Shown here one piece after another: positions 1 through 64,000 of a stretch of DNA of 64,000 nucleotides. A model generated the notes under the pieces. It searched no databases. It had not been told where the DNA came from and worked only from the letters and a program-made list of their open reading frames with translations. A program made the translations under genes and the position numbers. Every line of letters begins with the position of its first letter. The stretch's first letter is position 1. The stretch comes from Bacteroidales bacterium (GTDB lineage: Bacteria > Bacteroidota > Bacteroidia > Bacteroidales > UBA12077), in assembly GCA_028282585.1 (NCBI GenBank), contig JANQHR010000020.1:55212-119211 (forward strand). The letters are read 5' to 3'.

Positions 1-161
1 GCAGTATATTTACAAAACAGCGCATGGGAAATTGAGTTTAAAAATGAAAAATATGTAATTGTTCCGAATAATGCGATTTTAATGCTTATTAGAGATAATG
101 GGCTTTTTGAATAGAAATTTAAAACATAAAAACTCTAACGGGGTTAATATTAATTAGTTTT

Positions 162-1580
162 TTACCAAAACTTAATTTTTCCTGCTGCATACCAACACAT
201 GCGTAATAACAAAAATCCATGTCGAAAACGTGAAATATTTGTATCACCATAGGTTCTCTCTCTATAACGGATTGGCAAATCAATAATCTTTAAGTTTAAT
301 TTGTAAGCACCAAAGAGTAAATCATAGTCCCCAAAAGGATCAAACTCACCAAAGAATTTTCTATTTGCTTGTAAACGAATATAATCATCACGAAACATCA
401 CTTTTGTTCCGCATAAAGTATCTTTTATTGGTTGTTCCAATAACCAGCTAAATAACCAACTGAAAAATTTATTCCCCACCGTATTAAAAAAACGCATAGC
501 TTCTTTTTCCATCGGATATACCAGACGCGAACCATTTATAAACTCGCCCTTTCCTGATGTAATCGCTTCATAAAACTTTGGGATATCTTCCGGTGGTACA
601 GTTAAATCTGCATCAAGTATCATTAAAATGTCTCCTGTTGCCATTGAATAACCCTTTCGAACCGCATCACCTTTACCTTTTCCATCTTGCTGGGCAATTT
701 TTATATCATGCGTATCTTTATATTTCTCTTGAACTTTTTGAATCGTATCCCACGTATCATCTGTAGAATTACCTTCAACATAAATGATTTCGATGTGCTT
801 TCCAAATTTAGGTAATCTCTTTATTGCATCTTCAATATTGCCACTTTCATTTCGTGCTGGGATAACAATTGTTGTAGAATATTCTTCTCTTCTATTTTCT
901 TTTTGATGAAAAATTGGACGCGCATTTATAAATCTACTAACACACAATGAATTAAAAAGAGGTAATCGTGCTATATATCGATTGAATAAATAAGATAACA
1001 CCGGAATATTTATCGGTAACAAAAATCGATTTGTAGCTCTAAATGATTCAAAATCGCTTAAATAAAGTATGTTTTCTATATCCTTTTTGGTTAACCAACT
1101 CTGTTTAGGGCTTTTCTTTTTTAACCGTAAAAATTCACCTAACTTTAAAAAAGGCTCCCATAAAAAATTATAATATGAGATTAGAATTCGAGTATGGGGA
1201 AAACAAATATTCTTAATACTTTCAAAAACTTCAGTTAAATTATCGAAGTATCCAATTACTCCAGACAATATAATAACATCAAATTTTCTATTTAATTGAA
1301 TATCCTCTGCATCCTGTATATAAAACTCTAGTTCAGGAAATAAAGTTTTCGCCTCACTAATCATTTTCTCACTAAAATCTATCCCAACCTTAGTATCTCC
1401 TTTTAATCTGGATAACAAGGCTCCATTACCACAGCCTATTTCCAATATTGAATTATCTTTATTTAAATAAAAATTAAAATATTTTGAAATATCATTATAG
1501 TAGTATTTAAATTTTCCCTGATATTTTAGATACCCTTGAGCAATTGAGTCGAAATACATTTTAATATTATCTTTTCTCAT
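162..1580 (-). CDS. Fused class I SAM-dependent methyltransferase (N-term) + GT2 glycosyltransferase (DPM1-like, C-term)
   Basis: N-terminal LEIGCGNG SAM-binding motif; C-terminal TIVIPARNE...GKGDAVRKG...ILDADL (DxD) GT2 motifs. Confidence 0.88.
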   Translation of the reverse strand: MRKDNIKMYFDSIAQGYLKYQGKFKYYYNDISKYFNFYLNKDNSILEIGCGNGALLSRLKGDTKVGIDFSEKMISEAKTLFPELEFYIQDAEDIQLNRKFDVIILSGVIGYFDNLTEVFESIKNICFPHTRILISYYNFLWEPFLKLGEFLRLKKKSPKQSWLTKKDIENILYLSDFESFRATNRFLLPINIPVLSYLFNRYIARLPLFNSLCVSRFINARPIFHQKENRREEYSTTIVIPARNESGNIEDAIKRLPKFGKHIEIIYVEGNSTDDTWDTIQKVQEKYKDTHDIKIAQQDGKGKGDAVRKGYSMATGDILMILDADLTVPPEDIPKFYEAITSGKGEFINGSRLVYPMEKEAMRFFNTVGNKFFSWLFSWLLEQPIKDTLCGTKVMFRDDYIRLQANRKFFGEFDPFGDYDLLFGAYKLNLKIIDLPIRYRERTYGDTNISRFRHGFLLLRMCWYAAGKIKFW

Positions 1581-1587
1581 AACCTAT

Positions 1588-2337
1588 CTAACCTTCATCT
1601 TTTTCCACTATAATTGTTGCAAACATAGCTAAATTATTTTTTAACAATGGGGTTTGTTTTTCAAAAAAACGAACAATTCTGATCATAAAATCAGGTAAAA
1701 AAGCCTTTCTTGAAAATCCACCGGTTAATAAATAAGTAAAAGGCGTATGCAAATCCAGCCTTTTAAGTTTTAGCTTTGGGAAACCTTCTTGAAACCGATT
1801 TAAATCTCTGCAAAAGATAATATATGGTAATGCCATATTTGATCCGCTTAAAGGACCATTAGTTGGAAATGACCAGTCTCGATTTAAATCAAAAAGCTCA
1901 TGGTGGAACCTTTTATAAATAAATTTCGACCAACTTGTATTCCAAGGCTCAATTGCAACTATTTTCCCACCATTTTTTAAAATCCTTTGTGCTTCATGAA
2001 AAAACTTTTCAACCTCCGGAAAGTGATGTAGAGCATCAATCATAAATATACCCGAAACTGAATTATTCTCAAATGGCATATTTGATGCGGAAAAATATTG
2101 ATCTACTCCAGGTATTCTGTTTATATCAGAAGTAATAACCCGTGGAATAACATTCTTAATAAATCCTCCACCAGATCCTAACTCAAGGTAAAGAGAATTT
2201 TCCTGTATATATTGCTTAAAAATCTCATACCATTCCTGATATAATTCTTTTAAACTTTTCTTTTCCATAAGAATCTTTCGATGTTCCAGGCTTCTTTTTG
2301 GATCATCTAGACTATACTCAAATCGATAAGTTCTCAT
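1588..2337 (-). CDS. Class I SAM-dependent methyltransferase
   Basis: LELGSGGG motif I, MPFENNSV...DALHHF...RILKNGG. Confidence 0.85.
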   Translation of the reverse strand: MRTYRFEYSLDDPKRSLEHRKILMEKKSLKELYQEWYEIFKQYIQENSLYLELGSGGGFIKNVIPRVITSDINRIPGVDQYFSASNMPFENNSVSGIFMIDALHHFPEVEKFFHEAQRILKNGGKIVAIEPWNTSWSKFIYKRFHHELFDLNRDWSFPTNGPLSGSNMALPYIIFCRDLNRFQEGFPKLKLKRLDLHTPFTYLLTGGFSRKAFLPDFMIRIVRFFEKQTPLLKNNLAMFATIIVEKDEG

Positions 2338-3995
2338 TAATAGATAATCTCAAATAAATACGCTTTTTCGTCAGCACCTATTGTCTGAATATGCTTAATT
2401 TTTTGTGGGTATTTCTTCTGTATATAATATAAATATCTTTGAACTGTATTAATTGTATACTCAGTTTTTTGTTTGGGATATTTTCTAAGGCTTCCCATTA
2501 TAACATACTTAACATTTTTTTCCTTCAATGCATTTAATAATTCATCAGGATCTTCAGTTTCAATTCTGTAAATTCCATAAAATTTACGTTTTGCATAAAT
2601 AAAAGAAATACTTGGTTTTCTGCATGCAATTAAAATATCTTCAGAAATATTTTTTGCAGCCCATTGGCTCATTTTTATGTAATTTATCCAATCAGGTGTC
2701 ATACCGTAAAACTCATTTCCAGCTAATGATTGCATTAAGTATTCATCATTTGCTTGTACTTTTTTTGTTAATACATTCAAATTTGTAAAAAACATAATGA
2801 TAAAAAGAACGGGTAATAAAAATTGAATAATCTTGTACGACTTTTGCTTACCTAAGTAATATAGGCCTGAAAATAAGAACAACAAAATTAATGGTAAATA
2901 AACTAAAATTAGGCGATCTTGATCCCAAAGAGTTTGGACTATAATGAAAGTAATTCCTATTAAAACTACTAAATATATTCCGGTAAATAACAAGAACTTA
3001 TTTTTCTTGAAAGCATAATAAATTGCTATAATAAATAATACATAAATTATTAATGTTAAAATTGTCTTAGGTTCTAAAATCTCGGGACGAAAACCGAGAA
3101 ATTTATAAATATGCTTTGAAAAATAAAGATTGGAATTTTCCAAAAACCTTTCTATAAACCCACCAAAATCTTCTTTGCCTTTTGAAACATTAAAAGGATC
3201 CACCCGCATTAATGTATCTAATTGAGATGAAAATTGAGGTGCTTTAATTTGAAATATGATATTTTTAATTGTGGAAAACAGTCCAAATTCCAAAGCAAAT
3301 GCTCCTGTTGTGAATAAAGCACTTTTCCATCGTAAGGTTACTAAAAAAAATAAAATTACTGCTATAAAGGCACCATAACCAATGCTGCGTGTTAATCCAA
3401 GAAATAAAAGAAACATAGCTAAAATAAGGTATCTACCCCATGCCTCTTTTATACCAAAATCCTTTTCTTTTGAAACAAACTCCTTGAAAAAATAGAAAAA
3501 GAAAAATGCCTGTAAAAATAAATAAAAAGCCTCTGAATAAGTTTGGCTGGAATAATAAAGGACATAAGCGTTAAAAGAAATAATAATCATAACATATATC
3601 AGTAAAAATCCCGAAACACGTCCTTTAAATGCCTTGTAAAAAAAGTATAACTGAAAAATAATTGAAATTAATGATAACGATTTTAATAAAGTAATATTTA
3701 ATCCAAAAATCCAAATAAAAACACTTAAAACCATTGGGTAAAGAGGCCCTTGAAATGAAGGAAACTTAAATTCCTTTAATAAATCATAGGCTCTTAAGAT
3801 ATATGCTGAGTCATCTCCTGCCTCACTTACTCTGAAATTGAATAGCAAAAAAGAAAAAAGAAGTGTAAAAAATAAAGATATCCAGAAAAATATATTTCCA
3901 TGTTTATCAAAGAACTTATCTGCTTTCTCAAAGAAACCTTTAGATTTTGATTCTACGCTTTGTTTGGCTTTTAATTTTTGTTTGTGTTTTGACAT
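2337..3995 (-). CDS. Polytopic membrane protein, probable GT-C (ArnT/PMT-like) glycosyltransferase
   Basis: About 11-12 hydrophobic segments; GDDSAY after TM1, GPLYP, YSEAFY, DRLILVYLP motifs typical of GT-C proteins; soluble C-terminal domain. Confidence 0.65.
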   Translation of the reverse strand: MSKHKQKLKAKQSVESKSKGFFEKADKFFDKHGNIFFWISLFFTLLFSFLLFNFRVSEAGDDSAYILRAYDLLKEFKFPSFQGPLYPMVLSVFIWIFGLNITLLKSLSLISIIFQLYFFYKAFKGRVSGFLLIYVMIIISFNAYVLYYSSQTYSEAFYLFLQAFFFFYFFKEFVSKEKDFGIKEAWGRYLILAMFLLFLGLTRSIGYGAFIAVILFFLVTLRWKSALFTTGAFALEFGLFSTIKNIIFQIKAPQFSSQLDTLMRVDPFNVSKGKEDFGGFIERFLENSNLYFSKHIYKFLGFRPEILEPKTILTLIIYVLFIIAIYYAFKKNKFLLFTGIYLVVLIGITFIIVQTLWDQDRLILVYLPLILLFLFSGLYYLGKQKSYKIIQFLLPVLFIIMFFTNLNVLTKKVQANDEYLMQSLAGNEFYGMTPDWINYIKMSQWAAKNISEDILIACRKPSISFIYAKRKFYGIYRIETEDPDELLNALKEKNVKYVIMGSLRKYPKQKTEYTINTVQRYLYYIQKKYPQKIKHIQTIGADEKAYLFEIIY

Positions 3996-4041
3996 AATTT
4001 CTCTTTCCGGATTAATATTTTATAGTCTTTATCTACCTACA

Positions 4042-4049
4042 CAAATGTA
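4042..4049 (-). promoter_or_regulatory. Bacteroidota sigma70 -7 element (TACATTTG) for the GT-C/methyltransferase operon
   Basis: Matches TAnnTTTG about 46 nt upstream of the ATG at 3995. Confidence 0.5.
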
Positions 4050-4094
4050 AAAAATAAATCCAAAAAGAATTAGTAATCTTAATAAGGTAAGAAC

Positions 4095-4119
4095 AAAAAA
4101 GCGGGACTTTACCCGCTTT
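4095..4119 (-). terminator. Intrinsic terminator after hsp20
   Basis: AAAGCGGG-N6-CCCGCTTT stem followed by a T-run on the minus strand, just after the hsp20 stop. Confidence 0.75.
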
Positions 4120-4123
4120 AGCA

Positions 4124-4555
4124 TCAAGAAATTTTAATTTCTCTTGTTAGTTTTTCTTTTGCCTCTTCTTTTTTAGGAATCTCTATTGTAAGAATTCCAT
4201 CTTTATGATTTGCTTTAATTTTACCCTGATCTACACTATCCGGTAAACTGAATGATCTTTGGAATGAACTGTAGCTAAACTCTCTTCTAATGTATTTTTC
4301 TTTTTCATCCATATGTTTTGCTTTCTTCTCAGATGAAATAGTTAATACTCTATTATTTAAATCAATTTTAAAATCCCTCTTTTCCAATCCAGGAGCAGCA
4401 ACTTCAATCATAAACTCATCAGTATTTTCTAATACATTTACTTCTGGAATCGTCTTGTTTACAGAAGAATCAAAAAAGTCAGATAAAAGATCCTTTCCAA
4501 AAAAATCGTCAGTAAAGCTTGGCAAAAATCTACGGTTTCTTAACATTGGTATCAT
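4124..4555 (-). CDS. Small heat-shock protein, Hsp20/alpha-crystallin family
   Basis: EVAAPGLEKRDFKI...RREFSYSSFQRSFSLP...ANHKDGILTIEIPK. Confidence 0.95.
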   Translation of the reverse strand: MIPMLRNRRFLPSFTDDFFGKDLLSDFFDSSVNKTIPEVNVLENTDEFMIEVAAPGLEKRDFKIDLNNRVLTISSEKKAKHMDEKEKYIRREFSYSSFQRSFSLPDSVDQGKIKANHKDGILTIEIPKKEEAKEKLTREIKIS

Positions 4556-4610
4556 CGTTTAGTCCTCCTATAATTTTAATAAAACATCAATTAAATTCAC
4601 GCTTACTATT

Positions 4611-4625
4611 TCAACTTTTGTACCA
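4611..4625 (-). promoter_or_regulatory. Candidate sigma54 (-24/-12) promoter of hsp20
   Basis: Minus strand reads TGGTAC-AAAAG-TTGA, matching TGGCAC-N5-TTGC spacing. Confidence 0.5.
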
Positions 4626-4791
4626 TTCAATAATTAAGAAAATTTGTCAGTTAAATACCAGTAAAACAAGACTTTATGTCTCATTTGCAACATTAAACCC
4701 TGTCATTATTTCAGATTTTTACTGTAAGTTTATATAATAGAATATGATTTACCTTATCTTTTGTATTTTTACTTTATTAAAATCAACTAAA

Positions 4792-7002
4792 ATGAAAATA
4801 TATTTAGATTATAATGCCACCACTCCAATAGATAAAGAGGTAGTGCAAGCAATGCAACCTTATTTATCTAATTATTTTGGTAATCCATCCAGTTCACACA
4901 GTTTCGGTATTGAAACAAAAAAAGCCGTTGAAAATGCAAGGAAACAAGTGGCAACACTCATAAATTGTAAACCTCATGAGATTATATTTACGAGTGGAGG
5001 CTCAGAATCGAACAACTATGCTATTAAAGGCGTTGCATATGCTTATGAAAATCGTGGTAATCATATAATTACTTCAACTATTGAGCATCCTGCCGTAGTT
5101 GAAGTATGTAAGTACCTGGAAAGAAAAGGATTCAGGATTTCGTATATTCCTGTTGATGAACATGGTACCATAAATTTGGAAAAACTTGAAAAAGCTATAA
5201 CTAAACAAACTATCCTGATAACAATAATGCATGCTAATAATGAAATTGGAACTATTCAACCATTATCTGAAATAGCAAAAATTGCGAAAAGAAATAATAT
5301 TTACTTTCACACCGATGCTGCTCAATCTACCGGTAAATACCCTGTGGATGTAAAAAAAATGGAGGTTGATCTATTATCAATTGCAGGACACAAGTTATAT
5401 GCCCCGAAAGGAATTGGTGCGCTTTATATTAAGGATGGTATCCAACTTGAAAAATTGATTCATGGCGCTGATCATGAACAAAATAAAAGGGCCGGAACAG
5501 AAAATGTGCTGGAAATTGTTGGATTAGGAAAAGCTTGTGATATTGCTCACCGATATATGTATAGGAACATAACCCATATGCATTCCGTGCGAAACTTATT
5601 ATTTAGTAATTTAAAAAAAGAATTACCTGTAATAAAACTTAATGGTCATCCCGAAAGAAGATTACCAAATACCTTAAATATTAGTTTTCCAAAAATTGAA
5701 GCCAATATTTTATTAAACGAACTAGAACTAAACGGAATTGCAGCTTCTGCCGGAGCAGCATGCCATACCGACTCAGTTGATATTTCCCCTGTACTATCTG
5801 CTATAAAATTAAATACCAGCTATGCAATGGGCACTATTCGATTTTCGCTTGGTAAGAATACAACAGAAGATGAAGTTAATCGTGCTTCACGAATAATAAT
5901 TGACACAGTAAATAAATTCAATCCGGATAAAAAGGAATTAAATGAGATAACACCTGATTTTTCAAACATTAGGTTAACTAAATATACACAGAGGCTTGGA
6001 TGTGCATGTAAATTAAGACCGCAAGAACTCGAAAAAATTCTGAAAGACCTACCTTTGACTAATGATCCTAATATCTTAATTGATACCAGCAAATCGGATG
6101 ATGCTGCTGTATATAAGATCAATAAAGAAATCGCATTGGTTCAAACAACAGACTTCTTTGCGCCGATTGTAAATAATCCTTATGATTTCGGAGCAATAGC
6201 AGCAGCTAATGCATTAAGCGATATATACGCCATGGGAGCTAAACCATTATTTGCGTTAAATATAGTTGGGTTTCCATCAAACAAGTTACCTATAGAAGTA
6301 TTGCAGGAAATTCTTAAGGGAGCTAACGATAAAGCACGCGAAGCTGGAATCAATATTGCAGGAGGACACACCATTGAAGATACTGAACCTAAATATGGCA
6401 TGGTTGTAAATGGAATTATTCATCCGGATAATATTTGGACAAACGCAAATGCTCAAGTTAATGATGCAATAATTTTAACTAAACCCATCGGACTAGGGAT
6501 AATAACAACTGCGTTAAAACGGGGCTTAATTAATGCAGAAACTGAACGAAAAATTACCCAAATAATGTCAACCTTAAATAAGTATTCTGCAGAAGTAATG
6601 AATAAATTTGATATAAACGCATGTACAGACATAACTGGTTTTGGCTTATTAGGGCACTTATCAGAATTAACGCTTGCTAGTAAAGTAGATGTTGAAATAG
6701 CTATTAACAATATTCCAATCATTGAAGAAGCAAGAGAATTTGGGGCCAGCAACCTCATACCCGGTAGTACGTTAAACAATCTTAAGTATTTCTCAAGGTA
6801 TGTTGATTGGTATGATGATATTTCCGATTTGGAAAAATCTATTTTATGCGATGCACAAACTTCCGGTGGGTTATTGTTTACAGTTCCAATGTCACAAAAA
6901 GATGAAATACTGGAAAAATTAACTGAAGCAGGAATTGAAAACGCCTCACATATTGGAAGTTGCGTAACAAAAGGAGAAGGTATAATAACCGTAAAAAAAT
7001 AG
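4792..7002 (+). CDS. selD: Cysteine desulfurase/selenocysteine lyase (NifS-like) - selenide,water dikinase (SelD) fusion
   Basis: N-term YLDYNATTP, AGHKLYAPKG (PLP Lys), ASAGAACH (catalytic Cys); C-term RLTKY...GCACK, DDAAVY, ANALSDIYAMG, GGHT, DITGFGLLGH, DAQTSGGLL. Start placed at ATG 4792 (MKIYLDY). Confidence 0.93.
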   Translation: MKIYLDYNATTPIDKEVVQAMQPYLSNYFGNPSSSHSFGIETKKAVENARKQVATLINCKPHEIIFTSGGSESNNYAIKGVAYAYENRGNHIITSTIEHPAVVEVCKYLERKGFRISYIPVDEHGTINLEKLEKAITKQTILITIMHANNEIGTIQPLSEIAKIAKRNNIYFHTDAAQSTGKYPVDVKKMEVDLLSIAGHKLYAPKGIGALYIKDGIQLEKLIHGADHEQNKRAGTENVLEIVGLGKACDIAHRYMYRNITHMHSVRNLLFSNLKKELPVIKLNGHPERRLPNTLNISFPKIEANILLNELELNGIAASAGAACHTDSVDISPVLSAIKLNTSYAMGTIRFSLGKNTTEDEVNRASRIIIDTVNKFNPDKKELNEITPDFSNIRLTKYTQRLGCACKLRPQELEKILKDLPLTNDPNILIDTSKSDDAAVYKINKEIALVQTTDFFAPIVNNPYDFGAIAAANALSDIYAMGAKPLFALNIVGFPSNKLPIEVLQEILKGANDKAREAGINIAGGHTIEDTEPKYGMVVNGIIHPDNIWTNANAQVNDAIILTKPIGLGIITTALKRGLINAETERKITQIMSTLNKYSAEVMNKFDINACTDITGFGLLGHLSELTLASKVDVEIAINNIPIIEEAREFGASNLIPGSTLNNLKYFSRYVDWYDDISDLEKSILCDAQTSGGLLFTVPMSQKDEILEKLTEAGIENASHIGSCVTKGEGIITVKK

Positions 7003-7064
7003 TTGATATCTACTTAAAACATTTCAGAGATCATAGCGTTTTAAATTAAATAAAAACTTTAGCT

Positions 7065-7562
7065 ATGAAAAATACAAAAACACTTACCATATTGATATTG
7101 GCTCTTCTATTTACGGGAACATGTTATGCACAAAGTAAAATCCCAGTTTTAAATAAAGAGATTGTAAAATATTTAAAAACAGTAAAAGGAAAGAAAGTAG
7201 ATCGTGGAGAATGTTGGGATCTTGCATATCAGGCACTAACAAGGGTTGATGCTGATTGGGATATGGCTTATGTTTATGGTGACCCTATTGATCCATCGAA
7301 AGATGAAGTATTTCCAGGAGACCTGATTCAATTCGAAAATATAAAAACGCAATATACAGAAGGAAATACAACTTATACCTCAATTATGGCTCACCATACC
7401 GCAATAGTTTATAAGGTTTTGGAAAAAGGCGTTTATGAGATTGCTCATCAAAACACTGAATTCTCAGGTAGAAAAGTTGGTGTAAATGTTTTAAATTTAA
7501 ATCACATTATTCAAGGTGATATTTACTTTTACCGACCAACAAAGAACAGAAAGGATGGATAA
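7065..7562 (+). CDS. Secreted protein with CHAP/NlpC-P60-like cysteine-protease fold
   Basis: Signal peptide (CYA/Q); GECWDLA...PGDLIQF...HHTAIV...HQN pattern gives a Cys-His-(Gln/Asn) triad. Confidence 0.6.
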   Translation: MKNTKTLTILILALLFTGTCYAQSKIPVLNKEIVKYLKTVKGKKVDRGECWDLAYQALTRVDADWDMAYVYGDPIDPSKDEVFPGDLIQFENIKTQYTEGNTTYTSIMAHHTAIVYKVLEKGVYEIAHQNTEFSGRKVGVNVLNLNHIIQGDIYFYRPTKNRKDG

Positions 7563-8298
7563 CAGATGGAATCTTTCAAATAAAAAAGCTTTAATTACCG
7601 GAGGAACCAAAGGAATTGGATTAGCAATTGCTAAAGAATTTATTGAATTAGGTGCTGAAATAACTATTGTCTCAAGAAACGAGCCAAAAGAGTTTTCTAA
7701 CAGTAAAGTTCATTTTATAAAAACAGACTTAAGTAACGTAACAGGACTGAAAAGACTTGTAAACCAGGTTAAGCAAAAGTGGGATTACCTTGATATTTTA
7801 GTTAATAACGTTGGAATGAATATTCGTAAAAAAACAGAAGAGTATTCAAAACAAGAGTATGATAAGATTATTAATACGAACTTATTTTCGACTTTCGAAC
7901 TTAGCTGCCTTTGTTATCCGCTTTTAAAGAAATCAGAACAGGGGAATATTGTAAATATTTCCTCTGTGGCGGGACAAAAACACATTAAAACCGGATCGAT
8001 TTATGGAATGACGAAAGCTGCAATGATTCAACTTACTAAGAATCTTGCGGTTGAGTGGGCAGAAGAAGGAATCAGAGTAAATGCTGTTGCACCCTGGTAT
8101 ATAAAAACACCATTAGCAGAAACCGTATTAAAAAATAAGGGTTATTATAATGAAGTTATTGCAAGAACACCATTGAAGAAAATCGGAGATCCTAAGGATG
8201 TAGCGGCTACCGTAGCTTTTTTATGCATGCCGGCCGCAGCATATATTACCGGACAATGCTTAAGCGTTGATGGTGGATTTACTATTCATGGATTTTAA
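7555..8298 (+). CDS. SDR oxidoreductase (tropinone reductase-like)
   Basis: TGGTKGIG, NNVG, YGMTK, NAVAPWYIKT; start placed at ATG 7555, overlapping the upstream stop. Confidence 0.9.
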   Translation: MDNRWNLSNKKALITGGTKGIGLAIAKEFIELGAEITIVSRNEPKEFSNSKVHFIKTDLSNVTGLKRLVNQVKQKWDYLDILVNNVGMNIRKKTEEYSKQEYDKIINTNLFSTFELSCLCYPLLKKSEQGNIVNISSVAGQKHIKTGSIYGMTKAAMIQLTKNLAVEWAEEGIRVNAVAPWYIKTPLAETVLKNKGYYNEVIARTPLKKIGDPKDVAATVAFLCMPAAAYITGQCLSVDGGFTIHGF

Positions 8299-9494
8299 TC
8301 TAAACAATATTTGTCTAAATTTTCAGCTGCATTGTAGCTCCCATATCTTTTACCTTTTATCCAATCAGAACATGCACCTTTTTTATCTCCTAACCTATAT
8401 CTTGCAATTCCCTTTTTGTTATAAACTTCACCAGACCTTGGGTAAATATCAAGAAACATGGAATAATCCTGAACAGCATATTTGTAAGTATTTGTAGCAG
8501 AATAAATGTCTCCTCTTAATTCAAAAAATTCTTTATTACTCTTTTGTTCAAAAGCTTGATTTATCTTTTTTAAAGCTGTGTGATAATCTTTATTCCTAAA
8601 ACAAGCTTTACTATTTAAATAGAGTACATCAGGATTATTTGGTTTTACTTCCAAAATTGAGGATGAAAGCTTTTGAGCCTCATCATAATATTCCATCTTA
8701 AAAAGTAAATCTGCTTTTTGAACATAATAATCGATTTCATAAGGATTCATTCGAATTAACTTGTTCAGATCAAATAAGGCTAATTCATAATCATTTAATT
8801 CCTTTAAGAGATTGATTCTTTGCATGTAATATTCAGGTTTCGATTTTTTTAAACTAATTGCCAGGTTAATCTCTCTTTTAGCTCCTTGAATATCTTTTTC
8901 TTTTTGTAAAAGTAAACTTTTAAAATAATGAGCGTCAGAAACATTCCAATTTCTAGCAATTATTTCATCTGTAATAAATAAAGCCTGTACAAAGTTCTTT
9001 TCACTAATTAATCGTTCAACCTGATATAGTTGTTTATCCGTTTGAGAATAGTATCCTGATGATAAAACATAATCATCTAAATCGTAATTTGACAACAACA
9101 CAAATTCATCAGAATTTAATATTTCGTATAAAGGAATTTTATAATATGATTTAAGATTTTTAGTTAAGGCTTCTTTTAACTTATTTTCATCACCTAACAT
9201 AAGATAAACTTTAACTCTTAAAGAACTTGCATAATTCGGTTTTAATTTATCAAGTTTATCACAAAGAATCAAGGCATTTTCCAAGTCATTCAATTCGAAA
9301 TAAGTTTCTGCAAGCAATCTATAAAATTCTGGTTTTGGATGGTTTATAATTAAATTCTCCAAGGAATCAATAGCAACGGAATAATTTTCATTTTCAAAAT
9401 CAATAAAGGGTTTAATCTCTTCAACTCTTAAATTTTGAGAAAAGGTTAATATTGGAATAAAAATAAATATTGCAATTAAATGTCCCTTATTCAT
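8295..9494 (-). CDS. Secreted tetratricopeptide-repeat protein
   Basis: Signal peptide from ATG 9494; multiple TPRs; Bacteroidota-type C-terminal GDKKGACSDW...YC end. Confidence 0.8.
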   Translation of the reverse strand: MNKGHLIAIFIFIPILTFSQNLRVEEIKPFIDFENENYSVAIDSLENLIINHPKPEFYRLLAETYFELNDLENALILCDKLDKLKPNYASSLRVKVYLMLGDENKLKEALTKNLKSYYKIPLYEILNSDEFVLLSNYDLDDYVLSSGYYSQTDKQLYQVERLISEKNFVQALFITDEIIARNWNVSDAHYFKSLLLQKEKDIQGAKREINLAISLKKSKPEYYMQRINLLKELNDYELALFDLNKLIRMNPYEIDYYVQKADLLFKMEYYDEAQKLSSSILEVKPNNPDVLYLNSKACFRNKDYHTALKKINQAFEQKSNKEFFELRGDIYSATNTYKYAVQDYSMFLDIYPRSGEVYNKKGIARYRLGDKKGACSDWIKGKRYGSYNAAENLDKYCLD

Positions 9495-12093
9495 TACCGT
9501 ATTCTCCCGTCGATTCTCCCGTATAAACATAAATGAATCCAACTATATTCCTAACCTCAAGTCCCGAAATTCGAGGTTCCCAAACATCGCAAATAAAATA
9601 ATAAACTCCTGGTGATACTAACTGATTTGTTTTTTGTGCTTTTCCATCCCAATTAATATTTGGATCATCAGTTTGAAAAACTAATTCACCCCACCTATTA
9701 AAAATCTTCATATCTACTTTTTGAACATAATCAAAAGGATTTTTCGCTATAAATTCATCATTTATATTATCACCATTTGGTGTAAATACATTGGGTAACT
9801 CATAATATGAGCAATTATCTACACACTGTACGTAAGAAAATTCACTTTCATTATAAAAAGAATCTACTGCTGTTATAGCATAGCAACCTCCCATACTTCC
9901 AGATGGAGAATGTTCAAAATATGTAATTTCAGGATCATCGAATCCTATTAAAGAGTCCATCTCCAGCTCAGAGTTGTTAGTATAGTATATAATATAACTG
10001 ATAACATCATCGGCGCATGTTAGGTTAGGATTATTCCAGGTCAAGATATTTATTAAGCTATCACATGCGGAACGAACATTTAAAGATGGTGGACAAGGAC
10101 GTTGAAAATCTTCAGGAATCTGACAGTTTTCGTGTGACCAGTTAAAGGTTGGATGTTCGATACCATTGTTTTTATATGTACCAATACTTTTAACCTTATA
10201 ACAATAGGTATTTCCATTCTTTAACTTGGTATCTGTATAAGATCGGTTTGCTGTATAAGCAATAGAATCATACATACCAGTTGAATTATTTAATCTGTAA
10301 ATGACAAACTCATTGTCTAACCAAGGTGTATTTTTTTTTATGTTTATTTTTATTTGATTATCAGCAGGTTCTAGGTCAAGAAAAATAGAAGAAGCCAACT
10401 GTGGTACGCCAATACGAAATCTATTGCCCGGTGTATCATTGTAAAGAGCAATTTCATAAGAATATTGAGTTTCCGAAGTATTTAAGTTAGGCTTGTAATA
10501 AGTTGTATCATCTAAATTATCTAATGAATCAATTCTATTCAAACGCATTCCAAATTGCTCATCAGACTGATAAATAATATATTTATATGGTCCGGTAGCG
10601 CCTGGTATTGTATCCAACTGATCAGGTTTGTCCCATCGAACCAATATTCTTCCTGTATCTACATCTGTTGATAACACACTTACATTCGTAAGAATAGGAA
10701 ATCCCGATTCAATAGACGCACATTGTTCTTCTGAAGGATAACTTTGAGCTCCATCACTATATTCAGCAACAATTCTATAGCAATAAGAAAATCCTTGTAC
10801 CAATCCTTCCCCATTATCGTTATCAACATACGCCGTATCTGAAGTCTCCCCAACATATTCATAACCAGATTCTTCTGACAAACCAGTTGTGCAATCGTTA
10901 TGAACATAATTTAACGAATTAATTCTTCGGTAAATAAGGTATTTAGTTGGATTACAATTCGGTGCATTCCAATTTAATCTAATAAAAGCATTACCTGGCT
11001 CTGTTTGTAATCCGTAAGGAGCTGGACCTATAATTTTCACCAATAATCGTTCGATACCAACTAATTTTACATCAGGATGATCATCTTTAGCTGAGATAAT
11101 GACTGAATATGATTCTTTTCGAATATGATTACAACTGGTTATCCAGTTAAAAAGGGAAATGTTTTCGCCTGAAGTACTAGAAATCTCTTCGAATGTGGCA
11201 GGATTTGCTTCAAATAAAAAAGGGCCTCCTTCCGCGCTAACTTCTATATTATTGTAATCAATATCAGTACTTCTAATTAAAGCCGAAACAGTATCACCAG
11301 CTAAAACACAAATCTCCCCAATTGAATCAACTTCCGGATTATGATTATCAGTTGGATATACATCAATTTGCATATCTCTTGTAATTGTTCCAATTTTTAC
11401 TCCGCTTCTCCATTCCGAAATTTGAATAGCAATATTATATTTACCGGTATCAGGAGGTGTATCCCATACTAAATCTCCAGTTAGAGCATCAATACCAATC
11501 AAATTTGTTGCAGGAGGCAATGAATATCCATTTATTGGTTCACCATCTTCTCCGGTGCAATCTGTGAGCGTATATGATAAACTATCACCTTCTTTGTCAA
11601 AAACGCCAGGGTTATGAACAAAAAGCCTGTATTGTGCTGCTTGGTTTAATGGTGGATTTAACAGGATGGGCGTATTATTAAATCCTAATTCCGGAATTAC
11701 AAAAATGGTTGTTTTAACTGAAAATACGGTATTCACAGAATTTGGTATATTCTCAACACCAAAATTTCTATTAGGGTCTTGAACCAACACTGTATAAATT
11801 CCAGGTCCTGGAAACGTATGGCGAGCTACATACCTATTTCGTTGATAAAAATCAGGAAGCTCTAGCATTTCTGTCCTGGGAACCGTTGAGAAAGTTCCGT
11901 CTCCCCACTCAACTTCGAGCTCTTCTCTTTCTACATTACTTAAAGTATAAGTATACGTGGTAACCGTAATTTCATATGTTAGTTCGGAAATTTGGTTATA
12001 TGTAATTTCTCCTGCTCTGTTATGTGTTGCATGTGAACTAACATATCCAAGAAAAAAAAATAATGCGGTATGTATGATTCTTTTATAGTCCAT
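9487..12093 (-). CDS. T9SS type B (gliding motility-associated) C-terminal domain protein with FN3-like repeats
   Basis: Signal peptide then ATHNRAGEITY; FN3-like LxW...YxIYR...Y.D repeats; C-term LPNVFTPNGDNIND...IFNRWG...WDG...GVYYF. Confidence 0.9.
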   Translation of the reverse strand: MDYKRIIHTALFFFLGYVSSHATHNRAGEITYNQISELTYEITVTTYTYTLSNVEREELEVEWGDGTFSTVPRTEMLELPDFYQRNRYVARHTFPGPGIYTVLVQDPNRNFGVENIPNSVNTVFSVKTTIFVIPELGFNNTPILLNPPLNQAAQYRLFVHNPGVFDKEGDSLSYTLTDCTGEDGEPINGYSLPPATNLIGIDALTGDLVWDTPPDTGKYNIAIQISEWRSGVKIGTITRDMQIDVYPTDNHNPEVDSIGEICVLAGDTVSALIRSTDIDYNNIEVSAEGGPFLFEANPATFEEISSTSGENISLFNWITSCNHIRKESYSVIISAKDDHPDVKLVGIERLLVKIIGPAPYGLQTEPGNAFIRLNWNAPNCNPTKYLIYRRINSLNYVHNDCTTGLSEESGYEYVGETSDTAYVDNDNGEGLVQGFSYCYRIVAEYSDGAQSYPSEEQCASIESGFPILTNVSVLSTDVDTGRILVRWDKPDQLDTIPGATGPYKYIIYQSDEQFGMRLNRIDSLDNLDDTTYYKPNLNTSETQYSYEIALYNDTPGNRFRIGVPQLASSIFLDLEPADNQIKINIKKNTPWLDNEFVIYRLNNSTGMYDSIAYTANRSYTDTKLKNGNTYCYKVKSIGTYKNNGIEHPTFNWSHENCQIPEDFQRPCPPSLNVRSACDSLINILTWNNPNLTCADDVISYIIYYTNNSELEMDSLIGFDDPEITYFEHSPSGSMGGCYAITAVDSFYNESEFSYVQCVDNCSYYELPNVFTPNGDNINDEFIAKNPFDYVQKVDMKIFNRWGELVFQTDDPNINWDGKAQKTNQLVSPGVYYFICDVWEPRISGLEVRNIVGFIYVYTGESTGEYGNE

Positions 12094-12583
12094 CTAGACT
12101 TACTAATTGTTTAGTTTTCTTTAAATTAAACATGTACCCCTTTTCAATTTCTTCAATACTAAATATCATCATGTTTTTCTGATCAAAATACAAATCCAAA
12201 AGTATAGTATTTGCAATTTCAAATTCTTTTTTTAATTCAATATTCTCAATTTTATAATAAAACCATATCCATTCATTATCAAGCTCTACCTCTTTAAAAA
12301 TGAGCTCACACCTATCATTATTATCAATGTAAAAGTGATTTTGAAAATAACTGTTAATTCTTTCCTGATTCTTTTCAACCTCTTCCATCTTTTCAAAATC
12401 AATATTTACCTGATCAAGATGTGCAAACAAAAGCTGCATATCTTTTTTAAACACTTTAATAGAGATCTCCATTTTTAAATCATCCGGACAATAATCTACA
12501 TTTGTAACTGAAACATGCACAGGATGCGAAAAATGTATACAACTCTTAATAAATATTAATAAACAAATTTTAATAATAAACAT
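12083..12583 (-). CDS. Conserved Bacteroidota exported protein (DUF6702-like)
   Basis: HPVHVSVTNV after a signal peptide and NTILLDLYFDQKNM motif. Confidence 0.7.
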   Translation of the reverse strand: MFIIKICLLIFIKSCIHFSHPVHVSVTNVDYCPDDLKMEISIKVFKKDMQLLFAHLDQVNIDFEKMEEVEKNQERINSYFQNHFYIDNNDRCELIFKEVELDNEWIWFYYKIENIELKKEFEIANTILLDLYFDQKNMMIFSIEEIEKGYMFNLKKTKQLVSLDGL

Positions 12584-12740
12584 AAGCTAAAATTAATATT
12601 TTTTATGTATCTAGGAATGTTCTGGAGATCAAATATTATTTAATTCTATTTTAATTGGGTTAAATCATTAACTTTAACTTGGAAACTTTACTATTATTAA
12701 TTAATTTGGTATAACCTTTTAATCAATCATCTCATTCATT

Positions 12741-14615
12741 ATGAAAATTTTAAAAGCTACATTATTATTTATGTTATTCTTTGGTTTTTCAGTTTCATTT
12801 GCCCAACAAATTGAAAATTTAAGAATAAAAACTTTTGAGGATAAGATTAATCTGATGTATGACATTACGCGTGAAAAATCCGGTCAATTATTTGATATAA
12901 AAGTACTGTGTTCTTTAAATGGCGGGCAAACTTTTAATAGTCTATTAAAAACTACAACCGGTGATATTGGTAAGAATGTTGAAGGTGGAAAGAATAAACT
13001 CATCGTTTGGGATGTATTAAAGGACAGAGAAAACTTTAAAGGAGAAAATATAGTTTTTAAAATCATTGCAATTCCGGGAGGTGTTAAGAATCCTACCGAC
13101 CATGTTGAAGGTTTTCATTTTGAATTAAAAGAATGTTATAAAAAGGATCGAAAACTGATTTGCGTTTTTGAAGTAACAAATAAAGGCAAAAACAGAGATT
13201 TAAAGCTGATTAATCGTTTAGCAAGAGCATATGATTTTAAAGGTAACAAGATTGAATCAAATTATTCAAAACTAGGAAGGGTAACTGGCAATGCCAGATA
13301 TACCACACCAACATTAACATTTAGACCGGGCCAATCAAATATTGCAATGTATAGTTTTGATATTCCGCATGACTTTTCAAATAGGTTAAAAATGATTGAA
13401 TTTGGAGTAGAAGTTTTAGAAATAACCTATGGATTAGATCTGAAAGTCGGTAATATTCAATTTAGAGATATTTCATTTGATAATAATGAGCAAACAGCAA
13501 AAACAGAATTAATTTCGGAAACAACAAAACTTGATATTGGACCTGAGATTTCCAAAATTGTGGATTCTAAACCTCCTTCTGTAGCATTCACAAATATGTC
13601 TTTATCTAAAAATAAACCAGTTACAGTAAATAAAGAAGAGATACTACTTAGAGGTAAAGTAATGGATGAAAATGGGATTTTTGAGATAACTGTTAATGGT
13701 ATGTATACAAATTTGAAGGAAAACGGTGAATTTGATACAGACGTTTATTTAGTTGAAGGAAAAAATAATGTATTTGTGAGGGCAGTTGACAAATTCAATA
13801 ATTCAGTTGAAGAAACTTATGTAATTAATTACAAGGTATTGGAAAAGGAAGGCCAAAGAAAAACATCTGTGGGCGACCGTTCAGAACTAGATGAAAAATC
13901 TACAAAAGAAGGTAAATATTATGCCTTATTTATTGGCATAAGCAATTATCTTGATCCTGAAATTAATAATCTTGAACAACCAATTGTGGATGCTGAAAAA
14001 CTATTAAACACTTTAGTAACGTATTACACATTTGAAAAGGAGAATGTTACTTTTTTAAAAAGTCCAACCCGCGAGAAAATTATATCGGAATTAGATCGAT
14101 TAAACAGAATTGTAACAGAAGATGATAACCTATTAGTTTTTTATGCGGGACATGGCTATTGGGATCACCAGGATGAAATTGGATACTGGTTACCCTCGGA
14201 TGCAAAAAAGGCCAATACTGCTAATTGGATGAGAAATAGCACCATACGTGATTATCTAAGAACCGTGGACACAAAGCATACATTATTAATTGCTGACGCT
14301 TGTTTTAGTGGCGGAATTTTTAAAAGCCGAAAAGCATTTAATTATGCCCCAAAACCAATTCAAGAATTACATTATTATCCAAGCCGCAAAGCTATGACAA
14401 GTGGTTCATTAAAAGAAGTTCCCGATAAAAGCGTATTTCTTTTATATTTAAATAAAAGACTCAAAGAGAATACTAAAGAATTTATATCAGCAGAGGAATT
14501 GTTTAGTAGCTTCAAAACAGCAGTTCTAAACAACGGCCCCAACACGCCGTTGTATGGTGAAATTAAAGATACCGGCGACGAGGGTGGTGATTTCATTTTT
14601 GTTAAGAAGAATTAA
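12741..14615 (+). CDS. Secreted caspase-like (peptidase C14) protein with N-terminal Ig-like domains
   Basis: Signal peptide; YALFIGISNY, FYAGHG (His) and IADACFSG (Cys) dyad. Confidence 0.88.
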   Translation: MKILKATLLFMLFFGFSVSFAQQIENLRIKTFEDKINLMYDITREKSGQLFDIKVLCSLNGGQTFNSLLKTTTGDIGKNVEGGKNKLIVWDVLKDRENFKGENIVFKIIAIPGGVKNPTDHVEGFHFELKECYKKDRKLICVFEVTNKGKNRDLKLINRLARAYDFKGNKIESNYSKLGRVTGNARYTTPTLTFRPGQSNIAMYSFDIPHDFSNRLKMIEFGVEVLEITYGLDLKVGNIQFRDISFDNNEQTAKTELISETTKLDIGPEISKIVDSKPPSVAFTNMSLSKNKPVTVNKEEILLRGKVMDENGIFEITVNGMYTNLKENGEFDTDVYLVEGKNNVFVRAVDKFNNSVEETYVINYKVLEKEGQRKTSVGDRSELDEKSTKEGKYYALFIGISNYLDPEINNLEQPIVDAEKLLNTLVTYYTFEKENVTFLKSPTREKIISELDRLNRIVTEDDNLLVFYAGHGYWDHQDEIGYWLPSDAKKANTANWMRNSTIRDYLRTVDTKHTLLIADACFSGGIFKSRKAFNYAPKPIQELHYYPSRKAMTSGSLKEVPDKSVFLLYLNKRLKENTKEFISAEELFSSFKTAVLNNGPNTPLYGEIKDTGDEGGDFIFVKKN

Positions 14616-14636
14616 TTACTTTTTTTAGTTTTTGTT

Positions 14637-15275
14637 ATGCAATTTCGTTTGAAAAGAATCATTAAGAAGTCACTTTTCAATAAAAATAGGTATTACTCAG
14701 ATAATTATTATCATCAAAGATTCTTAGGTATATATGATAATATTGCTGGTTTACGTAAACTCTTTTCATGCGATGGAAAAGATATAATTGAAACACAAAC
14801 ACCTATTATTTTAAATAATAAAGTTGAGTTTGGAAGTAACCTAAGATATGTGAAAAAAAGTTTAAACTCTCCATTTGTTATCATAAAAAGAAACTTAGAC
14901 CACCTCAATTTTAATATCTTACTTTTAAAAGTCAGACTCGGCGGATTTAAATGTAAGCAAAACATTCATTTGTTCGAAAACTCTTTATATTATTATAATT
15001 ATGTTTTTTCATATTTAACTAAAAGTGAAAAAGAAATAATTAAAAAATTATTATGTAAAAAGTATCTACAAGAACACCATGATTTGACAAATAAAGTTAT
15101 AGTTGATAAAAACGGAAATAAATTGTTTTTAAATGAAAATGTGGATTTCTCAATTAATTACTTAACGGGAAACCCACTTATTTTAAAAGAATTAACCGAC
15201 TTTCAAGAGATAAATAGATTGAATCATCAAAAGCTTATTGAGCAAAATGAAGTTGAACTTTTAAATAAACTTTAG
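14637..15275 (+). CDS. Hypothetical protein
   Basis: 212-aa ORF directly after the caspase gene; no recognisable motif. Confidence 0.6.
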   Translation: MQFRLKRIIKKSLFNKNRYYSDNYYHQRFLGIYDNIAGLRKLFSCDGKDIIETQTPIILNNKVEFGSNLRYVKKSLNSPFVIIKRNLDHLNFNILLLKVRLGGFKCKQNIHLFENSLYYYNYVFSYLTKSEKEIIKKLLCKKYLQEHHDLTNKVIVDKNGNKLFLNENVDFSINYLTGNPLILKELTDFQEINRLNHQKLIEQNEVELLNKL

Positions 15276-15277
15276 AG

Positions 15278-15724
15278 TTAACTCTTATCCTTTGATTCTT
15301 CATTAAAACTTACCATCCAGTTAATTCCAAATTTATCTATACACATTCCAAAATAATCTCCCCAAAATGTACTATCCATTGGCATGGTTACTTTTCCACC
15401 TTCGGATAAACCATTGAATAATTTATCAGCTTCTGCTTTATTATCTGCGTTTATAGAAATAGAAAAATTATTTCCTTGCTTAAAATCAGGTGCCCATTCT
15501 CCTCCTGTATCACTACCCATTATTATTGTTTCTTCACTTATTGGTAAAGATATATGCATGATTTTATCTTTAAAATCATCCGGGATAGATGGCATGCCTT
15601 CCTGTGGCGGCATTTCTCCAAAAGTACTTACATAAGGAAATTCTCCTCCAAATACAGATTTATAAAAATCAAAGGCTTCTTTACAATCTCCATTAAAGTT
15701 TAAATAAACATTTACTGTTGGCAT
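15278..15724 (-). CDS. VOC/PhnB (YjdN-like) family protein
   Basis: YLNFNGDCKEAFDFYKSVFGG...IMH...TFWGDYFGMCIDKFGINW. Confidence 0.9.
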   Translation of the reverse strand: MPTVNVYLNFNGDCKEAFDFYKSVFGGEFPYVSTFGEMPPQEGMPSIPDDFKDKIMHISLPISEETIIMGSDTGGEWAPDFKQGNNFSISINADNKAEADKLFNGLSEGGKVTMPMDSTFWGDYFGMCIDKFGINWMVSFNEESKDKS

Positions 15725-15772
15725 AGCTTTTAATTTTAGTTAATAATTTTATTAATGATTAAAGTTATAAGT

Positions 15773-16468
15773 TTACCATGGAATTTCCTTTTTATCTCTT
15801 AAAAATTTACCTGTTAAACTTTGAGGAGCTTCGTTTGCCAACCATACAGGTGTTTCAGCGCCCTTTTCAACTAAACGGGATGCTCCCTGCCCTCCCATAT
15901 CTGTTTTTACCCAACCCGGACAAACAGAGTTTACAGCAATATTTTTTCCTAACAACTCAAAAGCTAATTGCCTTGTAATTGAATTCAGGGTAGTTTTTGA
16001 AACACAATATGCCGGAGACCAACCTCCCACAGGATCGGTCATCGAACCACCACCGCTCGAAATATTAATAATTCTCCCTCCGTTTGGAATAAATTGTAAA
16101 AACTCTTTTGTAATATTTATCACCCCATAACAATTGGTTTGAATTGTGTTTTCATTGATTGATGGAGAGTTAGTCAACAGACTTCTATCTTCTTTCATCA
16201 AAATAGCTGCATTATTTATGAGTACATCCAGTTTTAAATTTAATTTCATAAATTCAATAGCAGCTCTTTGAATGCTTTCCAAGTCACTAATATCTGTAAC
16301 CAACATTTCCGCATCAATTCCTTCATCCAATAAATTACCCAGTGATTTTTTAACTTTTACTTCGTTTCTCCCGGAAATAAAAACTTTAAATCCTTTTTTC
16401 CCTAACTGGCGCGCTATTTCGAAACCAATTCCTTTATTTGAACCAGTAATTAAAGCAGTTTTACTCAT
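15773..16468 (-). CDS. SDR oxidoreductase (carbonyl reductase-like)
   Basis: TGSNKGIG, NNAA, YCVSK, CPGWVKTDMGG...GAETPVWLA. Confidence 0.9.
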   Translation of the reverse strand: MSKTALITGSNKGIGFEIARQLGKKGFKVFISGRNEVKVKKSLGNLLDEGIDAEMLVTDISDLESIQRAAIEFMKLNLKLDVLINNAAILMKEDRSLLTNSPSINENTIQTNCYGVINITKEFLQFIPNGGRIINISSGGGSMTDPVGGWSPAYCVSKTTLNSITRQLAFELLGKNIAVNSVCPGWVKTDMGGQGASRLVEKGAETPVWLANEAPQSLTGKFLRDKKEIPW

Positions 16469-16785
16469 AACTTTTAAATCTTCTTAAATAATTATACTAT
16501 TAACAATTAAAATATAGAGTAGTTTAAATAAATTATTCCTTTTTACATAGGTTTATATTAATAAATACTTTACAGTTTTATGTTGACAAACATGCTGAAG
16601 TTATTAAAAAGCGAATCTCAATTCTTATTTTTAATGGATAATGTTTAAACTAATTGTTATTTTTTACTAATAAAATCAGGCTTCCATAATACAGTAACGA
16701 TATTTTTAAATAATTTTTATTGCATTTTAATAAAATAATTTCGAACTTTAATTTGATTTATTAACCTTAAAATATTCTGTTATAC

Positions 16786-16937
16786 CGACTTTTTTACTTT
16801 GTAAAGCTATTATCTTAACAAAAAGACCGTAAAAACACTCTAAAAAATCCCAATAAAGCTTTATTAAGAAATAAAAGTACTGGTTAATAATTCTTAATCG
16901 AAAGGCGACTATTACTTTGTGAAAGCTGTTTTATCTT
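16786..16937 (+). repeat. Imperfect ~31-bp direct repeat pair upstream of the giant subtilase
   Basis: CGACTTTTTTACTTTGTAAAGCTATTATCTT (16786-16816) vs CGACTATTACTTTGTGAAAGCTGTTTTATCTT (16906-16937). Confidence 0.55.
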
Positions 16938-17090
16938 CCAGATAGATTAAACATCTGTTGAACTGGTAGTTATATACAGTTATAATATCTATTTTTTAGA
17001 TATTAATCTACAAAGTAATTACTACGCCTTTTTATGCATTCGTTTTTACTGTCAAAATGTGATTTAAAAATCATTAAAAAAAGTAAAACT

Positions 17091-17129
17091 ATGAAAACAA
17101 CTATTTTAATTAGAGCTGACCCCTTCTAG
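17091..17129 (+). CDS. Candidate 12-aa leader peptide MKTTILIRADPF
   Basis: ATG in A-rich Bacteroidota-type initiation context (AAAACT-ATG); ends 55 nt before the subtilase start; RADP resembles RAGP/RAPP arrest motifs. Confidence 0.45.
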   Translation: MKTTILIRADPF

Positions 17130-17184
17130 AACAACACAAACTTAAAGTACTAAAAATTACATGTTAAATTAAACACTCAAATTT

Positions 17185-20100
17185 ATGATAAAAAAACTGA
17201 CCAAATTTATTTTAGTAGCAATAATAATATTAGCCTCAGCTTTAATTCTGAACGCGCAAGATCACTATCACAAAGAGATCTTTAGAATTAAATTTGATAC
17301 AAAAATGGAAGCTACTATTAACACTATGAAAATGCAAAAAAGCCCAACTGGAGTTATTCAAACAGGCATTGCATCAATTGATAAATTAAACGAGAAGTAT
17401 AGTGTTTCAAATATTAAAAGAGTTTTCCCTTATGCTGGAAAATTTGAAAAAAAACATCAGAAATATGGATTACATTTATGGTACGAAGTAATTGTAACTA
17501 ATAATTCTGATATAGAACTTGCAACAAAAGAATATCTTGCTCTTAACGAAGTTTCGCTAAGTGAATTAGTTCTAAAAAAAACAATAGGTGGGACACCATT
17601 TAATTCTTACAAAGCAGGAGTTCAAAATTCACTTCCTGTTGGCACCAATGATCCACAATACGGTGATCAATGGCATTATAATAATACCGGACAAAGCGGA
17701 GGAACAGTTGATGCTGATGTTGATTTACCGGAAGCATGGGTAGTTCAAACAGGAGACTCCGAAATTATAGTTTCTGTTCATGATGGAGGAATTGATGTAG
17801 ATCATGAGGATCTCATAGGAAATATGTGGATTAATCCAAATGAAATTGCTGGTAATGGCATCGATGACGATAATAACGGCTATATTGATGACATTTATGG
17901 CTATAATTTTGGAGACAATACAGGGACAATTTACGCAGATAACCACGGAACACATGTTGGAGGTACTGTAGCTGCAGAAACCAATAATGGTATTGGTATG
18001 TCTGGAGTTGCAGGTGGAACAGGATCAGATGATGGGGTTCGATTGATGTCTTGTGCTGTATTTGGAAATATTAGCAATGGAGGATTTCCCGAGTCTTACA
18101 TTTATGCTGCCGATCATGGAGCCATAATTTCTCAAAACAGTTGGGGATATACAAGTCCTAATAGCTATGAACAAGCTGTATTGGATGCTATTGATTATTT
18201 TATAGCTGAAGCTGGCATGAATGAAAATGGGATTCAAACAGGTCCAATGGCTGGAGGACTAGTAATATTTGCTGCAGGCAACAATGGTTCTGATAATTTA
18301 TGGTATCCGGGTTACTATGAGTCTGTAATGGCTGTTGCTGGAACCGATCATAACGATAATAAATATACCAGTTCAAATTTCGGATCATGGGTCGACTTAG
18401 CTGCTCCTGCTGTGAATATTTACAGTACCATTCCAAATGATAACTATACTGGTGGATATAGTGGAACATCAATGGCTTGCCCACATGTATCAGGTACAGC
18501 AGCCTTAATTCTTTCTCAATTTAAAGATGATGATATTACCCCACAACAGATCTGGGATCGTTTAATAAACTCTACTGATACATTAACTTTTATCGGTGCT
18601 GAAGATTGGGGAACTGGCCGCTTAAACGCTTTTGCTGCTTTAGCTGAGGACGATGGCCAACCACCTTTGGCAATATCAGATATGACCATTATCGATGTTT
18701 CAGCTGTTTCTGTCACATTTACCTGGACAGCTCCTGCTGATCAACCAGATGGATATCCAGCTTCAATATATGATTTCCGATATTCGGAAAATCCAATTAC
18801 CGCTGCTAACTTTGATCAAGCAACACATTATGAATTGCCAGCACCAAGTGTAGCAGGTACTTTGGAATCAGTCGTAGTTAAAGGATTGTCTGTTGGAACA
18901 ACTTATTATTTCGCGGTAAAATCAGCCGATCACTTTGGAAATACATCTGATATTTCAAATACTGTGACTGCTACAACAGATCAAGCTCCTGATATTGTTA
19001 TAACAGGCGACCCAAGTGTAACTATTAATTCTTCGGTAAATCCTGTTGAAATTGGAATGTTTACAATTGAGAATCAAGGACAAGCTGAATTATCTTACAA
19101 TATTTTCCCTGTTTACCTTGGAAAAACTATACCTCAAGTTCAATCAAGTTTAATATATCCGGGTAATGAAGTTTCGATCGAACCTGAAGCAAATTATTCG
19201 GAATTAGCTGAATTAACAAGCTCTGTGACAACAAAAAACCATTCTGTTATTCAATCATACTTCGAAAATGAAATTGCACATATAATAAATTATGATGATG
19301 GAGATGACGAAGCAGATGGTTCAATTGCTGTTACTTCCGGCGGAACACCTGTTGTTTGGGCAGCTGCAACAGCTTTTGATGTACCTGATCTTGGTGGGGA
19401 TGATTTTATTTTATCCCATATTAGTGCATATATCGAAGCTGAAGGTTCAGCTGTATCTAATCCAACAAGTGTTTCAATTATTGCCGGTGGTGATAATCCA
19501 TTGCAAGGCGAATTAATTATGATGCAGGAGTTCACCAATATAATTGGTGCTGAGTATGTAAATATTCCGCTTGAAATGCCTGTATCATTTAGTACTGGTG
19601 ATAAGTTCTGGATTGTATTTAATTTCCCGGCAGCACCATTAAGACTAGGTTATGATGATGTAATTGGAGGTAACAGACCTGGCTCTTATCTGGCATATTT
19701 AAACGGACAATGGGATGATATTCAAACCGAATCAGGATGGAGTAATTATGTGTGGGCTGTTAGGGCAATCCAAACTCAATTACATGGGGTTACTTTAGAT
19801 ATTTCTCAAGGAACTATTGGAGTTGGATCAGCTCAAGATATTAGTGTAACATTTGATGCTACTGATATTAACAGAAATGGAGACCATAATTTCAATATTT
19901 ATATTTTAAGCAATGATCCTGTTACACCTGTTGAAAAAGTTGAAGCAACAGCCACTGTGACAGGTATTCCGGAACCAAATATTAATATTGAACCTGATAC
20001 TATAAATTCTTTAATAGATGCTAGTGTAAATCCTGTTAAAACTGAAACTCTTACTATCTTCAATAATGGAGAAGGTGAATTACAGTTTGATTTTATAAAT

Positions 20101-23100
20101 CCGATAGTTCAACAGGATTTCCATGTTGATGCATTCATTGGAGAATATCCACTTGGAGATGCTTTGGAATCATTACAAGCTGCACCTTATGTTAATCCTA
20201 ATGTTAACACATCACTTCCTGTAGTTAAATTAGCGGGATCAACAGCTTATGCCCAAGAGGTTTATCCTAATGAATATTTTGTTTCTTTATCTACGGATAA
20301 TCCGGGAACATATCTCACTTCAAGCAGTGTTTCTTATACAGCGTATGCAGGTGATTTTGCGAAAGGTGATGATAAACACATGTATATTGTTGATGATGGA
20401 ACTTCTGAATTAAAGAAGTTGAACATTGAAACAGAAGAATTAACTACAGTTGGACCAACATTGAAATTCACAGATTTAGCTTGTGATAAAAATGATGGTA
20501 CAATGTATGGTGCATTTTATGCAGAACCTTCATCTTATTTATACACTATTGATCTATCATCTGGAACTGGAACCTTAGTCGGAACAATTGGTTCTGGAAT
20601 TATGATTTCAATTGCATGTGATGGAGATGGTAATTTATGGGGGCTGAACCTTGATGATAATATTTATTCAATAGATAAATCTACAGGTACTATGACCCTG
20701 GTAGGATCGGCCGGATTTGATGCGAATTATGCACAAAGTATGGCATGGGATCCTTTAACTGATCTGGTTTATATGGCAGCATATAACAACGTAGCAGACC
20801 GAGGTGAGTTACGTATATTAGATACGGAAACCGGAGCATCGGAACTTATTGGTGCATTTGCCGGAAACGCAGAAATAACGGCATTTGGTTTCCCAGGTGG
20901 TGGTACTACAGATTTTATTACGGTTAATCCTACCTCAGGAACAGTTGAGGCAAACTCATCAATAACTGTTGACGTAGAACTTGATGCTACAATTTTACCA
21001 AATGAACTATACAGTTCATCATTAACAGTTTATTCGAATGATTATGATAACTTATCAACAGTTGTGCCTGTTAACCTTGATGTAACAGGACAAGTTGGGG
21101 AAATTAACCTAAGTTCTGTATTTATTGAATTTGGAACTGTATTTTTAAATGGAGAAAAAGAAATTCCTTTTAAAATTTACAACACAGGAATAGGAAACCT
21201 TCAGATTACTGATATTATCTCAAATCAACCTATATTTACTACTGATCTTGAAGATACTACAGTATTAGCAATGGGTGACACTTTGTTTGTAAAAGCAAAA
21301 TGCGCACCTAACTTCTTGGGTCAATTCAATGCAATACTTACGGTAAAAAGTAACGACCTAAATAATCCAGAAGTAGAAATTACAGTTACTGCAACTGCTA
21401 TTTCACCTCCGGTAATTTCTTTAGATCCAACAGAAATTGAGGTTACAATGGATGCTGGACAGGTTCGAAATGAGCAATTTACAATACGTAATTATGGTAT
21501 GTATCCATTACAGTTCTCAATGCCTGAAGTTGCTGCAAATCAATTATTAAATAATCCTGATATTGAGAAAAACAATATTTCGTTTATTGAAGGAATAACC
21601 CAAAATACCGATAAACAAATAAATAGCGGTGGTCAGGGTCATCCTGTTCAACTAGGTGCCGGAGGTCCGGATGAGTTAGGTTATAGTTGGATCGATAGCA
21701 GAGAAACTGGTGGACCAGTTTATAATTGGGAAGAAATATCTATAACAGGAACAGAAATCCTGGCAAATAGTGATGACGGATCTATAGATATTGAATTGCC
21801 ATTTGGTTTTAAGTTTTACGGTGAAGTCAAAACTTCAGCAAAGATTGGATCTAATGGTTATATTACATTTGGTACTGATGGTACTGATTATACAAATGAT
21901 CAAATACCAAGCACTACTGAACCTAATAACTATATTGCTCCTTTCTGGGATGACTTAAGACCATCAAGCAAACGTGGCCAAGTATTTTATAAAACAGGTT
22001 CTGATAAATTTATTGTACAATATAACGAAGTAGGAAATTACCCAAGTTCTTCGGCAGGTACAATTACATTCCAGGTAGTATTATTCCCTAATGGTAATAT
22101 AAAATATTACTATAAAGAAATAACACTTGAAAATAATGCAAGTGCTACAATTGGCACTGAAAATGAGGATGGTACAATTGGTTTACAAGTGGCATATAAT
22201 ACGGATTATATTGAAGATAATATGGCAGTATTAATATTCCCGGGTAGAACACCATTCGATATTAGTGCTAGTCCTGTTTCTGGAATAATTCAACCAAGTA
22301 GTACTCAGGTTATTGATCTTAATTTAGATGCTACAGAACTGCTTGAAGATAGTTATATCAATGAATTACTTATAACCAGCAACGACCCTGTTCGGCCTGA
22401 GGAGATCTTTACAACCAAACTTGACGTTATTGGACATCCTGAAATAAATGTTTCTCCGGATAGCATTTTGTTTAGTCCAATATTCCAAACTTTAAGTGAA
22501 GTAAGAACAATTACTATTGAAAACACAGGTAGTAAGAACTTAACGGTTAGTAATATCGCTTCAGATAATGTTTCATTTATTGCCGATTTCTCTGATCCAA
22601 TTATGATAGCTCCTAAAGCGATTACAAACGTTGATATAACTTTTACAGCCATTAATATCGGAGAAGAAGTTGGTACAATAACAATTGAAAGTGACGATGA
22701 ATTTGGTAATCAATCGTACGAAGTATTTGTTTCAGGAACTGGTCTTGTTCCACCGGAAATAACTGTTACTACGAACCCTTCACCTGTTGAAATAACTATG
22801 AATTCGGGTGATATTGATTCGATTAACATAGCTATAGAAAACAGTGGTGGTTCAACACTAAATTACGTTATGGTTAAACCTTACTATACTAATGTTGGTA
22901 ATGTATCAGTTACAGCTCATAATCCTGCAAATGAACTTACCTCTAAAGAACAACCCGATGAAAGAACTGGTAATGCAGTTCAGACTGGAAATGGCGAACC
23001 GGATAATTTTGGTTATACCTGGATTGATAGTGATGAAGGTTCTGAAGTAATTTACGACTGGATTGAAATCAAGAACATTGGTACCAAACTTGACCTGGGA

Positions 23101-26100
23101 GCCGATAATGGAACATGGATAACATTACCATTTAATTTCCCATTCTACAATGAAACTTATAATGAAGTACAAATCGCTTCAAATGGTTTCTTTACATTTA
23201 GCGAGCCTTTAGGTTCCATAGGTGGTTATTCAAACCAGGATATACCAACTACTACCGAACCTAACAATTTAATAGCTCCATTATGGGATGATATTGAACC
23301 ACAAAATGGTGATGGTGTTTATGTTTATTCCACATCTGAATATATCATTATTCAGTACAATGAAGTACCTGCATTTTGGTCAACTGGTGTAGGAACATTC
23401 CAGGCTATTGTTTATGCTAATGGTAACATCAAATTCCAATATAAAGACATGACAGCTTATGAAGGAATTGATAAGGCAACTGTTGGCATAGAAAATGAAG
23501 ATGGAACAGATGCGTTACAAGTTGTATTCAATAACACTTATGTAAAAGATGGATTAGCTGTATTAATTAAGAGCCCATATTTGATTGGAAGTGTTGAACC
23601 CGGTTTAACAGCAAATATCAACTTAATAATTGATGCAACTGATATTTATGATGGAACTTACGAAGCACCATTAAAATTGTTAAGTAACGACATTACAGAC
23701 CCTTCTATTGAGATTCCTACTACTTTAACTATAATTGGAACACCAGAAATAAGTTTAAGTTCAGATTCTGTATTATTTAACGAACTTTACTTTATTCCAG
23801 GTGAAAACAATAACGATACGGAAGAGCTAATCGTGAAAAATAATGGTTCGAAAACATTACTAATTGATTCGTTATGGTTTACCAATGAAACTGTTGTATT
23901 TACGGCAGATAAATCAGGTGTATTTGAAATTGCTCCAAAAGAAGAGTTGATAGTTGAATTAACTTTCACTCCGGAAGCTGTCGGATCTTTTGACAATATC
24001 TTCAATATTGCAAGTAATGATGCATTACAACCAGTTGCTACTACCCTATTATTTGGTGAAGCAATTGAACCGCCTGTTATTGCAATTGATGATACGGATA
24101 CCCTTTTATTTGACCTAAAGTCAACTGAATCTGGCACAGAAGTTTCTGTTGTGAGCAATGAAGGTGGAAGTTTGCTTGAGTATGATATTAGTATTGTTAC
24201 CTTATCAGGCCAATTTACAAATGAAGTACAAAGTATTTACAACAGACCGGTAGTTAATTCAACGGTTTATAGATCTATGTCCGCTTCAGGTAACTTTGAT
24301 ATGAATATTGATTATGAGCAGTCTGATATTGTATTTAATGACTCCATTGTTTATGATCCGGAAGGTGCTCCGGATGATTATTACGGTTACGATGGTGGTG
24401 CTCCTTATAGCTCAGCTAACAGATTTGTTGTAAATAGTGCAACATTCAACTTAACTCATATAACTAACTACTATCAAACCGGTGGAGTTACAGAGCCTGT
24501 AATTTTGGAAATCTATAAAGGTGGAAATTTACCTGAACAAGGCACTTTATTAGCTACTCAAACATTTACACACTCTGAAGCAAATACTGGTGCAAAATGT
24601 TTAATTGAGTTAGAATCTCCTCAATCATTTGTTCAAGGTGATGTATTCTTTATTGTTATACATTATCCTCAAGCTATAAATTTCCCTGCTGCATTTAACA
24701 GGAATGTTTCAGGGGTTGATGGAGTTTCTTACTGGTATGATGTAAACTCGTCAACCTGGCTTGCCGAAGACCCTGGTTATGTATACAAAATCAGAGCTTT
24801 TGAAACTATTAATACATCACCGGATAAATGGTTAACTGTTAATCCTGTCGAAGGTGAGTCAGAAGCCGGAGAGTCTGCTACTCACATATTAACAGCTAAT
24901 GCCGCAGCTACTATAGGTGGTTATCATTATGCTAAAGTGGTATATTCGTCTAACGATCCAGTTACTCCTACTACAGAAATACCGGTAATAATGTATGTTA
25001 ATAAGTTACCGGAAATCATCAGTGTTCCTGATAGCGTAGTTGTTCATGAAGGCGAAAGCATAGATATGATGGTAATAGCAACTGATCCTGAAGGTGATGC
25101 GCTCGACTTTGAACTGGTTGGCACATACAGCTTTACAGATCTTACCGTTAATCATGATACCGCAATTGTTACATATTCACCGGATTACGAACAAGCCGGA
25201 ATGTTCGATTATGTTATGAATATTACTGATGTCCAAGGTGAAACCATTACTGTATCATGGCCTGTAATCGTTAATAATGTAAACAGATCGCCAAGATTAT
25301 TAACAGATATTGATGATAAAATGTATTTCGTAACCGATCCTATAGATCAAATTGATTTAAATCAATACTTTATTGATCCTGATGGAGAATCATTAATTTA
25401 CGATGCATTCCCAAGTTCAGATACAGCATTTAGTGTAGGTATTAATGATAATATGCTTGAAATTACACCTACAAATCTTGGTTATGGTGTAATTACGGTT
25501 ACCGCGACTGATGCTGAAGGTGCATATACTGCTGCATCGTTCAATGTAAGAATTCGTCATACGGAAAATCATGCGCCAATTTTGATTTATGATTTATCAT
25601 ACATCTTTATTCATGGAAGCGATGAGGTTAACTATAATTTGGATGACTATTTTACAGATATTGATTGGGATGAAATTACATATAGTTTCCAGGTTTCTGG
25701 TGTACCTTCTGTAATAGTCAGTTTAGCTGATAACGAATTAACATTAGAACCAACCAGATCTGGAATGACATTCTTAACTCTATATGCTGATGATGGTCGT
25801 GGTGGTATAACGGGAGTTTCACTAATTGTATTTGTATATGGTAATAAAAATGGTATGCCATTTATATTATCTCCAATTGCTAACAGAACATATACATTGG
25901 ATGATAATACAGAAAAACTTAATTTGTCTGAATACTTTGGTGATCCTGATCAAGATAATCTAAGGTATATTGGAGTAATTAAGAATGGAAATTCTGTAGA
26001 AGCCATAGTAAATGATAACATTCTTGAAATAACACCAAAAGAACTTGGCGAAAGTATCATCACTATATATGTAAGCGATGAAAACACAGGTGTTGTTGAA

Positions 26101-26418
26101 ACTACATTTACAACCAATGTCAATAATAGCGTAACCGGAATAGATGATATTGACATAACATCAATGGGGTTAACTAATTATCCAAATCCGGCTAAAGATG
26201 TTACAATAATTGAATATCTTTTAGATGAAGCATGTAAAGTTAAACTTGAAGTTATGAATATTCATGGAGAAACTATTGATATTTTAGTTAATGAAACTAA
26301 AGTTAAAGGAAAGTATACTATAGATTATAATGTGAATAACTTACCTTCAGGTATTTATTTCTACCGTATAACTTTAGATAACAACAGAATTGTAACAAAA
26401 AGAATGATTGTTTTATAA
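17185..26418 (+). CDS. Giant T9SS-secreted S8 subtilisin-like protease/adhesin (3077 aa)
   Basis: Signal peptide; S8 triad VHDGGID / HGTHVGG / GTSMACPHV; FN3; several ASH/choice-of-anchor-D-like Ig repeats (SNDP); beta-propeller-like segment; two NIDO-like repeats; cadherin-like repeats; type A CTD NYPNP...LPSGIYFYRI...KRMIVL. Confidence 0.93.
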   Translation: MIKKLTKFILVAIIILASALILNAQDHYHKEIFRIKFDTKMEATINTMKMQKSPTGVIQTGIASIDKLNEKYSVSNIKRVFPYAGKFEKKHQKYGLHLWYEVIVTNNSDIELATKEYLALNEVSLSELVLKKTIGGTPFNSYKAGVQNSLPVGTNDPQYGDQWHYNNTGQSGGTVDADVDLPEAWVVQTGDSEIIVSVHDGGIDVDHEDLIGNMWINPNEIAGNGIDDDNNGYIDDIYGYNFGDNTGTIYADNHGTHVGGTVAAETNNGIGMSGVAGGTGSDDGVRLMSCAVFGNISNGGFPESYIYAADHGAIISQNSWGYTSPNSYEQAVLDAIDYFIAEAGMNENGIQTGPMAGGLVIFAAGNNGSDNLWYPGYYESVMAVAGTDHNDNKYTSSNFGSWVDLAAPAVNIYSTIPNDNYTGGYSGTSMACPHVSGTAALILSQFKDDDITPQQIWDRLINSTDTLTFIGAEDWGTGRLNAFAALAEDDGQPPLAISDMTIIDVSAVSVTFTWTAPADQPDGYPASIYDFRYSENPITAANFDQATHYELPAPSVAGTLESVVVKGLSVGTTYYFAVKSADHFGNTSDISNTVTATTDQAPDIVITGDPSVTINSSVNPVEIGMFTIENQGQAELSYNIFPVYLGKTIPQVQSSLIYPGNEVSIEPEANYSELAELTSSVTTKNHSVIQSYFENEIAHIINYDDGDDEADGSIAVTSGGTPVVWAAATAFDVPDLGGDDFILSHISAYIEAEGSAVSNPTSVSIIAGGDNPLQGELIMMQEFTNIIGAEYVNIPLEMPVSFSTGDKFWIVFNFPAAPLRLGYDDVIGGNRPGSYLAYLNGQWDDIQTESGWSNYVWAVRAIQTQLHGVTLDISQGTIGVGSAQDISVTFDATDINRNGDHNFNIYILSNDPVTPVEKVEATATVTGIPEPNINIEPDTINSLIDASVNPVKTETLTIFNNGEGELQFDFINPIVQQDFHVDAFIGEYPLGDALESLQAAPYVNPNVNTSLPVVKLAGSTAYAQEVYPNEYFVSLSTDNPGTYLTSSSVSYTAYAGDFAKGDDKHMYIVDDGTSELKKLNIETEELTTVGPTLKFTDLACDKNDGTMYGAFYAEPSSYLYTIDLSSGTGTLVGTIGSGIMISIACDGDGNLWGLNLDDNIYSIDKSTGTMTLVGSAGFDANYAQSMAWDPLTDLVYMAAYNNVADRGELRILDTETGASELIGAFAGNAEITAFGFPGGGTTDFITVNPTSGTVEANSSITVDVELDATILPNELYSSSLTVYSNDYDNLSTVVPVNLDVTGQVGEINLSSVFIEFGTVFLNGEKEIPFKIYNTGIGNLQITDIISNQPIFTTDLEDTTVLAMGDTLFVKAKCAPNFLGQFNAILTVKSNDLNNPEVEITVTATAISPPVISLDPTEIEVTMDAGQVRNEQFTIRNYGMYPLQFSMPEVAANQLLNNPDIEKNNISFIEGITQNTDKQINSGGQGHPVQLGAGGPDELGYSWIDSRETGGPVYNWEEISITGTEILANSDDGSIDIELPFGFKFYGEVKTSAKIGSNGYITFGTDGTDYTNDQIPSTTEPNNYIAPFWDDLRPSSKRGQVFYKTGSDKFIVQYNEVGNYPSSSAGTITFQVVLFPNGNIKYYYKEITLENNASATIGTENEDGTIGLQVAYNTDYIEDNMAVLIFPGRTPFDISASPVSGIIQPSSTQVIDLNLDATELLEDSYINELLITSNDPVRPEEIFTTKLDVIGHPEINVSPDSILFSPIFQTLSEVRTITIENTGSKNLTVSNIASDNVSFIADFSDPIMIAPKAITNVDITFTAINIGEEVGTITIESDDEFGNQSYEVFVSGTGLVPPEITVTTNPSPVEITMNSGDIDSINIAIENSGGSTLNYVMVKPYYTNVGNVSVTAHNPANELTSKEQPDERTGNAVQTGNGEPDNFGYTWIDSDEGSEVIYDWIEIKNIGTKLDLGADNGTWITLPFNFPFYNETYNEVQIASNGFFTFSEPLGSIGGYSNQDIPTTTEPNNLIAPLWDDIEPQNGDGVYVYSTSEYIIIQYNEVPAFWSTGVGTFQAIVYANGNIKFQYKDMTAYEGIDKATVGIENEDGTDALQVVFNNTYVKDGLAVLIKSPYLIGSVEPGLTANINLIIDATDIYDGTYEAPLKLLSNDITDPSIEIPTTLTIIGTPEISLSSDSVLFNELYFIPGENNNDTEELIVKNNGSKTLLIDSLWFTNETVVFTADKSGVFEIAPKEELIVELTFTPEAVGSFDNIFNIASNDALQPVATTLLFGEAIEPPVIAIDDTDTLLFDLKSTESGTEVSVVSNEGGSLLEYDISIVTLSGQFTNEVQSIYNRPVVNSTVYRSMSASGNFDMNIDYEQSDIVFNDSIVYDPEGAPDDYYGYDGGAPYSSANRFVVNSATFNLTHITNYYQTGGVTEPVILEIYKGGNLPEQGTLLATQTFTHSEANTGAKCLIELESPQSFVQGDVFFIVIHYPQAINFPAAFNRNVSGVDGVSYWYDVNSSTWLAEDPGYVYKIRAFETINTSPDKWLTVNPVEGESEAGESATHILTANAAATIGGYHYAKVVYSSNDPVTPTTEIPVIMYVNKLPEIISVPDSVVVHEGESIDMMVIATDPEGDALDFELVGTYSFTDLTVNHDTAIVTYSPDYEQAGMFDYVMNITDVQGETITVSWPVIVNNVNRSPRLLTDIDDKMYFVTDPIDQIDLNQYFIDPDGESLIYDAFPSSDTAFSVGINDNMLEITPTNLGYGVITVTATDAEGAYTAASFNVRIRHTENHAPILIYDLSYIFIHGSDEVNYNLDDYFTDIDWDEITYSFQVSGVPSVIVSLADNELTLEPTRSGMTFLTLYADDGRGGITGVSLIVFVYGNKNGMPFILSPIANRTYTLDDNTEKLNLSEYFGDPDQDNLRYIGVIKNGNSVEAIVNDNILEITPKELGESIITIYVSDENTGVVETTFTTNVNNSVTGIDDIDITSMGLTNYPNPAKDVTIIEYLLDEACKVKLEVMNIHGETIDILVNETKVKGKYTIDYNVNNLPSGIYFYRITLDNNRIVTKRMIVL

Positions 26419-26436
26419 CTCTCTAAATAATAAATT

Positions 26437-26477
26437 AAAGAAGAAGCTGTTTGAAGAATTCAGCTTCTTCTTTTTTT
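26437..26477 (+). terminator. Intrinsic terminator after the giant subtilase
   Basis: AAAGAAGAAGCTG...CAGCTTCTTCTTT stem followed by a T-run. Confidence 0.85.
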
Positions 26478-26636
26478 ATAGCATTTTAAATTTCTGTTTT
26501 AATATTCACATTAATTCTCTTTGGGTCTTGTGATGAACAAATGAATCAATTTCACATTTCCAGCTGTGGTATGATTCCAAAATTGTACTCTAACCCTGAA
26601 TAGTCAAAAAAACTAATTCAATTAGAAAACAGATCA

Positions 26637-27068
26637 TTAACTAATCTTTTCGAATACCTTCTGTTCCTTTTTTAGCTTATAGTCAAGTATTTGATAAAAT
26701 TTATGCGCTAATTCTCTTTTCGAATTACAACGCACCCGAATAACAAATTCTTTGGAGTACAGCTCTTCGATATATTTAACCAGGGATTTACCAATTCCAT
26801 TGCCCCGTTCTTTTTCATCAACCACCAAACCGCATATTTCAATAAAGGGCTCCGTTGTTAACCTGATAGCTTTAAAAAAATGGATATAGCCTACAATTTT
26901 TTTATTTTTTATTGCAACAAAAACCTCATGATCAGCATTTAAAATAATTTCTTTAATTTGTTCTTTAACAATTTCTTTGGTTGTTTCTGAACCAAGTTGG
27001 TATGTCAATAATGCAATAGGCTCAAAATCTTCGGGTAAGATTGGCCTTATTAGGATTTCATTATTCAT
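26637..27068 (-). CDS. GNAT family N-acetyltransferase
   Basis: LVVDEKERGNGIGKSL (acetyl-CoA motif A), AHKFYQILDY. Confidence 0.9.
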   Translation of the reverse strand: MNNEILIRPILPEDFEPIALLTYQLGSETTKEIVKEQIKEIILNADHEVFVAIKNKKIVGYIHFFKAIRLTTEPFIEICGLVVDEKERGNGIGKSLVKYIEELYSKEFVIRVRCNSKRELAHKFYQILDYKLKKEQKVFEKIS

Positions 27069-27088
27069 TGCTAACTAATTATTAACCT

Positions 27089-28510
27089 CTACTTGACAAG
27101 ATTTCCCATCAAGTTTTCTAAAGTTCCTATTTCAGTGAAAGAAACACCGTAACTTCTTCCAAAGTTTCCAGCTGCAACCACCAATAAATCGTCTTTTGTA
27201 AATGTATAATTTTCTATAAGGTTTGTTAATGCCTCAGATAGAAACTCATGCGAAGTTTCCTTTGGTTCCATATAATTCGCAATCACCCCATAGCTTAAAG
27301 CCATTTCGCGCATGGTACGTTTTGAATAACATTGAGCAAAAACAGGTTTAGAACCTCGGTAAACAGCTAAGCTCCTTAGGGTTCTTCCCGATGTTGAATC
27401 CGCAATTATAGCTTTAGCATCCAGACGAATAGCTCCCTTTACCGCAGCTTTGCATAAATAAGCAGATATGGGATTATTAATTACAACGGAAGGTATATCG
27501 TTAAATGGTTCTTTGGTATTTTCAACTTCCATGGCAACCCTTGCCATTGTTTTAACTGCTTCAACAGGGTATTCTCCATATGCCGTTTCTCCACTTAACA
27601 TAACGGCATCCGTATTTCTATATACTGCACTTGCAATATCGTTTACTTCAGCACGAGTTGGACGAGGATTATCAATCATAGAATGTAGCATTTGTGTCGC
27701 AATGATTACTGGTTTTCTTTTTTCAATGCATTTATCAATCAAATAACGCTGTAAACCAGGAATTTTTTCATATGGAATTTCAACGGCTAAATCGCCACGA
27801 GCAACCATTACGCCATAAGCATAATCCAAAATCTCATCAATATTATCAATTCCCTGTCGGTTCTCAATTTTAGCTATGATTTTAATTTGGGAGTTACTTT
27901 CATCTAATATCTTTTGAACTTCCAACACATCATCTTTACTGCGCACAAATGAATGTGCAATAAAATCCAAATCTTGTTGTATAGCCAATTGAATAAAATC
28001 TTTATCTCGTTCGCTTAAACAAGGCAAATTGAAAGTTACATTGGGCACATTTACACTCTTTTTTCCTTTTACTTCACCATCATTTTGCGCCTCGCACAGC
28101 AAAGAATCTTCATTTTTCTGAATCACCTTTAGTTCAATATTACCGTCATCTATAAGAATACAGGTTTTATCCGGAACATCCTTAACAAAATCAGTATATG
28201 AAACATAAATACATCCATTTGTTGATTCTTTTGAGGGGTCTCCTTTTATTAGTATTTGTTGCCCACGCTTTAATTCAACAACAAAATCTGTTTTAACCGT
28301 CCTAACTTCCGGGCCTTTTGTATCAATTAAAAGTGCAATTTTTTCAGAAACCGAACGAACATCGTTTATAACTTTTATTGCACCTTCCTTTGTTTGGTGG
28401 GCGGTATTCATTCTTACAACATCCATTCCTTCGTTATATAACGATTGAATAAAATCAGGTGTGCATGTTTTATCTGATATGGTAGCTACTATTTTTGTTT
28501 TTTTAATCAT
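27089..28510 (-). CDS. pyk: Pyruvate kinase
   Basis: TKIVATI, DTKGPEVR, IIAKIEN, MVARGDL, ATQML, PTRAE, MLSGETA. Confidence 0.97.
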   Translation of the reverse strand: MIKKTKIVATISDKTCTPDFIQSLYNEGMDVVRMNTAHQTKEGAIKVINDVRSVSEKIALLIDTKGPEVRTVKTDFVVELKRGQQILIKGDPSKESTNGCIYVSYTDFVKDVPDKTCILIDDGNIELKVIQKNEDSLLCEAQNDGEVKGKKSVNVPNVTFNLPCLSERDKDFIQLAIQQDLDFIAHSFVRSKDDVLEVQKILDESNSQIKIIAKIENRQGIDNIDEILDYAYGVMVARGDLAVEIPYEKIPGLQRYLIDKCIEKRKPVIIATQMLHSMIDNPRPTRAEVNDIASAVYRNTDAVMLSGETAYGEYPVEAVKTMARVAMEVENTKEPFNDIPSVVINNPISAYLCKAAVKGAIRLDAKAIIADSTSGRTLRSLAVYRGSKPVFAQCYSKRTMREMALSYGVIANYMEPKETSHEFLSEALTNLIENYTFTKDDLLVVAAGNFGRSYGVSFTEIGTLENLMGNLVK

Positions 28511-28563
28511 AATTCTAATATAGTTAATAAATAAAAGGCTTAGGAAAGGGCTACTTAGTTATA

Positions 28564-28598
28564 CATTCTGCATTCTGCATTCCGAATTCTAAATTCTA
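28564..28598. repeat. Short tandem heptamer repeat, (C/A)ATTC(T/C)(G/A) x5
   Basis: cattctg cattctg cattccg aattcta aattcta between aroQ and pyk. Confidence 0.7.
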
Positions 28599-29018
28599 TT
28601 TTAACACTCTAATACTTTCTATTGCAAGCCTGTACCCGTCTAACCCAAATCCGGCTATACTCCCCATACAATTTGGAGCAATCAAAGAATCGTGGCGAAA
28701 ATCTTCACGTTCATATATATTAGAAATATGTACTTCGACAACAGGTGTTGTAATTGCTTTAATGGCATCGGCTATAGCTACTGAAGTATGTGTATACCCA
28801 GCCGCATTTAATATAATTCCTTTGTATTCAAATCCAACCTGGTGTAACTTATTGATAATTTCACCTTCGACATTTGATTGAAAATAATCCAGTTGAATAT
28901 CTTTAAAATGTTCTTGTATTAATCCAAAATATTTTTCGAATGGAACATCTCCATAGATTTCTTTTTCTCGAGTGCCTAATAAATTTAGGTTAGGGCCGTT
29001 AATAATCTGAATCTTCAT
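28596..29018 (-). CDS. aroQ: Type II 3-dehydroquinate dehydratase
   Basis: NGPNLNLLGTRE, QSNVEG, NAAGYTHTSVAI, EVHISN. Confidence 0.97.
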   Translation of the reverse strand: MKIQIINGPNLNLLGTREKEIYGDVPFEKYFGLIQEHFKDIQLDYFQSNVEGEIINKLHQVGFEYKGIILNAAGYTHTSVAIADAIKAITTPVVEVHISNIYEREDFRHDSLIAPNCMGSIAGFGLDGYRLAIESIRVLK

Positions 29019-29040
29019 ATTTATTTATTTAAAGCATTCA

Positions 29041-29067
29041 CAAATTTACACATAAACATTAACTTTG
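29041..29067. promoter_or_regulatory. Back-to-back -7 elements for aroQ (TAAATTTG, minus, 29041-29048) and xerD (TAACTTTG, plus, 29060-29067)
   Basis: Both match TAnnTTTG in the short divergent spacer; supports ATG 29101 as the xerD start. Confidence 0.55.
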
Positions 29068-29100
29068 AAATATGATGGAAGATTTATTAATCCAAAATTA

Positions 29101-30000
29101 ATGAACTGGGAAAGTAGCATCATACAGTTCAGGAATTACCTAAAACTGGAGCGGTCATTATCTGATAATTCCATAGAAGCTTATGAAACAGACATTCGAA
29201 AATTTGTTTCTTTCCTGTATATCAAAAAATTGAATATTAGCCCTTTAAACACGAACCTACAAAACCTCAAAGATTTCCTGGAGTGGATTAATGAACTAGG
29301 GCTTAATGCTCGTTCTCAAGCAAGAATTATTTCCGGCTTAAAAGCTTTTTTCAAATATTTAATTCTGGAAGATATCATTGATAATGACCCAAGTAGTTTA
29401 TTAGAGGCTCCAAAACTCGGTAGGAAACTACCCGAAGTACTTTCTATTGAAGAAATTGATAGGATTATTTCGGTTATTGATTTGAGCCAACCGGAAGGGC
29501 AAAGAAATAAAGCAATTATTGAAACATTATATAGTTGTGGGCTACGAGTTTCTGAGTTAATCAATTTAAAAATATCAAACCTTTATTTTGATGAAGGGTT
29601 TGTGCGTGTAGTTGGTAAAGGAGATAAAGAAAGACTTATTCCAATTGGACAAAAAGCGATCAAAGAAATCCGGTATTATTTTCAGGATAGAAACTTGCAA
29701 TCTAATATTGATAAAGCAAGCGAGAATATTGTTTTTCTGAACAGGCGTGGAAAACAATTAACACGAGTTATGATTTTTACCATTATAAAACGCTTAGCAG
29801 AAAAAGCTGAGATTAGCAAGAATATTAGCCCACACACTTTTCGCCATTCATTTGCAACGCATTTAATCGATGGCGGTGCTGACTTGCGTGCTGTTCAGGA
29901 AATGCTCGGCCATGAATCGATTATTACTACAGAAATTTATACTCACCTAGACCGGGAATATTTGAGGGATGCAATTATACAGTATCATCCAAGAGCATAA
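29101..30000 (+). CDS. xerD: Site-specific tyrosine recombinase XerD
   Basis: LYSCGLRVSEL, GKGDKERLIP, HTFRHSFATHL, LGHESIITTEIY; housekeeping context next to aroQ. Confidence 0.9.
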   Translation: MNWESSIIQFRNYLKLERSLSDNSIEAYETDIRKFVSFLYIKKLNISPLNTNLQNLKDFLEWINELGLNARSQARIISGLKAFFKYLILEDIIDNDPSSLLEAPKLGRKLPEVLSIEEIDRIISVIDLSQPEGQRNKAIIETLYSCGLRVSELINLKISNLYFDEGFVRVVGKGDKERLIPIGQKAIKEIRYYFQDRNLQSNIDKASENIVFLNRRGKQLTRVMIFTIIKRLAEKAEISKNISPHTFRHSFATHLIDGGADLRAVQEMLGHESIITTEIYTHLDREYLRDAIIQYHPRA

Positions 30001-30005
30001 GAGAA

Positions 30006-31475
30006 CTATGGGTTTTGAGTTTTACTTTTTACTTTTATCTTATTATAGTCATCTGCAATTTCTTTCTTTGCATGAAATACCTTACTAAAAACTAAAATTG
30101 CTATCAAAGCAAAAATAAATCCCGGCAATAACTCATATAACTCAAATATTCCGCCTGAAAGTTGCTTCCATATTAAAACTGTTGTAGCTCCAGTAATCAT
30201 TCCCGCTAATGCTCCCACCGAAGATATGTTTTTGTTGTATAAAGATAGAATTATTAATGGCCCAAAAGCTGCTCCAAATCCTGCCCAGGCATAAGCTACC
30301 AAAGATAAAACCGTAGAATCCTGGTTATTAGAAATAAAATAAGCAATTAAGGCTATTACAATTACCGTTGCCCTTCCAATCCACACTAATTCTTTATCAC
30401 TTGCATTTTGTTTAATTACCTTCTCATAAATGTCTCGTGTTAAACAGGCTGATGATACCAACAATTGAGAATCGATGGTGCTCATTATGGCTGCCAAAAT
30501 TGCTGCTAAAACAAAACCAGCAATCCAGGGGTTTAAAAGTAGTTCTGAAAGCTTAATAAATATTTTTTCGGCATCCTTTAAATCAACACTATGAGCAGAA
30601 ACATAAGCTATTCCAAAAAAACCAACCATTAATGAACCAACAATTGAAATAACCATCCAACTCATGCCAACAATTTTTGCCGGTTGAACATTTTCGGGTT
30701 TATTTATCGACATAAACCGGACCAATATATGAGGTTGCCCAAAATAGCCCAATCCCCAGGCCAATAATGATAAAATACCAATAATGGAGCCCCCCTTCCA
30801 TATATTCAAGTAGTTAGGATCAATGGACTTAATCGTATTAAATGTATTTGAAATTCCTCCAATATCGACAATAACAACAATTGGTACAACCAATAATGCA
30901 AGCATCATCAAAGTTCCTTGAAAAAAATCAGTCCACGAAACTGCATTATACCCACCTAAAAAAGTATAGGATACAATTACTATGGTTCCAATGATTAAAG
31001 CTGCTTGGTAATCCAGATTAAAGGTCGCTTCAAATAGTTTAGCCCCACCTACTAAACCGGATGAAGCATACAAAGTATAGAAAACTAGGATTATAATAGC
31101 AGATACAATACGTAAGTTCCCATCTTTAAAGCGATTAGCTAAAAACCCGGGAATTGTTATTGAATCATCCAATTCTTCAGTAAATACTCTTAAAGGGCGG
31201 GCAATATAATGCCAGTTTAGGAATGCTCCTATAGTTAACCCAATCGCAATCCAACTTCCACTAATACCGGTTGTGAACATCAAACCTGGCAGGCCGAGCA
31301 ACAACCATCCGCTCATATCAGAAGCTCCAGCTGAGAGCGCTGCAACAATCGGATTCAAACCTCTCCCACCCAATACATAATCTGAAATATTTTTTGTTCG
31401 GTAATAAAAGTAGAACCCTATAGCAAGCATTCCGAAAATGTAAATTCCAAATGATATAAATGTGGCGGTGTTCAT
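30006..31475 (-). CDS. putP: Sodium/proline symporter
   Basis: DYVLGGR, ALSAGASDMSGWLLLGLPG, WGLGYFGQPHILVRFM, AAIMSTIDSQLL; start placed at MNTATF. Confidence 0.95.
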   Translation of the reverse strand: MNTATFISFGIYIFGMLAIGFYFYYRTKNISDYVLGGRGLNPIVAALSAGASDMSGWLLLGLPGLMFTTGISGSWIAIGLTIGAFLNWHYIARPLRVFTEELDDSITIPGFLANRFKDGNLRIVSAIIILVFYTLYASSGLVGGAKLFEATFNLDYQAALIIGTIVIVSYTFLGGYNAVSWTDFFQGTLMMLALLVVPIVVIVDIGGISNTFNTIKSIDPNYLNIWKGGSIIGILSLLAWGLGYFGQPHILVRFMSINKPENVQPAKIVGMSWMVISIVGSLMVGFFGIAYVSAHSVDLKDAEKIFIKLSELLLNPWIAGFVLAAILAAIMSTIDSQLLVSSACLTRDIYEKVIKQNASDKELVWIGRATVIVIALIAYFISNNQDSTVLSLVAYAWAGFGAAFGPLIILSLYNKNISSVGALAGMITGATTVLIWKQLSGGIFELYELLPGFIFALIAILVFSKVFHAKKEIADDYNKIKVKSKTQNP

Positions 31476-31590
31476 AATTAAATTAAGTATCGAATTAAGC
31501 TTTGAAAATAAAGTAAAAAAAATGAATTTCAAATTTCATGGTTAAGGTTTCAAATTACTTTTTACCTATGTCAAGTATAATCATATATAA

Positions 31591-31619
31591 AATTTGTAAT
31601 TTGTAATTTGAAATCTTGA
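31591..31619. repeat. Short tandem heptamer repeat (AATTTGT)
   Basis: aatttgt aatttgt aatttga aatcttga. Confidence 0.55.
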
Positions 31620-31632
31620 ACCTTTTTGTTCC

Positions 31633-31645
31633 ACAAACGTTTGCA
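31633..31645. promoter_or_regulatory. Candidate LacI-family operator between putP and ppdK
   Basis: ACAAACGTTTGCA with perfect core palindrome CAAACGTTTG and central CG. Confidence 0.45.
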
Positions 31646-31733
31646 AATAACATTAAACGAAAATTAAACATACAGGTAGTCGAATTAATCCTAAAATAAT
31701 CAGCTAAAATCACTCTATTTGGTAATTTTATAA

Positions 31734-31741
31734 TATATTTG
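31734..31741 (+). promoter_or_regulatory. -7 element (TATATTTG) for ppdK
   Basis: TAnnTTTG about 67 nt upstream of the ATG. Confidence 0.5.
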
Positions 31742-31808
31742 TATCCTGCTAAGATTTTTTGTTAAAATGATCATATTCAATTATTTATAAATTTTAAATT
31801 ATATTAAA

Positions 31809-34526
31809 ATGTCAGATGTGAAACGAGTGTATACCTTCGGAGATGGAAAAGCAGAAGGTAAAGCCGACATGAAAAATTTATTAGGTGGCAAAGGTGCTAA
31901 CCTTGCCGAGATGAACCTTATTGGAGTTCCTGTTCCTGCAGGATTCACTATTACTACTGAAGTATGTACAGAATATAATCAAAAAGGTAAAGATGCCGTA
32001 GTTGCATTAATGAAAGATGAAGTAGAACAAGCAGTTACCGCTACGGAAAAAGCAATGAATGCTAAATTTGGTTCTACGGGTGAAGCATTTCCTTTATTAG
32101 TATCGGTTCGTTCAGGTGCTCGTGCATCTATGCCAGGTATGATGAATACAGTTCTTAACTTGGGTATGAATGATGATACGGTAAAAATAGTTGCTGAAAA
32201 ATCGGGTAACGAAAAATTTGCTTACGATTCTTACCGCCGTTTCATTCATATGTATGGTGACGTTGTTATGGGCGTTGAAGCTGAAGAAGGTGAACATAAC
32301 CCATTTGAAGTTGAACTTGACAAATTAAAAGAACAAAAAGGATATAAAGTTGATACGGAATTAACTGTCGAAGACCTTAAAAATCTTGTAGAATCTTACA
32401 AAGCTGTAGTTCGCAAACATGCTGGTGTTGATTTCCCAACAAATCCTTGGGATCAGTTGTGGGGTTCTGTTTGTGCAGTATTTGATTCTTGGAATACTGA
32501 AAGAGCTATTCTTTACAGAAGAATGGAAAATATTCCTGATCACTGGGGAACAGCAGTAAACGTTCAAGCAATGGTTTATGGTAATATGGGCGAAAACTCT
32601 GCAACTGGTGTATGTTTCTCTCGTGATGCTGCTACAGGTGAAGATTTATTCAATGGTGAGTACTTAATTAATGCACAGGGCGAAGACGTTGTTGCTGGCG
32701 TTCGTACTCCACTTGAAATTACTAAAATTGGTTCACAACGTTGGGCTGAGCGTAGCGGTACTTCAGAAGAAAACCGTAAAGCTAATTTCCTTTCAATGGA
32801 AGAAGCTATGCCTGAGCTTTACAATGAATTAAATATAATTCAACAAAAATTAGAAGATCATTACAAAGATATGCAAGACATGGAGTTCACCGTACAAGAT
32901 GGTAAACTTTGGATGTTGCAAACTCGTAATGGAAAACGTACTGGTGCTGCCATGGTAAAAATGGCGGTTGATATGTTAGAAGAAGGATTGATTGATGAGA
33001 AAACAGCAATCTTACGCCAGGAACCTAATAAATTAGATGAACTTCTACATCCGGTATTTGATGGTGATGCTCTTGCTGCTGCTAAAGAACTTTCCAAAGG
33101 GCTTCCTGCTTCTCCAGGTGCTGCTACAGGACAAGTTGTATTTTCTGCATCTGCTGCTGAAGAATGGGCTGCTGATGGTAAAAAAGTAATCTTAGTACGC
33201 CGTGAAACTTCTCCGGAAGATTTAAAAGGTATGTATGCTGCTGAAGGTATTCTTACCGAACGTGGTGGCATGACCTCACATGCTGCAGTAGTTGCCCGTG
33301 GTATGGGTAAATGTTGTATATCTTCTGCTGCTGGCTTAATAGTAAGTGGTAATTCTATGACAATTAATGGAGTTGAATATAAAGAAGGTGATTTCATTTC
33401 ATTAAATGGTACAACCGGAACTGTTTACGAAGGTAAAGTTGCTACAATTACTCCATCATTGCATGGAGATTTTGGTAAAGTAATGGATATGGCTGAGAGA
33501 AATACAAAAATGTATGTAAGAACTAATGCTGATACTCCTGCGGATGCACAAACTGCCCGTGATTTTGGAGCTAAAGGGATTGGATTATGCCGTACAGAAC
33601 ACATGTTCTTCGAAGGTGACCGCATCTGGAAAATGCGTGAAATGATTCTGGCTGAAGATACTGTAGGTCGTGAAGCTGCATTAGCGAAATTATTACCAAT
33701 CCAACGTGAAGATTTCTACGGAATTCTTAAAGCCATGGACGGATTCGGAGTAACAATCCGTTTACTTGACCCACCATTGCATGAGTTTACTCCAAATGAT
33801 TTAGAGTCTCAAAAAGAGATGGCTGAAAAATTAGGTGTTGATGTGAAAGTAGTTACTGAAAAAGTAGAATCATTACACGAATTCAACCCAATGTTAGGTC
33901 ACCGTGGCTGCCGTTTAGGAAATACTTATCCGGAAATCACTGTGATGCAAGCTCGCGCTATCATTGAAGCTGCTTGTGATCTTAAGAAAGAAGGGTTAGA
34001 CCCTAAACCTGAAATTATGGTTCCATTAATTGGTACTGTTAAAGAACTTAAGATGCAGGAAGAAATTATTCGTGAGACTGCAGCTAAAGTTTTTGAAGAA
34101 AAAGGAATGGAAGTTGACTACATGGTAGGTACAATGATTGAAATTCCACGTGCTGCATTAACTGCAAACGAAGTAGCTGAAGTAGCTGAATTCTTTTCTT
34201 TTGGTACAAATGATTTAACCCAGATGACTTTTGGATACTCTCGTGATGATGCTGGTAAATTCTTACCAATCTACATCGAAAAAGGTATCCTTAAGCATGA
34301 CCCATTCCAGGCTCTTGACCAAACAGGTGTTGGGCAATTAGTTGAAATGGCATGTGAAAAAGGTAAAGCAACTCGTTCAGATATTAAATTAGGTATTTGT
34401 GGCGAACATGGTGGTGAGCCAACGTCCGTTGAATTCTGTCACAGAACAGGGCTAGATTACGTATCTTGTTCTCCATTTAGAGTCCCAATTGCAAGGTTAG
34501 CAGCCGCACAAGCTGCTCTAAGATAA
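31809..34526 (+). CDS. ppdK: Pyruvate, phosphate dikinase
   Basis: LLGGKGANLAEM, GGMTSHAAVVARG (phospho-His), GIGLCRTEHMF, FSFGTNDLTQ, GICGEHGG. Confidence 0.98.
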   Translation: MSDVKRVYTFGDGKAEGKADMKNLLGGKGANLAEMNLIGVPVPAGFTITTEVCTEYNQKGKDAVVALMKDEVEQAVTATEKAMNAKFGSTGEAFPLLVSVRSGARASMPGMMNTVLNLGMNDDTVKIVAEKSGNEKFAYDSYRRFIHMYGDVVMGVEAEEGEHNPFEVELDKLKEQKGYKVDTELTVEDLKNLVESYKAVVRKHAGVDFPTNPWDQLWGSVCAVFDSWNTERAILYRRMENIPDHWGTAVNVQAMVYGNMGENSATGVCFSRDAATGEDLFNGEYLINAQGEDVVAGVRTPLEITKIGSQRWAERSGTSEENRKANFLSMEEAMPELYNELNIIQQKLEDHYKDMQDMEFTVQDGKLWMLQTRNGKRTGAAMVKMAVDMLEEGLIDEKTAILRQEPNKLDELLHPVFDGDALAAAKELSKGLPASPGAATGQVVFSASAAEEWAADGKKVILVRRETSPEDLKGMYAAEGILTERGGMTSHAAVVARGMGKCCISSAAGLIVSGNSMTINGVEYKEGDFISLNGTTGTVYEGKVATITPSLHGDFGKVMDMAERNTKMYVRTNADTPADAQTARDFGAKGIGLCRTEHMFFEGDRIWKMREMILAEDTVGREAALAKLLPIQREDFYGILKAMDGFGVTIRLLDPPLHEFTPNDLESQKEMAEKLGVDVKVVTEKVESLHEFNPMLGHRGCRLGNTYPEITVMQARAIIEAACDLKKEGLDPKPEIMVPLIGTVKELKMQEEIIRETAAKVFEEKGMEVDYMVGTMIEIPRAALTANEVAEVAEFFSFGTNDLTQMTFGYSRDDAGKFLPIYIEKGILKHDPFQALDQTGVGQLVEMACEKGKATRSDIKLGICGEHGGEPTSVEFCHRTGLDYVSCSPFRVPIARLAAAQAALR

Positions 34527-34551
34527 GAATTAATCATTCTTAAATATTTCG

Positions 34552-34589
34552 AAAGCTGTCCCTACTATAACAATCGGGACGGCTTTTTT
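34552..34589 (+). terminator. Intrinsic terminator after ppdK
   Basis: AAAGCTGTCCC...GGGACGGCTTTTTT. Confidence 0.85.
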
Positions 34590-34957
34590 AATTAAAATAT
34601 ATCAAATACTCCTCTTTTTCTGTGTTACTATACAAAGAAAAAGTTAGCATGAACTTAAAATTCAGTAAACAACTCTATAATTAAAAGGCTTAAGATTACT
34701 TAAGTACTATCTAGCCCGAGATTTCTTCGATTTTAACTTTGATTTCTTTAGTACAGAAAATTAAGCGATGGCACGGTAAAAAGGATGATTACAAATCAAA
34801 ATTTTAAGGGTAAATATTGAAGAATCAGTATAGTTTAACATGACGTATTCATAAAATATTAAATTTCCAATATTTAGGAATAGTTAAGGTTAAGCCTGAC
34901 TGTGGAAAATCAAAGATTTACTTTAATTCACTCTTTGATTTCTCCTACGTGAGCAGC

Positions 34958-35005
34958 ATTATTCATGAATAATACGGATTAAATATTAATAATTTGTTAA
35001 ATTTG
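34958..35005 (+). promoter_or_regulatory. pckA promoter region: perfect 16-bp palindrome ATTATTCATGAATAAT (34958-34973) and -7 element TAAATTTG (34998-35005)
   Basis: Direct reading of sequence; TAnnTTTG 30 nt upstream of the ATG. Confidence 0.5.
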
Positions 35006-35035
35006 CCGTTTATTTTACACACATCACTTTAAATT

Positions 35036-36700
35036 ATGGACACAGCTATATTAGAATCATCTTTTAATCAATCAATTATCGACATTGTCGAAGGGCATGA
35101 TAATGTGTTGGTAAACCTGGATAGAAGGAAGCTTATCCAGGAAGTTTTGCATAACAGGGAGGCAATGGCTTCAAAAAACGGTGCATTGGCCACATGGACC
35201 GAACCGGAATCTACAGGAAGAAGACCACTTGATACTTACGTTGTAAAGAGAGATACAAGCGCAAAAAATATTGACTGGTCATCACCAAATAACATACCGA
35301 TCAAAGAAGATGTCTTTGATATGGTGTTTTCCGATGCTTTGGATTTGTTAGTTCGCAAAGAAAAGATTTATATAACCGACAGAGTAATTGGTGCTGATTC
35401 CAAATATGCTTTACCTGTAAGAACCATAACAAGCCAGGCACTTACAGCATTATTTACTGATAATATGTTTCGTGAAGTACCAAACGATATAAAAAAAAGT
35501 GATTTTTACGAACGTGGTTTTCAATTATTAACCGTTCCATTTGATAAATTAAACAGTATAAAATATAAGAGTCTTCTAAGAATTCTTCCTAATGGCGATA
35601 CTTCGGATATTGCTGTTATTATGGACTTTGACCGTCGTTTAGGTGTAATTGTCGGTTCATCATACTTAGGAAGTGTTAAAAAGTTAATGTTTACTGTAAT
35701 GAACTATTACCTCCCGTTTGGTGGGGTTCTTCCATTGCATTGTTCAGCAAACGAAGGCAAAGATGGTAATACAGCATTACTTTTGGGGTTATCAGGAACT
35801 GGTAAAACAACTTTATCTGCAGACCCGGAAAGATCACTTTTAGGTGACGACGAGCATGGCTGGAGTGCAGATGGGATAGCTAATTTCGAAAATGGATGTT
35901 ATGCTAAAATGCTGGATATTAATCCTGATAAAGAACCTGAAATCTATAATGCAGTTATGCACAATGATGACCCATTAAACCATGGTGCTATTATTGAAAA
36001 TGCCATGGTTTACCCAACTGGTGAGTTTGATTTTAGTGATAAACGTTTTACAGAAAATTCAAGGGCATCTTACCCATTAAAATTCTTAAAAAATATTAAG
36101 GAAAGTTCTATTTCAGGGCACCCAACAACTATACTATTTTTAACTGCCGATGCCTACGGAGTATTACCTCCAATTTCAAAACTAGACCCAAATCAGGCAA
36201 AGTTATGGTTTTTAATGGGATACACCAGTAAATTGGCGGGCACCGAAACCGGGGTCACTGAACCTCAGGCTACGTTCTCAAGATTCTTTGGACAGCCATT
36301 TATGCCATTAAATCCCGAATTTTACTCAACTATGTTGGGAGAAAAAATGAAACTATTTAATACCAAGGTATACCTAGTAAATACAGGCTGGTTTGGAGGT
36401 TCATTCGGTATAGGTAAGCGAATCGACCTTAAATTAACTCGTGCCATGGTAAATGCTGCCTTGAATGGAGATTTAGAAGATGTGGAATATATGTACGATG
36501 AATTGTTTCATTTAAATGTTCCGAAAACTTGCCCCGGTATTCCTAATAAAATCTTGAATCCAGTAAACATGTGGATCGAAAAAGAAGACTATACATTAAC
36601 TGCAACCCGTCTGGCTAATAAGTTTAGTGACGCATTTGATAAAGCTTATGGTGAAAAGAAAATCGATGAAGAAGTAAGAAATGTTTGCCCGGGAAAATAA
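35036..36700 (+). CDS. pckA: Phosphoenolpyruvate carboxykinase (ATP)
   Basis: LHCSAN, GLSGTGKTTLSAD, GDDEHGW, ENSRASYP, GYTSKLAGTE, YLVNTGW. Confidence 0.97.
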   Translation: MDTAILESSFNQSIIDIVEGHDNVLVNLDRRKLIQEVLHNREAMASKNGALATWTEPESTGRRPLDTYVVKRDTSAKNIDWSSPNNIPIKEDVFDMVFSDALDLLVRKEKIYITDRVIGADSKYALPVRTITSQALTALFTDNMFREVPNDIKKSDFYERGFQLLTVPFDKLNSIKYKSLLRILPNGDTSDIAVIMDFDRRLGVIVGSSYLGSVKKLMFTVMNYYLPFGGVLPLHCSANEGKDGNTALLLGLSGTGKTTLSADPERSLLGDDEHGWSADGIANFENGCYAKMLDINPDKEPEIYNAVMHNDDPLNHGAIIENAMVYPTGEFDFSDKRFTENSRASYPLKFLKNIKESSISGHPTTILFLTADAYGVLPPISKLDPNQAKLWFLMGYTSKLAGTETGVTEPQATFSRFFGQPFMPLNPEFYSTMLGEKMKLFNTKVYLVNTGWFGGSFGIGKRIDLKLTRAMVNAALNGDLEDVEYMYDELFHLNVPKTCPGIPNKILNPVNMWIEKEDYTLTATRLANKFSDAFDKAYGEKKIDEEVRNVCPGK

Positions 36701-36729
36701 TTTTAAGAGTTAGCAATTTGATATATCTA

Positions 36730-36770
36730 TTAACCGTCTTTATACTACTTTAAGGGCGGTTAACCATTTT
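36730..36770 (+). terminator. Stem-loop/terminator after pckA
   Basis: TTAACCGTCTT...AAGGGCGGTTAA followed by CCATTTT. Confidence 0.65.
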
Positions 36771-36849
36771 TAACACGAGTAAAAACCTTGATTTCTTTGA
36801 TGCTTCATAAATTATTTGTTATTTTGGCTGACTTTAAAAATGTCCATAT

Positions 36850-37512
36850 ATGCATATTGTAGTAAATATAATTATTACAATCGTAGCTTACCTTTTAGGA
36901 TCAATACCCACATCAGTGTGGATTAGCAGAGCTTTTTTCGATATTGATATCCGTGAACATGGAAGTGGTAATGCGGGAGCAACTAATACTTTCAGGGTTT
37001 TGGGCGTAAAAGCCGGCTTGGTGGTTTTTGCCGTTGATATTTTAAAAGGTTTTGCTGCTGTTAATTTAATACACTTTACCAATTATTATATACCTCACAG
37101 TGGAGATTATATTAATATTCAATTATTATTAGGAATAGCTGCAATGCTTGGTCATATATTCCCTGTTTATGTGGGCTTTAAAGGAGGAAAAGGTGTTGCT
37201 ACTTTATTTGGTGTAATTTGCGCCATAAGCTTCTATCCTACCTTAATAATGGCAGGAATTTTTTCTACTACCCTCATTATAACTCGTTATGTTTCAGTAA
37301 GCTCTATGGTATCAGGACTATCATTTCCTGTTCTGATCATAATTGTTTTTAAGGAAACGACCCCATCTTTAGTGATTTTTTCTTTAATTATGGCTATTTT
37401 GATGCTATTTACTCACCAAAAGAACATTGAACGATTATTAAAAAAAGAAGAAAAGAAAGCCAATTTAAAGATCAAGAAAAAGTCGAGACCTCAAGTTATA
37501 GAAGACGCATAA
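36850..37512 (+). CDS. plsY: Glycerol-3-phosphate 1-O-acyltransferase PlsY
   Basis: YLLGSIP, DIREHGSGNAGATN, DILKG, GHIFP, FKGGKGVAT, HQKNIERL. Confidence 0.97.
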   Translation: MHIVVNIIITIVAYLLGSIPTSVWISRAFFDIDIREHGSGNAGATNTFRVLGVKAGLVVFAVDILKGFAAVNLIHFTNYYIPHSGDYINIQLLLGIAAMLGHIFPVYVGFKGGKGVATLFGVICAISFYPTLIMAGIFSTTLIITRYVSVSSMVSGLSFPVLIIIVFKETTPSLVIFSLIMAILMLFTHQKNIERLLKKEEKKANLKIKKKSRPQVIEDA

Positions 37513-37513
37513 T

Positions 37514-38245
37514 TTAAAGCAACCGTTTTTTATCAATACGCTGAATTAGATCTGCCTTTAATGTTTTACTTACCGGAACTCTTGTTTTGGAATCCATTAT
37601 AAGTTGGTTACCTTCAATTCCTTCAATTTTTTCAAAATTAACAATAAAGGATTTATGGCATTTAAAAAAGTCATCACGTGGCAAAATCTTAAGTAAGGAT
37701 GATAAACTCATTAAAGAAACTACCTTTTTATCAGTTAAATGAAACTTGACGTATTTCTGTATGCTTTCAATATATATAATATCATCAAAACGAATTTTAA
37801 CAGCCTTATAATCTGACCTCACAAATATATAATCCCCTTTTGTTCTTATGTCTTGATCATTTTGATTTTCTCCGATTTGCTTAGTTTTCAAAGAATCAAG
37901 AACTTTTGAAATAGCTTTAAAGAAACGATCAAAACGAACCGGTTTTAACAAATAATCAACAACATTTAGCTCATAGCTTTCCAATGCGTATTCCGAATAA
38001 GCAGTTGTTAAAATAGTATATGGCGGGTCGTTTAATGATTTTAACAATTCCAAACCAGTCAAATCAGGCATTTCAATGTCTAGAAACATAATGTCAACTT
38101 CCTGCTCATTCAAAACTCCCATTGCTTCCATGGCAGTATGGCATTTTGCAACAACCTTTACATTTGGTATTTTAGCTAAATGTGTTTCAACCAATTCCTG
38201 TGCTAAAGTCTCATCGTCTACAATTATACATGTATAAGTTTTCAT
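37514..38245 (-). CDS. LytTR family response regulator
   Basis: IVDDE, FLDIEMP, TTAYSEYA, DYLLKP; C-term HKSFIVN...VPVS LytTR domain. Confidence 0.95.
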   Translation of the reverse strand: MKTYTCIIVDDETLAQELVETHLAKIPNVKVVAKCHTAMEAMGVLNEQEVDIMFLDIEMPDLTGLELLKSLNDPPYTILTTAYSEYALESYELNVVDYLLKPVRFDRFFKAISKVLDSLKTKQIGENQNDQDIRTKGDYIFVRSDYKAVKIRFDDIIYIESIQKYVKFHLTDKKVVSLMSLSSLLKILPRDDFFKCHKSFIVNFEKIEGIEGNQLIMDSKTRVPVSKTLKADLIQRIDKKRLL

Positions 38246-39228
38246 ATAGCTATATTTATTATCAAGGCAACTTTATAAACTCCTGTCATTTCCTCAATAA
38301 CTAATTTATGTTTATCAGGGTAATAATGTTGTAATTGTTTTTCAAGATTTATTAAACCTATGCCCCCTGATTCTTTTTTAGACTTTAAGAATGAATTTTC
38401 CGCGGTAAAACTCATTCTATATTCATCTACATCAAGGTTAATCCTTAAAAAACCGTTTGCATTATAACCAATGTCACTATGTTTAAAACAATTTTCAACA
38501 ATAGTGATAAGTAATAACGGAACTATTTTATGTAAACTATTTACACCATTAATTGATACACTAATGTTCTTTTCTGCTTTCAGTTTTTTAAGTAATTGTA
38601 AATCTATATAATTATTTAAAAGCTCTACTTCTCTCTCAAGTGCTACAAACTGGTTTTTTCCTTCATAAATTATATATCTTAATATATCTGATAGTTTTTC
38701 AATCATTACCGGAGCATTATCGTTCTTAACAACACTTAATGAATAAATATTATTTAATGAATTAAATAAAAAATGCGGGCTAACCTGTGATTTTAGCAAT
38801 AACAATTCAGCCTGTAACTTTTCATTTTGCAACTCTAAGCGATTTTGTTTTTCATCCCGGTATAACATAAAATACCAGTACAGGTATGATATCAAAATAA
38901 ACATTAAATAGTTTAGTGAAAACGTTACCATATTTCCCCACTTTGAACCTCCTAATAAATAATCATCTAAATCAGTAAATGAATATAAAGTGTAGAAAAT
39001 CACTAAAAATGAAATAAGACCTAACAAATATGCAAGATTACCATTTTTTAGTAACTTAGGAATTAAAAGGAATAAGTTAACATAAGCTATAATAAGGTAA
39101 ACGGATATTTCTACAAACGTTAAAAAAAAAGCTAATACAATATCGTAGTAATCTGTCATATAATCAAATATGAAAAAGTATACAAAAACCCAGAATATGA
39201 TATGATATATAGCCTTGATCTTTTGCAT
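38242..39228 (-). CDS. LytS/YehU-type sensor histidine kinase
   Basis: Four N-terminal TM helices; LKSQVSPHFLFNSLNNIY, VENCFKH, GGIGLINL. Confidence 0.93.
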   Translation of the reverse strand: MQKIKAIYHIIFWVFVYFFIFDYMTDYYDIVLAFFLTFVEISVYLIIAYVNLFLLIPKLLKNGNLAYLLGLISFLVIFYTLYSFTDLDDYLLGGSKWGNMVTFSLNYLMFILISYLYWYFMLYRDEKQNRLELQNEKLQAELLLLKSQVSPHFLFNSLNNIYSLSVVKNDNAPVMIEKLSDILRYIIYEGKNQFVALEREVELLNNYIDLQLLKKLKAEKNISVSINGVNSLHKIVPLLLITIVENCFKHSDIGYNANGFLRINLDVDEYRMSFTAENSFLKSKKESGGIGLINLEKQLQHYYPDKHKLVIEEMTGVYKVALIINIAI

Positions 39229-39458
39229 TGTAGTTTTATATTAACAATTCAAAAATAAAGTAAATATTATTCAAAAGTAAAGCTTAGCTCTCATATGCAC
39301 ATTTATGGGAACCAAGTATCGATTTTTATCCACATTCCCAAAATTCATTATATCAATCCTAAAATCAGCTACTTGGTTGAAAAGAATTTTATATCGTTTT
39401 AATACCTCATACTTTAGCACGTAATAACAAATCTGGTTTTGAATTAAAGTAGAAATTG

Positions 39459-40490
39459 ATGAAAAAGATATTTTACAGTCTTATATCTATTCTTATGGTA
39501 AGTGTAATTATAGCATGTGAAAAGGAAGATTTAACTTCCTTTGATTTAAATAGCATACCAAAAAATAAGAATGCAAGGGTTCCTGCTGAATGGGAAGCTC
39601 ATGAGGCTATCTGGATGCAATGGCCTAATGAACATGATGACGGTATGCGACCCGCTTTTGCAGAAATTATCAAAATTATTAAGCAGTATGAACCTGTACA
39701 TTTAATTGCAAACACCGAAGCAGAAAAAGCTGAGGCTATAAAGTTCTTAATTGATAATAATGTTAATGAAGATAATATCACATGGCATATATATCCTATT
39801 GACAATTGTTGGTTACGAGATAACGGGCCTATTTATGTAACAGATGGTTCAAAAACCTGGATTCAAAACTGGAAATTCGATGGTTGGGGTAGCAGTTTTG
39901 GTGGTAATATTTCATATGTTAACGATAACAAAATTCCGTCAAAAATAGCTGATTATCTAAACCTTGAAGTTCAAAATATACAAAGCTACATTCTTGAAAA
40001 AGGTAATATAGAAGTTAATGGTGCAGGCACACTTTTAATTAATTGGAGTTGTCAAAAGCATAGAAATCCTCACATTTCACAAGAAAATCAGGAAACAATT
40101 CTTAAAAATACGTTAGGTGTAACAAAAATAATATGGGCATATGGGTATTGGAAAGACGATGGAACAGTAGGACACATTGACGGAACAGCTCGATTTGTTA
40201 ATGAAAACACCATTTTTATTGCAGATTATGACTCGGATCTTGAAAATAACCTGGCTCGGGTGTGCAAAGAGGAAGGAATGGAAGTTATTATGTACCCTGG
40301 CGATCCTAACTGGCTAGTAGGCAATGGGCTTGTAGTTGCTATGGGTGATGAAGAAAACAATGAAACCTTAAAAACGCTACTTGAAACCTATTTTCCTGGT
40401 CGAAATGTTTACATGATCGACGGCACAGAAATAGCTAAAAATGGCGGTGGAATACATTGTGTAACGAACGACCAACCCGCAATTCTATAA
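39459..40490 (+). CDS. Agmatine/peptidylarginine deiminase family lipoprotein
   Basis: Lipobox VIIA/CEKED; PAEWE, WLRDNGP, GHIDG, GGGIHCVT catalytic motifs. Confidence 0.9.
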   Translation: MKKIFYSLISILMVSVIIACEKEDLTSFDLNSIPKNKNARVPAEWEAHEAIWMQWPNEHDDGMRPAFAEIIKIIKQYEPVHLIANTEAEKAEAIKFLIDNNVNEDNITWHIYPIDNCWLRDNGPIYVTDGSKTWIQNWKFDGWGSSFGGNISYVNDNKIPSKIADYLNLEVQNIQSYILEKGNIEVNGAGTLLINWSCQKHRNPHISQENQETILKNTLGVTKIIWAYGYWKDDGTVGHIDGTARFVNENTIFIADYDSDLENNLARVCKEEGMEVIMYPGDPNWLVGNGLVVAMGDEENNETLKTLLETYFPGRNVYMIDGTEIAKNGGGIHCVTNDQPAIL

Positions 40491-40500
40491 CATAATTTAC

Positions 40501-40531
40501 AAGGAACTATCAACTTGAGATAGCTCCTTTT
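40501..40531 (+). terminator. Probable terminator after the deiminase
   Basis: AAGGAACTATC...GATAGCTCCTTTT. Confidence 0.55.
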
Positions 40532-40548
40532 CACTAAAACATATAAAT

Positions 40549-40737
40549 ATGATACAAGAAATTATCTCAACAAAATCCGTAAAAAATATCAGATATTCTG
40601 ATGGAAAGGATCATTCAAATCTTGAAACAAACAACAACTTATATCCTAACCACAGATGTGTTAATTGCAACGGAACAAATATTACTATAACTAACACTAA
40701 GGACATTTGTCACGATTGTAAGTATGTTTATAGTTAA
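40549..40737 (+). CDS. Small zinc-ribbon protein (62 aa)
   Basis: C-terminal CVNC-x13-CHDC; A-rich start context. Confidence 0.6.
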   Translation: MIQEIISTKSVKNIRYSDGKDHSNLETNNNLYPNHRCVNCNGTNITITNTKDICHDCKYVYS

Positions 40738-40758
40738 CGTAAACTGTATTTTGTTAAT

Positions 40759-40929
40759 TTATTTTTGAACGTTTACCTCATCAAGCAGCATTTTATTTGA
40801 TTCAATTAGCAGTATCTCTTTTTTCTTAAATTCTTCTGAATCCGCATCAACAAATTCTTTTTCAGGATTTATCCATCGGATTAATTCACCTTCGCAGGTA
40901 TAATATTGGTTTTCGTACAGCTTGTTATA
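40759..40929 (-). pseudogene. Possible 3' gene remnant (56 codons, no start)
   Basis: Stop-free frame YNKLYENQYYTCEGELIRWINPEKEFVDADSEEFKKKEILLIESNKMLLDEVNVQK*, preceded by an in-frame TAA. Confidence 0.3.
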
Positions 40930-41082
40930 TTACAATCATATGCAGGAACTTTTTATAGCTTGCATATTTTCAAATCTATGTCTTAACTTTTTTAATTGAC
41001 TTAAAAATACTATTGAATCAAAAAAAAAATGAAAAACTTATCATAAGTTTATAGTTCTTTTTGTAAAATTGATTTGCATGTT

Positions 41083-41547
41083 ATGAAATCCAGACCCAAA
41101 AAGAAAATTAACGATAACAGTTTTCTTCTAAATGTTATTCTATATGGAATCATATTGGCTGCATTGGTTTTTATTCTAAAATATGTTGAATACCGGTATA
41201 TAGTCCGCCAGCTCAGAATGGAAGTTTACATTGCTGTAATAGCTAGTTTATTTACGTTATTGGGCATTTGGGTTGGTTTAAAATTAATTAACCGTAAAAA
41301 GAATACAGAATTATATTTTACAACTGAAATTGACAGAAACAAAATAAAAGAACTAAACATAAGCAAACGCGAATATGAATTATTGGAACTTATTTCAAAA
41401 GGTTTTTCTAACCAGGAGATAGCTGATAAACTTTTTATCTCAATCCCAACAGTAAAAACACATTTATCAAACCTGTTTTCTAAACTAGCCGTGCAACGGA
41501 GAACCCAAGCCATACACAAGGCAAAAGAGCTGAAAATAATTCATTAA
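41083..41547 (+). CDS. Membrane-anchored LuxR/GerE-type HTH transcription regulator
   Basis: Two N-terminal TM helices; ISKREYELLELISKGFSNQEIADKLFISIPTVKTHLSNLFSKL. Confidence 0.92.
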   Translation: MKSRPKKKINDNSFLLNVILYGIILAALVFILKYVEYRYIVRQLRMEVYIAVIASLFTLLGIWVGLKLINRKKNTELYFTTEIDRNKIKELNISKREYELLELISKGFSNQEIADKLFISIPTVKTHLSNLFSKLAVQRRTQAIHKAKELKIIH

Positions 41548-41554
41548 TTTTATC

Positions 41555-41597
41555 TCATTCTTTCGTATGATTTTTACAAATTAGTACTTAAGTATGA
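41555..41597 (+). promoter_or_regulatory. Two tandem 16-bp candidate operator sites (TCATAC-N4-GTATGA type)
   Basis: TCATTCTTTCGTATGA (41555-41570) and TAGTACTTAAGTATGA (41582-41597), upstream of a TTGATTTG -7-like element. Confidence 0.55.
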
Positions 41598-41652
41598 ACT
41601 TTTACCCCCTATTTTTTTGTTGATTTGTTTAGTATAACCAAAATAAATCGTA

Positions 41653-42171
41653 ATGAAAAAAATTGTTTTAACATTAGGCATAATTGCAGGTATCATTGTG
41701 TCAGCTATGCTATTTATTAGTTTTATAGGTGGTACTATAGATTTTGAAAGCGGGAAAGTAGTTGGGTACTTAACTATGATTATTGCTCTTTCAACTATTT
41801 TCTTCGGGATAAAGGCTTATAGGGATAAACATCTCAACGGAGCAATAAAATTTGGCAAGGCATTTAAAATGGGGCTTTACATAAGCCTTATTGCATCAAC
41901 CATGTATGTTATTTCGTGGTTTGTTATTATTAATACTTCAGGAAAAAACTTTATAAACGATTACCATAAGTACTCAGTTGAACAGCTCAAAAAAACTGAT
42001 CTTTCTGAAGAGGAAATCGAGTTAAAAATTCAGGAAATGAAAGATTTCCAAGAGTTGTATAAAAATCCAGTAGTTATGGCAGGTGTAACTTACCTTGAAA
42101 TATTACCTGTTGGACTAATTATTACATTATTAAGTGCAAGTATTTTAAGAAGAAAAAAAGTATCACAATAA
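41653..42171 (+). CDS. DUF4199-like membrane protein
   Basis: Four TM helices; GYLTMIIALSTIFFGIKAYRDK...GAIKFGKAFKMG...EILPVGLIITLLSA. Confidence 0.8.
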   Translation: MKKIVLTLGIIAGIIVSAMLFISFIGGTIDFESGKVVGYLTMIIALSTIFFGIKAYRDKHLNGAIKFGKAFKMGLYISLIASTMYVISWFVIINTSGKNFINDYHKYSVEQLKKTDLSEEEIELKIQEMKDFQELYKNPVVMAGVTYLEILPVGLIITLLSASILRRKKVSQ

Positions 42172-42181
42172 AAGTAAAATT

Positions 42182-42607
42182 ATGGATAACTCTACACCTA
42201 AAGTAACCGGAATTGGAGGAATATTCTTCTTTTCCAAAAATCCCAAAGAACTAAAAGAATGGTATAGCAAAAACCTGGGATTAGCTGTTAATGAATATGG
42301 CTCAAGCTTTGAATTCAGAAATGCACACCGTCCAGATGAAATCAATTACCTACAATGGAGCCCATTTGAAGAAAATAGTGATTATTTTAAACCATCGGAA
42401 AGAGAGTTTATGATCAACTACCGGGTTCAGAATATTGAAGGATTGGTTCAAAAACTAAAAGAAAACGGTGTAACCATCGTGGATGAAATTGAAGAATACG
42501 AATATGGGAAGTTTGTACACATTATGGGACCCGAAGGTACTAAAATTGAACTTTGGGAACCTATTGATCGCGTATTTACTGAAATGGGTGGTGAAACCAC
42601 TAAATAG
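42182..42607 (+). CDS. VOC/glyoxalase family protein
   Basis: KVTGIGGIFF...WY...FMINYRV...YGKFVHIMGPEGTKIELWEP. Confidence 0.9.
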   Translation: MDNSTPKVTGIGGIFFFSKNPKELKEWYSKNLGLAVNEYGSSFEFRNAHRPDEINYLQWSPFEENSDYFKPSEREFMINYRVQNIEGLVQKLKENGVTIVDEIEEYEYGKFVHIMGPEGTKIELWEPIDRVFTEMGGETTK

Positions 42608-42644
42608 CATGTAATTTAATCTGGTTATTTCTTTTTTTTCTTCA

Positions 42645-42676
42645 TTTGCAACATCAGTGCATTTGGAGTATATTTG
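42645..42676 (+). promoter_or_regulatory. Sigma70 promoter TTTG-N20-TATATTTG with overlapping candidate Fur/Zur-type operator TGCAAC-ATC-AGTGCA (42647-42661)
   Basis: Canonical Bacteroidota -33/-7 spacing; imperfect TGCAAC-N3-GTTGCA palindrome inside the promoter. Confidence 0.65.
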
Positions 42677-42681
42677 TATTT

Positions 42682-43101
42682 ATGGAGCCTGTTGATATTT
42701 TAACAAGTCGTAACCTAAAAAGAACAAGTTGCAGAGAAGGAATTATTAAAATTATAATAGCTTCCAAAAATGCTCTTTCAGAAAATGAAATTCGAGAAAA
42801 ACTAGATGGGAATTACAATAGAACTACATTTTACAGGTCGTTTAAAACGCTCGAAGAAAACAAAGTTATACACAAAATTGTTGTAAATAACCAATTGGTA
42901 AAGTATGCTCTTGATAATTCGATTACACAGAAAAAGGAACATGCGCATTTTTTTTGTAAGAAATGCAATGTAATTCAATGTTTAGATTCTGTTTTAATTA
43001 AAAAGCCTAAGTTACCAGATGGTTATAGCGTAACTGAATCAGAGTATATTATTAAAGGATTTTGTAAATTGTGTAAAGAAAACACAGATAAAGATTGGTA
43101 A
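42682..43101 (+). CDS. Fur-family (Zur-like) transcriptional repressor
   Basis: RTTFYRSFKTL, HAHFFCKKC and GFCKLC (two CxxC); start placed at ATG 42682. Confidence 0.92.
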   Translation: MEPVDILTSRNLKRTSCREGIIKIIIASKNALSENEIREKLDGNYNRTTFYRSFKTLEENKVIHKIVVNNQLVKYALDNSITQKKEHAHFFCKKCNVIQCLDSVLIKKPKLPDGYSVTESEYIIKGFCKLCKENTDKDW

Positions 43102-43487
43102 GAATAAATAAACATATAGCTTTCTCTTTACTCGGATTATTCTTATTCCCTATTATTTACCAACCCGTACATTCCAATTGGCATCATTCGGTAAAAAACT
43201 CTCAAACCAATCAAATTCATTACAACCATTCTTGTTGTTCGCATTCACAGACTTCAATGCATACTTACCCTAAAGGGTTAAGTGAAATTGGACCATTTAA
43301 TGAAAATGAAGAACAGTGCCCTGTTTGCGAATATCAAATATCAATTAATAACTTGCCATTACTTTCAAATCTTAATTATACAGTTCGGAGAATAGATATT
43401 AATTATACCGAAGTTGCAATAACTCGGTTTATTTCATCTGTTGTTTCTATAGAATCACCTCGGGCACCGCCAATTCAATTAGTATAA
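43095..43487 (+). CDS. Exported His/Cys-rich upstream ORF with C-terminal RAPP arrest motif (DUF2946/CruR-like)
   Basis: N-terminal hydrophobic segment; HSNWHH...HYNHSCCSH; CPVC; SPRAPP four residues before the stop; TTG start overlapping the fur stop. Confidence 0.8.
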   Translation: MVRINKHIAFSLLGLFLFPIIYQPVHSNWHHSVKNSQTNQIHYNHSCCSHSQTSMHTYPKGLSEIGPFNENEEQCPVCEYQISINNLPLLSNLNYTVRRIDINYTEVAITRFISSVVSIESPRAPPIQLV

Positions 43488-43534
43488 CTCCATTGCAGTT
43501 TTCTTAAGTAGTTTGTAAACTCAATTAATTAAGT

Positions 43535-45943
43535 ATGCATAAAATTACTGTGCTTTTTGTATTGGCACACATTCTGATTATATCCGGATATAGCCAGGGT
43601 AAATATATTTTATCCGGTTTGGTCGTTGATGAAAATAACCAGGCCCTGCCCGGAGCTTCCGTTCAATTAAGCTCAGGTAAAGGAACTGTTACCAATTCCG
43701 AAGGTAAATATGTGATAAATGATTTAGATAATGGAATATATGAAATAAAAGTATCATACATAGGCTATAAAACTCATTTGGATACAATTGTAATTGATGG
43801 AAATAAAGCATATAGAATCAAAATGCTTTATTCGCCATTAGATTTGCAAGAGGTTGTTGTTACAGATAACTACGTTGAGACAAGGAAAAAAGAAGAATCA
43901 TTGAATATAGAGATTGCAAACAAAAGATACCTTCAGCAAAATCTTGGTGGAAGCCTGATGAAAACAATTGAAAGGCTACCAGGAGTAAGTACTATTGATA
44001 TTGGTTCAGGGCAATCGAAGCCCGTAATCAGAGGGCTTGGATTTAATCGTATTGTTGTAGTAGAAAACGGGATCAAACACGAAGGACAACAATGGGGAGC
44101 CGACCATGGCCTGGAAATTGACCAGTTTGCTATAGATAAGCTTGAAGTTATAAAAGGACCTTCATCTCTTATACATGGATCAGATGCTTTGGGCGGAGTA
44201 ATAAACGTTAAGCAAAATTCCGTACCAATAAATAATTCTGTTGGGGGAACCATTGATTTAATTGGAAAAACTAATAATAATTTAATCGGAACTTCATTTT
44301 CTGTATATGGAAGGAAAAATTGGTTATTTGCTGATTTACGCGTAACCATGCTTGATTATGGCGACTACAAAGTACCAACTGACAGTATTGACATTTACTC
44401 ATACAAAGCCGCAATACACAATAACCAATTGCGCAATACGGCAGGTGAAGAAAAGAACCTACACTTTACAATTGGAATTATTCAGGACGATTTTCAAAGC
44501 AAGTTTTTTATAAGCAATGTATACAGTAAAAATGGTTTTTTTGCCAATGCGCATGGCTTGGAACCTCGAAATGTTGATACGGATGTTCATGATAAATCAA
44601 ACAGGGATATTCTTTTTCCTTACCATGAGGTTAATCATTTTAAAGTAATTAATCAGAGTCTATGGGAAATGGGTAAGTTTCGGTTTAAATCTGATTTAGG
44701 GTTTCAACGAAATTTCAGGCAAGAATGGAGCGAATATGTAAGCCATGGATACATGCCCCCTGTTTTTCCTGACAACCTTAAATTTAATGCAGATATTGAA
44801 CGCCAGTTTGATAAACATATTTATAACGGAAATCTTTTAATACGGTATACACATAATGAAAAAACCGCCTTCACATTCGGATTAAATGGCAGTTATCAGG
44901 ATAATGATATAAACGGTCGAGGATTTATTATTCCAGCCTTTGAACAACTGAATATGGGTGTTTTCTTACTGGCAAAATATGAGATCAACCCTATAAATGT
45001 TTTACAACTTGGAATAAGATACGATCATGGTAAGATTAAAACCGAAAGTTATAATGACTGGTTTCAATCTCCTGTTTTAATTGGCAGCGATACCACACTT
45101 GCACATTTGCAAAGGGCTTATGGTTTAAACCGTAACTATTCAAATATTTCCTGGTCTGTTGGATATAATTATAATCAGGAAAAATTATCGTTCAAAACCA
45201 ATATTGGTAGAAGTTTCCGTATACCAATTGCTAAAGAACTGGCTGCAAATGGTGTAAATTATCATAACTTTAGTTATGAAGTTGGCGATCCTGATTTATC
45301 TCCTGAAATTTCTTATCAACTTGATTTAGGACTTGAGTACCATTTAAAGAAGTTTGCCGTTGGTGCAACTCCTTTTGTAAACTATTTTACCAACTATATT
45401 TACCTTAATCCCAGTTCCGAATTCGACAGACTTTACGGAAATGGGAATCAGGTATTTTATTATACCCAAAGCGAAGTATTTAGGTATGGCGGTGAATTAC
45501 ATGCACATTATCAATTATTAAAATCAATAAAACTTGGTGTGATTGGTGAATATGTTTATTCCGAGCAGGTTTCAGGAGAGAAAAAAGGATTTACTTTACC
45601 CTTTTCTCCTCCAGCATCAGCAATTTTTAACATTAAGTATCAAAAACAACATCTAGGTTTTTTAAAAAATGTGTATTTATCCGTAGATTATAGGATAACC
45701 GCATCGCAAACCAATATTGTGCCTCCCGAAGAAACAACAGATGGTTATCAATTAATAAATATAAGCTTGGGCGGAGAAATAAGTTTAAAAAAACAAAACT
45801 TGAGCATTTCTGCACAAGTACAAAATCTTTTTAATACCAAACATTTTAGTCATACCAGCTATTACAGGCTGATAAATGTACCCGAACCGGGACGAAACTT
45901 TGTTTTAAATGTTTCTATTCCATTTTCGGGTAAAATAAATTAA
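43535..45943 (+). CDS. TonB-dependent receptor, probable metal (Zn/Ni/Co) uptake
   Basis: Signal peptide; CarboxypepD_reg-like domain (GLVVDENNQALPGASV); plug KPVIRGL...EGQQWGADHG, LEVIKGPSSL; C-term PEPGRNF. Confidence 0.93.
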   Translation: MHKITVLFVLAHILIISGYSQGKYILSGLVVDENNQALPGASVQLSSGKGTVTNSEGKYVINDLDNGIYEIKVSYIGYKTHLDTIVIDGNKAYRIKMLYSPLDLQEVVVTDNYVETRKKEESLNIEIANKRYLQQNLGGSLMKTIERLPGVSTIDIGSGQSKPVIRGLGFNRIVVVENGIKHEGQQWGADHGLEIDQFAIDKLEVIKGPSSLIHGSDALGGVINVKQNSVPINNSVGGTIDLIGKTNNNLIGTSFSVYGRKNWLFADLRVTMLDYGDYKVPTDSIDIYSYKAAIHNNQLRNTAGEEKNLHFTIGIIQDDFQSKFFISNVYSKNGFFANAHGLEPRNVDTDVHDKSNRDILFPYHEVNHFKVINQSLWEMGKFRFKSDLGFQRNFRQEWSEYVSHGYMPPVFPDNLKFNADIERQFDKHIYNGNLLIRYTHNEKTAFTFGLNGSYQDNDINGRGFIIPAFEQLNMGVFLLAKYEINPINVLQLGIRYDHGKIKTESYNDWFQSPVLIGSDTTLAHLQRAYGLNRNYSNISWSVGYNYNQEKLSFKTNIGRSFRIPIAKELAANGVNYHNFSYEVGDPDLSPEISYQLDLGLEYHLKKFAVGATPFVNYFTNYIYLNPSSEFDRLYGNGNQVFYYTQSEVFRYGGELHAHYQLLKSIKLGVIGEYVYSEQVSGEKKGFTLPFSPPASAIFNIKYQKQHLGFLKNVYLSVDYRITASQTNIVPPEETTDGYQLINISLGGEISLKKQNLSISAQVQNLFNTKHFSHTSYYRLINVPEPGRNFVLNVSIPFSGKIN

Positions 45944-45964
45944 ACATAAATTAAATATAAAATT

Positions 45965-46408
45965 ATGAAAACAAAGACCATTCAATTTTTAGCAATTGCA
46001 TTTATTGCAGGATTAATATTCATATCATGCGAAGAAGATAACGATGATAATCAAAAACCGGTGATATCTAATCTCGAAGTTGGGCATAACGATACGATTC
46101 ATGTTGGAGAAGGAATTCATTTGGATTTTGAGGTTTCTGACAATGAACACCTGGATTATTACAAAATAACGATCCATCATGAAGAGGACCATAAAAAATT
46201 CTTTTCAGAAACGGAATGGGAATTTGACAGTACGTTTACCGAAATTTCTGGTTTAAAAAACTACACGGTCCATCATCATGATATATTAGTACCGGAAAAT
46301 GCAGAATTGGGTGAATACCATTTTCATTTATCCGTTGCTGATGAAGCGGGAAACCTTGCTGAGGTAGAAAAAGAACTTGTTATGGCCGCAGAAGATGATC
46401 ATCATTAA
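45965..46408 (+). CDS. His-rich lipoprotein (DUF4625-like)
   Basis: Lipobox FIS/C; IHHEEDH, VHHHDILVP, GEYHFHLSVAD, C-terminal DDHH. Confidence 0.8.
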   Translation: MKTKTIQFLAIAFIAGLIFISCEEDNDDNQKPVISNLEVGHNDTIHVGEGIHLDFEVSDNEHLDYYKITIHHEEDHKKFFSETEWEFDSTFTEISGLKNYTVHHHDILVPENAELGEYHFHLSVADEAGNLAEVEKELVMAAEDDHH

Positions 46409-46421
46409 TAATAGTAATTAA

Positions 46422-46442
46422 TTCGGGGGATAATCCCCCGAA
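46422..46442. other. Intercistronic GC-rich hairpin
   Basis: TTCGGGGGA-TAA-TCCCCCGAA perfect 9-bp stem between the two lipoprotein genes. Confidence 0.7.
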
Positions 46443-46461
46443 AACTTATAACAAGTAAACC

Positions 46462-46950
46462 ATGAGTAATTATACAAAACTTTTTCTGTTAATTGTTTCA
46501 TTCGCTGTTATACTATCGTGTGAAGAAGATTCAAAAGATGATATGAAGCCCGCAATAGATTTATCTATCACGGATGCATTTCCGGTTAATTGTGATACCA
46601 TATATTTTGGTGAAACTTTTGTTTTAAAAGTACTATTTACTGATAATGTCGAACTAGGGGCATTTAGTTTCGATATTCATCATAATTTCGACCATCATTC
46701 GCATAGCACTGAAGTAACTGAGTGTAATACTGATCCGGATAAAGAACCTGTTAATCCATATGTTTTTATACAAGATTATGATATTCCGCAAGGATTAACA
46801 GAATATGAAACTAATATAGAAATAAATATTCCATCTGCAGAAAATAGTAATTTATTCGACGAAGGAGATTATCATTTCTTTATAAGTTTAACAGATAAGC
46901 AAGGTTGGTCAACTCAAAAAGGATTAAGCATTAAGATGCTTCATCGTTAG
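46462..46950 (+). CDS. DUF4625-like lipoprotein
   Basis: Lipobox ILS/C; DIHHNFDHHSHST, GDYHFFISLTDKQGW. Confidence 0.85.
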   Translation: MSNYTKLFLLIVSFAVILSCEEDSKDDMKPAIDLSITDAFPVNCDTIYFGETFVLKVLFTDNVELGAFSFDIHHNFDHHSHSTEVTECNTDPDKEPVNPYVFIQDYDIPQGLTEYETNIEINIPSAENSNLFDEGDYHFFISLTDKQGWSTQKGLSIKMLHR

Positions 46951-46968
46951 AAATTATAAGGAGTTATT

Positions 46969-47046
46969 AATCCCTCTAAATCTTCTTTTCGAGAAAGGGG
47001 AAGTACAAAATATTTCTCCCTTGGAGAAGGGAGATACAGAGGGATT
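46969..47046. repeat. REP-like composite palindrome
   Basis: AATCCCTCT...AGAGGGATT outer arms with internal hairpins (TCTCCCTT-GGAG-AAGGGAGA). Confidence 0.65.
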
Positions 47047-47097
47047 GATTGGTTCGTTTTAAATCCACGTCTGTACCTCTTTAGATATGGAGCTAAT

Positions 47098-47178
47098 AAC
47101 CGATGCTCATAGAAAAAAAACCTATAAGCATAAGTTTAGAAACTTATAGGCATAGAAGTTATTTTTATAAGTATCGGT
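47098..47178. repeat. Nested inverted repeat
   Basis: AACCGATGCTCATAGAAA / TTTTTATAAGTATCGGTT arms (15 of 18 match) enclosing CCTATAAG...CTTATAGG. Confidence 0.5.
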
Positions 47179-47405
47179 TTTAAGGTAACGGGTGTACGGA
47201 TAAAAAAGATATAAGTAATCCAAAAATAACATTGTTAATAATTAAAATATGAAGCATAAAGAAAACTACGACTGTAAATCCTACATATTTTATTAAAATG
47301 TTTATTTCAAAATTATTAGAAATTAAAAGATAAATTAAATTAACAATAATTAAAAATATTTCAATAACAACAGAATATGTAACTTGTAATTTGGAATATG
47401 AAACT

Positions 47406-48239
47406 CTACTTCGTTCTAATATGAACATCCCTCTGTGGAAAAGGAATCTGAATTTTGTGTACACGAAATTGTTTATCAATCTCAAAACGGATATCACTTT
47501 TGGTATTTTCAACATAAAAAGAATCATCTGTCCAAAAAAATACCTGAAACTCTAATGAAGAATCACCAAAACTATTGAAACGCACAAAAGGATCAGGATT
47601 TTTAGCAACTTTTGGATGGCTTATAGCACAATCGTGTAAAACCTTTTCAACCAATCTTACATCGGAACCATAGGCTACCCCAACATCAACCGAAAATCGG
47701 GTCAACTTTTGAATATGACTCCAGTTTACCACATGCTCTGTTATAAATTTTGAATTTGGAATAATATGAATAATATTATCACGAGTTTCAATTTTGGTAT
47801 TTCTAAAGCCTACTTCTTTTACCTTGCCTATTTCATCCTCAACTTCAACCACATCGTTAACCTTCATATTGCCTTCAAAAAGTAATATTAAGCCTGAAAC
47901 AATGTCCTTAAATATTTCTTGAAGTCCTAATCCCAAGCCTACCAATAATGCTGCCGAACCAGCTAAAAGAAAAGTAAGTCTTAATCCTACGGTCTGCAGC
48001 ACTAACAAAATGGCAACTGTCCAAAGGAAGTATTTGGTAAGCCTGTAAATAGTATGGCTTTTACCAATATCAATACCTGGTCTTGGATAAATCCGTTTTT
48101 TAAATATCCTGCTTATAGTCCAGATCATGATTTCTGTGATAATCAGGATCAATGCTGCCATTAACAGGCTATAAACTGTTATGTGAATATTGGCTTTTTC
48201 TATTAAGGTATAATTCAGAATTTCCTTTAAGTTCATCAT
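47406..48239 (-). CDS. Small-conductance mechanosensitive channel (MscS family)
   Basis: GLGLGLQEIFKDIVSG, IIPNSKF, VGVAYGSD, FGDSSLEF, IQIPFPQRDVH. Confidence 0.93.
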   Translation of the reverse strand: MMNLKEILNYTLIEKANIHITVYSLLMAALILIITEIMIWTISRIFKKRIYPRPGIDIGKSHTIYRLTKYFLWTVAILLVLQTVGLRLTFLLAGSAALLVGLGLGLQEIFKDIVSGLILLFEGNMKVNDVVEVEDEIGKVKEVGFRNTKIETRDNIIHIIPNSKFITEHVVNWSHIQKLTRFSVDVGVAYGSDVRLVEKVLHDCAISHPKVAKNPDPFVRFNSFGDSSLEFQVFFWTDDSFYVENTKSDIRFEIDKQFRVHKIQIPFPQRDVHIRTK

Positions 48240-49036
48240 TCTTCGGTTTTATTATTTAATTCAAATTCATGTTGAAGAATTTGACGTAACCTGTTAGGAC
48301 CAATATTTTGCTCAATGGTCTCTTGTTTGGCAAAAGAAATAGCCCCTGTTTCCTCCGACACAATTACAACTATAGCATCGGTCTTTTCTGCAATTCCCAG
48401 TGCAGCCCGGTGGCGCATCCCAAATTTGGCCGGAATATCATGTCTGTCTGTCGTAGGTAAAATGCAACGTGCAGCTGCAATTTTATCTTCTTTAATAATA
48501 ACTGCACCATCGTGTAACGGACTATTCTTAAAGAAGATACTCTCTAAAAGCCGGCTCGAAGTATCAGCATTTAAAACATCTCCGGTTCTTATGAAACTTA
48601 ATAAATCGGATTTTTTGGAAATAGCTATTAAAGCTCCCGTTTTAAAAGCCGACATATTGGAACATGCGTTTACAATCGAATCAATTTTTACCACCGACTC
48701 TTCTTTTTCTCCAAATGAAAAGAACTTTTCAAACTTAAACTTACGATTAGTAATATAACGGGTACTAATTATTAATAGAAATCTTCTTATTTCCTGTTGG
48801 AATACTATTAGCAAAGCAATAACTCCAACCCCAATAACCTGTCCCAATATATTACTGAGCAGTTCCATATTTAAGGCTTGCACTAAAAGCCACAAAAGGT
48901 AAAGTGAGAAAATCCCGATAAATATGTTAATAGCCGTTGTTCCCCTAATCAAATTATAAATCTGGTATAATAAAAATGCTACCAAAAGTATATCCAGGAT
49001 ATCCAAAAATCGTATCGAAATAAAAGCTGTTAGCAT
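48236..49036 (-). CDS. cdaA: Diadenylate cyclase CdaA/DacA
   Basis: Three TM helices, FQQEIRR, SPLHDGA, GMRHRAA, VSEETG. Confidence 0.95.
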   Translation of the reverse strand: MLTAFISIRFLDILDILLVAFLLYQIYNLIRGTTAINIFIGIFSLYLLWLLVQALNMELLSNILGQVIGVGVIALLIVFQQEIRRFLLIISTRYITNRKFKFEKFFSFGEKEESVVKIDSIVNACSNMSAFKTGALIAISKKSDLLSFIRTGDVLNADTSSRLLESIFFKNSPLHDGAVIIKEDKIAAARCILPTTDRHDIPAKFGMRHRAALGIAEKTDAIVVIVSEETGAISFAKQETIEQNIGPNRLRQILQHEFELNNKTEE

Positions 49037-49090
49037 AGAAAATTTTAAAAGTTAATTACCAACTTTAAACAAATTTAATAAATTATATGG

Positions 49091-49975
49091 TCAATCGTAC
49101 CAATTATCAACTTTTGCGCTTAAAAACTTCTTCGAAAGCTTTATAGTTTCTTTAGCCTCTTTTACATCGTGCACGCGTAAAATATTAGCACCACCAAGCA
49201 ATGCGAAAGTATTTAATACAGATGTACCATTCAGTGCTTCATCGGGTTTAATTTCCAATACTTTATTAATTATCGATTTTCTGGAAACTCCTACCAATAA
49301 AGGCAATTCAAAGATCTTAAAATCATCAAGATGCTTTAATAGTTGATAATTATGATCTACAGTTTTACCAAATCCAAATCCCGGATCAAGAATCACATCA
49401 TTTAATCCCATAAGATTTAACTTTTCCAGTTTAATTGAGAAGTAACTGATGATTTCTTTAACCACATTCGTATATTGAGGATCTTGCTGCATATTCCTTG
49501 GCACTCCCTTCATGTGCATCATAATATATGGAACATTCAAATCGGCTACTACTTCATGCATTTTATCATCCAGATCACCTGCCGAGATATCGTTAATTAT
49601 ATTAACATTAAATTCCTTAATTACTTTTTTTGCAACCTCGGAACGAAAGGTATCTACCGAAATTATTATATCAGGAAAATCTTTTCTAACTAAATCCAAT
49701 ACAGATAATAACCTGCTTAGTTCCTTATCAGAACTAACATCTTTGGCTCCCGGACGTGATGAATACGCTCCAATATCCAAGATATCACAACCTTCTGATA
49801 ACATTCTATTCAGTTGTTTCATAATTTCCAAATCGGAGTTATATTTACCTCCATCATAAAAAGAATCAGTCGTAACATTTAAGATTCCCATAACTTTAGG
49901 TTCACTTAAATCAATTAATTCTCCCCTGCAATTGATCGTTTGTTTTCTTGAAAAAAATGTATCTTTAGGCTGCAT
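49091..49975 (-). CDS. folP: Dihydropteroate synthase
   Basis: MGILNVTTDSFYDGG, SSRPGA, DPGFGFGK, GVSRKS, LRVHDV. Confidence 0.97.
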   Translation of the reverse strand: MQPKDTFFSRKQTINCRGELIDLSEPKVMGILNVTTDSFYDGGKYNSDLEIMKQLNRMLSEGCDILDIGAYSSRPGAKDVSSDKELSRLLSVLDLVRKDFPDIIISVDTFRSEVAKKVIKEFNVNIINDISAGDLDDKMHEVVADLNVPYIMMHMKGVPRNMQQDPQYTNVVKEIISYFSIKLEKLNLMGLNDVILDPGFGFGKTVDHNYQLLKHLDDFKIFELPLLVGVSRKSIINKVLEIKPDEALNGTSVLNTFALLGGANILRVHDVKEAKETIKLSKKFLSAKVDNWYD

Positions 49976-50078
49976 TTTAGTTGTATTTACTTTATCACAA
50001 ATGTAATAATTTGATTTTAGGAAAGTTCTATGACTAATGCATAAAATATGGTATTGAAATTAATTTATAAAATTAAGA

Positions 50079-50765
50079 ATGGGATTTATTGTTATTGAAG
50101 GATTAGATGGTTCCGGAAAATCAACGCAACTTAAAAAACTTAGAGAATATTTAGAAGAAAATAAAGTTAATTATGAATACCTTCATTTTCCTCGCACCAA
50201 TTCAAAAATCTATGGAGAATTAATAGCAAAATTCTTAAGAGGTGAACTTGGTGATTTAAATACTGTAAATCCATATTTAATTGCACTTATTTATGCTGGA
50301 GACAGAAATGATGCAAAAGGAATGATTAAAAATTGGTTAAATGAAGAAAAACTTGTTATTGTAGACAGATATGTATACTCTAGTATTGCTTTTCGATGTG
50401 CCAAGCTTACAGATAAAACAGAAATTGAAAAATTAACCGATTGGATTTTAGATTTAGAATATAATTACCATCAAATTCCTAAACCTGCATTGAGCATATT
50501 TCTTAATGTACCTTTTGAATTTACAAGGAAGAACCTAACCAAGCAAAGAACTGGTGATGATCGTAATTATTTAAATGGCAAGGAAGATATTCACGAGAAA
50601 GATATTGATTTTCAAAACAAGGTAAGAAACGTTTATTTAAGAGAAGTAAAAAAAGATAAAAATCTAAAAATTATCGATTGTGCAAATTCTTCAGGTGAAA
50701 TGTCAAATCCTGATGAAATATTTGCCAAAATTATTGAATTATTAAAAAGCGAAAATATAATCTAA
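50079..50765 (+). CDS. tmk: Thymidylate (dTMP) kinase
   Basis: IEGLDGSGKSTQ P-loop, VDRYVYSS, DIHE. Confidence 0.92.
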   Translation: MGFIVIEGLDGSGKSTQLKKLREYLEENKVNYEYLHFPRTNSKIYGELIAKFLRGELGDLNTVNPYLIALIYAGDRNDAKGMIKNWLNEEKLVIVDRYVYSSIAFRCAKLTDKTEIEKLTDWILDLEYNYHQIPKPALSIFLNVPFEFTRKNLTKQRTGDDRNYLNGKEDIHEKDIDFQNKVRNVYLREVKKDKNLKIIDCANSSGEMSNPDEIFAKIIELLKSENII

Positions 50766-50778
50766 AAAACATTTAACA

Positions 50779-51942
50779 ATGAAAACTTTAAATAACATTA
50801 GCCGGTTTGTTGTAGGAGTTGTTTTTATTTTTTCTGGATTTGTAAAGGCAATTGACCCTCTTGGGTCAACTTATAAATTCCATGATTATTTCGAAGCATT
50901 TGGAATGGATGCTCTTGGATTTCTTGCCTTTCCGTTAGCTATTTTAATAAGCTCGTTGGAGTTTGTTATAGGATTTTCCTTATTGTTTTCAACACGTAAA
51001 AAACTCACAGCATGGGCCTTACTCCTTTTTATGGCTTTTTTCACTATATTAACATTCATTTTAGCAATTTTTAACCCTGTTACCGATTGTGGATGTTTTG
51101 GAGATGCCATAATTATGACTAATTGGCAAACGTTCGGAAAAAATGTATTCTTAATGATTTTTACTTTAATATTATTTAGTACCCGAAACGATTTTGAGAT
51201 TAATTGGTCCGTAAAAAGACAATGGGGATTTATTATTCTTCCTTTCATTTTTAGCGTATTAGTTTCTGTTTATTGCTTTAACAATTTGCCCATAATGGAT
51301 TTTCGCCCGTATAGTATTGGAACCCATATACCAGAAAAAATGATTATTCCCGAAAATGCTCCAAAAGCTGAATATGAAACTATTTTGGTTTATCAAAAAG
51401 ATGGTATTGAAAAAGAGTTTACCTTGGAGAACCTGCCTGATACAACATGGGAGTGGGTATCTACTGAAAATAAATTAATCTCTGAAGGGTACATTCCTCC
51501 AATTCATGATTTTACGATTAGCACATCTTCAGGAAATGATATAACGGAAATAGTCTTAAATGATAACAAATTTACGTTTTTATTAATTGCTCATGATTTA
51601 AATAAAACCAATATCAAAAATATTGATCAAATTAATGAGCTTGCTAATTATGCCAAGGAATCAGGAGTTTGCAACTTTATTTGTTTAACTTCAGCTTTAG
51701 AAGAAGATATTAACGCATTCAAAGAAAAGACAAATGCTCCATATATGTTTTTCAATACTGATGAAATTACTTTAAAAACAATAATAAGAGCTAATCCTGG
51801 TTTAGTTTTATTAAAGAAAGGGACTATTCTTGATAAATGGCATCATAAGAATACACCATCAGTTGAAGAAATAAAAGAAGAATATCTGGAGAATCCGAAA
51901 TTGAAAAATCAGAATTCGAATGAAGATGAGATTGCTTCATAA
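50779..51942 (+). CDS. DoxX/MauE-domain membrane protein (BT_3928 family)
   Basis: FSGFVKAIDPLG, VTDCGCFGDA, DFRPY, TIIRANPG. Confidence 0.88.
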   Translation: MKTLNNISRFVVGVVFIFSGFVKAIDPLGSTYKFHDYFEAFGMDALGFLAFPLAILISSLEFVIGFSLLFSTRKKLTAWALLLFMAFFTILTFILAIFNPVTDCGCFGDAIIMTNWQTFGKNVFLMIFTLILFSTRNDFEINWSVKRQWGFIILPFIFSVLVSVYCFNNLPIMDFRPYSIGTHIPEKMIIPENAPKAEYETILVYQKDGIEKEFTLENLPDTTWEWVSTENKLISEGYIPPIHDFTISTSSGNDITEIVLNDNKFTFLLIAHDLNKTNIKNIDQINELANYAKESGVCNFICLTSALEEDINAFKEKTNAPYMFFNTDEITLKTIIRANPGLVLLKKGTILDKWHHKNTPSVEEIKEEYLENPKLKNQNSNEDEIAS

Positions 51943-52024
51943 TCGTATGTTACCCTTTAACAGTATCATGTTAACTGGCAACCAAAACAAATAACTGGGA
52001 AGCGAGCACAAGTAACTAGAAAGA

Positions 52025-53107
52025 ATGCTAAATTTTCTTACAAAACGGTTTTTATATGCTCTACTGGTTTTATGGGGTGTAATTAGTCTTGTATTTTTCC
52101 TATTCAATATTTTACCTGGAGATCCGGCCAAAATGATGATGGGACAACGCTCCGATATATCAACAATGGAATCGATACGAAAAGAATTGGGATTAGACAG
52201 GTCAACAGGAATGCAATATTTAAAATATTTAAATGACCTTTCACCAATCTCATTTCATAATTTTGTGGATGCGGAAAGTTATTTTTACCTTGATTCATCA
52301 AATTACGAAGCAAAAAAGCTTTTTAATATGTCTTCTGTTTCGGTTGTAGTATTAAAATTTCCTTATTTAAGAAGATCGTATCAAAGTAAGAAACCGGTTT
52401 CGGAAATCATAAGAGAAACCTTACCCAATACTTTTATACTGGCACTTGTATCCATTATTTTTGCTACATTTCTGGGGATCTTTTTGGGAGTCATTGCTGC
52501 TATTAAGAAAGATAGTTTTTTTGATCGTGCTTCACTTTTATTTTCTGCACTTGGTATGTCCCTTCCCTCCTTTTTTGCGGCTATTTTAATTGGTTGGATA
52601 TTCGCATTTATTTTGGGCGATTTAACCGGCTTAAACCTGACAGGGAATTTATATGAAATAGATGATTTTGGAGAGGGAATTCATCTTCAGCTAAAGAACC
52701 TAATTTTACCTGCATTTACTTTAGGAATACGTCCTTTAGCAATTGTTACCCAACTTTCAAGAAATTCTATGCTTGATGTGCTTTCTCAAGACTATATTAG
52801 AACTGCTAAAGCTAAAGGCTTGTCCTATAGTCGAATTATATGGAAACATGCCTTAAAAAACTCATTAAATCCTGTAATTACTGCTGTCTCAGGTTGGTTT
52901 GCATCTTTAATGGCAGGTGTTGTATTCGTGGAGTATATTTTCGGTTGGAAAGGGTTAGGATATGTTATTGTAGACTGCCTAAACAAATATGATTTACCTG
53001 TAATTATGGGCTGCGTATTAACTATTTCAATCATTTTCATTATTATTAATACACTTGTAGATATCCTTTATAGCTATCTTGATCCACGAATCCGTTTAAG
53101 TAATTAG
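52025..53107 (+). CDS. ABC transporter permease (OppB/DppB-like)
   Basis: LPGDPA, DYIRTAKAKGL (EAA loop), KHALKN, VDILYSYLDPRIR. Confidence 0.93.
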   Translation: MLNFLTKRFLYALLVLWGVISLVFFLFNILPGDPAKMMMGQRSDISTMESIRKELGLDRSTGMQYLKYLNDLSPISFHNFVDAESYFYLDSSNYEAKKLFNMSSVSVVVLKFPYLRRSYQSKKPVSEIIRETLPNTFILALVSIIFATFLGIFLGVIAAIKKDSFFDRASLLFSALGMSLPSFFAAILIGWIFAFILGDLTGLNLTGNLYEIDDFGEGIHLQLKNLILPAFTLGIRPLAIVTQLSRNSMLDVLSQDYIRTAKAKGLSYSRIIWKHALKNSLNPVITAVSGWFASLMAGVVFVEYIFGWKGLGYVIVDCLNKYDLPVIMGCVLTISIIFIIINTLVDILYSYLDPRIRLSN

Positions 53108-53193
53108 AAAGACATTTTTGGAATAAAACAAATCATTAAAGCGTAATATTTCTTATTTTTGGTAATACAATCACAATCCCAAATATTTTCAAT

Positions 53194-53946
53194 ATGAGAA
53201 AACAAATTGTAGCTGGTAACTGGAAAATGAACACAACTTTTTCAGATGGTACCGATTTAATTAAACAGATAATTTTAAAAGCTGATCCTGTAAAGAATAC
53301 ACAACTAGTTATAGCTCCACCATTTATACTCACACATGAAGCGTGTAAGTTAACTTCAAAAACGAAAATAGAAGTATCTGGTCAAAACTGCTCGAATAAG
53401 CCAAAAGGAGCCTTTACTGGTGAGGTTTCGGCTGAAATGCTTAAATCTGTGGATGCTAATTATGTTATTTTGGGTCATTCAGAAAGGCGCACATTTTATT
53501 ACGAAACCGATGAGTTGATAAATGAAAAAATAAAGATAAGTTTACAAAATAATCTTACTCCAATTATTTGTTGTGGTGAAGTGTTGGATGAAAGGGAAAA
53601 TAATGAGCACTTCGAAGTAGTTTCTAAACAAATAAAGGGGATGTTCTATGAAATCAATGCTGAGGATTTTAAAAATATAGTTATTGCATACGAACCTGTA
53701 TGGGCAATTGGTACTGGAAAAACAGCAACCCCTGTTCAGGCACAAGAAATGCATAAATTTATTAGAGAAACCATTATGAACTCATATGGATCAGAAATTG
53801 CTGAAAATCTTTCTATTCTTTATGGAGGAAGCTGTAAACCTTCAAATGCAAAAGAGTTATTTGCAAATCCTGATGTTGATGGAGGCTTAATTGGCGGTGC
53901 TTCGCTTAGTGCTGATGATTTTATTACTATTGCTAACTCATTTTAA
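53194..53946 (+). CDS. tpiA: Triosephosphate isomerase
   Basis: AGNWKMN, GHSERR, AYEPVWAIGTG, LYGGS, GGLIGGASL. Confidence 0.98.
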   Translation: MRKQIVAGNWKMNTTFSDGTDLIKQIILKADPVKNTQLVIAPPFILTHEACKLTSKTKIEVSGQNCSNKPKGAFTGEVSAEMLKSVDANYVILGHSERRTFYYETDELINEKIKISLQNNLTPIICCGEVLDERENNEHFEVVSKQIKGMFYEINAEDFKNIVIAYEPVWAIGTGKTATPVQAQEMHKFIRETIMNSYGSEIAENLSILYGGSCKPSNAKELFANPDVDGGLIGGASLSADDFITIANSF

Positions 53947-53954
53947 AAATATCT

Positions 53955-54794
53955 ATGGATTATATAGAACTAATCTGTAAAATATCTGCACATAACGAAC
54001 AAGAAATAGCTGAGATTTTAACGGCTGAATTAAATGAAATTGGTTATGAAAGCTATGATGAAACTGATGATGGATTAAATGCTTACATACTGGAAAAATT
54101 CTTCGATATTAAGAAAGTAGAACAGCTCCAAGTTAACAGCATTCCAAATGTTACAATAGATTATTCACATAAAGTAATTAAAACCCAAAATTGGAACGAG
54201 GTATGGGAAAAAAACTTTGAACCAATTTTAATTGAGGATCAATGCCTTATCCGTGCTCCTTTTCATAACAATACTCCAAAAACAAAATTTGAAATTGTGA
54301 TAGAACCCAAGATGTCTTTCGGAACAGGACATCATGAAACAACCAACTTAATGCTAAAAACCATGCTAGGTCTTGATCTAAATGATAAAATAGTTTTGGA
54401 CATGGGTTGTGGAACAGGAGTATTGGCAATACTTGCGTCCATGAAGGGTGCTAAGGATATTACTGCTATAGATATTGATGAATGGGCCTACAATAATACC
54501 CTGGAAAATATAGGCAAAAATAATTGCCAAAATATCAAAGTATTTCAGGGAGACGCTGGCTTACTTGCTGATCAACATTTTGATATTATTATTGCGAATA
54601 TAAACCGAAATATCTTAATGGATGATATAAAACATTACTCAAAAGTTTTAAAACAGCATGGAACTTTATTATTAAGCGGATTATATAGCAAAGATCTGGC
54701 TATGATTAAAGAAGAAGCTTCTGAACATAATATTGAATACATTAATCATTTGGAAAAGCACAGTTGGGTTGCTGCAAGATTTTATAAAAAGTAA
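53955..54794 (+). CDS. prmA: Ribosomal protein L11 methyltransferase
   Basis: NWNEVWEK, IEPKMSFGTGHHETT, LDMGCGTG, ANINRN. Confidence 0.96.
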   Translation: MDYIELICKISAHNEQEIAEILTAELNEIGYESYDETDDGLNAYILEKFFDIKKVEQLQVNSIPNVTIDYSHKVIKTQNWNEVWEKNFEPILIEDQCLIRAPFHNNTPKTKFEIVIEPKMSFGTGHHETTNLMLKTMLGLDLNDKIVLDMGCGTGVLAILASMKGAKDITAIDIDEWAYNNTLENIGKNNCQNIKVFQGDAGLLADQHFDIIIANINRNILMDDIKHYSKVLKQHGTLLLSGLYSKDLAMIKEEASEHNIEYINHLEKHSWVAARFYKK

Positions 54795-54805
54795 AATGTA
54801 TCACG

Positions 54806-57800
54806 ATGAAAAAATGTCTACTTAAAGGTTTTATGGTTTTCTTTTTTGGATTTCTTTATTTCTCTTCCATAGCGCAAGAAACTGAAGAAAACCTGAAAGA
54901 CACCACTTTATTTATTGAACAGTTTGAAGAATATGTAAATAGAAACCTGTCCGAGGCTGTTGAAGATAGCTTAGAATCTTTTATTGAAAAATGGAATACA
55001 GGTTATTTTTCGCATGATGTAAAAGATCGTTTCGAAAATGTTTATAATTTTATGCTTAACAATAAAGCCCGCCGTAACCCGCATATATTAAAATATTTCG
55101 AATTGGTTATGACTTTTCATCGTCTGGATGATTCAATGAAACATTATGATAATTGGGAAAAGGGAATCTATTTTATTTTCGAAAATGAAAAATATCCCTT
55201 AAGAATAGTAACTGACTATTTTAAAAATATTAAAACTTTAATTGAAGAAAATTTGATCTACAGTACTGCTTCAACAAAATGGTATGCTAATTCTGATAAT
55301 TATAAATTTGTAGTAAATGATCAATTAAAAATTATTTTTGATAAAACCGATATAACATGTAAAATTAAAGAAGATACCATTGGTATTTTTGAAACAAGCG
55401 GCGAGTTTTTCCCTATAACTCATCAATGGTTGGGTAAAGAAGGTTTTGTCACATGGGAACGAGCAGATTATGATCCTCAGAAAGTTAGAGCCGAATTCAA
55501 TAAGTATAAAATAGATTTCTCCAGGTCTACATATCAGGTTGATTCCGCTATTTTCTTTAATAAGATGTATTTTGATGAACCAATTTTAGGCAAATTTACT
55601 GACCAGGTAGTTCATATTATGAATCCTAGTACCGCTATCTATCCTGAATTTGATTCTTATAAAAAAAGATTTCAGGTTGAAGATATATATCCCGATATTG
55701 ATTATGATGGTGGTTTTTCCATGAAAGGAGCTAACCTGATGGGTTCTGGAGATAATGAAAAAAAGGCAGCACTTTACATACAAAAAAATGACACGCTTAT
55801 AATTACAGCTGTGGCAAACAATTTTATGTTTGGAAATGGAAGAATTGTTTCTAATAATGCCCAAGTTAAAATTCATATGGAAAATGATTCTATTTTTCAT
55901 CCCGGCATATCATTTAACTATACTCCGCGAGTAAAAGAGGTATCATTAACTCCTTCAGAACGAATTGTTTCTAAAAGTCCGTTTTTTAATTCATATCATC
56001 AAATTTCAATGAATTTTGATAGGCTGCTTTGGCGTCTGGATGATGATAAAATATATTTAACTAAACGAAGAGCTGCTGCTATCGGTAATGCTACATTTAC
56101 CTCATCTAGTTTTTATAACCTTATTGAATTTGAAAGAATCATGTTGCGGGATCAATTCCATCCACTATTAGTTTTAAGAAACTACTCCAATAAGATTAAT
56201 TCAGAAGTATTCACTGGAGCAGAACTTGCAAAATTTCTAGGTTATGATGATTACCAGATTAAGCAAATGCTAATGTATCTTAGTGTTGATGGTTTTATTT
56301 TCTACGATACCGATAAAGATGAAGCTATTATTAAACAAAAGCTCTATGATTTTATTGATGCAAGATTTGGAAAAATCGATTACGATGTGATCAAATTTCA
56401 ATCTGAGACCGAAGATTTAATACATAACGGAGTACTCGACTTAAATACCTTTGATCTTGAAATAAATGGCGTACCAAGTATATTCCTATCCGATTCTCAA
56501 AATGTAAAAATCTATCCAAGTCATAACAAAATTATCATGAAAAAAAATCGTGATTTTGATTTTGGTGGTACAATTGAAGCTGGATTATTTACTTTTTTCG
56601 GAGAAAATTTTGATTTTAGTTACGACACATTTAAAATTAATTTAAACAACATAGACTCTCTTCGAATTAAGGTTCAAACCGAAGAAAGAGATATGTATAA
56701 TAATCCGATTTTAGCACATGTGCATAATGCAATAGAAGAAATTACCGGTGAATTATTAATTGATGAACCTAATAATAAATCAGGCTTTCAAAGTTATCCG
56801 GAATACCCTGTTTTCAAGAGTAATCAAAACTCGTATGTATATTACGATGCTAATCATATATTTGGAGGAGTTTATAAAAGAGACAGCTTTTATTTTGAAC
56901 TGGATCCATTTGTAATTGACAGTTTAGATAACTTTAGTGTCCAGGGATTACAGTTTAGAGGAAGGTTCTACTCAACGAATATATTCCCTCCATTCGATGA
57001 CGCTTTATATATGAGACCAGATTTTTCTTTAGGTTTCAGAAGAGAAACTCCTTCCCGGGGATTTCCTTTATACGCCGGTAAAGGAACATATTATAACACA
57101 ATTGATTTAAGTAATCAAGGTTTAAAGGGCACTGGTACTTTAGAGTATCTTACTACCAGTGCACAAACCGATAGCATATTGTTTTTCCCTGACTCAACAC
57201 AAATTCACGCTGTAGACTTTACTCTGAGTCAAAGAACCACGGGTATAGAATTTCCCAAGTTACAATCAAACGAAGTAAATATTACCTGGTATCCATATAA
57301 AGATATTATGTATGCTAATCAAACCAAGGATCCATTTAATATGTATGGGAATAATACATTGCTGAGTGGTTCTTTAATTGTTAAACCTACAGGATTAAGT
57401 GGCAAGGGTACGTTAGATATGGAAAAAGCTAAAATGAAATCAAAACTATTTGATTTTAAGGCAAATAGCTTTAGTTCTGATACAACGACTTTTGCCTTGA
57501 AATCATTGGATAAGAGCGATTTTAATTTTACAACAAATAACTTAAATGGAGAAGTAGACTTTACCACTCAATCAGGTGATTTTAATTCAAACAACTCATA
57601 TACCATCGCTAATTTTCCTAAAAATTTATACGAAAGCTATTTAGATAAATTTAATTGGAGTATTGTAAAAGATGAAATAGCAATTGAATCAAGTTCTCAA
57701 ATTGATCCGACAGCATCGGATGACGTTAAAAAATTGGCCGAATTAAAAGATGATAATTTGCCGGGTGCATTATACTTATCTGTTCATAGAAGTCAGGATT

Positions 57801-59467
57801 CATTACGTTTTACATCAATCAAGGCCATATATAGTTTAAAAGACAGTACAATAAATGCCACAGAAGTTGAATACATCAAAGTTGCTGACGCATTAATATT
57901 CCCAGATAAAAACGATGTAACTATTGGTCATATGGCAAAATTTAATACGCTTACTAATTCTGAAATTATTGCTAATGCACAAAATAGGTATCATAGAATT
58001 TATAACTCAAAAATAAATATAAAGGGTCGTTACAAGTATTTAGCAACTGGTGATTATGACTATATTGATGAAAATGACGAAGTACAAAATATTCATTTTA
58101 CTGATATATTTGCAGATACAAGTAGAAAAACAGTAGCAAAAGCCAAAATTGGAATGGATGAAGATTTCACTCTTAGCCCTGTATATCATTATCAAGGAGA
58201 AATTGTGCTTAACGCTAATCGCAAATATCTAACATTTAACGGAGGAGTGAAATTAGACTATGATTGTCCTCGAAAAGAAACACAGTTTGCTTATTTCGAA
58301 AGTGAAATAAATCCGGATAGTATATACATTCCAGTAACATCAAGCACAAAAAGCATCAATGGAAGGGGTTTACATGTTGCTACTTTTATAACAAAAGATT
58401 CTTCTCATATTTATTCGAGGTTTCTTGACAGACGAAGAGACCCTAATGATATACCACTTATTAATGCAACGGGATATTTATATTTCAATAAAAACGCAAA
58501 TAAATATACAGTAACAAAAAGAAACAAGCACTTTAAACCAGACACAATTGGAAATTTAGTTAGTCTGCAAAGAGATTTCTGTTTGCAGCACGGTGAAGGT
58601 AAAGTAAACCTTGGTATTGATATTGGTCAAATCAAATTATCACCTGCCGGTTCGGTAAATCATTTACTTAATGAAAATGAAGTTAAAACTGAGTTAGTAA
58701 TGGGTCTTGACTTTTTCTTCTCAGAAGCAGCTCTGGATACTTTAGTTAATGAATTACAATCAGCAAGAGGGTTGGATCCGTTAAGTATAACTTCAGAATT
58801 CTTTGAGAAAAATATGAACGAATTAGTTGGAAATGCAAATTACAGAGAATTTAATAATCAATTAATGCTTTATGCCAACGAAGCCAAGTTGCCTCCTTCA
58901 GCACAACATACAATGTTACTTGGAAATGTCAAGTTTAAATGGTATACCGAAAATGGAATGTATCTTAATTATGGCAAAATTGGAATCGCAACTATAAATA
59001 ATAAACCAATCAATAAATATGTGGATGGATATTTCCAAATTTTGAAAAGACGTAGTGGAGACATTATGAAATTATATATTGAGTTACCAAATAAAGATTA
59101 CTATTATTTTTCATATACCAGAGGTGTAATGCAGACGTTATCAAATAACGAAGATTTTATTAATGCAATTGAAAGTATTAAAAAAGGTGCTCGTAAGCTC
59201 AAAACTAAAAGAGGAGAAACTCCATATAGATATATTATTGCTACAGAACAAAATAAAGTGCAGTTTCTAAGAAATATGAGATTATTTGAAGAAGAACAGG
59301 CAGCTAAGGAGGAAGAACGAAAATTACTGGAACAGCAGCAAAAAGAGCTAGACGAATGGGAAAAGCAAAATCAAGCTCCAAATTCTGATGATCAAAAAGA
59401 GGAAAAAAACGAAAAAGATACTGAACAAAAAAATGAAGAAGAAGGTCTTAATGAAGAAAGAATTTAA
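54806..59467 (+). CDS. Large exported beta-rich hypothetical protein (1553 aa)
   Basis: Signal peptide; long uninterrupted ORF rich in beta-strand-like segments; charged C-terminal tail; no catalytic motif recognised. Confidence 0.8.
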   Translation: MKKCLLKGFMVFFFGFLYFSSIAQETEENLKDTTLFIEQFEEYVNRNLSEAVEDSLESFIEKWNTGYFSHDVKDRFENVYNFMLNNKARRNPHILKYFELVMTFHRLDDSMKHYDNWEKGIYFIFENEKYPLRIVTDYFKNIKTLIEENLIYSTASTKWYANSDNYKFVVNDQLKIIFDKTDITCKIKEDTIGIFETSGEFFPITHQWLGKEGFVTWERADYDPQKVRAEFNKYKIDFSRSTYQVDSAIFFNKMYFDEPILGKFTDQVVHIMNPSTAIYPEFDSYKKRFQVEDIYPDIDYDGGFSMKGANLMGSGDNEKKAALYIQKNDTLIITAVANNFMFGNGRIVSNNAQVKIHMENDSIFHPGISFNYTPRVKEVSLTPSERIVSKSPFFNSYHQISMNFDRLLWRLDDDKIYLTKRRAAAIGNATFTSSSFYNLIEFERIMLRDQFHPLLVLRNYSNKINSEVFTGAELAKFLGYDDYQIKQMLMYLSVDGFIFYDTDKDEAIIKQKLYDFIDARFGKIDYDVIKFQSETEDLIHNGVLDLNTFDLEINGVPSIFLSDSQNVKIYPSHNKIIMKKNRDFDFGGTIEAGLFTFFGENFDFSYDTFKINLNNIDSLRIKVQTEERDMYNNPILAHVHNAIEEITGELLIDEPNNKSGFQSYPEYPVFKSNQNSYVYYDANHIFGGVYKRDSFYFELDPFVIDSLDNFSVQGLQFRGRFYSTNIFPPFDDALYMRPDFSLGFRRETPSRGFPLYAGKGTYYNTIDLSNQGLKGTGTLEYLTTSAQTDSILFFPDSTQIHAVDFTLSQRTTGIEFPKLQSNEVNITWYPYKDIMYANQTKDPFNMYGNNTLLSGSLIVKPTGLSGKGTLDMEKAKMKSKLFDFKANSFSSDTTTFALKSLDKSDFNFTTNNLNGEVDFTTQSGDFNSNNSYTIANFPKNLYESYLDKFNWSIVKDEIAIESSSQIDPTASDDVKKLAELKDDNLPGALYLSVHRSQDSLRFTSIKAIYSLKDSTINATEVEYIKVADALIFPDKNDVTIGHMAKFNTLTNSEIIANAQNRYHRIYNSKINIKGRYKYLATGDYDYIDENDEVQNIHFTDIFADTSRKTVAKAKIGMDEDFTLSPVYHYQGEIVLNANRKYLTFNGGVKLDYDCPRKETQFAYFESEINPDSIYIPVTSSTKSINGRGLHVATFITKDSSHIYSRFLDRRRDPNDIPLINATGYLYFNKNANKYTVTKRNKHFKPDTIGNLVSLQRDFCLQHGEGKVNLGIDIGQIKLSPAGSVNHLLNENEVKTELVMGLDFFFSEAALDTLVNELQSARGLDPLSITSEFFEKNMNELVGNANYREFNNQLMLYANEAKLPPSAQHTMLLGNVKFKWYTENGMYLNYGKIGIATINNKPINKYVDGYFQILKRRSGDIMKLYIELPNKDYYYFSYTRGVMQTLSNNEDFINAIESIKKGARKLKTKRGETPYRYIIATEQNKVQFLRNMRLFEEEQAAKEEERKLLEQQQKELDEWEKQNQAPNSDDQKEEKNEKDTEQKNEEEGLNEERI

Positions 59468-59478
59468 TGATTTTAGTT

Positions 59479-60072
59479 ATGAAAGAATTCTGGGATGCTC
59501 GTTATAACTCTCCCGGTTTCATTTATGGTATTGAACCAAACGAATTTTTTAAGAATAATTTAAATAAAATTCAAAAAGGAAAAATACTGCTACCTGGAGA
59601 TGGTGAAGGAAGAAATGCTGTATATGCTGCTAAAAATGGCTGGGATGTAACAGCATTCGACTACAGTATTTCAGCCAAAGAAAAAGCATTGCATTTAGCT
59701 GAAGAAAACCAGGTAAATATTAATTATATAACGTCGGAAGCTTCAGCATTTTCTAATAATGAAAAATTTGACAACATTTCGATCATCTATTTCCATTTAC
59801 CTCCAAAAGTACGGCTTGAATTTCATCGTAAACTTAAATTTTTTTTAAACTCAGGTGGTAAAGTAGTTTTAGAATGTTTTTCCAAATCTCAAATTGATAA
59901 AAAATCCGGAGGCCCTAAAAATCTTGATTTGTTATATAGTACGAAACAGTTAGAAGCCGATTTTGATTATTTAAATATTAAGTTACTCGAAGAAAAAGAA
60001 ATATATCTGGATGAAGGAGAATTTCATCAAGGGAAAGCATCTGTTATCAGAATGATCGCTCAAAAGCATTAA
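59479..60072 (+). CDS. Class I SAM-dependent methyltransferase (TehB/TPMT-like)
   Basis: FWDARY...YGIEPN, LPGDGEGRNAVY, SGGPK; alternative start 59467. Confidence 0.88.
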   Translation: MKEFWDARYNSPGFIYGIEPNEFFKNNLNKIQKGKILLPGDGEGRNAVYAAKNGWDVTAFDYSISAKEKALHLAEENQVNINYITSEASAFSNNEKFDNISIIYFHLPPKVRLEFHRKLKFFLNSGGKVVLECFSKSQIDKKSGGPKNLDLLYSTKQLEADFDYLNIKLLEEKEIYLDEGEFHQGKASVIRMIAQKH

Positions 60073-60563
60073 GACCTGCTCTTCTCAAACACTTCCAAAT
60101 CCTGTATATCCCCTCCATTAATTACAAATCTAACTGCAGTTTTATATTTATGTAACCCTGATTTGCCTGCTGCACCTGGATTTATATGAAGCAATTCATT
60201 CTTATCGTCGTATATAACTTTTAAAATATGAGAATGTCCCGAAATGAATAAATCCGGTTTCAATTTATGTATTAACACTTTAACACTTTTTTCGTATTTT
60301 CCGGGATAACCTCCAATATGCGTCATTAAAACCTTTACATTCTCACACGTAAAAGATTGAATTTTGGGATAAGCAATCCTAATATCGTGCCCATCAATAT
60401 TTCCATATACAGCTTTCAAAGGTTTAATATTTGATAATTTATCAGCAACAACAATATTTCCAATATCTCCAACGTGCCAAATTTCATCACAATCTTGAAA
60501 AAATTCCATAATTTTTTCATCCAAGTAACCGTGTGTATCTGATAATAATCCTATCTTTCTCAT
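60069..60563 (-). CDS. Metallophosphoesterase (YfcE/MJ0936 family)
   Basis: SDTHG, HVGDIG, GNID, GHSH, NPGAAG. Confidence 0.92.
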   Translation of the reverse strand: MRKIGLLSDTHGYLDEKIMEFFQDCDEIWHVGDIGNIVVADKLSNIKPLKAVYGNIDGHDIRIAYPKIQSFTCENVKVLMTHIGGYPGKYEKSVKVLIHKLKPDLFISGHSHILKVIYDDKNELLHINPGAAGKSGLHKYKTAVRFVINGGDIQDLEVFEKSRS

Positions 60564-60611
60564 TGCTTTTTAGTTTCAATGACTATTTTTGTTAGTCAAA
60601 CACAAAGATAT

Positions 60612-61313
60612 ATGCATTTGTTTTATACACCAGATTTAAGAAATAAAATTTATACACTCGATGAAGCGGAATCAAAACACTGCATTAAAGTTTTAAGATT
60701 AGGTATAAATGATAAAGTAGAATTAATTGATGGTAAAGGAGGCTTTCATAAAGCAAAAGTTATTGATCTAAATCCTAAAAAGTGTTCTGTTGAAATAACC
60801 GAAACTATCATGGAATATGCAAAAAGAAATCATTACCTGCATATAGCTATTGCACCTACTAAAAATGTTGATCGCTTTGAATGGTTTTTAGAAAAAGCAA
60901 CCGAAATAGGAATTGATGAAATAACACCTATCCTCTGCGATCATTCTGAAAGAAAAGTATTGAAAAATGAAAGATTAGAAAAAATAATTATATCCGCTAT
61001 AAAACAATCAATAAAAGCATATAAACCTGTTTTAAATAATTTAACTAAATTATCTGATTTTGTTGGTTCAAATTTTAATGGAAATAAATTCATTGCTCAT
61101 TGCGAAGAAAATCAAAAATATTCTTTAAAAAAGGTCTATAATAATGGTGAAAATGCTTTGATATTAATAGGACCTGAAGGTGATTTCAGTTTGGAAGAAA
61201 TAAATGTAGCAAAAAAGAACAACTTCAAGGAAGTAAGTCTTGGAGAAAGTAGATTAAGAACGGAAACTGCAGGTATTGTAGCCTGTCACACTATAAACCT
61301 CTTAAATGAATAA
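60612..61313 (+). CDS. rsmE: 16S rRNA m3U1498 methyltransferase
   Basis: HCIKVLR, EKATEIG, IGPEGDFS, LGESRLRTETAG; TATTTTTG -7 element at 60584-60591 supports this start. Confidence 0.96.
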   Translation: MHLFYTPDLRNKIYTLDEAESKHCIKVLRLGINDKVELIDGKGGFHKAKVIDLNPKKCSVEITETIMEYAKRNHYLHIAIAPTKNVDRFEWFLEKATEIGIDEITPILCDHSERKVLKNERLEKIIISAIKQSIKAYKPVLNNLTKLSDFVGSNFNGNKFIAHCEENQKYSLKKVYNNGENALILIGPEGDFSLEEINVAKKNNFKEVSLGESRLRTETAGIVACHTINLLNE

Positions 61314-61316
61314 ATT

Positions 61317-61781
61317 ATGGCACAAGTAATTATTAAAAGCTATCACGATTTTGAAAACTATTTAGGTAAAGAATTAGGAGTTTCAGATTATCTTGAAGTA
61401 ACGCAAGAACAAGTTAATCAATTTGCAGATGCTACTTTTGATCACCAATGGATTCATACCGATCCTGAAAAAGCAAAAGTAGAATCCCCATTTAAAACAA
61501 CAATCGCTCACGGATATTTGACTGTTTCTTTATTAAAACATTTTTGGGATGATGTGGTTGAAGTTCAAAATACCAAAGCTATAATTAATTATGGCATTGA
61601 TAAATTTAAGTTTGGAGAACATGTTGCCGTTGGCGACAAAGTAAGAGTTCGCGTATGGTTACATGGATTAAATGATTTACGTGGAATAACTAAACTACAA
61701 TTAAAAGTTCGTATGGAAATTGAGGGCAAAAAGAAACCGGCTTACGAAGGTTTTATTACATTTTTATATCATTTTAATTAA
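61317..61781 (+). CDS. MaoC family dehydratase
   Basis: FADATFDHQWIHTDP, TIAHGYLT, NYG. Confidence 0.92.
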   Translation: MAQVIIKSYHDFENYLGKELGVSDYLEVTQEQVNQFADATFDHQWIHTDPEKAKVESPFKTTIAHGYLTVSLLKHFWDDVVEVQNTKAIINYGIDKFKFGEHVAVGDKVRVRVWLHGLNDLRGITKLQLKVRMEIEGKKKPAYEGFITFLYHFN

Positions 61782-61843
61782 ACCTCTAGTTATCAGATCT
61801 ATCATATAATAATTAAAACCTTACAAACTAAAAAACACCTAAA

Positions 61844-63658
61844 ATGAAAAAAATCCTTAAAATATTTAAGTATCTCATTCTAACAGCGCTTGCAATAGTA
61901 TTGGTATTTTTAATTAATGTAATATGGTTTAAGCCATTTTCAATAAATCATTACTATGAAAAAGTATTTATCGAATTCATGCTTGAAGAACCCGAAATGA
62001 TTTCTGCCCTTGGAATTCCTTTACTTAGCGGGATGTATAATGATGAATTAAGTGATATCTCACTAGAAACTCAAATTAGGAAACAAAACGATCTTGAAGA
62101 ATCATTAAAAACTCTTCAAAGGTATAAAAAAGACAAACAGTCTGAAGAACAACTTTTAAGTACTCGTATCCTCGAATGGTTCTTATCCAACATGGTTGAA
62201 TCCAACAAGTATTATTTGCATAATTATCCGGTAAATCAATCTTTTGGTATACAAGCAGGAATGCTAAGTTTTATGGAAAGTAGCCACAATATAAAATCTG
62301 AAAAGGATGCTTTAGCTTACATCAAAAGACTTGAAGCATTCAAAACAAAGTTTGATCAATTATTGGAGGGTCTTAAAGCGAGAGAAGAACTAAAAATTAT
62401 ACCTCCAAAGTTTGTTATTGAAAAGGTTATCCTTGAAATGACCAACTTTGTCAACTCTCCAATGAATGAAAATATTTTATACACTTCATTTGAAAAAAAA
62501 ATTAACGAAGTTGAAGATATTGAAAATGAACAAGAGCTACTCGAAAAAGTTGAAATCGCAATTAATGAATTTGCAGCTCCCGCCTATCAAAGCTTAATCG
62601 ATTATTTCACAAAACTTGAAGAAAAGGCTACAACGAATGATGGAGTATGGAAATTCCCTGATGGGGAAGAATTCTATGCTTACCAGATAAGAAATCATAC
62701 TACTTTAAATATTACACCGAAAGAAGTTCATGAACTGGGATTAAAAGAAGTGGCCAGAATTCAAAGTGAAATGAGAAAACTATTGTTCTCTTTGGGATAT
62801 TCTGATACAACCAAGAATATTAACTTTTATATGAAGGAATTAAGCATGAATCCAGAGTTTGCTTATGAAGATTCCGACAAAGGCAGAGAACAATGCTTGG
62901 CAGATTTTAATAGGATAATTGAAGAAATTAACCTTAAAATTGATGACTATTTTAATGTAAAACCAAAAGCCGGTTTAGAGATTAAACGAGTTCCGAAATT
63001 TAATGAAGCTACAGCTCCAGGTGGATATTATTCAATGGCACCAATGGATGGTTCACGTCCTGGAATATTTTATGTAAACTTATACGACATCAAAGCCAAC
63101 TTGAAATATACAATGCCAACACTTGCATTTCATGAAGGAGTTCCAGGACATCATTTTCAAATTTCAATTGCTTCCGAATTAAAAGGTGTTCCTACTTTTA
63201 GAAAGATAGTTCCTTTTACTGCATATGCCGAAGGCTGGGCAATGTATTCAGAACAACTTGCTTATGAAATGGGATACTATAAAAATAAACCATATGCTAA
63301 TTTAGGACGTTTACAATCTGAATTATTTAGAGCGGTTAGATTGGTTGTTGACAGTGGGATACATTATAAAAAATGGACAAGAGAAGAAGCAATTCAATAT
63401 ATGCTTGAAAATACAGGTATGGCAAATAGCGAGGTAGTTTCAGAAATTGAAAGGTATATTGTTACCCCAGGTCAGGCATGTGCTTATAAAGTAGGTATGA
63501 TTAAAGTTTTGCAATTGCGTAATAAAGCAAAAGAGGAATTAAAAGAAAAATTTGATTTAAAGGAATTTCACGATGTTGTTTTAAAAAACGGAGCAGTTCC
63601 TTTAGATATACTTGATGAATTAGTAAGTGAATATATCCATACAAAAAGGACCGTTTAA
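61844..63658 (+). CDS. DUF885 family protein (putative metallopeptidase)
   Basis: N-terminal TM; HEGVPGHHFQ, EGWAMYSE, RAVRLVVDSGIH, PGQACAYKVG. Confidence 0.92.
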   Translation: MKKILKIFKYLILTALAIVLVFLINVIWFKPFSINHYYEKVFIEFMLEEPEMISALGIPLLSGMYNDELSDISLETQIRKQNDLEESLKTLQRYKKDKQSEEQLLSTRILEWFLSNMVESNKYYLHNYPVNQSFGIQAGMLSFMESSHNIKSEKDALAYIKRLEAFKTKFDQLLEGLKAREELKIIPPKFVIEKVILEMTNFVNSPMNENILYTSFEKKINEVEDIENEQELLEKVEIAINEFAAPAYQSLIDYFTKLEEKATTNDGVWKFPDGEEFYAYQIRNHTTLNITPKEVHELGLKEVARIQSEMRKLLFSLGYSDTTKNINFYMKELSMNPEFAYEDSDKGREQCLADFNRIIEEINLKIDDYFNVKPKAGLEIKRVPKFNEATAPGGYYSMAPMDGSRPGIFYVNLYDIKANLKYTMPTLAFHEGVPGHHFQISIASELKGVPTFRKIVPFTAYAEGWAMYSEQLAYEMGYYKNKPYANLGRLQSELFRAVRLVVDSGIHYKKWTREEAIQYMLENTGMANSEVVSEIERYIVTPGQACAYKVGMIKVLQLRNKAKEELKEKFDLKEFHDVVLKNGAVPLDILDELVSEYIHTKRTV

Positions 63659-63849
63659 AAGAAAAATTTCACAATAATCTAAAATCTTGACCAAAATATT
63701 TAATTCTATATTGTACAAAATAAAGAATAAAAATCTGGAATGGTATTAATGAAATGATGGAAGTTTTTTCGATAAGAATAATGTCTATCAATACTTTTCA
63801 GCTAAAAAAACAAAACAATTAAAATTATAATTCCATTTGAAAATAGGGG

Positions 63850-64000
63850 TGTCCAAAAAATCTTAGTGTTCTTTGTGCCTGCTTTGTGAAACTTTGTGGT
63901 ATAATCACAAAAGGCTGTTACACAGAGAATCACAAAGAAGACACAAAGTTACTCAAAGTAAAAAATACGAACAAGATTTAACTATTGTACTTTTTGGACA
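63850..64000. repeat. MITE-like palindromic element (may extend past the window end)
   Basis: Terminal inverted repeats TGTCCAAAAA (63850-63859) and TTTTTGGACA (63991-64000) enclosing CTTTGTG x3 and mirrored CACA(A/G)AG units. Confidence 0.6.

What the first reader, a model, noticed from the sequence alone, without database searches (positions are those of the whole stretch)
42645..46950. Two-tier metal-uptake operon: Fur-family repressor + RAPP arrest uORF + TonB-dependent receptor + His-rich lipoproteins
Seen: promoter, Fur-family gene, a 130-aa ORF (hydrophobic N-terminus, His/Cys tract HSNWHH..HYNHSCCSH, CPVC, RAPP at 43461-43472), then 47 nt later a TBDT and two DUF4625-like lipoproteins. 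Established: signal + CxxC + C-terminal RAPP is the layout of DUF2946 uORFs such as Bordetella CruR, which controls a downstream copper-related TBDT by ribosome stalling; RAPP/RAGP are arrest motifs in ApdA, ApdP and SecM. Inference: a Bacteroidota circuit in which the repressor reads cytoplasmic metal and the nascent exported peptide reads periplasmic metal or export status. The His-rich partners suggest Zn/Ni/Co rather than Cu. I am not aware of this being characterised in Bacteroidota.
Basis: partly seen in the sequence, partly recalled or inferred. Interest (0 to 1): 0.85.

Follow-up and report, generated by a model that had tools for sequence, protein, structure and literature searches.

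The report
Fur repressor plus RAPP stalling leader operon
A small gene ending in the ribosome-stalling motif Arg-Ala-Pro-Pro sits between a metal-repressor gene and an outer-membrane importer gene in a Bacteroidia genome; it is a distant relative of the copper-sensing leader peptides CruR and CutF, so the operon probably has two layers of metal control, none yet tested at the bench.

Summary
The 130-codon ORF (43095-43487) belongs to a conserved family. Of 152 proteins checked, 149 end in RAPP or RGPP. The CxxC-to-RAPP gap is exactly 44 residues in 138 of 140.

Pfam DUF2946 misses the window protein. Two family members pass its cut-off, and a profile-profile comparison with Pfam-positive DUF2946 proteins gives 96.8% probability. 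It is therefore a divergent CruR/CutF-type leader.

Of 27 orthologous TonB receptors examined, 25 have such an ORF directly upstream. A Fur-family gene abuts it in 13 of 21 loci. That gene is preceded by a conserved 7-1-7 palindrome, TGCAACAnTGTTGCA, overlapping the promoter.

In this genome RAPP/RGPP is absent from 2,899 long ORFs. It occurs near the C-terminus of five small ORFs, all upstream of TonB-receptor or RND-pump genes.

Stalling, the metal (zinc favoured) and the coupling mechanism are inferred. No conserved RNA hairpin was found.

Surveys already list such leaders upstream of TonB-type genes (PMC12992588) and list Bacteroidota among phyla with CutF-like proteins (PMC9973294). This scan noted similar leaders elsewhere. 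New variant of a known kind; moderate interest.

The parts
42645..42676 (+). Putative Bacteroidota-type promoter: -33 TTTG (42645-42648) and -7 TATATTTG (42669-42676). It ends 5 nt before the Fur ATG, so the mRNA may be leaderless.
   Evidence: Read from the sequence. The same layout holds in relatives, where a TTTGCA lies 4-6 nt before the ATG. The consensus itself is recalled, not tested.
42647..42661 (.). Operator-like 7-1-7 palindrome, TGCAACATCAGTGCA in the window. It has 3 mismatches to the family consensus TGCAACAnTGTTGCA and ends 20 nt before the Fur ATG.
   Evidence: One search places it at G000:C16:97858-97872, which is window 42647-42661. In 18 related loci the box has 1 mismatch or fewer in 15 and lies 18-20 nt from the ATG in 15.
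42682..43101 (+). Fur-family transcriptional regulator, 139 aa. Its stop codon overlaps codons 2-3 of the next ORF.
   Evidence: Pfam PF01475 E 1e-10, 42.2 bits. All NCBIfam Fur/Zur/PerR equivalogs score far below their cut-offs. PDB Fur and PerR match at 1.8e-7 to 2.6e-4. Invariant HxHFxCxxC...C and GxCxxC; a Cys in TxCRE in 18 of 19 orthologues.
43095..43487 (+). Leader ORF, 130 aa, TTG start: a divergent DUF2946/CruR-type candidate ribosome-arrest peptide.
   Evidence: 154 cluster representatives at E<=1e-3. Invariant H26, C75, R123, P125, P126. hhalign 96.8% against Pfam-positive DUF2946 proteins. TTG start conserved in 12 of 12 loci where the N-terminal motif was found.
43098..43205 (+). 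N-terminal hydrophobic helix (residues 2-37) carrying the conserved FPIxFQxxHxxxHH, including H26 (43170-43172) and H30 (43182-43184).
   Evidence: AlphaFold2 on the 144-sequence alignment gives a helix at 2-37 with block pLDDT 87-93. Conservation. Whether it is a cleaved signal peptide or a membrane anchor was not decided.
43317..43328 (+). CPVC motif (C75-C78), the candidate metal-binding site, 44 residues before RAPP.
   Evidence: C75 invariant and C78 at 90% or more. Spacing is 44 in 138 of 140 proteins and in 9 of 12 further loci.
43461..43472 (+). RAPP codons (R123-P126), the candidate arrest site, followed by 4 codons and a stop.
   Evidence: RAPP/RGPP in 149 of 152 proteins. Synonymous codon variation between loci. 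RAPP arrest shown for CruR in vitro in PMC12992588 (passages).
43488..43534 (+). 47-nt spacer between leader and receptor. It has no predicted terminator and no significant RNA structure. A CTCAAT lies 18 nt before the ATG.
   Evidence: The spacer is 30-351 nt in relatives.
43535..45943 (+). TonB-dependent receptor, 802 aa.
   Evidence: Pfam CarbopepD_reg_2, Plug and TonB_dep_Rec_b-barrel. Best NCBIfam match is ZnuD at 142.5 bits against a cut-off of 950. Nearest PDB entries are ZnuD 4rdr (4.5e-17) and OprC (3.5e-14).
45965..46408 (+). DUF4625 lipoprotein 1, 147 aa, with lipobox ...ISC followed by EEDNDD. Predicted surface 'lid' of the receptor.
   Evidence: Pfam PF15418 E 9.8e-27. The lid role of DUF4625 is proposed for BT1419/BT1420 in bioRxiv 10.1101/2023.03.17.533168 (passages).
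46462..46950 (+). DUF4625 lipoprotein 2, 162 aa, with a conserved IHxNFDHHSHSTE motif (H80, N82, F83, H86, H88, T90, E91 invariant) and an invariant Y-H in the G(D/S)YH(F/L) motif.
   Evidence: Pfam E 6.4e-36. Alignment of 15 orthologues.

Best explanation
The region is one operon: promoter and operator, Fur-family repressor gene, leader ORF, TonB-dependent receptor, and two DUF4625 lid lipoproteins.

Layer 1 (inferred from family knowledge and a conserved site). The metal-loaded Fur-family protein binds the 7-1-7 palindrome that overlaps the -33 element of its own promoter and shuts the operon off.

Layer 2 (inferred by homology with CruR). The leader is translated from a weak TTG start that overlaps the repressor's stop codon. 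[quoted passage not shown] At that moment the CxxC motif, always 44 residues behind, has just left the exit tunnel.
- When the metal is scarce, the stalled ribosome keeps the transcript productive and the receptor and lids are made.
- When the metal is available, the nascent chain binds it through C75/C78, possibly with H26/H30. The stall is released and expression of the downstream genes drops. Rho-dependent polarity is the most likely route.

This design would let the cell keep making a little repressor without making the importer. The metal is most likely zinc, but copper, nickel and cobalt are not excluded.
For: Shown here:
1. The leader is a conserved protein-coding gene. There are 154 cluster representatives at E<=1e-3. 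H26, C75, R123, P125 and P126 are invariant. RAPP codons vary synonymously.
2. RAPP or RGPP is present in 149 of 152 proteins, 1-12 residues from the end in all but one. The CxxC-to-RAPP gap is 44 in 138 of 140, and 44, 43 or 42 in 9, 2 and 1 of 12 further loci.
3. It is homologous to DUF2946. At E<=1, 44 of 144 members match PF11162. Two members pass the cut-off end to end. hhalign gives 96.8%, E 3.1e-10, and aligns the helix, a conserved His near its end, CxxC and RAPP.
4. Position is conserved. 25 of 27 examined receptor orthologues (45% identity or more) have the ORF directly upstream.
5. In this genome RAPP+RGPP occur 0 times in 2,899 ORFs of 200 aa or more, against about 5 expected. Five of the seven occurrences in any six-frame ORF of 60 aa or more lie at the C-terminal end of small ORFs upstream of receptor or RND-pump genes.
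6. The Fur-family gene abuts the leader in 13 of 21 loci. The palindrome has 1 mismatch or fewer in 15 of 18 loci, at a fixed distance from the ATG.
7. Other near-perfect copies of the palindrome, five places in four of five genomes searched, lie inside ORFs of 290 aa or more, so the regulon looks local.
8. rho and efp are present. The C/G ratio peaks at 1.5-2.0 around the stall site, against 0.75 for long ORFs.

From papers (passages read):
- CruR's CXXC and RAPP, 45 residues apart, control a downstream TonB receptor through Rho (PMC9426467).
- CruR arrests in vitro with Pro-3 in the P site and Pro-4 in the A site (PMC12992588).
- RAPP-like leaders from Bacteroidales and Flavobacteriales arrest in PURE systems (PMC10987492).
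Against: - No experiment or expression data exist. No RNA run was listed.
- The window protein itself has no Pfam hit.
- The window's operator has 3 mismatches in one half-site, so repression here may be weak.
- The second Cys is lost in about 10% of members, which is odd for an obligatory CxxC sensor.
- The spacer varies from 30 to 351 nt. It carries no conserved hairpin or terminator, and an in-silico stalled ribosome does not open the receptor's start region. The coupling step is therefore unexplained.
- The C-rich stretch may simply reflect Pro, His, Ser and Thr codons.
- The conserved N-terminal helix with His residues could point to a function of the finished protein.
- CutF, the other studied relative, works with the opposite sign: metal prolongs the stall.
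- The receptor's metal is unassigned. ZnuD scores 142.5 bits against a cut-off of 950.
Confidence: 0.62

Rival explanations
1. Same arrest-peptide device but with CutF polarity. Metal binding prolongs the stall and turns the downstream genes on, so the receptor would be induced by the metal rather than by its scarcity.
For: CutF, a DUF2946 member, works this way (PMC9973294 and bioRxiv 10.1101/2025.02.05.636593; passages and abstract). The leader has an N-terminal helix that could drive co-translational membrane targeting as in CutF.
Against: The downstream genes are an importer with lids, not a detoxifying enzyme. A Fur-family repressor in the same operon usually means repression at metal sufficiency (family knowledge). 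There is no stem-loop over the receptor start like the one CutF melts.
Confidence: 0.1
2. The small protein works as a finished product. It would be a membrane-anchored periplasmic metal-binding partner or chaperone of the receptor system, and RAPP would only slow translation or be incidental.
For: The N-terminal helix and its FPIxFQxxHxxxHH motif are as conserved as the C-terminal motifs and are modelled with high confidence. The gene is always in the operon of the transporter.
Against: RAPP/RGPP is avoided in all 2,899 long ORFs of this genome and appears only at the ends of five leader-like ORFs. The middle of the protein (residues 38-70) is variable and modelled as disordered. The exact 44-residue ruler to the last residues is hard to explain for a folded mature protein. 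CruR and CutF were reported as barely detectable or degraded.
Confidence: 0.13
3. The leader monitors membrane insertion or secretion, like SecM or MifM. The stall is released by the pulling force of translocation, without any metal sensing.
For: RAPP-type leaders were first found upstream of sec and yidC genes, including in Bacteroidota (PMC10987492). The leader has an N-terminal hydrophobic helix.
Against: The downstream genes are not Sec or YidC components. Invariant His and Cys residues at a fixed distance from the stall site point to a ligand. The family is homologous to metal-linked DUF2946 proteins.
Confidence: 0.06
4. Only the Fur-family repressor regulates the operon. The small ORF is a conserved gene with no role in controlling the receptor.
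For: Six receptor loci have the Fur gene but no leader: two close orthologues (G263, G025) and two distant ones (G031, G055). The operator is well conserved.
Against: Eight of the first 21 loci have no Fur-family gene next to the leader. The RAPP motif is a demonstrated arrest sequence in relatives.
Confidence: 0.07

Closest known systems
CruR (Bp2923) of Bordetella pertussis, Pfam DUF2946/PF11162, leader of cruR-bfrG-bp2921 (PMC9426467; in vitro arrest in PMC12992588)
   Same: Both are small ORFs with a hydrophobic N-terminus, CxxC and C-terminal RAPP. RAPP lies 3 residues (CruR) or 4 residues (here) from the end, and the motif spacing is 45 against 44 residues. Both sit directly upstream of a TonB-dependent receptor and are homologous at profile level.
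   Different: - The window protein is not detected by the Pfam model.
- It has an extra invariant His pair after the helix.
- The spacer is 47 nt here, and 30-351 nt in relatives, against 162 nt in CruR.
- The genome is AT-rich, whereas the CruR locus is 71.6% G+C.
- The leader follows, and overlaps, a Fur-family gene.
- The downstream partners are DUF4625 lids.
- The metal is probably not copper.
- Nothing has been tested at the bench.
CutF of Rhodobacter capsulatus (cutFOG; DUF2946) (PMC9973294; bioRxiv 10.1101/2025.02.05.636593)
   Same: Both are exported or membrane-targeted nascent-chain metal sensors with a Cys motif about 45 residues before a C-terminal Pro-rich stall motif. Both act in cis on the next gene.
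   Different: CutF has CxxxC and a PPP-type motif. Copper prolongs its stall, which melts a stem-loop over the Shine-Dalgarno site of a detoxifying oxidase gene. Here no such stem-loop is found, and the target is an importer.
RAPP/RGPP uORFs upstream of TonB-dependent receptors in the survey of PMC12992588 (EMBO J 2025), and CutF-like proteins of Bacteroidota in the survey of PMC9973294
   Same: This is the same class: a small localisation-signal-bearing ORF with RAPP/RGPP near the C-terminus, upstream of a TonB receptor. The first survey calls the class universal in Gram-negative bacteria. The second lists Bacteroidota among the three main phyla.
   Different: The surveys are computational. 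I could not see their supplements or figures, so I cannot say whether this exact family is listed. They do not describe the Fur-family coupling, the operator, the TTG overlap or the DUF4625 partners in the passages I read.
Fur-family repressors with 7-1-7 operators (Fur, Zur, PerR boxes; recalled from the literature)
   Same: The protein is in the Fur family, with two CxxC pairs and an HxH motif. Its operator is a 15-bp 7-1-7 inverted repeat overlapping the promoter.
   Different: The box sequence TGCAACAnTGTTGCA is unlike the Fur, Zur and PerR boxes as I recall them. The regulator appears to control only its own operon. It has a family-specific Cys (18 of 19 orthologues) in the first helix. 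No NCBIfam subtype fits.
ZnuD (Neisseria zinc receptor, PDB 4rdr) and OprC (Pseudomonas copper receptor)
   Same: These are the best sequence matches of the receptor among curated families and solved structures.
   Different: The matches are partial, covering the C-terminal barrel, and lie far below the family cut-off (142.5 against 950 bits). The receptor has an N-terminal carboxypeptidase-regulatory-like domain and works with DUF4625 lids.

Membership tests
DUF2946 (Pfam PF11162; CruR/CutF family) | Match of the protein itself to the Pfam model above the gathering cut-off (23.7 bits) | tested here: not met
   There is no Pfam hit at E<=1 for the window protein, and none in the whole genome at E<=10. 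In a phylum sample the model passes its cut-off in 4 of 401 genomes.
DUF2946 (Pfam PF11162; CruR/CutF family) | Homology to Pfam-positive members | tested here: met
   Family members P0207 (34.1 bits) and P0095 (28.6 bits) pass the cut-off over profile positions 3-117 of 117. At E<=1, 44 of 144 members match. hhalign of the family against five Bacteroidota ORFs picked by PF11162 (three over, two just under the cut-off) gives 96.8%, E 3.1e-10, over 105 columns.
DUF2946 (Pfam PF11162; CruR/CutF family) | Conserved CXXC motif | tested here: met
   CPVC lies at residues 75-78. C75 is invariant and C78 is present in 90% or more. 140 of 152 proteins have CxxC.
DUF2946 (Pfam PF11162; CruR/CutF family) | C-terminal RAPP motif a few residues before the stop | tested here: met
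   RAPP lies at residues 123-126 of 130. RAPP or RGPP is present in 149 of 152 proteins, and the most common tail length is 4 residues.
DUF2946 (Pfam PF11162; CruR/CutF family) | [quoted passage not shown] | tested here: met
   The gap is 44 residues in 138 of 140 proteins. It is 43-45 in the Pfam-positive Bacteroidota proteins, counted by eye on the sequences. CruR's value comes from PMC9426467.
CruR-type regulatory mechanism | Ribosome arrest at RAPP | not testable with these tools
   There is only indirect support. RAPP/RGPP is avoided in 2,899 long ORFs of this genome. Arrest is shown for CruR and for Bacteroidales and Flavobacteriales RAPP-like leaders in heterologous PURE systems.
CruR-type regulatory mechanism | Metal-dependent release of the stall through the Cys motif | not testable with these tools
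   No data. The invariant H26, H30 and C75 are candidate ligands.
CruR-type regulatory mechanism | Rho-dependent termination between leader and receptor | tested here: inconclusive
   rho is present. A C-rich, G-poor stretch surrounds the stall site. No intrinsic terminator was found. The spacer is only 47 nt and variable in relatives.
CutF/SecM-type mechanism | Stem-loop masking the downstream start that a stalled ribosome would melt | tested here: not met
   The fold of 43440-43560 has z +0.32 against shuffles. No shared hairpin appears in 20 loci. Constraining a stalled ribosome raised the accessibility of the start region by more than 0.05 in 4 of 20 loci, lowered it in 3 and left it within 0.05 in the rest.
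Fur family (PF01475) | Pfam match above the cut-off; winged-helix plus dimerisation domain with Cys pairs | tested here: met
   42.2 bits against a cut-off of 23.1. CxxC...CxxC and HxH are invariant in 19 orthologues.
Fur family (PF01475) | Subtype (Fur, Zur, PerR, Nur, Irr) | tested here: inconclusive
   PerR, Fur and Zur equivalogs score 25-40 bits against cut-offs of 167-220. PDB matches to Fur and PerR are of similar strength.
ZnuD zinc-piracy receptor (NF038289) | Score above the curated cut-off (950 bits) | tested here: not met
   142.5 bits. It is the best of 25 receptor families, but only over the C-terminal part.
DUF4625 (PF15418) TBDT lid lipoproteins | Pfam match; lipobox; gene adjacent to a non-SusC TonB receptor | tested here: met
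   E 9.8e-27 and 6.4e-36. The lipobox Cys is followed by acidic residues. DUF4625-type genes follow the receptor in 15 of 20 related loci. The lid role itself is a prediction from bioRxiv 10.1101/2023.03.17.533168.

The most novel reading that the evidence does not exclude
Bacteroidota may use families of RAPP/RGPP arrest peptides as a general, metal-specific post-transcriptional layer for envelope transporters. In this genome the motif would be reserved for that job: five leaders, two or more families, four receptor operons and one RND pump.

In the CxxC family, the nascent chain would build a His2Cys2-type site between the membrane-proximal HxxxH and the CxxC emerging from the tunnel. That would make it the first zinc-sensing nascent peptide.

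Its translation would be slaved to that of a dedicated Fur-like repressor through an overlapping TTG start. One transcript could then express the repressor constitutively and the importer only on demand. All of this would happen in a phylum that does not rely on Shine-Dalgarno pairing, so the coupling step might differ from both CruR and CutF.
Probability: 0.2. Interest if true: 0.75.

Novelty: new variant of a known kind. Interest (0 to 1): 0.5.

Why it matters
Metal import across the outer membrane of Bacteroidota is poorly understood. The substrate of the DUF4625-lidded receptors is not known.

This locus gives a compact, testable circuit made of:
- a dedicated Fur-family repressor with a new operator sequence;
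- a nascent-peptide sensor with an exact 44-residue ruler;
- a receptor with His-rich lids.

If the leader works like CruR, it would extend metal-sensing ribosome arrest to a phylum with unusual translation initiation, and probably to a metal other than copper. It would also explain why RAPP/RGPP is nearly banned from the rest of the proteome.

On the practical side, most family members are unnamed or labelled hypothetical in the sources searched. Pfam's DUF2946 model passes its cut-off in only 4 of 401 sampled Bacteroidota genomes, while the family profile built here finds 24. A better model would annotate many leaders.

Tried and rejected
- **Direct Pfam and NCBIfam scans of the leader.** They gave no family, only LIC10965_fam at E 0.2. 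NF047658 HYC_CC_PP, a name I recalled, matched 1 of 144 members at 0.0031 and does not cover this family. Flavobacteria-like RGPP relatives have no NCBIfam family either.
- **The search for related loci with the 144-row alignment.** It failed because no stretch was conserved enough. I fetched regions by coordinates instead.
- **RNA switch.** MFE folds of 20 loci, a stalled-ribosome constraint, the Rfam scan, the terminator scan and the z-score fold gave no conserved structure.
- **Regulon hunt with the palindrome.** In four of five genomes searched, the other five places with 1 mismatch or fewer lie inside ORFs of 290 aa or more. In the own genome the best other sites have 2 mismatches and were not examined. 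No regulon that would name the metal was found.
- **Expression data.** No RNA holder was listed for 42600-46000.
- **Structure.** The AlphaFold2 model gave only a long N-terminal helix and an extended, moderately confident C-terminal part. No coordinates are returned, so a His/Cys cluster could not be checked. No fold search was run.
- **PDB search with DUF4625.** It gave nothing at E<=1.
- **Literature.** BT1419/BT1420 brought only the lid preprint, which gives no substrate in the passages read. Supplements of PMC9426467, PMC9973294 and PMC12992588, which list family members and neighbours, could not be opened and may already contain this family.
- **Complex prediction.** It was not used, because no binding claim is made.


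Full report
**1. Observation**

The ORFs are as described.
- The Fur-family gene ends at 43101. Pfam FUR scores 42.2 bits.
- Alignment with 18 orthologues puts its start at ATG 42682, not at the TTG of 42646.
- The 130-codon ORF runs from TTG 43095 to 43487 and overlaps the Fur stop codon.
- It carries CPVC at residues 75-78 and RAPP at 123-126 (nt 43461-43472).
- After 47 nt comes an 802-aa TonB-dependent receptor with CarbopepD_reg_2, Plug and barrel domains.
- Two DUF4625 lipoprotein genes follow.

**2. The small ORF is a conserved gene with a rigid motif geometry**

A word-indexed search found only two close relatives. An exhaustive HMMER search found 154 cluster representatives at E<=1e-3, almost all 105-135 aa and aligned end to end.

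I checked 152 proteins: the window's own, 150 relatives and one unrelated repeat protein.
- 149 carry RAPP (142) or RGPP (7). The three exceptions have RDPP, RSPP or are the unrelated protein.
- The motif lies 1-12 residues from the end in all but one.
- 140 carry CxxC.
- The gap between CxxC and RAPP is exactly 44 residues in 138 of those 140.

In a 144-row alignment, H26, C75, R123, P125 and P126 are invariant. F16, P19, Q23, H30, C78 and A124 are conserved at 90% or more. Between loci the four RAPP codons vary synonymously (CGN/AGR, GCN, CCN), so selection acts on the peptide.

AlphaFold2 on this alignment gives a confident helix at residues 2-37, a disordered middle, and an extended C-terminal third. 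Mean pLDDT is 74.5.

**3. Family**

- The window protein has no Pfam hit, and PF11162 finds nothing in the genome.
- However, 44 of 144 members match DUF2946 at E<=1.
- Two members pass its cut-off over the whole model (34.1 and 28.6 bits against 23.7).
- UniRef names one member 'DUF2946 domain-containing'.
- hhalign of the family against five Bacteroidota ORFs picked by PF11162 (three over its cut-off, two just under; all from other classes) gives 96.8% probability, E 3.1e-10. It aligns the helix, a conserved His near its end, CxxC and RAPP.

So this is a divergent branch of the CruR/CutF family that the Pfam model mostly misses. In a sample of 401 Bacteroidota genomes, PF11162 passes its cut-off in 4. 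The family profile hits 24 at E<=1e-5.

A Flavobacteria-like genus holds RGPP-ending relatives with the 44-residue gap in 9 of the 10 loci read, again upstream of receptor-like genes. NCBIfam has no model for any of them.

**4. Context**

I examined 20 loci fetched around leader homologues from genomes of the same order.
- 19 have a homologous receptor directly downstream. The twentieth is cut by a contig end.
- 12 have the Fur-family gene directly upstream.
- 15 have DUF4625 genes downstream.

I then searched from the receptor side. Of the 301 genomes, 49 have a match at E<=1e-120.
- At 45% identity or more, I examined the upstream DNA of 27 places. Of these, 25 have the R[AG]PP ORF. Two (G263, G025) have the Fur gene directly before the receptor and no leader. 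Two more places were not examined.
- At 37-43% identity, 4 of 10 have the leader.

Three layouts therefore exist: Fur-leader-receptor, leader-receptor and Fur-receptor. This argues that repressor and leader are separable control modules of the same transporter. Several of these genomes are close kin (for example G011/G274 and G019/G160), so the counts are not independent.

**5. The repressor layer**

Upstream of the Fur-family gene lies a 15-bp 7-1-7 inverted repeat, TGCAACAnTGTTGCA.
- It has 1 mismatch or fewer in 15 of 18 related loci.
- It ends 18-20 nt before the ATG in 15 of 18.
- It overlaps a TTTG that fits the Bacteroidota -33 element.
- The window's copy (42647-42661) has three mismatches in one half-site.
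- Other near-perfect copies, five places in four of five genomes searched, lie inside ORFs of 290 aa or more. The regulator therefore seems to serve only its own operon.

The subtype is open. PerR, Fur and Zur models all score far below their cut-offs. The protein has the two CxxC pairs and the HxH motif, plus a family-specific Cys in its first helix that 18 of 19 orthologues keep.

**6. The leader layer**

The leader's start is a TTG five codons before the conserved K/R-H-I-A motif in 12 of 12 loci where that motif was found. In the Fur-bearing loci among them it overlaps or abuts the Fur stop. Leader translation is therefore probably coupled to repressor translation.

The spacer to the receptor is 30-50 nt in 10 of 20 loci and 80-351 nt in the rest. 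I found:
- no conserved hairpin;
- no plus-strand terminator;
- no Rfam family;
- no gain in accessibility of the receptor start when a ribosome is fixed on RAPP;
- a window fold no better than shuffles.

A CutF/SecM-type 'melt the hairpin' switch is thus not supported.

The CruR route, in which a stalled ribosome blocks Rho, cannot be tested here.
- rho and efp are present.
- The C/G ratio peaks at 1.5-2.0 within 60 nt of the stall codons in 21 loci, against 0.75 for long ORFs of the genome.
- That could also be a by-product of Pro, His and Ser codons.

**7. Genome-wide view**

In the window's genome, RAPP and RGPP occur in none of 2,899 ORFs of 200 aa or more, against about 5 expected. They occur only seven times in any six-frame ORF of 60 aa or more.

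Five of the seven lie 2-6 residues from the end of ORFs spanning 126-136 codons between stops, each with a hydrophobic N-terminus and His-rich stretches.
- One is this leader.
- One precedes a HlyD-type adaptor and an AcrB/Czc-type pump.
- Two directly precede other TonB receptors.
- One precedes a DUF6686 gene, with a further TonB receptor about 1.8 kb downstream.

The three linked to other TonB receptors (two directly upstream, one about 1.8 kb away) share a Cys-free motif, F(F)LHxH...HAHP(F/Y)(D/K)K, and have no Pfam or NCBIfam family.

**8. Which metal**

- The receptor's best curated match is ZnuD (142.5 bits against a cut-off of 950). The nearest solved structures are ZnuD and then the copper receptor OprC.
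- The second lid has a conserved IHxNFDHHSHSTE motif, seven of whose residues are invariant, plus an invariant Y-H in G(D/S)YH(F/L).
- The leader offers His and Cys ligands.

Zinc is the best guess, but it is a guess.

**9. What is known**

- CruR: CXXC and RAPP 45 residues apart. Copper relieves the stall and Rho terminates before the receptor gene (PMC9426467, passages). Arrest was confirmed in vitro (PMC12992588, passages).
- CutF: copper prolongs the stall and opens a stem-loop (PMC9973294, passages; bioRxiv 10.1101/2025.02.05.636593, abstract).
- Surveys list CutF-like proteins in Bacteroidota, and list TonB-like genes among the neighbours of CutF-like genes. They call RAPP/RGPP uORFs of TonB receptors universal in Gram-negative bacteria. 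I could not see their figures or supplements.
- RAPP-like leaders of Bacteroidales and Flavobacteriales arrest in PURE systems (PMC10987492, passages).
- DUF4625 is a predicted receptor lid (bioRxiv 10.1101/2023.03.17.533168, passages).
- My searches found no bench study of a Bacteroidota member.
- Earlier notes of this scan describe similar CxxC/RAPP and His-rich RAPP leaders in other Bacteroidales genomes. I treated them as leads only.

**10. Verdict**

The compartment split, the metal and the coupling mechanism are open. The kind of device is already known.

What this window adds:
- a translationally coupled, dedicated Fur-family repressor with a new operator;
- the modular layouts in relatives;
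- the exact 44-residue ruler;
- the near-exclusive use of RAPP/RGPP for leaders in one genome.

Noticed in passing
G000 contigs outside the window: C92:35909-36319(-), C92:47211-47588(-), C147:26620-26982(+), C147:59904-60275(+) (loci L076-L079): Four more small ORFs end in RGPP or RAPP 2-6 residues before the stop. Each has a hydrophobic N-terminus and His-rich stretches. One lies upstream of a HlyD-type adaptor plus AcrB/Czc-type pump, two directly upstream of TonB receptors, and one upstream of a DUF6686 gene with a further TonB receptor about 1.8 kb downstream. Three share a Cys-free F(F)LHxH...HAHP(F/Y)(D/K)K motif. None has a Pfam or NCBIfam family.
   Followed up: partly
whole genome G000: RAPP and RGPP occur in none of 2,899 ORFs of 200 aa or more, against about 5 expected from composition. 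RAGP also occurs 0 times against 4.6 expected.
   Followed up: yes
window 43095-43101 and related loci: The leader starts with TTG five codons before the K/R-H-I-A motif in 12 of 12 loci where the motif was found. In the Fur-bearing loci among them it overlaps or abuts the Fur stop, which suggests termination-reinitiation coupling.
   Followed up: partly
window 43517-43522 and the same position in 8 related loci: A CTCAA(T) lies about 18 nt before the receptor ATG, preceded by a T-rich run. No function is assigned.
   Followed up: no
window 42669-42684: The -7-like element ends 5 nt before the Fur ATG, and 4-6 nt before it in relatives, so the repressor mRNA may be leaderless.
   Followed up: no
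L048 (G069), L035 (G011), L050 (G274): The leader-receptor spacers of 351 and about 210 nt fold very stably (-122 and -70 kcal/mol). They look like inserted structured elements rather than part of the switch.
   Followed up: no
window 47015-47034: A perfect hairpin, TCTCCCTTGGAGAAGGGAGA, lies after the last lid gene. It scores as a terminator for the convergent minus-strand gene only, because no T-run follows it on the plus strand.
   Followed up: no
L046 (G012) upstream of the Fur-family gene: Two copies of the operator palindrome lie in tandem about 50 nt apart.
   Followed up: no
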